Both the position numbers and the translations under genes were made by a program. Shown in pieces: positions 1 to 64,000 of a stretch of 64,000 nucleotides of DNA. The notes under the pieces are model-generated. The model was not told the DNA's origin and made no database searches. It saw only the letters and a list, made by a program, of their open reading frames with translations. The stretch is taken from contig NC_091473.1 of the NCBI RefSeq assembly GCF_036971445.1, forward strand, positions 130,944,001-131,008,000. The letters run 5' to 3'. Numbering within the stretch: the stretch's first letter is position 1; each line of letters opens with the position of its first letter. The stretch comes from Narcine bancroftii (Eukaryota).

Positions 1-3000
1 TATCCAGCGGTGCTTAAAATAGTTATCTCGGGACAGCAAAACAGACTGTTCTTGGATCCGGAGAAAGCACGAGAATTTGCAGAACACCTGCAAGACAAAA
101 AGAGAGATGAAGAGCTGTAACAAGAACAAAGAATGACGACAAACTACATATAAAGATGTAAAAATAATGTATAAGTAAGAACTAAAGGAGGGAAGTAAAG
201 GGAAGTAAAGGAGAAGGGGGGAAGAGGAGGGGTTAAAAAATAAATAAAAATAAAAAAAATAAAACAAAAAGAAGAAAAGAGGGGGAGCTTTGTTTTAATG
301 TGAAGATAAAAGTCTTTTCTGGAGGGGTTTGGGTGGGAGAGAACAAAAGTCACTGCAAAATCAGTTGACATTTGCGAACGGGTTCGCAGTCCAAATGGAG
401 AGGGGAGTTGTGGTTACCCAGCAAGGGACAAGGGGCAACTCAGGGAGGGGGGGGGGACACACTTCGGGTTAAGGGAATTTTAGATGTGGGAGATGTTGAA
501 GTATTTTATGTTTTAGAAGTGTTGTCATACAGTGCATTAAAAAAAAATGAATCAGAAATGAAAATGGGGAAAAGGGGAAAGGTGGTGGTGAGGAAGCGGA
601 AATGAGATGTAAACAAAATATCAAATGGCCATGTTGAACAATATGACTATAAATATTAACAGAATACATAGCCAAATCAAAAGGAAGAAGCTATTAAATT
701 TACTGAAAAAAGAAAAAAAATAGATATAGCATTCGTGCAGGAAACGCACGAATGCAACATAACAAATTAAAGAGAGACTGGGTAGGGCACGTAATGGCAG
801 CATCATATAACTCAAAAGCCAGAGGTGCAGCTATATTAATCAATAAAAATGTACCAATCAAAATAGAGGAGGAAATAATAGATCCACCAGGGAGATACGT
901 AATGATAAAATGTCAGATATATTCAGAACTCTGGAATTTGGTCAATATATATGCAGTTAATGAAGAGGATCAAAAGTTTATGCAAGATATATTTTTGAAG
1001 ATTGTAGATACGCAGGGGAATATATTGATAGGAGGGGACTTTAACCTTAATTTGGATTCAAAGATGGATAAAACTAGACAGAAGACTAGCAGAAAGAACA
1101 AAGTAGCCAAATTTATGGTTAAATCAATGCAGAAAATGCAACTTTTGGATATATGGAGGATACAACACCCAAAGGAGAAGGAATACTCATATTATTCAAG
1201 TAGACATAAAACATACTCAAGGATTGACCTGTTTCTGTTGTCAGCCTATATCCAAGGGAGAGTTAGGAAAATGGAATATAAAGCTAGTTTGTTATCTGAT
1301 CACTCACCCCTGTTATTAGCAATAGAACTGGAGGACATCCCACCAAGAACATATAGATGGAGATTAAACTCCAAGCTAATTAAAAGACAGGATTTTAGAG
1401 AATTTATTGAGTGCCAAATTAAAATGTACTTTGAAATAAATACGGAATCAGTGAAAGACAAATTTATATTATGGGATGCAATGAAAGCCTTCATCAGAGG
1501 GCAGATAATAAGTTATGTAACTAAGATGAAAAAGGACTACAATCAGGAAATAGAACAGCTGGAAAGGGAAATAGTAAGTACAGAAAAAGAACTAGCAACA
1601 AGGGAAGATACAATAAAAAGAAGAGAATTTGCGGACAAAAAAATAAAATACGAAACACTACAAACATATAAGGTGGAGAAGAGCATAATGAAAATAAAGC
1701 AGAAGTATTACGAGCTAGGAGAAAAAATGCACAAAATATTAGCCTGGCAACTTAAAACAGAACAAGCTAAAAGAATGGTATTGGCATCAAGAAAAAAGAA
1801 CAAACAAATTACTTATAACCCAACAGAGATCAATGAAAACTTCAAGGAATTCTACGAGCAATTTATACCGAACTGAGAATAAAGGGAAAGAAGACAAAAT
1901 AGATGAGTTTCTAGCTAAAATTGAACTACTGAAATTGTAAGAAGAAGAAATTGATAAAACCATTTAAAATAGAAGAAATACAAGATATATTAAAAAAGCT
2001 ACCGAACAATAAAACGCCTGGGGAGGACGGACTCCCAAAAGAATTCTATAAAACATTTAAGAGTTACTAATTCCTCCTCTCCTGGAAATAATGAACCAGA
2101 CAGAAGAAACACAAAACTTGTCAGATTAATGTAAAATAGCAATAATTATAGTAATACCAAAGACGGGGAAAGATCCACTAACAAAAGCATCGTATAGACC
2201 AATATCGCTACTTAACTCAGATTATAAGATAATAGCTAAACTATTAGCAAACAGATTGGCTGACTGTGTACCAAAAATAGTAAAACTAGATCAAACTGGA
2301 TTTATTAAGAAAAGACGAACAACGGAAAATGTCTGTAAGTTCATTAACTTAATCCATGCAGTACAAGGAAATAAGACGCTAACAGTGGCGGTTGCTTTAG
2401 ACGCAGAGAAAGCCTTTGACAGTGTAGAATGGAATTATTTATTCAAAGTACTATAGAGGTTCAACCTACCAGAGAAATATATTAATTGGATTAATGGTCC
2501 AATGGCGAAGGTGACAGTAAATGGATATATATCGAACCAATTTAAATTAAGCAGGTCAACTAGGCAGGGATATCCACTATCTCCCTCGCTGTTCACTTTA
2601 GCAATAGAACCATTAGCAGAACTGATAAGAACAAGAAATAAAATAAAAGTGATAAAGATAAAAGAGAAGGAATATAAAATCAGTCTATTTGCAGTTGACG
2701 TCATACTTTTTACCCCCTCCATAAATCTTCGTCCGCGAAGCCAAGCCAAAGAAGAGATACTTAACAGAACCAGAAATACCAATAAAAGAATTACCTAAGA
2801 AATTGAAGGAATATGGATAAATATCGGGGTACAAGATCAACGCAAATAAAAGTGAAGCGATGCCAATGAATAATGCGGATTTCACAAAGTTTAAAAAAGA
2901 ATCACTATTTAAATGGCAAACACAAGCAATCCAATACCTAGGTATTAGACTAGATAATAATCTAGGCCATCTATACAAATTAAACTCTCAGCCATTAATG

Positions 3001-4374
3001 AAGAAATTACAAAATGACTTAGAACATTGGAAAGATTTACCATTAACACTGATAGGAAGGGTAAATTGCATTAAAATGAATATCTTCCCAAGGATACAAT
3101 ACCTATTTCAATTTTTACCAATTCCCTTAACAGAGAAATTCTTCAATGAACTAAAGAAAATAATGAAGAAATTCTTATGGAAAGGGGGGAAACTGAGGAC
3201 AGCGCTAGATAAATTGACAGAATGGTACAAACAAGGTGGTTTGCAGGTACCAAACTTTAAAAATTATTATAGAGCAGCACAATTAAGATATCTATCAGAT
3301 TTTTATCAAAGGAAAAAACCAGATTGGACCAGGATGGAGCTAGATAAAATAGGGGAGAAGGTACCAGAACCTATACTTTATAAGTGGGATGAAAAACTGG
3401 TGCAATATAGAAGTTCACCAGCACTGCACCATCTGCTCAACATTTGGAAGAAGATACATGTAGAAAGAAAAAAAGCAAATTACCAACTATTGACGCAAAA
3501 TCAACTAATCCCTTTCACGATAGATAACCTTTCCTTTAGAGAATGGGAGAGAAAAGGGATTAAAAGAATAGAAAATTGTTTTTTGGGAGATAATTTATTA
3601 TCATTTGAACAAATGAAGTACAAATATGGAATAACTCATGGTACAATGTTTGCATACCACCAACTGAAAACCAACTTAAAGGACAAATTGGGAAGCAGAC
3701 TGAGATTACCAGAAGGAAGCAGCTTTGAATATGTGATTACAGACACAATGATAATTAAAAGATTTATAATGAGCTATAAACCCAAACAAAAGTGGGAACA
3801 GGATCTAAACATTAAGATAAAAAAATGAAATATGGGGAAAGCTATGCTCCGGAACTATGAGAAATACAATAAACATGAGGTTTCGCATGATACAATATAA
3901 TTAGTTACACAGGTTATACACCACGCCCCAAAAGTTAAATAAATGGTACCCAACAGTATCAGATAAATGTTTTCACTGTAAGAAGGAAACGGGAACAACA
4001 GTACATGCAATTTGGGCATGTGAGAAAGTGGAAAAGTTTTGGGAAGATCTAAATCAGGTATTAAATAAAATCACATAAAGCAACATACCAAAAAATCCAG
4101 AGATCTTTCTTCTAAGTAATATAAGAAGTAAATAATTAGGCTTCAAACTGGATGAAGCGAAGCGCAAAAAAGATTTATTATGATAGCCTTAACTGTGCAA
4201 AAAAGTGTATAATGTCAACTTGGAAATCAGAAGGGAGCCTGACAGTACAGCAATGGTACATTAAATGAATAAATGTATTCCAATGGAAAAAATAACATAT
4301 AATTTTAAAAAATAAAGTCACATTATTTGAACAAATTTGGGAACCGTACATGGAACACAACAGAGAAGGCCTAC
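1..4374 (+). mobile_element. L1-clade LINE, decayed: ORF1 C-terminus (1-120), purine-rich spacer, ORF2 (APE endonuclease, RT, C-terminal region) from ~624, 3' UTR missing
   Basis: ORFs 752-1876 (GGDFN, YSRIDLFL, SDH), 2256-2456 (DQTGF, LDAEKAFD), 2502-2798 (RQGYPLSP), 2860-3828 (LTLIGRVNCIKMNIFP); several stops and frameshifts. Confidence 0.95.
2707..2755 (+). mobile_element. Ultra-short 3' end of an RTE LINE inserted in the L1 RT
   Basis: CCATAAATCTTCGTCCGCGAAGCCAAGCCAAAGAAGA matches the 3' terminus of the RTE copies at 5198 and 40434; lies immediately after the L1 FA(D)DVI motif. Confidence 0.9.
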
Positions 4375-5054
4375 CAGATGAAATCAGCTGTAACTGAAGG
4401 GAGCTTGGCAGTCTCGTAGAGAAGAGATGAATGTGCAGCATCACCGTTTCAGAATTATTAAGTTGGCCTTCTGAGCTCCGAAGGTAACGCATCATTTGTC
4501 CAACTACTGTTCTGCACCACTTGTATCCACTTGGCATTAGGGGTTCTTGTCCATTTGCTCTGAGCCTGTGAATTTGATTATTCCTTGTGGGCAGACAGCA
4601 TATGTACTGCTTTTCAGTCAGAGGGGGATAACCCATTGAATTTATGTGCTGGAGGAGCAGTGAATTCTTCAGATCGGATTCTGATCACATATGCTGCCAG
4701 AGCCACAGCAATACAGTGATCACGATTTTAAAGCAGATGTCTAACCAAACTTTGCTGATTTGCAAATTGCCACTTAGCAGGGAATCTAATTGCAAGAGCT
4801 TCCTGGTTGATTTTAAGCAGCGCCAAGTAGCATATTGCCTTGCCACTTATTCTTACACCCTAGATTTGTATACTTACATCCAATCCAGGAAAGACAGGAG
4901 GCTAATTAGCACAGACTCCTGAGAGATCTCCAAGCCAAGGGTTACTGTCGGGGAGCAATCAGAATTGCAGGTTATCAGGATGCATTGATTATAGAGCAAC
5001 AAAACAGAGCTAGACCTCTGCAACAAATGAAAGTGCAGTGTTATCTATTTTCAG

Positions 5055-5076
5055 ATGTTCACGATATATAATCAAG
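5055..5076 (+). CDS. Candidate 22-bp host exon (MFTIYNQG), unidentified
   Basis: ttatctattttcAG acceptor, GTcagt donor; phase compatible with 5746-5786. Confidence 0.25.
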
Positions 5077-5197
5077 GTCAGTGTAGCCTTGGAGATGGTT
5101 CTGTTTAGCACCTTACCAAGTCTGAAAGATGGTAAACGCACAGATTAATCAGACATAAGTTTGAACATGTGTTCAAAATAGCGGGAACTCTCATAGT

Positions 5198-5525
5198 TCT
5201 TCTTTGGCTTGGCTTCGCAGACGAAGATTTATGGAGGGGTAATGTCCACGTCAACTGCAGGCTCGTTTGTGGCTGACAGGTCCGATGCGGGACAGACAGA
5301 CACGGTTGCAGCGGTTGCAAGGGAAAATTGGTTGGTTGGGGTTGGGTGTTGGGTTTTTTCTCCTTTGTCTTTTGTCAGTGAGATGGGCTCTGCAGTCTTC
5401 CTCAAAGGAGGTTGCTGTCCGCCGAACTGTGAGGCGCCAAGATGCACAGTTTGAGGCGATATCAGCCCACTGGCGGTGATCAATGTGGCAGGCACCAAGA
5501 GATTTCTTTAGGCAGTCCTTGTACA
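5198..5525 (-). mobile_element. RTE-clade LINE, 5'-truncated 3' fragment
   Basis: ORF 5251-5526 YKDCLKKSL...FPCNRCNRVCLSRIGPVSHKRAC (C-terminal C2H2 zinc finger); (GAA)n-type tail; same family as 40434-41805. Confidence 0.92.
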
Positions 5526-5745
5526 TGTTAAAGTCAATACAAATAACCTGATTTTAAAATAAAATTTCAATGGTAATAAGAAGTGATTCATGCAGATCTC
5601 CTAAAAATAACAAATGCTCATTCATTATGGATCTGTCTGGCTTACAGATCACTTGCACAATTAAGAAATCTTCAGAAACTGGTGGCACAAAAAATTTCTG
5701 ATGCACCCAACACAATTGATTAATTTCTGATGTTTCTTTTTGCAG

Positions 5746-5786
5746 GTTATGCCTACCAATTGATGCATAAACAAGAGAATGCAGAG
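5746..5786 (+). CDS. Candidate 41-bp host exon (GYAYQLMHKQENAE), unidentified
   Basis: tgtttctttttgcAG acceptor, GAG/GTatgt donor, one open frame. Confidence 0.35.
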
Positions 5787-6035
5787 GTATGTAGGAATAA
5801 ACTCCAGTTCCATTAGTTTTATGTTATTTTGATAGGTGCAGCCAAATTAATTAAAAGTATTCTTTTTTGCCATAATGGTAAAAGATTGAGTGTCCCACAT
5901 TGTAGACAGAGTGAAGAAAAAATAATTTCAAAATTCAAGGTTTTGCATCATTTTTGCAAACCTTTGCAGCCTTGTTTCTGCTCCGTAAATGGTTATATGG
6001 TCATATCTGCAATTTAATGTAAATTATAATTTCAC

Positions 6036-6094
6036 TATATATATATATATCTTTCTTTCTTTTTTTCTTCTTTGGCTTGGCTTCGCGGATGAAG

Positions 6095-6133
<39 letters not shown>

Positions 6134-6137
6134 TATT
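6036..6137 (-). repeat. (TA)n microsatellite containing a ~32-bp RTE 3' end (6067-6098)
   Basis: CTTCTTTGGCTTGGCTTCGCGGATGAAGATTT flanked on both sides by TA repeats. Confidence 0.85.
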
Positions 6138-6339
6138 TAATGCACACTATAGCCTATTGGGTGAGTGTTCACTGTTCTCAGGATCAGCATGTTAAGAAAA
6201 CTTCATGGAAGAACACCACTTACACCATCAATTATTTTGCTGCTTGTTTGGGATTTCATTAGTGTATGATTATTGACTAAAGGAGTCAAACAAAAATTTG
6301 TGGCTCCATTTCATTAAGTGGTTGAATAACAGAAAAATG

Positions 6340-7010
6340 TTTCAATATTTTATTGGTTTTTAATCAAATAAATGTTACATAAAACCATAAAATAAGGCAT
6401 TAATAAATCTGATATAGCAATACAAATGGTACTGAAACCTATGTTACATTAAAAAATAAATAAAAAGCAAACCACTGTACTAATTAACTAAATATCAGTC
6501 CCTTCCCTTTGGAGGCTACTGACTAACACAGACAGCCCGCTACTAATAATAAGGAAAAAAGGAAGGTAAACATTGGGATCAAACACCAGAAACTAGTTAA
6601 TCTTACAAATTTTGAACTTAATTAAGAAAGGAACCCCATAAAGAAACAAAGTTAAGATTAATTTCAGTAGTGGAACATCTCATTTTTTTCCCCAAGTCAG
6701 ACATGCCATCACGTCGGACAGCCATTGATTATGAGTGGGAGGGACAAGATCTTTCCATCTCATTAATATGGCCCTTATAGTAATAAAGGAAGTGAGAACA
6801 ACTACATGGGATTGTGAAGTAGGCAATAATAGACCTGTTGGTCCATTTATTCCAAAGTAAGCAATAAAAGGATTTGGAGTCAAATTAATATTAAGAACTA
6901 AAAAGGTACAAAATATCCCTTCCCAAAACTTGGAAAGAGAGGGACATAAACAGAATAGATGATACAGTGTACCACCTTCAATTTTGCATTTATCACATTT
7001 AGCAGGGAGA
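6340..7010 (-). mobile_element. L1-clade LINE 3' fragment (different subfamily)
   Basis: ORF 6680-6883 RAILMRWKDLVPPTHNQWLSDVMACL resembles a fish L1 ORF2 C-terminus. Confidence 0.75.
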
Positions 7011-7581
7011 TTAATATCGAATGTAGCTCATTAGACTTTGGAATAGTAATAATGAATTTCTAGCACCAAGTAGTAAAATAATAAAAAATAAAATTCAAAA
7101 ACATTTTGCATTTTTAAAAATAATTATTTGCGATGTATGTAATTCCATGCAATAAATTAGATTTTTAGCAATGAAGAGATTGCTTAGCAGCAATTGTGGT
7201 TGAGTATGTCTTTAAAACTAAGTTACATTTAGCAAGGTGTAACATTTTCAAGTATATATTTACAGCAAAATTAAATTGTAAAAAATAGAATTGTCATCGA
7301 TTCAGCAATTTCAAAAATGTTTCCATCTGTGAAAGCTTCAACACCATACCCTCTGGAGAAGGAGTATCACTGACAGCAACTTTTGAAATTCTACATTTCC
7401 TTTTCAGACTCCAGATATTGCTGCAAGATACAATATAATTACAGTTAATGCTAACAATTTTTATTAAAATTGCAGATGCAAAATCGAGAACAAAGATTCT
7501 GTTTTTGAAAAATTTCCATCCGAGTCCATTAACATAAAAATACTAGTATTGCTTTTTATGGCATAATCAAATTCTAGATTA

Positions 7582-7800
7582 AGGGCAGAATGGTTAGTGT
7601 ACTGGTTAGCGCAATGTTGTTCCAGCCAGCCAGCGTGGGTTGGAATCCCACGCTGTTAGGAGTTTGAATGTTCTCCCCTTGTCTGCATGGGTTTCCTCTG
7701 GGTGCTCCAATTTCCCACCAGTGTTCAAAATGTATTGGAGTTGTAGGTTAATTAAGTGGAACAGGCTTGTGGGCCAAAAGTGCCTGTTACCATGCTATAA
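7582..7800 (+). mobile_element. tRNA-derived V-SINE (HE1-like)
   Basis: A/B-box head, V-domain GGAGTTTG..GTTCTCCCC..GTCTGCATGGGTTTCC, CR1-like tail GCCTGTTACCATGCT. Confidence 0.85.
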
Positions 7801-8809
7801 GTATAATTTTTTTTTTAAGTCTTAATTTTGCCTGACAATTCAAGGCAAACAAAAGCTGACAACCCAAAAAATAAAATGATGGGGCAGAATTGATTAAATT
7901 TGCACTAAAATAGCATTATGTGGAAGAGCTGTGGCAGTTTCATCCAAGTCTATGGTGGGGTGGCAGGGCTGATTTTATCATGTGTACAATGTTGTGCTGT
8001 ATCGCAAATACATATATATCATATATCCAAAGCTGCAGGAGAAGTAAAAACTTTAAAACATGATCTTCTGCTATCGCAGAATTGTTATAATGCCTAATCG
8101 CATCATGAACAAACATTTCACATCGCAAGATTTGCCTTGGTAGATAAGAATATCATGCATCTCTGACAGACGAGAGACACCATGCACTCTGAGGACTAAT
8201 CTGTGATTGATCCCCTACCAGATAAAGAAGTTTCCTGTGATGCCAAAGACATCTATGAACATTCCATTACTTCCCTGATGTGTGCCTGAATAGTAGCTCA
8301 CAGTTGAGTTAACCTTCCCATCAACGCAAGCTCAGTTACTTCTCACAAAGCCCATTTGTCTTTTATTTTATGGTTGTACATGGTAAAATATTGGATGAGT
8401 GATGTTGGACCTACATTGCATTCTGATTGATGATACTGCTGGATAGCCTATGTAAATACACATGGAAATATAATAGAATTTACTAGGAGGCATTGTTCAT
8501 TTTAACTTTCCGTGTCTAAACCATTTCATATAGCATGAGAAACTTCACACTTTGTAACACTTTCTAATATTGCACAATGGTTGAGATAAATAAAAGTTAT
8601 GACCAATAAAGTTTCGTACCCAGAGCAGATGAAAGTTGGTGAACTTCACCTGGGGTTGTTAAATTATAATTTTCCACATACTTTGATGAAGCGCAGATCA
8701 TAGATGAAAGAGAAATATTCAAGATGCTATTCAGCAGGTTTTATAATTCCAACTCCAGGGCTACCAAACTAAAAGAATGCCTCCACATGTTTTTTGCCGG
8801 CTTTCCCTC

Positions 8810-9114
8810 TGTGGTGGTACAACCACCAGTCTACTGCAGGGGGCGATCTCTGTACCTGCAGGAAGACCACTTAAGGGCTGACTCCACCTGGCCCGCTGTC
8901 AATCAGCTGACCTGAATAGACCCCCTAGGGGGCAGACTCCACCCTGCCAGCTGTCAATCAGCAGACCTGAATATAGACCTGAGCCGGCGCCTCCTGAGCC
9001 AGTCACACGGGAGCCACCAAAGTATGAACTGGTGTTCAGACTTTTACCTGAATAAAACCAGTTGTACAGTTTTTCGAGTTTTGTGCTTGCCCGCTGCTAC
9101 CTCAGCGCACCACA
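8810..9114 (+). mobile_element. Solo LTR, 305 bp (family A)
   Basis: TGTGGTG...CACCACA termini, perfect 5-bp TSD CCCTC (8805-8809/9115-9119), AATAAA near 9051, internal ~50-bp duplication; homologous to 58752-59045. Confidence 0.92.
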
Positions 9115-9929
9115 CCCTCGTTTCAAGTTACCCCAAAGAAGTTATCTTTTCTCTTTGAATTCTACATTTCTTCAACTTTCATTCTTTTAGGTTTCTCCTA
9201 TTTTTGTTTCATTTTCTGTTCTTGTTCTCCTTGATAAAAATCTATTTCTTTTAATAGATTTTTTACGATGCAGCCTACCTTTAGCCATTTTGTCCATTCC
9301 GTTCAAGTTGTGACCCAAGCTCGTTCCATTTGCTTGTGTCTGGCCCATATCCCTCAAAAAGCTTCTTATCCATATACTCATTGAATGCCTTTCAAATGTT
9401 ACAATTGTAGTTGCTTGTAAAATGTTGCCATTTCTACTGACATCTCCCCTCTCCTGTCTACTTGGTTTTTTTTTCCTCCCTTGTCATTGCTCTTACTTCT
9501 CAGCCTATCTAAACAACTTAATAATGGCCCTTTACAATTTCCAAAACCACATCAAAGGCCTACAATCTAGAAAACACTGAACCATCCAACAAATAGAACA
9601 TTAACTGGTGTTTAAAGTTCTGAAGAAGACAGAAGGAGCATTTATCCAAAGCTGAACAAAAACCTAATATTGAAACAAATTTAAATAAATACAAGCATTT
9701 TTAAGTTATGTACAACTTGATATGTTATTTTTGAGATCTACTTGATATGAAGCTGAAGATTTGTATGAATTTACTGCAGCTAATGAGAACCTTTAGTTAG
9801 TGGAGTCTTCATAATCTACATATTCATACTTAGTTGATATTGATTCAAAGCTAAAACCAACTGACATCAACAATAATTCTAAAGTGCAAATGGAATGTAA
9901 AGCCATGAATAAATTATAAAATTAAGTAA

Positions 9930-10075
9930 TTGGAGCCAAAAACTGCAAATACTGAAAATGTAAAGTAGGAACAGAGAGTGCTGAAGAGTCTTTGAGCTGA
10001 AAATTAACCATTTAATTCTTTCCGCAGATGCTGCTTCACCTGCTAAATGTTTCCAGCATTTTCCATTTGTATTTT
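9930..10075. mobile_element. Penelope-like terminal-repeat remnant
   Basis: AGATGCTGCTTCACCTGCTAAATGTTTCCAGCA motif shared with remnants at 32960, 33780, 53100-54640 and 61250-61750. Confidence 0.55.
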
Positions 10076-10419
10076 ATGTTGGGCATCAATGAAGATGTCA
10101 AAGATAGAAAGGTTAGGGAACTGGCAAAGTTTCTCTCCCCATGGATGCTGTGTGACCTCCTGTGTGTTTCTAGCATTTTCCTGGCTTTGTTCTGAAATGA
10201 AGGAGAAAAATAATTCTTTGCCTTTTTAATGTCATTTTGGGCCTTGATACTGGAATTACACCGCTTGAAATTTTGGATCGAATCTGCAGTGTTCACTTCA
10301 GTGTTTAATTCAGTCAAAACTGCTGGAGTCTGTGAAATTATAACAATTAACTTTATAACAAACTGCAAGAAATCAACCCTACTAAATGGGGCCAGTACAA
10401 TGTTCTCAATTCTCAGCAT

Positions 10420-10615
10420 GGATAGCATAATGGTTAGTTCGACGCTATTACAACACCAACAACACAGGTTTAAATCCAGCGCTGTCTGGAAGGAGCTTGT
10501 ACGTTCTCCCCATGTCTGTGTGGGCTATCCCCAAATTTTCCAGTTTCCTCCCACCCACCAAATCATACAGGGTGGTAGGGAAATGGGGTGCAGTTTGGCG
10601 ATGCATGTCTCAATG
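10420..10615 (+). mobile_element. V-SINE (HE1-like)
   Basis: B-box GGTTTAAATCC and V-domain GGAGCTTGTACGTTCTCCCC. Confidence 0.8.
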
Positions 10616-11000
10616 GTTAGAATTTTTATGGTGAATAATAAAGATGGCCAATAAATAAAAGGTACTTGACTGGCTTATGCCAAAATTAATCTATCATTTT
10701 CTATTTTGCCTATTACTTGTTTGGTCATTGTGTTATTCTTAATATTTGGAGTTTATATTCTGATCTAGTGAAGGCTGATACTTACAAAGATTCCAAGTCA
10801 TTCAATATAATGAACAGCTTCAGACATTTGTTATTCTTTTAAGAGTGAATTCATGTTTTGAGGTCTTTGTTCAGCATTAGACCACTGAAGTATTGTTAGT
10901 GTCAGCGTATGATAAATGGAGATTATGTGAAGGAAATGCTTCATCAAACAATTAATCTTTTCAGTGCTGACCATTCAGAAACTGTGCAAGTATATCCTAG

Positions 11001-11936
11001 TGTTACATCACAGACCAGCAGCAATAGAAATTCACCAAGACAGTTATTTTTAAAATTATATTTTTATTATAAATTACTAACACCTCACCTAAGCTTATCC
11101 TCAACNNNNNNNNNNNNNNNNNNNNNNNNNNNNNNNNNNNNNNNNNNNNNNNNNNNNNNNNNNNNNNNNNNNNNNNNNNNNNNNNNNNNNNNNNNNNNNN
11201 NNNNNNNNNNNNNNNNNNNNNNNNNNNNNNNNNNNNNNNNNNNNNNNNNNNNNNNNNNNNNNNNNAGATACCTAAACCACTACAGCTTAGGCACAATTCT
11301 GGAAATTCCATTGTTGACATGAAGACTCAAACTGAGGGAAGAAAGTGATTACAAATGAGGTGGGCGAGACCAAGTGGAAGACCATTGAAAACTCACAAAA
11401 CCTTGATAATTTACTTCCAGAGCGAATGTTCTTTCAGCCACAACTCCCATTTTCCTTTCTTAGGGGAACCAAAACAAGTGACTTTCACAATGCTTCCAGA
11501 ACCCAGATGCAAGTCACTCCAAAATGGCCATCACAATGGTCACGATCCAAATGCAGTGATTCTCCCACTTCCAGTACCCAAATACAGGTCAATCAAAGTG
11601 ACCTTTCTTTTGATTACAGTGGAGATCAAAACTCGTGACAGTAAGAAACAAACAAATTATTCATTACCACACAGAGACACTCCAGCTGTTCAAAGTGCTG
11701 CTTCTTTAAAATGGCTTCTAATGCCTTTACTAATGCTATTCCTTTAAGTGTGTCTCTCACATGACTCTCCACACCTATGCCTGGATAAAAGCAACATATT
11801 TCCTCTCTTCTCTTCAAAAGTAGTGGTGGGTACACACTGTACCACTCCACAGTTGTGAATAGTTGCAGTTTATACTAGTCCTCATTTTGTTAACCCTTAA
11901 AGTGACAGTTCCACTAAAATGAAATGCCTTGTAATA
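11001..11936 (-). mobile_element. Solo LTR ~0.9 kb (family B), spans an assembly gap
   Basis: TGTTAC...GTAATA termini, 4-bp TSD CTAG (10997-11000/11937-11940); CCAGCAGCAATAGA..TTCACCA shared with the LTR at 22690. Confidence 0.75.
11106..11265. other. Assembly gap (160 N)
   Basis: run of N. Confidence 1.
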
Positions 11937-12024
11937 CTAGTTACAAAGGTTTATGATGATAGCCTGCTCCAATGCAGAAAACTGTTTTTTCTTCTACAGT
12001 AGTGATAAAAATTAGCCCAGAAGG

Positions 12025-13050
12025 TGTTATATTTAAAATAATATTTTTAAATTATTAATTAAGAGTCATATAATTTTTTTACACTTATCTATGCTTAACT
12101 AAATTTATCTACACATATCTAACTTAAACCCCAAATATGTGTGAATATACTGGTGTGTGTATATACTAATGGATACCCCAACCACTACAGTTCAAGGCCC
12201 AATTCTCAGAAGTCAATTCAAAGTTCAGTTTCGGAAATTCAATGATGACACATGGATTCGAAATTGATGCGATATGCAGCCTTTAGATGGTTGAAACACA
12301 CAGACCTTTAATGAATGTGACCCGCAGGGTTAGTGGATCAGACACTCAGATCTTTAATGAAATGAACAGTCCATGAAATGGGTGAAAGAGACCAGGGTGA
12401 CAGAAAATTGATTAACTCACAAAATCCTTGTTAAGATGCTTCAGAGATATGTCCTCTTTGGACGAGTGCCAACCCAAACTCCCTGCTTCTTTAGCATAGG
12501 GGACATGAAGCCAGTGATGTTCACAAATCTTCCAAAATCTTCTTCATGTATCAGCCAAACTCAAGCGGCTCTCATTCTGGTCACCATCCAAGAACAGTAT
12601 TTTTTTTGCAACTAGAACCTTTCTCATAGGCCAAAGTAGAGTGCAGCATTTCTTTCACCAGTAGAACCCTTTTCGTAGGTCAGTCGAAGTGGTTTTCTCA
12701 TCCCTCTATACCGGCAGGAAGAAATTTGACAGTTTGTCTCTAACCACATAATGAGGCCAAATGGATTTCTCAATCCCACAGAGAAGGTCGAAGAGCTCTT
12801 TACTCTCGTACTGCCTTTTTAAAATGGCCTACTGAGCAAATTATGCACTCTTTTCAATAAGCTGGTCACCTGGTCTATGGCTTCTCCAGGGCTGCTTCCC
12901 TTCATTCTGCAAATGTATCAACTTAAGAACATGCTGTCTTCAAAGCTTGCAGCCCTTTTCACAGTCACTTTCCAAAACCTGCAAGGTTTGTTCACTCTAT
13001 TCTCTTAAAGGGACAAATAAGATGAACTGAAAAATGGGAGAACGTCAAAG
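12025..13050 (-). mobile_element. Probable LTR related to family B; right boundary approximate
   Basis: starts TGTTA; shares ATACC..AACCACTACAG..CAATTCT and CTTAAAG.GACA blocks with 11001-11936; no clear TSD. Confidence 0.5.
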
Positions 13051-13761
13051 AAAAATGGCATTCTGGCTTTAATAAGTACCTATCTTTCTTAGGTAACACT
13101 GTTATGACTGCATTAGAAAAAGATTCAGGTAAAGAACTTGCTAACGTAGCTTGTTTTAATACTTCTATTAGTAAAGGCATTAGCAGGTCTTTAAATTTTT
13201 TATAAAATTCTGAAGTAAATCCATCTTCCTCAGGGTATTTTCCATTCTGCATTGAATTCAATGCATTGATAATTTCTTTCAAAGTAAATGAAGAATCTAA
13301 GTTATTATGGGCTTAGCTTTTCAAAGTGCAACTTAGATAAAGAAATCTTCAGTTTTATCTATGTTATTTATTTTCTCTGACGAATACAGTTTTGTATAAT
13401 GCTCTTTAAAAGAATCATTTATGTCCTTATGATTTAGGACTCATCTTAGAATTCCTTTTAATTGAAATATTTGTCCTCGATGTTTGTTCTGTGTTTAACT
13501 GCCAGGCTAACACTTTATGTGCCCTCTCGCGCAGTTCATAATACTTTTGTTTAGTTCTATCGATCAATCTTTCCAATCTGTAGTCTGAATTGAGTTATAC
13601 TGCATCTTTTTATTTTCCAATTTTATTCTATCTCTCTCTGATGGTTTTTTCTGTGTTTTTTTTTCCATTTGAGCAATTTTCTTCTCTAAATCCTTTACTT
13701 CCAGTAAATGCTTTTTTAAAAAAATGTTAGCTGAAAAATTTATAATTTGTCCTCTTATAAC

Positions 13762-16700
13762 ATAAAACAATTATAGCCAATTTGGCCCTTCTAGTCCGCA
13801 CTGATCCAAGAACCCTCCTCTAATCTCATTTACCAGCACACTGCCCATATCCCTCCATTCCCCTCCCATCTTATCCAACTCTTTCTTGAATGACAAAATT
13901 GACCCTGCCTCCACCCACCTTTCCCGGAAGCCCATTCCACACGGTAACCACTCTCTGAGTAAAGAAGTTCCCCCTCATGTTACTCCTAAACCTTTGCCCG
14001 TCAACTCTCAACCCATGACCTCTTGTATCCATCTCTCCTACTCTCAATGGGAAAAGCCTTTCCACACCAACTCTATCTATCCCTCTCATTATCTTAAACA
14101 CCTCTATCAAATCCCCTCTCAGCCTTCTACATTCCAAGGAATAAATACCTAATTTTGCTCAATCTTTCCTTGTATTCCAGATGGTGAAACCCAGGCAACA
14201 TTTTTGTAAATCTTCTCTGCACTCTCTCTATCTTGTTAATATCCTTCCTATAAATCGGTGACCAGAACTGCACACAATACTCTAAATTTGGCCTCACCAA
14301 TGCCTTGTTCAGCTTCATCATTACTTCCCAACTCCTATATTCTATGCACATATTTATATAGGCAAGCACACTAAAGGCCTTCTTCACCACCCTATCCACA
14401 TGCATTCCTACCTTCAGGGAACAATGTACCGTTATTTCTAGATCTGTCTGCTCCACTGCATTCTTCAATGCCCTCCCATTTACCACATATGACTTGCTTT
14501 GATTATTCTTTCCAAAATGAAGCCCCTCACACTTATCAGCATTAAACTCCATCTGCCATTTTTCTGCTCACTCCTCTCAGCAGTTTAAATCCCTCTGCAA
14601 TCTTTGAAAACCCTCTTCATCATCCACAATTCCCCCTATTTTATTATCATCTGCATATTTATTAATCCAATTTATCACCCCATCCTTCAGATCATATATA
14701 TATATATGACAAACAGCAACAGTCCCAGTACCGAACCCTGAGGTACACCGCTTGTCACCGGCCTCCATCCTAACATAACATAACATAACAATTTACAGCA
14801 CGGAAACAGGCCATTAGGCCCTTCTAGTCCGCACTGAACCAAACACCCCTCTCTAGTCCCACCTCCCTGCACAATGCCCATAACCCTCCATCTTCTTCTC
14901 ATCCATATACCTGTCCAACCTTTTCTTAAATAATACAATTGACTCCGCCACCACTATTTCTCCCGGAAGCTCATTCCACACGTCTACCACTCTCTGAGTA
15001 AAGAAGTTCCCCCTCATGTTACCTCTAAACCTCTGCCCCTTAATTCTTAACTCATGTCCTCTTGTTTTAATCTTTCCTCCTCTTAACGGAAATAGTCTAT
15101 CCACATCCACTCTGTCTATCCCTTTCATAATCTTAAATACTTCTATCAAATCCCCTCTCAACCTTCTACGCTCCAAAGAATAAAGACCTAATCTGTCCAA
15201 TCTCTCCCTATACTCTAGATGCTTAAACCCAGGTAACATTCTGGTAAACCTTCTCTGCACTCTCTCCATCCTTTCTATAATTAGGCGACCAGAACTGCAC
15301 ACAGAACTCCAAATTAGGCCGCACCAACGTCTTATACAGTCTCAACATCACCTTCCAACTCCTATATTCCATGCAATGATTGATAAAGGCCAGCATACTA
15401 AAAGCCTTCTTCACCACCCTATTCACGTGAGTTTCTACCTTCAGGGAACGATGTACCGTTACTCCTAAATCTTTCTGCTCTTCTGTATTCATCAATGCTC
15501 TCCCATTTACCATGTATGTCCTGTTCTGATTCTTCTTACCAAAATGAAGCTCCTCACACTTATCAGCATTAAATTCCATCTGCCATTTTTCAGCCCACTT
15601 TTCTAAGCAGCTCAAATCCCTCTGCAATCCTTGAAAACCTTCTTCATTATCCACTATTCCACCTATCTTAGTATTGTCTGCATATTTACTAATCCAATTT
15701 ACCACCCCATCATCTAGATCATTAATGTATATAACGAACAACAATGGGCCCAATACAGATCCTTGAGGCACACCACTGGTCACCGGCCTCCAACCTGACA
15801 GACAATTATCCACTACCACTCTCTGGCCTCTCCCTTTCAGCCAATGTTCAATCCATTTGACTATCTCAAAATTTATACCTAAAGACTGCACCTTCTTAAC
15901 TAACGTTCCATGTGGTACCTTCCACAAATCCATGTTGAGTGCTCCTGATCAGACCCTGTCTATCCAGATGTTTATAAGTACTATCTCTAAGAATTTTCTC
16001 CATTAAGACGTCAAACTTACAGGCCGATAGTTGCCAGGCTTCCTCCTTGAACCCTTTTTAAATAACGGAACCACATGCGCAATGCGCCAATCCTCCGGCA
16101 CTATCCCCATATCTAATAACAATTATCTACTACTACTCTCTGGCACCTTCCTTCCAGCCACTGTTGAATCCATTTGACTATCTCCAAATTAATACCCAAG
16201 GACTTAGCCTTCCTAACTAACCTCCCATGTGGAACCTTATCGAAGTCCTTACTAAAGTCCATATAGACAACATCCACTGCTCTACCTTCATCAACATTCC
16301 TAGTCACCTCTTCAAAAAATTCAACAAGATTGGTCAAACACGACCTTCCACACACAAATCCATGTTGAGTGTCCCTGATCAGACCCTGTCCCTCTTTATA
16401 CTTATAAATACTGTCTCTAAGAATGCTTTCCATCAATTTACCTACCACAGATGTCAAACTTACAGGCCGATAATTGCTAGGCTTGCTCCTCGAACCCTTT
16501 TTAAACAAAGAAACCACATGTGAAACACGCCAATCCTCCGGCATTATACCCGTCTCTAATGACATTTGAAAAATCACTGCCAGAGCCTCCACTATTTCCT
16601 CACTAACTTCTCTCAAGGTCCTGGGAAAAATCCTGTCAGGACCTGGAGACTTATCCACCTTTATATGTTTCAAAAGCTCCAGAACTACCTCTTTCTTAAT

Positions 16701-17872
16701 CACTATAGTCTCCATATTTACCCCCTTTGCTTCCTTTACCCTGCGCAGTTCAATATCCTTCTCCTCAGTAAATACTGAGGAAAAGAAATTGTTCAAGACC
16801 TCCCCCATCTCTTTTGGCTCCAGACACATTTGTCCTTTCTGATTCTCTATTGGACCAATTTTATCTCTCACTTTCCTTTTGCTATTTACATATTTGTAGA
16901 AACCCTTTGGATTTATTTTCACCCTGCTTGCTATAGCCACCTCATACCTTCTTTTACCTTTTCTAATTTCTTTCTTAAGATTCTTTTTACATTCAATTTA
17001 GGACCCAAACATCTCCTTTTTTCCCTGTTCCTTATATTTATTGTAGTACTCCCTCTTTTTTTGAACCAAGTTTCCAATATCCTTTGAGAACCATGGCTCT
17101 CTCAAACTTTTGACCTGACCTCTCAACCTAACAGTTTTATAAAGATTTTGTACTCTTAAAGCCTTTCCTTTAAAAGACCCTCCATTTCTCTATTACATCC
17201 TTCCCAGAAAACAAATTCTCCCAATCCTTTTGGAGAATCCTTTTGCATCTCTTCAAGCTTAGCTTTTCCCCACTCAAAAACCTCAACTCTGGGCCCAGAC
17301 CTATCCTTTTCCATAATTACCTTGAAGCTAATGGTACTATGATCACTGGACCTGAAGTGCTCCCCCACACATACCTGTCACCTGACCCATCTCATTCCCC
17401 AACAATAAATCCAACACAGCTCCCTTTCTAGTTGGTACCTCCACGTATTGATGTAAAAAGCTATCCTGCACACATCTTACAAACTCCAACTCATCCAGCC
17501 CTTTCACGAAATGGGTTTCCCAATCAATATTCAGAAAATTAAAATCCCCCACAATCACTACCCTGTGCTTATTACAAATATTTGCTCTCTCCCTACTAAT
17601 TTGTTCCTCTAATTTGCATTCCCCATTCAGTGGTCTATAATACCCCCCCCCCCTATAATTGTAACTTCCACTTTCCCATTCCTCAATTCCACCCAAATAG
17701 CCTCCTTGGACTAGCCTTCTATTCTATCGCACCTAAGCACCACTGTAATATTTTCTCTAATAAGTAGTGCAACCCCACCCCTTCTTGTCCCCAGGTTATA
17801 TCACACCTAAAGCAACTAAATCCAGGAATATTTAGCTGCCAGTCACATCCCTCCTGTAACCATGTTCCACTC
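13762..17872 (-). mobile_element. CR1-clade LINE (copy A, endonuclease plus RT), itself interrupted by CR1 copy B
   Basis: ORFs 17343-17696 (VGDFN), 16113-16940 (NYRPVSLTS, YMDFSKDFDKVPH), 14127-14552, 13871-14137 (RRLRGDLIEVFKI). Confidence 0.95.
14771..16113 (-). mobile_element. CR1 copy B nested in copy A, with internal deletions
   Basis: own (TTATG)n tail at 14771-14790; ORFs 15223-15933 (SGVPQGSVLGP, KYADNTK) and 14853-15302; copy A resumes at ~16114. Confidence 0.9.
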
Positions 17873-19659
17873 CATATAACAAACTTATTATCAACTGAAT
17901 TAATATGTCTCCAAATATATCTATACTTTATTTCACATAAAATCACAAAATTCTGCATTCCTTAACAAAGATGAATTAAATCTCCAGTTATATGTAGAAT
18001 CATTTTTTTCCAAATTTGAACATGGCATCAATGAAGGAGAATTATCAGATATAATTCTAGGTTTATATTGTGCATTTTCAATCCTTCCTTGCAAATGGCT
18101 TAAATTAAGAAAAAAATCAATTCTAGAATATGAATCAAATCGATAAGAATAAAATGAATAATCTCTTTAGGATTCATTTGTCTCCAAATATCAACCAAGT
18201 TCAATTCCTGCATCAGTATTAATAATTTTTTTGCCATTTTCATTTTAGTGACAGATTTTGTAGATTTATCTAAAATTGGATCTAAACAGCAATTAAAATC
18301 TCCACCAACTAATACATTCCCATCAATTTGTGCCAAATGAAGAAATACATCAGATATAAATTTATCATCATCAACATTTGGGGTATAAATATTCATAAAA
18401 ATCCAAGATTCTGAATAAATTTGACAGTTTATCATTACAAATCTTCTGAAGGGATCTGTAGTTATCAACTGCAACTTGAATGGTAGGTTTTTACTTCTTA
18501 AAATGGGTACACCCTGGGCTTTAAAATTAAATGATGATGCAAATTCCTGGCCCACCCATTCTCTTTCCAATTTTTTTCATGTTCTTTCTTGCAAAAAGGC
18601 AATGTCCATCTTTAATTTCTTAAGATGAGCCAAAACTCTCTTCCTTTTATTTTGGTTATTGAGCCCATTCACGTTAAAAGTTACATAATTCAAACTTTGT
18701 TTTGACCTAGTAATAGGTCTTTAAAAAAAATATAGAGCTCCCTTCTCCACTCCAAGAGGCATCCACTCCACAAAACTCAACATCTCCCAGAGAAAAAGTA
18801 GGAAACACCAAATAATAATAAAAAAGAGAAAAAAAAATTAAAAAAAAACAAAAGTGCTGATTAGGTCGGCACTAACTCCCTTATTTAATGAGAAGTGGCC
18901 CTTGCCAATAGTGGCACGAAGCCTCAGAATGGAAACAAAAGAGAATCTTCCCCCTTCCAACAGAATATCATGATCAAACATAAGTCTATCAAGTAAGATG
19001 TGCTTCTGCAAGATCCACAAAGTAAGTTTTCCAAAGCACTTCGATGATTCTCATTCAGAATTTGTACAAAAACCAAGGTTTATTGAGCTTAATTGAATTG
19101 TTTGTTGTCACGTACTGAGATTCAGTGAAAAAGTTTGCTTTATGTGCTATCCAGACAACTATAACCATACAGGTTGTGGAATAATAAAGATAAACATGCA
19201 AGGTATAGAGTTAAAGAGAAAGGTAAAGTTGAACAATGTCAATCAGCAACTTTTGCTAATGGAAGGTTTTTCAGGAATCTGTAAACAGTTGGAAAGAAAT
19301 TGATTCTGGGTGTGAGTGTTTTCATACTCAAGTACCCACAGCACAATTCCAGTAAAGACGTCTATAAGTGATCCAATATATTAGTACTTGGATATAAAGT
19401 ATTAAAAACAAAGACAAATGAAAAACAAAGACAAAGGAATTTAAGACAAAAATGCTACATAGACTATTAGTTAACCTTTAAATCAAATTTGATTAACCTT
19501 CTAGCATTTTAACATTAGGGTTAACTATGAAAATATGATCAACTCCACGTCCTTGAGGAACATTGAAATAAAACACTAGTTAAAAAGGTAAAAAATAAAG
19601 TTATTAATTAATTCATAAAATTAAAATGTTTTTTTTTTAAATGAACAATGATTAAGAGA

Positions 19660-19850
19660 ATCAGTTCTGGTCACCTCATTACAGGAAGGATGTGGAAGCT
19701 ATGGAGAGGGTGCAGGATATTGCCTGGATTGGAAAATACATCTTAAAAAGCAAGGTTAGCAGAGCTAGGGCTTTTGTCTTTGGAGTGAAGGACAAGAAGT
19801 GAATTAGGAGATGTCTATAAGATTATGAGAGGCATATATAAGGTAGACAG
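19660..19850 (+). mobile_element. Old CR1 fragment
   Basis: CAGTTCTGGTCACCTCATTACAGGAAGGATGTG (QFWSPHYRKDV). Confidence 0.75.
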
Positions 19851-21084
19851 TTTAGGGGAGTCTTTTTTTTGTTTTACACAACGCAAATATTAAACTATTT
19901 ATCCTTTTATATTTTTTTAGCATGATACATTGTGTCAATCTGATTTATACATAATTTGTTTGTATGTTAAAGTACCTGTGAAGCTGAAGAAAATAGGAAT
20001 TTCATCTATGCATGTGGCCGACAATAAATTCTCATCATCAGTATCATTAACTTCTTTTATTTCTCCCTGGATCTAAGGAGACCAGTCGTGATACCCTTCC
20101 TCCTCCATGAAAGTCCCCTTGTCATTTCTCTCACCATAACCCATTCTTCAGGCAGCAGTGATTGTAATTTTCCTTCTCCATGAAAGTCCAGGCTTGTCCA
20201 TAATCTTGCCATTGCTGTTCACTTCCCTTCCATTCCACAATATACTTAGTGGGTCATATTTCACCCCATGAGTTTTACAATGTGTATTTTCAGCTTGGTG
20301 TGGCAGGGTATTGACACAACTCATTTTGCAGTTATAATATATTTCTTTAGCTAAGTTGACTCATGTATTTCCAAAATGACAAGAAATTGATGATTATTAT
20401 TAAATGATTTCCCAGAAGTTGGTTTTAATAATGTAATCTCAAATGTCTACTGGACTATTTCTGCTTTCTTTCCTATGAAGTAAGTGTAATTGACTCTTTA
20501 GAGATCTAGTAACTATTAAAATTACTGAGTAACTCTAGCCAGAATTGCAGAGTTAATAACACATTAGATGGTAACAGGTGCACACGTGGAGTTCCCTAAT
20601 TTAGCAGCATACCTCTTATGCACCGTGGAAATAATGACCATTAGTGTTAATGAGCACAGTTATATTGAAAGAAATAAAACAAAGCTCAAAACTGCTGGAT
20701 GAATTTACAGGGCTGCACAATATCCAATTATATCAAACAGCTGGCCATTTCCACAAATATTCACTAATGATGTGACAATGTTCAATTCCATTCGCAATTC
20801 TTTAGCAGATAAACCAATCCATGGTTGCGTGCAGCAAGACCTCAACATCTGAGAATGGAAAATATTGCTTGCACCACAAAAATGATAGGCAAATTGCCGT
20901 CTCTGAGAAGAATGCCCAATCATCTCCCATAATTTGTATTTTTTGTTTGGCAGTCCAAAATCCACTCTAAACATTCATCCCTTCCAACATGACAAAATGA
21001 ATTATTGTCACTCCCGTGACCACTCCGAACCTGGATCGCTACCACAGTAATAGTTGTTGCGCTAAACGCAAAGCTAACTATAAC

Positions 21085-21370
21085 ACCCTTTCAAAGTTCA
21101 AAGTTCAGATGTATTGTTTGAGTACATGCATGACATTAGATACAACCCTAAGATTCTTTTTCCTGCATGGCAGGCATATTTCCTGCCTATTAGTGGTGCA
21201 AAAATATGTACTCAACAGAAGATGTGTGTGTGAAAGGGAAATGTAAACAAAGAAATAAATGTAAACAAACTGACTGCAATACAGAAAAAAAAACATTCAG
21301 TAATTAATAATGTGCGAAGTAAGAGTCCCTAAATGAGTCTCGGACTGAGTGTTGTTTAAGAGTCTGGCCT
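21085..21370 (-). mobile_element. Rex1/Babar-like LINE 3' UTR fragment
   Basis: tail-like TCAAAGTTCAAAGTTCAGATGTATTG and similarity to the 30330 and 62455 fragments. Confidence 0.5.
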
Positions 21371-21374
21371 ATGT

Positions 21375-22305
21375 GTGAAAAAAATGTTGCATTATTACAA
21401 TTCTAAATGCCCCTCTCCTTATTCTGAGAGGATGTCTCCTGGTTCTAGGTTCCTCAGCCAGAAAAATTTCCTCCTGATTCCAACCTGTCAAACTCTGTTT
21501 CAATGACATCTCTTCCCATCTCTCTAGAGAATTACAGGCTTAATCCAACCAATCCTTCTTCATGCAGTAAAAATGCTACCCCAGAAAACAGTCAAGTGAA
21601 ATATATTCTCATTTTTAGGCAAGGAGACTATATTCGTACACAGATCTCCCAGTGTGTTCTCACTAATGTTTTATATAATTGCAATGAGTGTTCAAAACCA
21701 TATAACAATTACAGCACAGAAACAGGCCAGTTTAGCCCTTCTAGTCCATGCCGAACATCTTCTCGCACCCCTAATCTCACTGACCTGCACTTAGCCCATA
21801 ACCCTCCACAACTCTTTCATCCATATACCTATCCAATTTTTCCTTAAATATTAAAATCGAACCCACATCTACCACTTTGGCCAGAAGCTCATTCCACACT
21901 CCCACCACCCTCTAAGTGAAGAAATTTCCCCTTTTTTCCCTTCAATCTCAATCCATATCCTCTTGTTTGAATTCCCCCCCCCCATTCTCAATAGAAAAAC
22001 CCTGTCTACATTGATTCTACCTATCCCCTCATAATTTTAAATACCTCTATCAAATCACCCCTCAATCTTCTATGCTCCAGGGAATAAAGCCCCAGCCTGC
22101 TTAACCTTTGCCTGTATCTCAAGCCCTGAAACACAGGCAACATTCTTGTAAATCTCCTCTGCACTCTCTCCATTCTGTTTATATCTTTCCAATAACTCAG
22201 TGAGCAAAACTGCACATAATATTCCAAATTTGGCCTCACCAATGCCTTATACAACTATAACATGACATCCCAATCCTGTATTCAATACTCTGATTCATGA
22301 AGGCC
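21375..22305 (-). mobile_element. CR1 fragments; the copy starting ~21698 is split by the Gypsy and continues at 27494-27905
   Basis: ORF 22021-22254 (VRPNLEY, RRLRGDLIEVFKI) and ORF 27514-27891. Confidence 0.9.
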
Positions 22306-22689
22306 TGTGGTGACCCACTTACCAGCAAGCAAACCAGCTACCAAAATGGCAGATGGAAAACATGGGAAATTGACCTGTATCCAACACAAGTTTGTATCTG
22401 AGCTGATGACATCACTTCCTGTCCATGTGACAGATGTAGTGATGTATATAAGCCCAGCATGTAATCCTGGCGGAGTCAGCATTAACTAGATTTCACAGTG
22501 TCTACATTGTTTCCCTGTGCATGCATCAACTTGACAATGTGTACACCAATATCTATATTAGCTCAGTATAGAATACTTTGCTGAATTGGTGACCCTGATG
22601 GTCCAAATGATATCTGGACCCCACTGTGGAATTTATTTCTTCAATGCATGCTGTGGCTCTGAAACTGCCAATATTTTGAACTTCAAAAC

Positions 22690-23346
22690 TGTTACGAGCC
22701 CAAAGGACCCCAAAACCCAGCAGCAATAGATATTCACCACGACAAATGGTTACTTAAACCAAAGTTGTTTTCAATTATCTTTAAACATCAAAACAGAATC
22801 AACCTTCATCACTATTAACTTAACTAACCTAACTTAACCCCCTTCTAATTCTAAACGCGGGTGCATGTAATGTGTGTGTAAATTTAAGAAAAGTTATTTG
22901 GTTCGCAGTTCAATCTCACTTCTCATTCTTCCAAGTTCACTGGTTGCAGGCAATTCTTATTCTGTGTGCACAGAATTTAACCTGTATAAAGTTCGCCAGG
23001 TAAGAAGTTCACCAGTGCTCGAAAGGTAAATGGTTACCACTCAGGAAGGTTCTTGTGGGTTTGCAGAGAGAGATGTGTATTTCCAGGATTTACACAACTG
23101 AGGTACCTCCATTAGTCACTTCAATGTCTTGCTGATGAAACTTTCCCCATCTGGGTTCTCCAGATGATAATCTCTTTCTTTCAGGCTATCACAGAGTTCC
23201 TATCTGTTCCTCTTATTCCAAGAGAAATATCAGACAGATAGCACTTCCAGCCATCTGTCACTCTGGAGCTTCTGTTTCGGTTCCCACAAGCTTTTCCTGG
23301 CTTGTTACAGCTTTTTGTGTCACACACAGTCCAAGACTCCCTTCTG

Positions 23347-23424
<78 letters not shown>

Positions 23425-23811
23425 TCTCTCTGAGACTCAAACTGCCAGGCAGCATGTCCTTCTCTCTCTTTCTTGCAAAAACCCTGACCTTCTCCAGCAA
23501 ATAATAGGAGTTTGTCTTTTGGTCAATCTGTTGTTATAGGTAAAAAATAACCTCTCAATTACCTTTCTGTGAAGAGGTATTAGGAGATGGACTGTCTCTT
23601 GCTGTGGCTTTTAAAGTCAATAGTCCATTCATTCACTTCAATTAACAGCCACTTGTGAGATCTCCATAACATTCTCCATAACTTCTGTAAAGTCACTGAA
23701 TATGAATTCTTCAGTATTTCAAATAAGATCTGTTTTAAAGTGTGTGTATGTATGTAAACTTCACTACTTTTTTTTTAATCTCCCAAAATCATTCCTAAAT
23801 ATTCCATCACA
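22690..23811 (-). mobile_element. Solo LTR ~1.1 kb (family B) inserted in Gypsy 1 gag
   Basis: TGTTAC...TCACA termini, flanks AAAC/CAAC; reverse complement matches 45800-45978. Confidence 0.8.
23349..23431. repeat. (CT)n microsatellite inside the LTR
   Basis: direct observation. Confidence 0.98.
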
Positions 23812-26800
23812 CAACCATGTGTATAGTTTGCCCATTTCCAGTTGGAGCAGACAACATCGGATTCTATGTGGTGCTACTATGTAGAAAGTGCCCTGAGTCA
23901 AGAGATGCCATGCTGATTTTCTGAATTGTTTTTCTATGTAGCAGCCTCTGGAGGAGGGAAATTATATGGAGCTCAAGATTCTGCTCATCCATACCTTTGG
24001 GCTCTCATGATGTGAGTGAGTGGCCAGTTTACTTCACTTGGATGGCTTGGGAGATAAGACCCCTTCTGTGCTCATGAATGAAATGCTGGCACTAGTGGAA
24101 GGGCATAGCCTGTTTGAACATTGGAGCAGCTGTCCAGAAGATAACTGCATGCTGCTGGTCAATGAGGATTTCAGTGATTCATAGAGAATCACAGCCCATG
24201 CTGATGTTCTATGGTGGGCAAGAAAGCATGATATCTGTAGGACAGGTCATCAGATCCCAATCACTGTGGCAGGACTGTGCAAGTCCAACATTAGACTACC
24301 AGTAGGCTCAATCAAATCCATTGTCAGACTTCCATTTGGCCAGGAGACAATGGGATGAAGATAGCACCTATAGCACATAGCTAATCTCCCCGTGCATTTC
24401 AGCGAAAATGCCGGAGCCAGCTGTCACCTAATTGCTGTAGTGGCTGACCATTGAGACACCTTTTTACAGACATTCCGACCAGTATTTCTTGGTGGATAAA
24501 GGGGCTTTCCCCCTTTGGGGCATGACACAAGTAACAGAAAACAGGGGCCATCATTGAACCAGTATGTGGCCTGCTGGTTGATCTAGAGGGACAAAAGCTT
24601 GTTCATACCAACACTTTCCAGACTTTCACCCTAGGTGAGGCCAAGCTGCCAGCCCCATATTTAGACACCATTACAATTTCAGAGAATGAATTTGCCATGT
24701 TGTTGCGATAATAATTGGGCCTCAATTCACCTCAGAGATGCTGAAACATAGGGTGTAGCACCATATACCAACCAAAAGGTCACCACTGCATGCCCGAGCT
24801 CATAGGCTCCCTCCAGATAAACTTTGACTGGCCAAAGAGGAGTTTGAAAGGATGGAGGACATGGGTATTGTACAATGGTCCAATAATTCCTGGGCCTCGC
24901 CACTCCTCATGGTACCCAATTCCGCAGGTGGATAAAGACCCTGCGGTTGAATGAGGTTACCACACTGGATCACTACCCAGTACCGCATTTACAGGACTTC
25001 GTGTCCAACCGGCAATGAGCCCGCGTTTATTCCAAGGTGGACCTGGTCTGGGGGTATCATCAAATCCTGATCTACCCAGATGGCATTCCAAAAACAGCTA
25101 TTATTGCACCCTTTGGCCTTATTGAATTAAGAAGAATACCTTTTGGGCTCAAAAATGCCGTGCAGATATTCAACATTTAATGGACAGAATGGGACACGAC
25201 TTTATCTTCTCATGCCTAGAAGACATACTTATCGCTAGCCACAGTTGTCAGGAACATCTGTCCCACCTGTGCAGGCTTTTCACTCATTTGCATGTGTTTG
25301 CGATGATGCGTCAATTTGGGTTAATGACCATCGATTTTCTGGGCCATAAAATCGACAAACACAGAGCAAAGCCACTACCGGCAAAGGTCGAGGCGATCTG
25401 GGCATTCACTAAGCCCAGCACAATTTAAGGCCTCCAGGAGTTCATTGGAATGGTGAACTTTTATCGCCTGTTTCTACGATCGGCAGCTCGCATCATGGTC
25501 AGCAGCATTTGAGATGCCAAGGAAACACTGGCTAATGCTGCATTGCTGGCCTGTCCAAGAACAGATGTCCCAACAGCCCTGACAGTGGATGCAGTAGGAG
25601 GGGGTGCTTGAACAATACATCAATGGTCATTGGAAAACATTGGCTTTCTTTAGCAAGCACCTAAGACCACCAGAACTCCAGTTCTGTCCTTTTGATCAAG
25701 AATTGTTGGCACTGTACCTAGCTATCAGACATTTCAGGTACTTACTAGAAAACAGGCATTTCACAGCTCTTAAAGACCACAAGCCACTTACATTTGCCTT
25801 CACTAAGGTATCAGATCTATGGTCGGCTCAGCGACAGAGACTTTTATCATATATTTATGAATTAATGAGAGCCATCAAACACATCTCAGGAAAGACCAGC
25901 GTAGTAGCACATGCATTGTTTTGCCTGGTCATACAATCTGTGCAGACTTTAGTCTAAGGGGTGGACTACGTTGCACTTGTGAAAGCGCAACTGGGAGATA
26001 AAGAAATTCCACGTTACAGAACAGGAGACTCGAACCTGCAGCTGGAAGAAATTACGGTAGGCCTGGGGGAGCTCAACCTCCTGTTTAACGTAACGTCCTT
26101 ACCCAATCGTTCTGGTGACCTGGAGGCGGCAGGTATTTGACATGGTATATGGGTTGGCACATCCATCGATCAGAATGACTGTCCGGATGGTAGCCAACAG
26201 ATTTGTGTGGCATGGCCTTCGAAAATATGTCAGCAATTGGGTGAAGACATGCACTCGTGGCCAGACATCCAAAATCCAGCCACACATGAAAGCCCCCACT
26301 ACAATCTTTTGAGCCGAAGTATCAGAGGTTTGATCACATGTGGACATTGTAGGCCCCCTGCCAACGTCACGTGGTTCCCGTTTTCTTCTCACAATAGTGA
26401 ATAGGGCCACGTGGTGGCCAGCTGCTGTTCTACTGGGCAGACACGACTACCAACACCTGTGTTAGGGCCCACATTTCCGCCTGGCCTGCCATGATTTGGT
26501 TTCCAATTGACATCAAGCCTGTGGGCAGCAATGCCATCCTGCTTTGAACCAAGTTGCACCACACAACTGTGCATCACCCACAACCCAACAGACTAGTAGA
26601 AAGTTTCCGCAGGCATTTGAAATCAGCCCTTATGGTGGATCTGCAGGAACCTAACTGGCTTGATGAATTGCTGTGGGTACACTTGGGCATATGAACAACA
26701 CCTAAGGATGATATAGGTGCCTCATCATTAGAGATGGTCTATGCCACGCCCCTGATGGTTCCAGGAGAACTTGTATCACACTCACGAGGACAGTAAGAGA

Positions 26801-27493
26801 TGCCAGCAGCGGTCTTAACCAAGCACCGTGAGAAGCTCGGTTCTTTAACTTCAGTACCAACATCTCAACACGGTCAGGCCAGGTCCTATATACTCCCTGA
26901 ACTTGCAGGACTGCAAGTACATTTTTGTACAGATAGGGGCAAACCAAGCACCATTCCAGCATCTATTCGTGGGTCCTTTCGAGGTACTAAGATGCAATGG
27001 TTCGATGTACATTTTGAACATCGGAGGTAAAGAGTAAGCTTTTGTATTTGACCGCCTCAAATCTACCCATCTGGATCTGGACAGACCAGTTGTGATTCAG
27101 GTGCCTCGACGGCGAGGAAGGCCACTCAAACAAAAAAATATACAGACTTTGGGGGTCGGCAGCAGGATTGCTGGTCCTGGGAGGTGGGGGGGGAGTCATG
27201 TGGTGACCCACTTACCAACAAGTAAACCGGCTCCTGAAATGCCGGACATTCTGTGGAAAAAGCAGGAAAGTGACCTGCTTCCAGGACGTTTTTAATCTGA
27301 GCTGATGACATCACTGATGTCACTTTCTGTCCATATGACAGAAGCAGTGATGTATATAAGCCCAGCATGCAAGCCTGGTGGTCAATCTTGCACTAGACTC
27401 CACAGTATTTACATCGACTTCCCTGTTTATACATCAACTCGACAACATGTACAACGACATCTATTGTTGTTCCGTATAGAATACTTCACTACA

Positions 27494-27905
27494 TGCCAAA
27501 GGCTTTCTTTTTTTTAAGGCTTTCTCACTACCCTATCTACATATGACTCAACTTTCAGAGAATGATGTACCAGAATTCCTAAACCCCTTTGTTCTTCTGC
27601 ACTCCTCAGTTGTCTGCCATTTAATGTGTATGACCTTTTGCTAATCCTTCCAAAATGTAGCACCTCACATTTATCAGTATTAAACTCCATCTGACATCTT
27701 TCACCCCGCTCTTCTAACTGTCCTATATACCAATGCAAGCCTTGATAACCTTCTTGACTGTCCTCAACACCACCAATATTTATATTATCTGCATACTTAC
27801 TAATCCAATTTATCACCCTATCATCTGGATCATTAATATATATTTGATAAACAACAATGCACCCAGTACTGGTGCCCGTAATACGCTTCAACCACTAATG
27901 ACCTA
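27494..27905 (-). mobile_element. CR1 continuation after Gypsy 1
   Basis: ORF 27514-27891 (ISKYAD, MEFNTDKCEVLHFG). Confidence 0.9.
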
Positions 27906-28449
27906 CCACAGTCAAAAGTATTAGCTCAATGGTTCTCACAGGTTCAAATTAAGCTTAGCATCTTGTTACATTTCTTAATACCTTAATACAAAGTTTATGC
28001 TACCCTATCCCTGAAAGACATGTTTCACAGGATTTCATGTCAATTATTGACCATAGACTATAGAATTTACTGTAGAACCTCATTCAATTTTATTGTAATG
28101 AATTTCTTGATTTTTTTTCCTAAGACTCAGATTTTTACATATACAATTAAAAACAACAACTGAAATTCCTTTCACTGTGTATGTGATTTATCATTACTTT
28201 TTATAATATTGAAACATCTGTATGCAACTATTGAGGGTAGCTTCTAGAGTTTTTGTGAAAGAAGATAAGGGAATTGTGCTGAAGAAAGATACATTTGAGT
28301 TGAAAATCATATTACATTAATTTGAAGTCATACTGGCATTTTGATTTTAATTTTTATTTCCAGGAAGATAAACAAATTGCACTTAATTTACATAAGAACA
28401 TGGGAAATAGTCTCATATAGTATCTCTCCTGTTTTCCGCCCTCCCCTAG

Positions 28450-28515
28450 ATACCCCACAGTTTGAAGGGCTTTATAAAGGTGTAATTTCAACTGAGCATC
28501 TTGACCAAAGATTTA
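28450..28515 (+). CDS. Candidate 66-bp symmetric host exon (xTPQFEGLYKGVISTEHLDQRF), unidentified
   Basis: long pyrimidine tract tctctcctgttttccgccctcccctAG, GTAAGT donor, one open frame. Confidence 0.35.
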
Positions 28516-28726
28516 GTAAGTGCATTAATTTGAGCAAAACCACACAGGAGATCACATGATGAATATTTATTATATTACGAGAAAGAGGTTGGTGCACGAT
28601 CCAATACAAATGATCTGTAAAGTTAAAATTAATGCAAAAAGCTCATTTGGGGCAAGATATTATGATTAAATGGAAGTCAATTATTTGAGTGTTAAAATCA
28701 TGGAATAGAAAGAAAGCCTTGCGTCA

Positions 28727-28948
28727 GGGCAGCACAGTTGGTGTAGCAGTTAGTGATCGGAACTTGGGTTCGAATCCCACACTGTCTCTAAGGAGTTTGT
28801 ACGTTCTCCCTGTGTCTGCGTGGGTTTTCCCCAGGGGCTCTGGTTTCCTCCTACCATTTGAAATATACTAATGGGTGTAGGTTAATTGGGTGTAAATTGT
28901 GTGGCACGGACTCGAGGGCGGAAATGTCCTGTTACCGTGCTGTATGTA
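28727..28948 (+). mobile_element. V-SINE (HE1-like)
   Basis: B-box GGTTCGAATCCC, V-domain, CR1-like tail. Confidence 0.88.
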
Positions 28949-29124
28949 CGTCATGTCTAAATGGCTTATAGAGATAGAACACATGGCACAATTTTGGGGA
29001 ACTCGGGTTGAGGAGCTCATCAGTCAGTGGAAACATTATTAACAATAACACAAGTGATGAGGTGCAATTCATCCTGTTTCACTTTTTTCATGGATATTCC
29101 CCTTCAAATGAGACATTAAAAAAA

Positions 29125-29800
29125 AACAAGAAATAGGTGTTGAACTAGGCCATCCAGCTCCTTGAGGTTGCTATACATCTCAACGAGAGCATAGGAAACA
29201 GGAGCAAGAGCAGGCCATCTGGCCCTTCAAGCCTGCATTGTCATTCAATGAGATCATGGGTGATCTGGTGATAGGCTCATCTCCACTGATGCGCCTTTTC
29301 CCCATAACCTTTCATTCCCCTACTTTGTAAAAATCTATCCAAACTTGTCTTAAATATATTTACTGAGGTAGCTTCCACTGCTTCAACGGGCAACAAATTC
29401 CATTGATTCACCAACCTCTGAAAAAACAGTTCCTCCTCAACTCCATCCTAAATCTACCTCCCTGGATCTTAAAGCTATGTCCCCTAGTTTTAGTCTACAA
29501 TGGGAAAAACTTACCTACCTTTATCTTATCCATGCCTTTATACCAAGATCATGAAAGATCTTAGTGCCTTTACCCCATGTTCTTTCTCATATCCAAAAAT
29601 TATATTGATCTCCCTTTTGAACACACAGATCTCAACTCTGAGGCCATTCACAAAAAAATCTAACCATATGCGTCTTATATATATTGGACAGAGAATTCCA
29701 CACATTCTCTACTCTTTGGGAGAAGATCCTCCTAATATCTGGATTACTTTCAATATCATCTTCATAGTCCTCTGGCTGTGGAGCTCCAGTATTGAGGACC
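29125..29800 (-). mobile_element. Old CR1 3'-end fragments
   Basis: CATAGGAAACAGGAGCAAGAGCAGGCCATC..CTTCAAGCCTGC, similar to 45105-45319. Confidence 0.7.
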
Positions 29801-30169
29801 ATCATAGAAGAGGTGCTGTTACCAGTCCTCGCTGATCGCAGCCTAAGGGATAGAAAGACATGGACACAATTACAGAGAGAGAGGTGCTAAGACTAAGGGC
29901 ACATCACTTAGGGATTAGTTTACTTTTTTGGATATTTATTTATACATATACAAAAATAATAGGTTGATGTTTCCTATTTTGCTCCCCTGAAAGGTTTTGG
30001 CTGAATTTCTTGAGAAATGTGTTTTTGTTTGCTTTCTTGCGTATCATTTTAACACCCAGTGCATTTCTCCAACCCTCATTTAAGGCCGGCCAATCTACTC
30101 ATTCATGATTTCAAGGTCTGGAGTTATGTGAGAAAATAGTATTAATAGATGCTCTGCAAGCCATGTGGT

Positions 30170-30800
30170 ATTTTGGGAAGTTGGATTATGGAGTTTAAAA
30201 GGATGAGGGGGGATCTTAAAGAAACATAAAATTCTGAAAAGAATAGATCAGATAGAAGCAGAGGGTTATTTCCACTAGCACGTGAGAGTAGAACTAGTTA
30301 CATAGCCTTAAGAATCGGGGCAGTATATTTAGAATCAGAATTTATTGTCATGAACATATCACAAAATTCATTGTTTTGAAGCAGCATCTCAGTGCAAACA
30401 CTGCTATGAATTACATTTCAAAAATAAATGAATAGTGAAAGAAAATGGGAGAAAGTGAGGTTCATTGTCCATTTAGAAATCTGATGGCAGAGGGAAAGAG
30501 GCCGTCCTTATGCTCCTGGCTGCTCATCTTGGCTCCTTTACCTTCTTCCTGATGGTAGCCATGTGAAGAGGGCATTTAAGACAGAGATGAGAGGATGTTC
30601 TCCCAAAGTCTCTGTCCAATGAAGCACTGGAGGCATTTTCATATATAAGATCCAGAGAGTTATATTTTTGATCAGGAGTAGAATTAGAAGTGATGGGGAA
30701 CAGGTCTACAAGTGGAACTGAGTTCATTACCAGATCAGCCATGATCCTATTCAATGGTGGTGCACAGTCAATGGGCCAGATGGCTTATTCCCGCTCATAT
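30170..30800 (+). mobile_element. CR1 3' fragment interrupted by a minus-strand Rex1-like 3' end (~30330-30580)
   Basis: GGATGAGGGGGGATCTTA (RMRGDL); AGAATCAGAATTTATTG tail; AGATCAGCCATGATC CR1 3' UTR motif. Confidence 0.7.
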
Positions 30801-30904
30801 TTATTTTGGGCATAAAAGTTAATATATCCTGTGTGATTCTCTGTCCATAAAAATAATTGACATTAATGGATTGTGAATTCTGCAAGGCTTGCTGACCTTC
30901 AAAT

Positions 30905-32187
30905 TTCAACATGCTTGTACCCAGGAAGAGTAGTATTAGCTGCCTCGACGACTTTCGCCTAGTGGCACTAACTTCTACTGTGATGAATTGCTTTGAGAGG
31001 TTTGTCATGGCCACAATTAACATGTATCTAAGCAAAGATCTGGATCTGCTGTAAATCACCTCTCATCACAATTACCCCACAGCTGATGTAATATCGCTGG
31101 CTCTCCACACTGCTCTGGATCACATCAAAAACAGGAATTCATACTTACGGCTACTCTTCATCAACTACAGCTTGGCGTTCAATACCATTATTTCCTCAGT
31201 GCTGGTCAAGAAGCTACAAACTCTAGGCCTACGTACCCTCCTCTGAAACTGGATCCTTGACTTTCTCATCAGAAGACCACAAATTGGAAACAACGTCTCC
31301 TCCTCATTGATTATCAACAGAAGCACATCCCACTGCTCTACTCATTATACATACATGACTCTAAGGCCAGTAGCAATTCCAATGCTATCTACAAGTTTGC
31401 CTATGACAACACAGTTGTCAGCAGAATCATAAACGGCAATGAGGATGTGTACAGGAAGGAGATCAGATCGTTGTAAAGACAACAACTTGTGCTCATGTCA
31501 ACAAAACCAAGGAGATTATTGTGGACTTCAGGAGGAAGTCAGGGGAACATGACCCAATTCTCATTGAGTGGTGAGTAATGGAGAGAGTCAAGAACTTCCA
31601 ATTCCTGGGTATCAACATCTCCGATGATCTGTCCTGAAGCCTCCACATTGATGCAATCACAAAGAAGGCTTGCCAGCAAATAAGCTTTGTGAGGTATCTG
31701 GGGAGATTCGGTATGTCACTGAAGACTCTTGTAAACTTTGACAGGTGTACTGTGGAGAGCATTCTGGCTGGTTGCATCACTGCCTGCTATGGAGGAACCA
31801 ACTCTCAGGACAAGAATAAACTCCAGAGGGTTGTTAACTTGGCCTGCAATATCACAGGCACCAGACTTCACTCCATGGAGGACATCTACATGAGGCATCT
31901 TAAAAAAGCAGCCTTTATCCTCAAAGACAGCCACCACCCAGGCCAGGCTGCTTCACTCTGCCTCCATCAGGAAAAAAGGTATAGGAGCCTAAAAATAAGC
32001 ACTCAACGGCACAAGGACAGCTTGTTCCCCACTGCCATCAGATTCCTGAATAATCATGAATCAAAGACACTGCCTTACTTTACGTGCCCTATTATTTTTT
32101 TATTGTATTGTTGTAATGTTTGAACTATGATATACTACTCCAAAACAGCAAATGTCATGACTTGTTTATGACAATAAATTCTGATCT
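30905..32187 (+). mobile_element. Rex1/Babar-type LINE RT, decayed, 5'-truncated
   Basis: VALTSTVMNCFER, ALHTALDH, FINYSLAFNTII, ORF 31689-32123 (ESILAGCITACYG, SLFPTAIRFLN), AATAAATTCTGAT tail. Confidence 0.88.
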
Positions 32188-32875
32188 AGCGATACTTGTA
32201 CTGGATTCATTCATAAAGTCTTCTCAAGCATGAATAATTCTGGGGTGGCACTTTATGCAATGATAATTGGCTGATCTAATGATACTTAAGAGAAAAGAAG
32301 CAAGATTACTTGTTCTTGCTGAAAGAAGGAAATTTAAACCTGGAAGAGGGGATTATATTTAAAATGAAAAATCCTGAGGCAGAAGTTGTATTTGGCAAAA
32401 CATCTATTTGTAGAAGAGGCATAGAAATGTCACCTCTTCAAACACTTTCAATGGAACAATTTATCCATCCGTGTAGCATGGCAACATCAGCGAAGCCAGC
32501 ATTTATTGTCCACCCAAGTGCCCTTCCAAAGGCAGCACTGAGCTTCCATCTTAAGTGCTGAAGTTAATGCACTAAAACTGCCTCTACAAATAAACAGTTC
32601 TTGCACATTAAAGTAACAATAGAGATCTATTGACAAGATAGTTTATTGTGCGAATCAGAAAACACAATGCATTTTCAATATTCCCGCAATATTATTGCAA
32701 ATGATAGAAATTGTGGCTTTAGGATGTCCTGTAATGAAGCCTCAGTTGAGTTACTGTGCTGCTTTCAGCAAACACTGCAACCAATGTGCACTGGAGAGTA
32801 GTAGTAGAATTTTAATGGACGAGTCGAGTTCCAGACATCTGTGCTGCATTTACTACGATGATATTCATTTTGTAG

Positions 32876-32944
32876 GTTGAACATCCTAGCATGGTACAAT
32901 CTTTCACTGAAGTACGTCATCCAAAGGCTTTTGGAAATCAAGAA
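32876..32944 (+). CDS. Candidate 69-bp host exon (two open frames), unidentified
   Basis: ttcattttgtAG acceptor and GTGAGT donor. Confidence 0.25.
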
Positions 32945-32964
32945 GTGAGTCACTTGTAGGAAAT

Positions 32965-33130
32965 AATGAGAAGCTGGAGGAAATCAATGGGTCAGGGAAT
33001 ATCCATGGAGAGAAATGGTCAGTCAATGTTTCAGGTCAAGGAAAAGAAGCTCTTCATAGATACTGCCCGACGCATTGAGTGCCTCCAGCTTTTCATAATT
33101 TGATCATAGATTTCAGCACCCACAGTTGTG
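32965..33130. mobile_element. Penelope-derived fold-back remnant
   Basis: AAGCTGGAGGAAATCAATGGGTCAGG..CCATGGAG inverted against CTTCATAG..CTGCCCGACGCATTGAGTGCCTCCAGCTT. Confidence 0.65.
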
Positions 33131-33779
33131 TTGCTCAGTCAGTCACTTATCACCGTATACCTACATTTCATCTCCACATATTACATTTCTGTCAATCAAC
33201 AGCATTGATAGATTTGCAACAAAGCAGTATACAAATCCAAAATCCTTGAGATGGCTTTGCAAGTTTTCTCCCAAAATGTTATCAAGAATGAAATGAGCAA
33301 CGCAAAGAGAAAATTGCATTTATGTAGCAACATCTCATTCAGCCACCTTAATGATCTCTGGCTTAATGGAATTAATTACAATGGTCTTCATTCATCATTT
33401 GTTGCCGCATCTCCTGGCTGCAGCCAATCAAGATACTTTTGAACTCTGGTTACTTTGTAATTTACAACAACATGGCAAACAGGAGGATAAAGGGCTTGGT
33501 GAAAAACAAGTGTAAGTGATATTGAGCTGAGACTTTAAAAGCCATTACAGGAAGGAATAGATGACTGAAGGAAGGATACTGTTGTGAAGCCACAAATGGA
33601 ATGAAGAACTTTTGGAAATGTTATGATAGAACTGGTTACTGTAATCACTGGAAAGGATTGGGAGAAAACTACCAATGCCCTTTAAATAATCTTGGATTTT
33701 TAAACCACATTGTGGTAAAGCTATCAACAAATCTAATCATTGATGAAGAAATACTTTTTTAAAAAAGGGTACTCAACCT

Positions 33780-33910
33780 GACCAAAGGTCTTGAAAAACA
33801 ATCACAACCCAAAACGCTGGCTGCCTATTTCTCTCCATGGATGCTGCCTGACCCGTTGAGTTCCTCCATTATTTTCTCCACATTACAGGACCTGCGCCTG
33901 CTTGTGTCTC
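33780..33910 (+). mobile_element. Penelope terminal-repeat remnant
   Basis: CTCCATGGATGCTGCCTGACCCGTTGAGTTCCTCCA. Confidence 0.65.
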
Positions 33911-34534
33911 TATTCATTAATAAATGTACATACAGAGCCCTGTGGTTCGTAATTAGCATTCCCAAGCCTTAACAGCAGACAACTCACAAATTAAGCTCGC
34001 ATGAATTAATGGGTTTTCTGCACTCCCAGCTAAGGAAGGAAGCAGATTCAGCAACATTCCCAACAAATCATCTTTGCTTCCAGTCCTTCCAGTCAATGGA
34101 ATATTTGAGCTTTTGAAGAAGGGTACATTAATTTATTTACTCAAATCAGTGATTAACCAATAACTACATGAATGAGCTCAGTATTTGAAATACATGAGTT
34201 GGCAATGACTGACTTGTTGAATTTCAGTAGAAGTTTTTATTTTTTTTGTGGAGCCAAACATTTGTGTACATGCTGACCACTTATTGCCAATGCATTGATT
34301 AGGGAAGAGCAGACGTGTTCATATTGCTTTGCAAGGACATTGGCAGGCCAACTGTGACATTTTCGACCAGTTGTAACCAGCCAATAAGGCCAGGAGAGGT
34401 TTACTTATTTTCCTCTTTAATTGGCAATTGACTGAACTGGCATTGGGAGATGGTCAGTGTAACACACTCGTGGAAGACCTGTTGTGTAAGCCAGTGAATT
34501 GGCCATTGTCTGTGATCTTTGTGTTCACCGGAGA

Positions 34535-34735
34535 GTTAGTCATTGCCAGCTACCTGGGTTCAAATTTGCGGCTGATTGTAAGGAACTTATACATTTTCCC
34601 AGTCTCCGTGTGAGTTTTCTTCCTCGCACGTTCCAAAGATGTATGGGTTAGAAAGTTAATTGGTCACATGGATGTAATTGTGTGGCACAGGCTCATGGGC
34701 AGAAGGACCTGTTACCATGTAGTATCTCCAATCTA
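34535..34735 (+). mobile_element. V-SINE
   Basis: B-box GGTTCAAATT, V-domain, CR1-like tail. Confidence 0.75.
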
Positions 34736-35043
34736 AATTTAAATTAAATCTATTCTACTGGATGTGTTTGAAGAGCTTATATAGATCATTCATCAATCCA
34801 AATAGTTATGGTGCCTTCCCAACCAGGGCCGGTGCGAGGAATTGTGGGGCCCAATTAGAAAATTGATAGTGGGGCCTCTACTCTACAAAAGACGAAATTG
34901 ATGTTTTATATTTCATGTAGTACGTCAGTCTTAGCCACAGATTATTAAATGCTTGATATACTAAATATTGAAAGACAATATGAAAGTTTTATTTTTTTAA
35001 TACAAGTTAAGACAATTACAGACAAACTCTTGATGCAGGTCTT

Positions 35044-38000
35044 TTAGAAACAGACTTGTCTGGCTTTTTTATTTGCAAAATCTTTCAAAATAATTTTAAA
35101 GTCAAGGTTTTAGTAATGTCATTTTCTATAGATAGCATCGCCAAATTGATTAGTCTCTCTTGCGAAATTGTTGATCGTAAGTATGTTTTAATCAGTTTTA
35201 GTTTTGAAAAACTTACTTCACCCGATGTGACTGTTACAGGCATCATTAAGTAAATCCTCAAAACAATAAAAACATTAGGAAATGCTGTGAATCGATTGTT
35301 TATGTCCAGGTATTCAAACAGAGCTTGAGGCTTAATGACACTGAAGGGAAGAAAAGTTTTCAGAGCTTTAAGTTCTTCGCCCAACAGATAACCATCCACG
35401 TCTTTAGTTGTTTCAATAACTATCCCTCCATCAGTGTTCTGTTTTAGTCTGGTGTCAGTTAAAGCTGCTTCAAGGTCTGCTGCGTGTTTCCTTATTTCTG
35501 TCTTTTGTAAGCTCTGAAATTTATTTAAAAATTCAAATAATTTTACATGGCTTTTAAGCTGCTTAAATCTAAACTCTAAAGATTGAATAGCTTTGTCTCA
35601 CACTAAACTAAACCACTGAACTCTGTGCTTCTTTTAGATCATCTAAAGCTGATCTTTTGCCTCACATGAAAACATTCCCTTCCTTCTACGTAGTTTTTTT
35701 TCTTGAAAATTGTCTAAACTCCAATGGTAATTCAACAGCTTCAGCCAATTCATTTGCACCTATTAGGACATCATTAAAACTGCCCTCTCTATAAATTCTT
35801 AGCTATGATAATAGTTTTTCACATGACTCCATGCCTTCATCAACGTCCTTTGTTTCACCTTGTAGTTCCTTGCTTACATAGTTAACTTTAAAAAGTACTT
35901 CATGCCAAAATATCAAAGAAACTAAACATTTGTAGTCTTTTAGCTGGTTTGCTAAAGATTCAGCTTCTGCTTTTACCTTGGGCTCATCTGTTATCTCTGA
36001 TATTTCCACAAGTACTTCTCCAACCTGATAATGAATAGCTTTAACACTATCAATCTGACACTCCCACCTTGCGTTGCTCTAGGGCACACATTTCAAACTC
36101 AGGCCCGCGGGCCAAATTTGGCCCATGATATAATTATATTTGGCCCGCAAGATCATATCAAATATGTATTAGAGCTGGCCCGCTGGCCGCCGCTCCAGTA
36201 TAGCGCATGCACAGCTAATACTACAAATCCCAGAATGCTTTACAATTGTGTTGGCGTCAGCCCGCTAATCGCCCCCACCTCCTCTCTTTACTTTCATTAG
36301 TATCTGTGACCTGTCACCTGACTCACATGTAATAAACCCCTTACGGAAAATGGCCAAACGAAAGACAGAAAACAGGACATTTCAAGACAGGTGGGAGGCC
36401 GACTATATGTTCATCATTTTAAAAGACAAACCTGTTTGTCATTGAAGCAAGTTGTTATTTTTTTGACTTGTTGGCTTGTGAAAAAAAATACATTTAAAAG
36501 GAGCTTAAAGGCTATAGAGAAATATTATTTACTGAATATTTTATTTCTCATTTGTTAATGCTTCTTCTAGAAAGAGTTTAACCAAACCTATTATTAAACA
36601 TTTATTTTAATAAGAAAAAGTTTAACATTACATATGTTGAAAGAAGAGAAAAGATGCAGATGTTGTTGAAAATTTTCAATAAATATTTAGTTTGGCCCAT
36701 GACTTAGTCCAAGTTTTTAATTTTGTCCCTCTGTGAATTTGAGTTTGACACCCCTGCTCTTGGGTTTCACTGATAACCCGGGCAAATGTTTGTTAAAAAC
36801 TGCCCATCTCTTAGTTGATGCAGAGAACAATATGTAGATCCTTTGCAAGATCCCAAAAAACGTTATAGCATCTGGACAACACTTGGCTACATCTCTGAGT
36901 AAAAGGTTATAATTGTGACATGCACAGGGTACAAAGAAAGCTCTTGAATTAACCTTCAACAGTCGTGCTTGTACTCCGGATGTGTGACCTTCCATGTTGC
37001 TACCCTTGTCATAGCCTTGCCCTCTAATCTCCTTTACCTCTAAATTTAATTCCTTCAGTGTGTTTAGTAATGTTTTATATAAATCTTCTCCTGTGCTACT
37101 TTCAACCTGCATAAACTTTATGAAATGTTCATAAACACCTGAAGGAGCCAAGTTACTGTCAGACACATACCTGATCCTTAGAGACATTTTCTCTTGGTGA
37201 CTCGTATCAGGTGTGCAGTCTAAAATTATGGCGTAGTACTTAGCTGCTTTTACGTGTTTCAGTATCTCATTCAAAACAGCTGTAGCCATAATGTCTAGTC
37301 GTTTATTCAGAGTATCTTTTCCTAAATAGTGATTATGAATTGTGTGGGTTTTGACTTTTCGCAAATGTTCTTCAAGAACAGGCTCAGACTTTCCAAACAG
37401 CTCAACAAGACCTAAAAAGTTTCCATTGTGTACACTCTCATTACCAATTTTGTCCTTTGTTCCCCTAAATGCTAGATTTCTCTCAGCAAGAAACTGCGCT
37501 ATTGCTACTAGCCTTTTGAATACTTGTTGCCAGTGTTTTGCATCTTCATTGATGATTATTTCAAGTTCTTTGTCAATTGTCTGTCCACTGCAAATTCTTT
37601 GGTGTAACTCCCAGAAACTCCACCTAGCTTCCAAATGGTTTTTAGAATTTTCATTCTCACACAACCTTGTATGAAGATTAGACCATTTGTTGAATTCACT
37701 TGTTGATTGTGCACTGGTTGTTTACAATAAAAGCAATAAATTCTATCAGCAGACTGAGAGTTTATAATCCAAGGTCCTTCAACACACTCCTCATTTGAAA
37801 GTTTCCTCTTACAGTGAAACTTGGAAAAACACAATCCCTTTTCATTTTGTGGAAAGTTGTTCACTGGAATAGGAGGACCTTTGTTAAATAATCTCTTACA
37901 TTTTGATTTATGTATGCTGGCCAGTTGGCTCGGTCATCATAAATGTTAATTACAACTGTACTCATGGATGATCTATCATTGCGTGATGTTTGGGCTTGGT

Positions 38001-38346
38001 CTTCTTCGGCTATAAATGGACTTTCCGCTTTGGCACTGTCTTCTGGTGTATTGAGATTGTCTTCAATTTGATTCACAGCTGCGTCATCCTTTTCTAACTT
38101 GTTATCAATTTCATCATTGTATTCATCAACTGGAATTGGACTCAAGGCTATATTGTCATTTTCTGAATGGTTTTTGTTTTCTTCATACTCTATACATGGC
38201 CGCTTCAAAGGTGGAGTGACAAGGAATTTTGTGATAGCACCTCTATGTTTTTCATTTTCAGCTACCCTAGCCTTGGCCAGTGCTCATTTCTAGTTGCCGC
38301 TTAAATACTTACGCCCTTTGTCTCTATCTCTGCTTGTGCTTGCCAT
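35044..38346 (-). pseudogene. hAT transposase pseudogene (TTF-like zinc finger, DUF4371-like core, hATC dimerisation domain)
   Basis: MASTSRDRDKGRKYLSG start; IYCFYCK; LAFRG, NGNFLGL, ILDCTPDTSH, RGQGYD, CACHNYNLL; SGEVSFSKLKLIKTYLRSTISQERL; stops, frameshifts and a nested insertion. Confidence 0.93.
36085..36756 (+). mobile_element. Non-autonomous Charlie-type hAT (internal-deletion derivative) nested in the transposase
   Basis: ends CACACATTTCAAACTCA / TGAGTTTGACACCCCTG; TSD CTCTAGGG/CTCTTGGG; residual N-terminus MAKRKTENRTFQDRWEADYMF..KPVC at ~36350. Confidence 0.9.
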
Positions 38347-40433
38347 GTAAAATAACATGTAAATTTTAAGCTGCTCATTCTCTGGGCTATATTTTTAAGG
38401 TAAAAAAGGTAAAAGAAGTATATTTTAAAATGTTTAGACTTAAAATTACACAAAAACTTGACGTTAACAATTTGTTATAAAATTGGTCTCGACATCCCTC
38501 ATAACATGTCTACGTTGTTCCAACAGTGGAACAACGTTGTCATCGTCATTGGAACAATGTAAGAAACCAACGTCAATCCCATGCCATTTTGCTCATTAGC
38601 TTTACATTGTTCCAACGAGAGCTGATGACCTTGGAAAAACGCACCCAACTCTCAACTTGAGAGTACGCCACAGAACAGCAAAACAAGCGACCGATTCTGG
38701 ATTTGGTGAATGACGACAACTTCGAATAAGGTAAGAATTGTCGTTTTTTTAGTAACGGTTAGGTTAGTTAGGAGAGGTTGGTTAGTTAAGCTTACATTTC
38801 AGAACGGGGGGACGCACTTTAATTTTGCCGTTTTGTTCAGGTGATTTTCTAATAAAATGTCCAGCGCTACTTTGTCGCTAGATATTTGGCTAGAAAATCG
38901 GCAGAAAAACTGATGTGTGTAATGGATGAAATTCACCCCTGAAGAAAACAATTTCCGCATGGTCAAGCTAAACTGCACCTGTTCCAAATCATCAAAAACA
39001 TGAAATAGGCTATATTAAGCTCTGGCAGTACAATAGCATAGTTAGTAACAGTAACCTCGTACTATTTTGATACTAAATCAAACCACTGGAAAATTATGAA
39101 ACAATGACAGAGGCAGCTTTGCTAAGAATATCCGGATCTTGTAAAGATGAATAACCCCGAGATGTACAGTATATGCCTCCATAGCTGAATAACCTTGTAA
39201 ACCAGCTCATAAAGATGTAGGCTATAACCTCCACAACGACCTAGCCAAGTAAAGATCCGCTTAAACTATCCTAACTTCGGGGTTATTCATCTTTACAAGA
39301 CCCGAATATCCTCCCCAATTCCATCTACAATTGCTAACCTTGTCAGAAATTCTATGCTTCGGCCTAGGCTATTTACGTTCAGGCTAACTGCTTAAGCCTC
39401 GGCTATAGGCTAGGCCCTAGGCTAACATGATGCCATCTCAATCTCATATTAAAGTACAAGTTCTCTTATTGATTAGCCTATAGCCTGTTCTGATCTTGAT
39501 AATAATAAGAGATGCTTCATCAGCTCCAGAATACATCTATCTTACTGGGTCAAATGAATACGAAACATGAAATTTTTGGCTAGAGAGACAAAGGAGGCCT
39601 ATAGCCAGTAGTTTAATCAAAGACATATTTCCAAAAAATATTTCACTGAGATAATATGATCAATTAAGGGTAATAACTTCACGAGTTCACTGAAAAATCC
39701 CTCAGTTTATAAAGCCTATAGTATTATTATTTTCTTACCAGTTTAAACGAAGTCCGTCACAGTGTTCTCTGCTCAAGGCCTGGGCTCAAACACGTGCGCG
39801 GGGCCCCCTTGAGGCGCGGGGCCCAATTTGATCAAATTGGTCAAATAGGCTTAAAACCGGTCCTGTTCCCAACTCTTACTGCCCACAATATCCAATAAGA
39901 AGAGCAAATGACACTTTGAGAAGTGTCACTTCTCTGCAGAGATAGTAGTGAACAATTTGTAAATGTTGGGTGTAAATGTTTTCAATTACCTACCATTTAG
40001 ATCCTGTATTTGAAAACTTTATAGACTATTTTTTGGGGGGTATATATAGGTGGTCACAGCATTGTGGGCTGAAGAGCTTATTCTGTAATGTTCTATCAGG
40101 ATTAGGTCTGTCCTATTCATTATCTCGGCTCATTTGATATTTTCCACATCCATAAAATTTCCAAAATTTGTCAAGAAAGCAAAGCCATCTCATTTGATCT
40201 CTTCTCATACCTATAATTCTAAAACCTGAGCAACATCCCAAAACCCGACCCCAACTCCTCTGGTGTTCTTACATCCTTCCTGTGGTATGGTAACCAGGTA
40301 CATGGATGTGAGGGGGTTGGAGGGTTATGGGCAGGGAGCAGGTAAGTGGTACTAGGGGAGTTCACTTAACTCCCCTAGTAGAGGGGCCGACGTGGCCTGT
40401 TACCATCCTGTAATTGTTATCTTTATATGGTTA

Positions 40434-41805
40434 TCTTCTTGGCTTGGCTTCGCGGACAAAGATTTATAGAAGGGGTAAATGTCCACGTCAGCTGAAGGCT
40501 CGTTTGTGGCTGACAAGTCTGATGCAGGACAGGCAGATACAGTTGCAGCGGTTGCAAGGGAAAATTGGTTGGTTGGGGTTGGGTGTTGGGTTTTTCCTCC
40601 TTTGTCTTTTCTCAGTGAGGTGGGCTCTGGGGTCTTCTTCAAAGGAGGTTGCTGCCCGCTGGACTGTGAGGCGCCAAGATGCACGGTTTGAGGCGAATCA
40701 GCCCACTGGCGGTGGTCAATGTGGCAGGCACCAAGAGATTTCTTTAGGCAGTCCTTGTACTTCTTCTTTGGTGCACCTCTGTCACGGTGGCCAGTGGAGA
40801 GCTCACCATATAACACGATCTTGGGAAGGCGATGGTCCTCCATTCTGGAGACGTGACCCTCCCAACACAGCTGGATCTTCAGCAGCATGGACTCGATGCT
40901 GTTGGCCTCTGCCATCTCGAGTACTTCGATGTTAGGGATGAAGGCGCTCCAATGAATGTTGAGGATGTAGCGGAGACAACGCTGGTGGAAGCATTCTAGG
41001 AGCCGTAGGTGATCATGATTCGGAGCCGAACAGGAGTGTGGGTATGACAACGCCTCTGTATACGCTAATCTTTGTGAGGTTTTTCAGTTGGTTGTTTTTC
41101 CAGACTCTTTTGTGTAGTCTTCCAAAGGCGCTATTTGCCTTGGCGAGTCTGTTGTCTATCTCGTTGTCGATCCTTGCATCTGATGAAATGGTGCAGTTGA
41201 GATAGGTAAACTGGTTTACCGCTTTGAGTTTTGTGTGCCCGATGGAGATGTGGGGGGGCTGGTAGTCATGGTGGGGAGCTGGCTGATGGAGGACCTCTGT
41301 TTTCTTCAGGCTGACTTCCAGGCCAAACATTTTGGCAGTTTCCGCAAAACAGGACGTCAAGCGCTGAAGAGCTGGCTCTGAATGGGTAACTAAAGCAGCA
41401 TCGTCTGCAAAGAGTAGTTCACGGATAAGTTTCTCTTGTGTCTTGGTGTGAGCTTGCAGGCGCCTCAGATTGAAGAGACTGCCATCCGTGCGGTACCGGA
41501 TGTAAACAGCGTCTTCATTGTTGAGGTCTTTCATGGCTTGGTTCAGCATCATGCTGAAGAAGATTGAAAAGAGGGTTGGTGCGAGAACACAGCCTTGCTT
41601 CATGCCATTGTTAATGGAGAAGGGTTCAGAGAGCTCATTGCTGTATCTGACCTGACCTTGTTGGTTTTCGTGCAGTTGGATAACCATGTTGAGGAACTTT
41701 GGGGGGTATCCGATGCGCTCTAGTATTTGCCAAAGCCCTTTCCTGCTCACGGTGTCGAAGGCTTTGGTGAGGTCAACATAGGTGATGTAGAGTCCTTTGT
41801 TTTGA
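40434..41805 (-). mobile_element. RTE-clade LINE, 5'-truncated, well preserved RT to 3' end
   Basis: DLTKAFDTVSR, GMKQGCVLAPTLF, LLFADD, RLPKIVLYGEL; ORFs 41013-41750 and 40400-41050. Confidence 0.95.
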
Positions 41806-42340
41806 TACAGTATTCAGAACTACTTCAGAAAGCATTTTAAATTTTAAATAGGAGGAAATAACAAATTAATTAAAAAAAATTACATCCAGCTAATGCCTGT
41901 TTAGCCTGCTTTGAATGCAGAACAATAATTCATCTATTTTGATTTTTTTTGCTTGCATAAACATAGGTCTGCCAAATATTATTGATTTTCAGATTCTGCT
42001 AAATACATTAGTTATGTGAAAATCATATTGGATATGTTAGTGGTAATTTGTTGGTAATGTGAAACAGGTATGACAATAATCCAGAAGGAAAGGAAAAGAA
42101 ATGTTGAGAGAAATTACTGTGTGGCATGTGTTCAAAGATGTTTCTAATATCAAGTTATAGCCACTCTGGCTGAAAACTTCATAGAATATGTGTAGGGTTG
42201 GATTAATTAACATTGTGTTGATTTTCCTATTTAAGAAAGTGACCCATAATCTACTTGTAAACTTATTAGCTTGGAGTCACTATCATCGAAATGGTAGCAG
42301 CTCATTTTGGTGTTTCCCATGCTTTGACCTACCTCGTAGG

Positions 42341-43001
42341 CAGTGGCATATCTAGGTCAAGTGGCATCCTAGGGATGCCACTGATATTGGCACCCCTCCA
42401 TTAAAAAAAATCACAAAAATACACCACACATTAACCGTGCCACTGCTGCCTAACATAGATTCCATTTTAAGTGCCCCTCACCACCACCACACACACAGGT
42501 TGTGGATACAGGGTTGTGAGACATCTATCTGTCTTTACCCCTTCCCTCCTCCTGAGGCCACATTCCGGCGATGGAAGTCTGTCAGAAGTTTGTTTGAGGA
42601 ACGGTTCACGGGACAGGCTGCAGGGAGATCAGCGAGGTATTAATTGGAGAATCTCCGTGGGCTGTCGGTGGGGCTGTCAGCACGTGAGGCCGGGGCAGGT
42701 GGCCATTGGGGTCATTGGAGGGCGGCCGGCAGAGCCATCAGTGCATGGCTGGGACAGGCTGTCACTGGCAGAGCAGTTCTAGCTGCATGGGAGATTATGG
42801 GTGGGGAAGATGACCATTTTTCCCATTGATCCTGCATTGAGCCGCCGCCAGGTGCCGCTTGCATGCTGGAGAGGCCCCGAAGTGGCCCATATTGGCCTAG
42901 TGACTCTGATATTGGCCAGGTAAGGTGAGGACAATGGTGTCCCCGCTTCATGTAGCGCCCCGGTTCTGTGCCCCACCTATCAATCCCGAGATATGCCTAT
43001 G
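42341..43001. mobile_element. Non-autonomous hAT (Tip100-like ends)
   Basis: TIRs CAGTGGCATATCT / AGATATGCCTATG; 8-bp flanks CTCGTAGG/CTTGTAGA (6/8). Confidence 0.75.
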
Positions 43002-43149
43002 CTTGTAGAAAAACACAGTATTTCCATTAGAAAACTGAGCATGCTGTATGGCACAGTGATTGCTTTACGAGCTCAAGTTTGTTTACGCAGTTATTTTTAA
43101 CTTGCTCTTTGTATGCCTTCTGGTTTTCTTATAATTCTTAATTTTTTTT

Positions 43150-43385
43150 TAATTTAGACATGCAGGATAATAACAGACCCCTTTCACCCATGAGCCTTTG
43201 CTGCCCCCATATGCACCCAATTGACCTCCATCCCTGTAGGTTTTTGAAGGGAGGGAGGAAACCAGAGCACCTGGCCAAAACCCATGCAGACACAGGGAGA
43301 GCATACAAACGCCTTAACAGCACTGGATTTGAACACAGGTCCCAGTCGATGCTGCTGTAACCAGGTTGAGCTCACCACTATGCTG
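43150..43385 (-). mobile_element. V-SINE
   Basis: reverse complement of V-domain (AAACCCATGCAGACACAGGGAGAGCATACAAAC) and B-box. Confidence 0.85.
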
Positions 43386-43519
43386 ATCTCTGGAAGTACC
43401 CAATGAAAATTGATTTCTGTGCCTCCAAAACTGATAGTTGTGATTAATACTAATTTAAGAAGGTTCACAAGCTAATTCAGCTTTTTTTTCAAATGCTTAG
43501 AACAATCATTGAAAAAATC

Positions 43520-43780
43520 TACGCACTGGGGAGTTTCCCAGAGAGTAGTGAATGTTTGGAATTCTCTAACCAGGGAAGTGGTTGAGGCTGCCTCATTAAA
43601 CATATTTAAAATTCAGTTAGATAAATTTTTACATGATAGAGGAATTAGGGGATATGGGGAGAAGGCAGGTAGGTGGAGTTAGGTCATAAATTAGATCAGC
43701 CATGATCGTATTGAATGGCGGAGCAGGCTCGATGGGCCATTTTTGGCCTACTCCTGTTCCTACTTCCTATGGTCCTATGG
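43520..43780 (+). mobile_element. CR1 3' end
   Basis: CAGAGAGTAGTGAATGTTTGGAATTCTCT (QRVVNVWNSL), AGATCAGCCATGATC, CCTACTCCTGTTCCTA tail. Confidence 0.88.
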
Positions 43781-44050
43781 ATGACTTTCTTTCTGCTGGT
43801 AGTAAAGAAATTGAACATTAGCACTCAATATGGACAGACTGTTATCTGCATTACACCTAAGTGCTTTACAAATTTAATTGTTTGTAAAATGTGACCATAT
43901 GATATTTAGTACAATTGAAGGTAGCATTTTCAGATTTGGCTGATATCACAAGTATTTCAGATTGATTTGAATGGAAGATCAACATGTAATTTACGATGCA
44001 TAACATCAAAACACAATTGTTTACAGATAATTCAGTTACTGTGTGACAGA

Positions 44051-45096
44051 AGCTGCTGTCAGGTGGCCAGAAAGCCCGACTGTAAAGCAGCACAGAAGTA
44101 TTCTGTGCGGCTGTTGGGTGGCCATCTGAAACCGGAAAAGCCGGCCAGGAGGGTTACTTACCTAACTAACTCTTCTCCGAGAGGTATAACTATCCTACTT
44201 GGAGTATCAATTGTGGCAGCTGAAAGCAGCCCGGGCTGCCAGGGGGCGGGCTGATGACGTTGTGGTGACGTCGTCACCCATTGACTCCTGAGACAAGGAA
44301 GCCAGACTAAAGTAAACTTCTTCAAATTTTATTTCACACCCTGTCCCACTGCCGGCCTCCACCCCACCCCACCCTCTCCCACCCAAATCCCGTTGCCACT
44401 TCCGGTCTCCCCCCTCGCTCATCCGACTCCTGCTGCCGATCTCCCTCCCCCCCTCTCCCGCCTGACTCCCGCTGCTGCTGCCATTCTCCACCCCCACCCT
44501 CACCTGCCCGACTCCCACTGCCACTTCTGGGGTGGGGGGGAGGAAGACTGGCAAGGGGAGTCGAGCGGGTAAGGGTGGGGGGGAAACCGGCAGCGGCAGC
44601 GGGAGTTGGATGGGCGAGGGGAGGGGAACCGATAGTGGCAATGGGAGTCAGGCAGGCAAGGGTGGGGGGGATCTGGCAGTGGCAGCGGAAGTCAGGCTGG
44701 CAAGGGTGGGGGAAATCAGGCAGCGGCAGCGGGAGTCAGGCAGGCGAGGGTGGGGGGGAACCAGCAGCGGGAGTCGGGGGTGAGGGTGGGGTGGGGGGAA
44801 ACTGGCAGCGAGAGTCAGGCGGGTGAGGGCGGGGGGAAGACCAGCAGCGGGAGTCAAGTCATGCCTGAGTTGTTTGTTAGGCATGCCTTGACGAGCAGCT
44901 ATGACGTGGAGTCAACGTGGGTGGGACTAGGCTCCTGTCCGGAGTAGCCGCTTCCGCTACTAGACGGCTAGCAGTCAGCTGGTACATTTAAGTGCCTGAA
45001 AGCCGTCCATTCCATGGCCACCTAAATGTGTTAGCTGAACTCCTCTAGTCGCGCCTGCAGGTGCCTAATCTTCTATCAGAGTACCTGAAAGCGGCT
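44051..45096. mobile_element. GC-rich non-autonomous TIR element (Harbinger-like) with an internal minisatellite
   Basis: ends AGCTGCTGTCAGGT / ACCTGAAAGCGGCT (12/14 inverted match); identical 3-bp flanks AGA. Confidence 0.6.
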
Positions 45097-45104
45097 AGAG
45101 TATT

Positions 45105-45319
45105 TAGAAACATAGAAACATAGAAGATAGGAGCAGGAGTAGGTCATTCGACCCTTCGAGCCTGCTCCGCCATTCAACGAGATCATGGCTGATCTTAAAG
45201 TTCAGTACCCCGTCCCCGCCTTCTCTCCGTAACCTTTAATACCCTTATACTGAAGAAATAGATCTAATTCCCTCTTAAATATATTTAATGAACCTGCCTC
45301 TACTGCCCTCTGTGGCAAT
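45105..45319 (-). mobile_element. CR1 3' end with (TAGAAACA)n tail
   Basis: TAGAAACATAGAAACATAGAAGATAGGAGCAGGAGTAGG; reverse complement of the 43520-type 3' UTR. Confidence 0.88.
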
Positions 45320-45978
45320 TTTAAAACATAAAATATTTGCTGGACTTTTGCAGAATGCTTTTTGCAAGAGGCAAAAAAGTATCGACATTCAGCTGGCCCG
45401 GGAGAGCATGGGATCTTTGCAGGCTGAACCGTTTTGCTCTCAGAGAGGGAGGGAATGAAACAGAGAGGAGAGACACAGAAATCAGTTCCAGAAGGTCAAA
45501 GGTGGCAAACTTTGGAAGGCTGCCTGGTCAAATGAGAAGGCTGGAGATCTGAAAGGTGACCTGAAAGAAAGAGGATCATCTGGAGAACCCTGAAGGGGGC
45601 AAGTTTCATCAGCGAGACTGAATGAGGATGAATCTCTCTCTGAAAATGAGTGATAACCCTCCTGAGTGGTAAACATTTGCCTGTTAAGCACCAAAGACTG
45701 GTGAACTTTGTTAATGCTAACTTCTGTGCACAGTACAAGAATTGCCTGCAACCAGTGAGATTGGACTGTGACCCAAATATTTTTTCTAATCTAAAAAATA
45801 TATTGCACACACCTGCACTTAGTATTAGAGGGGGGGGGGATTAAGTTGATTTGGTAGGTTAAGTAATAAGTTAAAGTTTAATTCTGTTTTCTTGTTCAGT
45901 TATGATTAAAAACTACTTTTGTGTCGTGGTGCATATCTATTGCTGCTGGGTTTTTGGGGTCCTCTGGACTCCGTAACA
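45320..45978 (+). mobile_element. Family B LTR, 5'-truncated
   Basis: 3' end ATATCTATTGCTGCTGGGTTTTTGGGGTCCTCTGGACTCCGTAACA is the reverse complement of 22690-22735. Confidence 0.8.
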
Positions 45979-46297
45979 ACTGTGACTTTACTAGATACTG
46001 CATGACCTGTTGGTGTGTTGCACTACAATCCCAGCATCTGCTGTACTGTAATGTTGATTTGCTGACAGCTGTCAGCATTTTAAATTGTTCATCTCAAAGG
46101 TTCATTATTTTGTTTGTCAATATTGCACTTATTTATGGTGATCAGCTGCTTTATTCTTGAAACAGAAATAAAGGCTACTTAAACTAAAGAGATATTTAGT
46201 GGTCGTTATCATCACAGCTCGCAGGAACAAGCGCAAAGGGAACTCACAATCACTTTTTTAAATTTAAATATTTTAAAATTTAGACAGAGAGCATGAC

Positions 46298-49200
46298 TGT
46301 AGTGATTTGATTGTATGTGCTGGCTGGCCCTCCCTCTGGGTGTCCTTCTATCTTGGCTCTTCCCTTAATCCTACCCATGTGACCCTGGGCCATAAAGGTC
46401 GAGTCCCCTCTCCTTCGTGCTCATTCCTAGCCTTGGACCCGGGCCAGAATCTCTAGTACAATAAAGCCTATCGTTCCCCTCAGTCTTTGTCTGAGTCATT
46501 ATTGGTGTTACCGATAGCACCCAACAATTTATGGTACTCGAGACTGCTGGCCCGGGTCCAAGGATAGGAATTGACCCACAAGTCCCAGGTGCTTCGGTGC
46601 TCTTCAAACAGTGGATGAACTGCTTCAATAACTTCCTCGACGCTGCTGCCAAGGTGGTCGACTCTGACGAGAAGAAGTTAAAAATCCTTCAGGCACGAGT
46701 CAGCCAGAGGGCCTTCCTGACCATCCAAGGCAGTGCGACCTACAACGAGGCGATGGCTTAGCTACGGGTGCTGTACAAGCCTAAAGTAAACGTGGTATAC
46801 TCCTGTTACCTGCTGGCGTCCATAAAACAACAGGAAAAGACTGTTTGGGGGAACCCACGGCCACTATATACCTAATCCAGTGCATGGAAGAACTGATTCG
46901 AGATGCCTGTGTGTCGGGTCTGAGGTCTGAGGTCAGATTACATCTGGCAACGACTCCTTGAGGAGGACCCGCTCCAACACAAAAAGGCTATCAACTTAAT
47001 CAGAACCTTAGACTTGGCCCAGAGCCACACAGTGTCGATCGTGGGCAGAAGTGGGCCATCTCCATATGTTTCACCATGAGGGCCTTCGGCCTGGGACTCT
47101 GCATCAGGCACTACCAACCCGATCACGGCTGCAATCACGCCGACGGCATCATCGAGATGCAACTTCTGTGGGCAGTCCAAGCATTTGCAACGCCTCTGCC
47201 CCGTGAGGGGGGGAGGCTATGTGTTCGGGAAGAGGGGTCATTACCAGAAAGTCTGCTGGTCCCGACCACAGTCTGGGAGCAGCACGGTGTGCGTTCCTGA
47301 GGAGCTTCCAGCGCTGACCGCGTGTGCTCTAAGGTGAGCGCCATCTTGTCGGCCATCACTACCAACCTCAGCACATTGGCCCACCGCCCCGATGACATCA
47401 CTTCCGACTGCCGAGACTCCATTTCTGCCTTCTTCTTCATCGAACACTGTGTGGTCAACATGGAGGTCACCATCTTGGGAAGGCCTCCCCACCAACGACG
47501 ACGATGAAGGGATGCCTATCCTGGCGTCGGTGACTTTGAATCAAGCCAACCCTCACATGATCCCAAACTCCATGATGCTGATTGAGGTGAATAGGCATAA
47601 AATGAACTATCTTTGAGATAGTGGCAGCACAGAAAGCTTTGTGCACCCCGATGTGGTCCAGAGACTCTCCCTCCCAATCCAACCCATGACCAGGACGGTT
47701 TAAATGGCTGCGGGACCAACAGATCAGTATCCGGGGGTATTGTGTAGTGTCGCTGACGGTGGGGGAGGAGTGTTATAATGATTTTGTATTGTTAATTATC
47801 CCTCCCCTCTGCGCGCCAATCCTCCTGGGCCTTGACTTTCAGAGTCAGTTCAGGAATGTGACGATGGCATTTGGGAGCCCCCAACCACCGCTGACCGTCC
47901 ACATCCACCAGTCCCTGGCACCGCCTCGTGGTCCCAGCACGCAGCCACTGGCACCATCCTGCGGGCTCAGTACCCAGTCTCCAGCAGCGTCCTGCAACCT
48001 CACCACACTGCGGGTGGCCCCCCCACCATCACTGTTCACGAACCTCACCTGGGATTGTAAACCACTCGCCACCAAGAGTAGACGATATAGCTCGGAGGAC
48101 ATGCAATTCATCCAGGCTGAGGTTCAATGACTCCTGGTGGAGGGGATCATAGACCCTAGCACCAGTCCCTGGAGAGCGCAGGTCCTCGTAGTCAGAGGTG
48201 CGGGCAAGCCCCGGATGGTAATTGATTATAGTCAGACCATCAACCGCTTCACCCGGTTGGACGCTTCCCCACTTCCCCGTGTAGCCAACTTGGTCAATAA
48301 GGTTGCTAAGTACAGAATTTTTTCGACCATTGACCTCAAGTCAGCTTACCATCAACTCCCCCTCTGCCCAGCCGATCGAATATATATACAGGCTTTGAGG
48401 CGGACAGGAAGCTCTTTCACTTCCTGTGGGTGCCTTTCAGGGTTATTAATGGTGTTTCTGTCTTTCAGAGAGTGATGGACTGGATGGTAGAGGAACACGG
48501 GCTGACGGCGATGTTCCCCTACCTCGACAATGCCATCATCTGCAGCCATGACCAGCAGGACCACGACACGAACCTCGCAAAATTCTTGCGTACGGCCAAT
48601 TCCCTTAACTTGACGTACAACAAGGACAAATGCGTGTTCAACACAGAGCACCTGGCCCTTCTTGGATGCCTCGTGGCACATGGTGTCATTGCCCCCTGAC
48701 CCAGACCGCATGGGACACCTCATGGAGCTTCCTGTCCCAAACTCCCTGAAAGCGCTTAAGAGATACCTGGGGCTGTTTTCATATTATGCTCAATGGGAGC
48801 CCAGCTACGCTGATAAGGCTCACCCCCTAATTCACACAGCCACCTTCCCATTATCGGCGGAGGCCCAGGCTTCTTTTGAACAAATTAGAGGAGATATCAC
48901 TAAGGCCACGATGCATGTCGTGGATGAATCTGTCCCTTTTCAGGTAGAGAGAGATGCCTCCAATATCACATTGGCCACCACGTTAAATCAGGCAGACAGG
49001 CCGGTAGCATTTTTGTCCCACACCCTGCACAGTCCTGAACTCCGGCACTCCCCTCTATCGAGAAGGAGGCTCAAGCTATCGTTGAGGTAGTGCGCCACCG
49101 GCGGCATTACCTAGCCGGTAAGAGATTTACCCTGTTGACTGATGGAGGGCAGTGGCCTTCATGTTCAGTGCCAAACAACGGGGTAAAATCAAGAATGACA

Positions 49201-61812: not shown

Positions 61813-62292
61813 TTTCAGGTTTTGCCTCTTCAGGCAAAGGCTAGGAGAAGGTAACTCTGACTTCAAATCCCCGGGCTTGGCGCGCCCAGCCGTCTGTAGC
61901 TGGAAAGGGCCCCATCTATGGGAAAGCAGCACATGTCAATCTGGCAGCAGGGGCTGGTAGCTGTGACAGAGCGCGGGGAAAGTTTCCCTAGCGGTCTGCA
62001 GCAGCAAACTCAGTGGGCAAAGGATCCTTAAGGACAACGGCTGGCGAGCACGGTCTTGGAACAGACCACTGCAGGGCAATCCCGTGTCAGTCTGGCTGTC
62101 GTGCCTCGCACTCCACAGGCCCAGTGGACCAGAGGGAGGCATTTGTCCTGGGCAAGCTCTCGCCTCCAAGTCCTTGCCCCGGCACATGGTGCCTAGGGCT
62201 CCATGGAAAACAGAATAAAAGTTCTATGAGGACAGAAGAGCTACAAGGCACCGTGTTCATCTTTGCTTGTGAAGGGATGGGCATGAGATGAG
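61813..62292 (+). mobile_element. Probable non-coding RTE-derived (5'-UTR-like) retroposon
   Basis: CTAGGAGAAGGTAACTCTGA resembles RTE 5'-UTR motifs as recalled; (ATGAG)2 tail; possible AAACC TSD. Confidence 0.45.
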
Positions 62293-62454
62293 AAACCATG
62301 CTGATAATGTGAAATCCAAATAAGAAAATCAGAAACAGATTTAACATTGCAGACCAATAAGCTGGTTCCAATATTTCCTGCTTTTAACGTTGTTGGAAGA
62401 TACAAATGAAAGATGTTATTAAAAAAGTGTTCAGAACTTGTGTTGCATTCGTTC

Positions 62455-63110
62455 ATTTATCATCCAATTATCCCAGAACAACCTGATGAAACAGCATTCT
62501 TCGGTTCACAGTGCAAAACAGTGCAAGTGCAATACAGATATAACAGGCAGACATATATATTTAAAATAAAAATTACTAATAGATAGTGGAGTCTCGGTGA
62601 GTTGTTTTAGCAATTCATTGGTCATTCGGCATCTCACTGCTCATGGGAAAATACTGTTCCTCAGCCTAGGTGTTCTGGCTCTGATACTTCTATATCTCTT
62701 TCCCAATGGGAGTAGCTGCATGTGGGATTATAAGGGTCCTCACTGCTTTTACGAGCCCTCTTCAAATAGCAGTTCTGGTAAATTACATCGATGGGGGAAG
62801 GGAGACCCCAGTGATCAACTCTGCTGCTACTATGGTCCTGTGGATTGACCTCTGATCCAATACTCTACAGCAACTGTACCATACTGTGAAGAAGCCAGCC
62901 AGGATGCTCTCGATAGAGTTCCGGTATAAGGTTGACAGAATGGTGGCTGGACACCTGGCTTGCATCAGTCTTCTTAAGAAGTGCACTCGCTGTGGTACCT
63001 TCCCGACGAGTGAGGAGATCTTGTGTATCCATGATCGTTCACTGGTTAAGGGAACTCTAAGGAACTTGGTGCTCTCCCCTCTCTTCATTACAAAATGATT
63101 GATATGTAGT
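62455..63110 (-). mobile_element. Rex1/Babar-type LINE 3' part
   Basis: ORF 62783-63259 (KFLRV, QRVHFLRRL, IESILAGFFTVWY, ITGVSLP). Confidence 0.85.
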
Positions 63111-63619
63111 TCACAACTATGGACAGTGCTCATTGAAATTCTTCTTTGTAATAATGGTCCTTGCCCACTTTGGCTGGTCAGTCCTGGATCCAACAAACAA
63201 ATGAGGTAATCTGTCTCCAAATTCAACCTGAAGAAGAAGAAGAAGACTTGAGAGATCATTGGTTTATTTTTTTAACTTAGCAAACTATTAACGTCCAGTA
63301 GATAAAGCATAGAACTAACATTGACTTGTACAGCACTGAAATGGACCCTTTGACCCATTACATCCATGGTGACCCTTCTGCCTATTCACACTAATCCCAT
63401 TGGAATGGGATTGAATCAAAATGGCACCTTGTATGTTATACCCTCACTTGAACAATAGTTTTCAAGTTCATGATAGCTCTCAAGTTAATTACATTCTCCA
63501 ATGCCATGGTATCATAAACATCTAAATAAAGTGACAGCCTGTGTACATACATATCATTCCTTAAACTGTGTTGGACAGATACACTACTGAAGTCACATTT
63601 CAAAATTGGACTCTGGCTT

Positions 63620-63960
63620 CTTTTTAAACTTTATTTATTTGAAGAATCATTAATACAAACTACATTCCATAAAGAAAAGACATTAAAAAAAATTTAAAAA
63701 AGACAACTAAAAAAATTGTTTAAATCCCCACCCCTTCCTACCCCATCAGCCAACACTTTTAAGGAGAGCTAAAAATATATAAACATAAACTAAAAGTATA
63801 TAATAAATCAAAATATATCTAAATGCATATATTCCAAACCTAATCCCCTTAAAGGAATCATATAACCCATTAAAAAAAATAGATGGATCTAATGGCAACT
63901 TAAAATTATTTTTTTTTTTCCAAATTTAACTTAATTTCATCCCAGAATGGTTGTACATAC
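63620..63960 (-). mobile_element. Probable L1 3' UTR and ORF2 terminus fragment
   Basis: T-run/TTTATT start, C-rich patch and A-rich composition like 52305-52560. Confidence 0.5.
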
Positions 63961-64000
63961 ATGCAAGACCAAACAACATGTAAAAGAGTTCCAGTACATA

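Follow-up and report, generated by a model that had tools for sequence, protein, structure and literature searches.

Self-priming in described retrotransposons

In Tf1, the RNA's first 11 bases pair with the primer-binding site (PBS), followed by a cut of RNase H after base 11 that yields the primer (PMC7175516), and the Tf1 cDNA often bears a DNA copy of the PBS (PMC11042837). A three-duplex 'pretzel' structure is described for the Tf1/sushi group (PMC10085805). Among these elements, the demonstration of self-priming concerns fission-yeast Tf1. Self-priming has been described for Tf1/sushi elements of fungi and vertebrates and predicted for the plant elements Tcn1 and TAR (PMC6317226, PMC4600332). 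As far as the accessible text of the first of these sources goes, the prediction for the plant lineages Tcn1 (Gypsy) and TAR, Houba and Osr-1 (copia) was drawn from complementarity between the LTR and the PBS, as is done here. The bivalve TRIM and the Dictyostelium Skipper contain no PBS, and the available portions of the sources describe no LTR-complementary arm for them (PMC6934838, PMC5006619). In HIV-1, the 5′ LTR poly(A) signal is held in the paired stem of the poly(A) hairpin (PMC12789967).

The element analysed here lies at positions 46298-50710 of the window, which is the whole 64,000-nucleotide stretch of Narcine bancroftii DNA under study. Its PBS position after the 5′ LTR was found to be complementary to a stretch of the LTR, as in Tf1, Tf2, Tj1 and the Tf1/sushi group, with which it also shares the Ty3/gypsy domain order. 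Tf1/sushi elements contain a chromodomain at the integrase C-terminus, whereas the lack of one noted in the preliminary description was borne out by the absence of a Pfam Chromo match in the C-terminal ORF of the element and in all of its full-length relatives (0/39 with a match). The third duplex of the pretzel was found in 0/21 families of the clade and the U5-end hairpin in only 2/21 at z<-1.65, both by simple energy tests only. Because the chromodomain and pretzel tests fail, the element is not filed in the Tf1/sushi group. The duplex is 11 nt long in Tf1, whereas it is 13-19 nt in most clade relatives and 44 nt in the element. Unlike in Tf1/sushi, the arm of the clade is anchored on the poly(A) hexamer with one spacer base, and the RT motif of the relatives is mostly YLDN, or YLDD; unlike in Tf1, the arm of the element overlaps gag codons. 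Tcn1 is a plant chromovirus and TAR a plant copia element, whereas the clade of the element is metazoan non-chromovirus Gypsy.

Structure of the element

Positions 46298-50710 were found to contain one Ty3/gypsy LTR retrotransposon on the plus strand with the domain order gag-PR-RT-RH-IN. The 5′ LTR (46298-46526) and the 3′ LTR (50481-50710) both start with TG and end with CA and are 90% identical. The left target-site duplication of 5 bp (46293-46297) agrees with the right one (50711-50715) at 4/5 positions, and a polypurine tract was found at 50466-50480, so that the LTRs, target-site duplication, polypurine tract and domain order of Metaviridae are all present. Pfam matched pieces of RT, RNase H and the integrase core, in that order, and Ty3 Gag-Pol was the best solved relative of the clade profile in a profile comparison. 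The coding region (46531 to approximately 50150) contains many stops and frameshifts, and this copy is therefore dead.

The ATG at 46531 is the first one after 46423 and is in frame with Gag homology from residue 11, while the first ten Gag residues differ from the usual N-terminal motif of the clade. A search with the 76-aa Gag N-terminus among 307 candidates gave no match at E<=1e-6, and by this sequence comparison no relative with the same Gag N-terminus was seen among them. Rfam gave no match at E<=1 on 46200-46800.

Other features were found in the neighbourhood. A GC-rich array at 44340-44855, 1.4 kb upstream of the element, was found to contain units of ~44 nt, with the first half inverted relative to the second half and arms of up to 51 nt that are 84% complementary. 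Pieces of a hAT transposase (DUF4371, hAT dimerisation domain) were found on the minus strand at 35088-37721 of the window.

Fold-back in this copy

The bases after the 5′ LTR had been described as the reverse complement of an LTR stretch, and the alignment upheld this: the downstream arm (46528-46571, plus strand) agreed with the LTR arm (46423-46465) in 39/44 columns, with 4 mismatches and 1 gap, and with the corresponding stretch of the 3′ LTR (50606-50649) in 37/44 columns. Only at 46533, 46539 and 46564 does the downstream arm match neither LTR, in keeping with the count of about 3/44 given before. The two LTRs differ from each other at six positions within the arm, and in every case the downstream arm was found to pair with one of them, which is the outcome to be expected if a near-perfect duplex has drifted. 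The arm reached a local alignment score of 65, whereas 2000 dinucleotide shuffles gave 41 at most, and the fold of 46420-46575 gave -73.1 kcal/mol (z -8.5), equalled by 0/200 shuffles. The second copy of the LTR arm, in the 3′ LTR, is followed by host DNA without a partner (flank score 5).

A single unpaired base (46527) separates the LTR edge from the paired region, as had been claimed, and the motifs named in the preliminary description were all found in place. The TATA-like CATAAA of predicted function (46391-46396) is followed, 32 nt on, by the outer edge of the arm, which falls on the initiator-like CTCATTC (46420-46426), an exact TCAKTY match with a predicted +1 at 46423; this placement fits a transcription start at the outer edge. 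The LTR arm, which is the predicted self-primer by alignment, fold and cross-family comparison, ends in AATAAA (46460-46465), followed by the presence of a predicted small U5 stem-loop beside the LTR end (46504-46521; MFE fold, z -3.5 against shuffles). The start codon of gag (ATG at 46531) and its first 13 codons lie within the downstream arm. At one of the three mismatches the G of this ATG stands opposite the first A of AATAAA, a place where the two signals cannot be kept intact and be paired as well.

Relatives of the element

The RH-IN stretch of the element was found to be 64-70% identical to shark and ray proteins and about 45-57% identical to proteins of corals, molluscs, flukes, nematodes, insects, crustaceans and tunicates. 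The 39 full-length relatives that were aligned are about 1,200 aa long and contain one ORF and two zinc knuckles. Judged by these sequences, the element is a member of a Gypsy clade that is widespread among metazoans, lacks a chromodomain and has a single ORF. The RT catalytic motif was Y-x-D-N and not Y-x-D-D in 60/84 motif matches among 120 proteins, the element included.

The clade profile retrieved 79 metagenome loci, drawn from the top 80 among 584 confirmed, and another 12 loci that lie on MAG contigs; an IMG/VR search gave no relative. The 91 loci contained a gag start in 46 cases and at least 90 bases upstream of it in 42, and these 42, together with the element of the window, formed 24 families, of which 21 were scored. 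One family left out of the scoring, L030, shows by eye a 12-nt arm when its two contig ends are read together. No arm is seen in L022 or L053, and neither has a recognisable LTR upstream in its contig. L070 was dropped for its short upstream part, with the junction and arm visible by eye at its other end. The arm comparison covers DNA of metagenome and MAG loci, and the shark and ray relatives were compared as proteins only. Twelve contigs in bacterial MAGs (L080-L091) were found to carry these animal retrotransposons, some whole with both LTRs; the MAGs are probably contaminated with host DNA.

Quick trees of RT and of RH-IN grouped the element with the shark and ray proteins, and this group fell inside or sister to the scored families, far from the Gypsy elements of the flanks; the outgroup consisted of unnamed out-of-clade elements, with no named Tf1, sushi, Cigr-1 or Mag references in the trees. 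With a single ORF of about 1,210 codons and with short LTRs, Cigr-1 resembles the clade relatives. Cigr-1 of Ciona intestinalis is listed under Mag (PMC6238403, supplementary file 1), and Cigr-1/Mag as the name of the clade is a tentative lead only (PMC6238403, PMC3670739). The accessible text on Cigr-1 mentions no mechanism of priming, and the string YLDN did not occur in the portions of the supplements searched for Cigr-1/Mag. Saci2 and lennie were set aside as candidates, being described with tRNA PBSs in the available text (PMC12471100, PMC4558846).

Conservation of the arm in the clade

The fold-back had been presented as a peculiarity of one element, and this did not hold. The screen of relatives that had been proposed found a PBS-position arm in all 20 other families scored, and only the 44-nt length is special to the element. 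The arm was found to start at +2, after one spacer base, in 11/11 families (the element included) with an LTR end fixed independently by the direct repeat; the LTR ends of the other 10/21 were set from CA and the arm and do not test the register. The arm was 13-19 nt long in 18 families, 9 nt in one, 28 nt in one and 44 nt in the element (n=21), the last being the longest and about three times that of most relatives.

Each family carries its own arm sequence. The score with the own partner had a mean of 14.1, against 6.1 for 420 cross-family pairs (maximum 12), and the own partner was the best in 20/21 families by score and in 20/21 by duplex energy; the 9-nt arm of L039 is not its own best partner. 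The host flank after the 3′ LTR had scores of 4-11. Arm positions 1-13 were found to be Watson-Crick paired in 265/273 cells, with 0 G-U and 8 mismatched, against 65-99/273 paired cells in slid registers; since choosing the arms by best score raises the paired fraction, it is the cross-family and slid controls that count. Positions 4-15 contained two to four pair types each and beat shuffles among families (p<=0.0015), and the pairing fell to chance level from position 17 and was absent at the spacer. Compensating changes, which the preliminary description had named as a check, were found across families and, on both sides of the duplex, between the close relatives L011 and L015 and between L004 and L007/L009. 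An unpaired change at the outer end of the duplex was common to three of the five copies shown of the L005 family.

The LTR arm ended in AATAAA or ATTAAA in 15/21 families and in an A-rich variant in the remainder, followed directly by GCC or ACC in 16/21. A small hairpin after the LTR arm was found in 9/21 families and was not found in the element. The initiator enrichment at the arm starts of the relatives was mixed: for initiator motifs including TCAKTY, 2/6 motif tests gave p<0.01 and the other four p 0.07-0.48, with the exact TCAKTY at the arm start in 2/21 families and one-mismatch tests giving 8/21 and 15/21 where 3.2 and 8.3 would be expected.

Other copies in sequencing runs

Contigs from four public runs, which carry two organism codes, provided the evidence on other copies; three of the runs are DNA and one is possibly RNA. 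The LTR and arm were covered by hundreds of contigs across the four. Among the 40 variant rows covered, of a table that has 210 more, position 46539 in run X1 (7 contigs) was found to carry, in ~97% of the depth, a base complementary to 46454. In 17-18 contigs the bulge is filled by a one-base insertion at 46447/46449, which the 3′ LTR also has. The other copies pair better than this one, with the caveat that the LTR contigs may lie in reverse on the downstream arm.

These data bear on the reading that the fold-back arose by accident in this copy alone, through a local inversion or a template switch. An arm about three times longer than in most relatives would suit such an accident, as would the nature of the other-copy evidence, which consists of run contigs and not of full-length sister copies. 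However, the register and the hexamer anchor are the same as in 20 other families, the frame from the ATG enters the gag homology without a shift, and the better pairing of the other copies, which cover the arm in four runs, argues against a one-off inversion, subject to the same caveat on contigs possibly reversed on the arm. The accident is thereby largely refuted and is hardly credible.

Two further contigs are recorded here as observations. One contig of run X4 (depth 6.5) joins 46473 and 46526 on opposite strands, 8 nt from the junction expected of an unremoved self-primer; it is absent from run X1 of the same sample and, as a single contig, was given no weight. A deep contig of run X6 (record 25, depth 173) over 46463-46751 belongs to a diverged subfamily with many small deletions over the LTR end and the arm, which is possibly non-autonomous or a different family.

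Probable absence of a tRNA primer site

The claim that no recognisable tRNA-complementary PBS follows the 5′ LTR stood in part. The element itself contains a TGG at +6 after the LTR (46532-46534), whereas TGG within 12 nt of the LTR was found in 0/20 of the other families. The absence of a tRNA PBS is thus not settled by the sequence of this copy alone. A control Gypsy element in the window (22306 to about 27493) was found to contain TGG at +2 and no arm (score 7 or less). It is unrelated and more decayed, with LTRs about 75% alike and an RT piece at 24947-25177. No LTR pair was found in six out-of-clade elements of the locus flanks, which are therefore unusable as PBS controls.

The lineage might then be primed by a tRNA at the TGG of +6, with the fold-back as an inherited relic or serving another purpose. 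The TGG at 46532 is the only one among the 21 families, and the end of the initiator Met tRNA would presumably match part of the bases after it, with two central mismatches. PBS offsets of four bases are described in the accessible text on tapeworm ta-TRIM/lennie (PMC4558846). Against this, the TGG is made by the TG of the gag ATG and the next base, an offset of five bases is unusual, the TGG bases lie inside a 44-bp stem that would block the binding of a tRNA, and no relative has the TGG. ARAGORN found no tRNA gene in the window or in the 47 loci scanned. Priming by a tRNA in this lineage is considered highly improbable.

Poly(A) signal and gag AUG

The poly(A) link of the arm gains comparative support from the sequences of the 15/21 arms that end in AATAAA or ATTAAA, and the fold-back might exist to hide the poly(A) signal of the 5′ LTR, with reverse transcription primed in another way. 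Five of the six hexamer bases were predicted to be paired at 0.69-0.94 in the 5′ LTR against 0.17-0.27 in the 3′ LTR. Suppression of the 5′ poly(A) signal by a stem-loop has been proposed for HIV-1 in the available text (PMC12789967). Unlike in the tRNA-primed HIV-1, the partner in the element lies outside the LTR, at the PBS position, and for this reason the stem can form only at the 5′ LTR. Hiding of the signal leaves unexplained, however, the invariant +2 register, the sharp length of 13-15 bp, the 0/273 G-U pairs and the lack of TGG in 20/20 relatives, and 6/21 arms end in non-canonical hexamers. As the sole purpose of the fold-back it is unlikely; as a second use of a duplex that primes, masking of the 5′ poly(A) signal is plausible on the modelled pairing.

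The hairpin could also be a translation or packaging switch that hides the gag AUG, with priming a separate matter. The AUG at 46531 is the first of the predicted RNA; its A and U were predicted to be paired (0.94, 0.73), and a stem of -72 kcal/mol, which begins at the predicted cap, has this AUG at its inner end. However, the arm was found to lie over the whole AUG only in the element and in L034 among the 21 families, and in most relatives it just reaches the AUG or stops short of it, by as much as about 30 nt. Cover of the AUG is therefore not a clade trait and not the conserved feature, and a switch of this kind as the reason for the hairpin is very unlikely. Gating of the AUG in the element is a possible side effect under the folding model.

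Proposed mechanism of priming

The preferred reading, given a probability of about 0.7 from the sequence comparison, is that 46528-46571 is a Tf1-like self-priming site that replaces the tRNA primer. This reading, put forward in the preliminary description, was well supported, indirectly, by the fold-back at the PBS position, the family-specific compensation and the lack of TGG in the relatives. The fold-back is a real structural signal of the whole clade, most likely marking tRNA-free priming.

Under self-priming, transcription would start at 46423 and the 5′ end of the RNA would fold onto the arm at 46528-46571, followed by a cut of the element's RNase H just after AAUAAA, near 46465/46466. 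The cut RNA end would then prime minus-strand DNA synthesis in place of a tRNA. The strong-stop DNA would span 46466-46527, and the first strand transfer would rely on the few bases that separate the hexamer from the poly(A) site. Plus-strand synthesis would copy the whole primer, so that the downstream arm would be rewritten from the LTR in each cycle; such copying would account for Watson-Crick pairing that is strict and free of G-U, for the sharp outer edge and for an arm as long as the distance from start to cut. The 44 nt of the element probably reflect this distance: a start site further upstream would make its arm longer than the 13-19 nt found in most relatives, and the long arm would have overrun the leader and the first gag codons.

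A wider model is more doubtful and is offered as a tentative one. According to it, a pan-metazoan chromodomain-less Gypsy clade would have a self-priming of its own, independent of Tf1/sushi; its primer would always end at the poly(A) signal, a single duplex would serve both for priming and for silencing the 5′ poly(A) site, and the transcription start would dictate the PBS. In the cartilaginous-fish branch, an upstream start would have stretched the primer to about 43 nt and rewritten the Gag N-terminus, which would now be encoded by the complement of the promoter-proximal LTR.

Meaning for the clade

No report of self-priming in the clade of the element was found in the accessible parts of the open literature, and Repbase, GyDB, Butler 2001, Lin and Levin 1997 and Simmen and Bird 2000 may already note it. 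So far, self-priming has been seen as characteristic of the Tf1/sushi chromoviruses and of some few plant lineages. If the reading is true, a large chromodomain-less animal clade would be self-priming, which would mean either an independent origin or a far wider ancestry of tRNA-free priming. An arm at +2 that ends at the poly(A) hexamer would provide an annotation rule for 'PBS-less' elements, and the families would offer duplexes of naturally graded length, 9 nt at the least and 44 nt at the most, for testing the recognition and cutting of an RNA-RNA duplex by RT. The overlap of the arm with the gag codons would clearly illustrate how a replication signal can shape the N-terminus of a protein.
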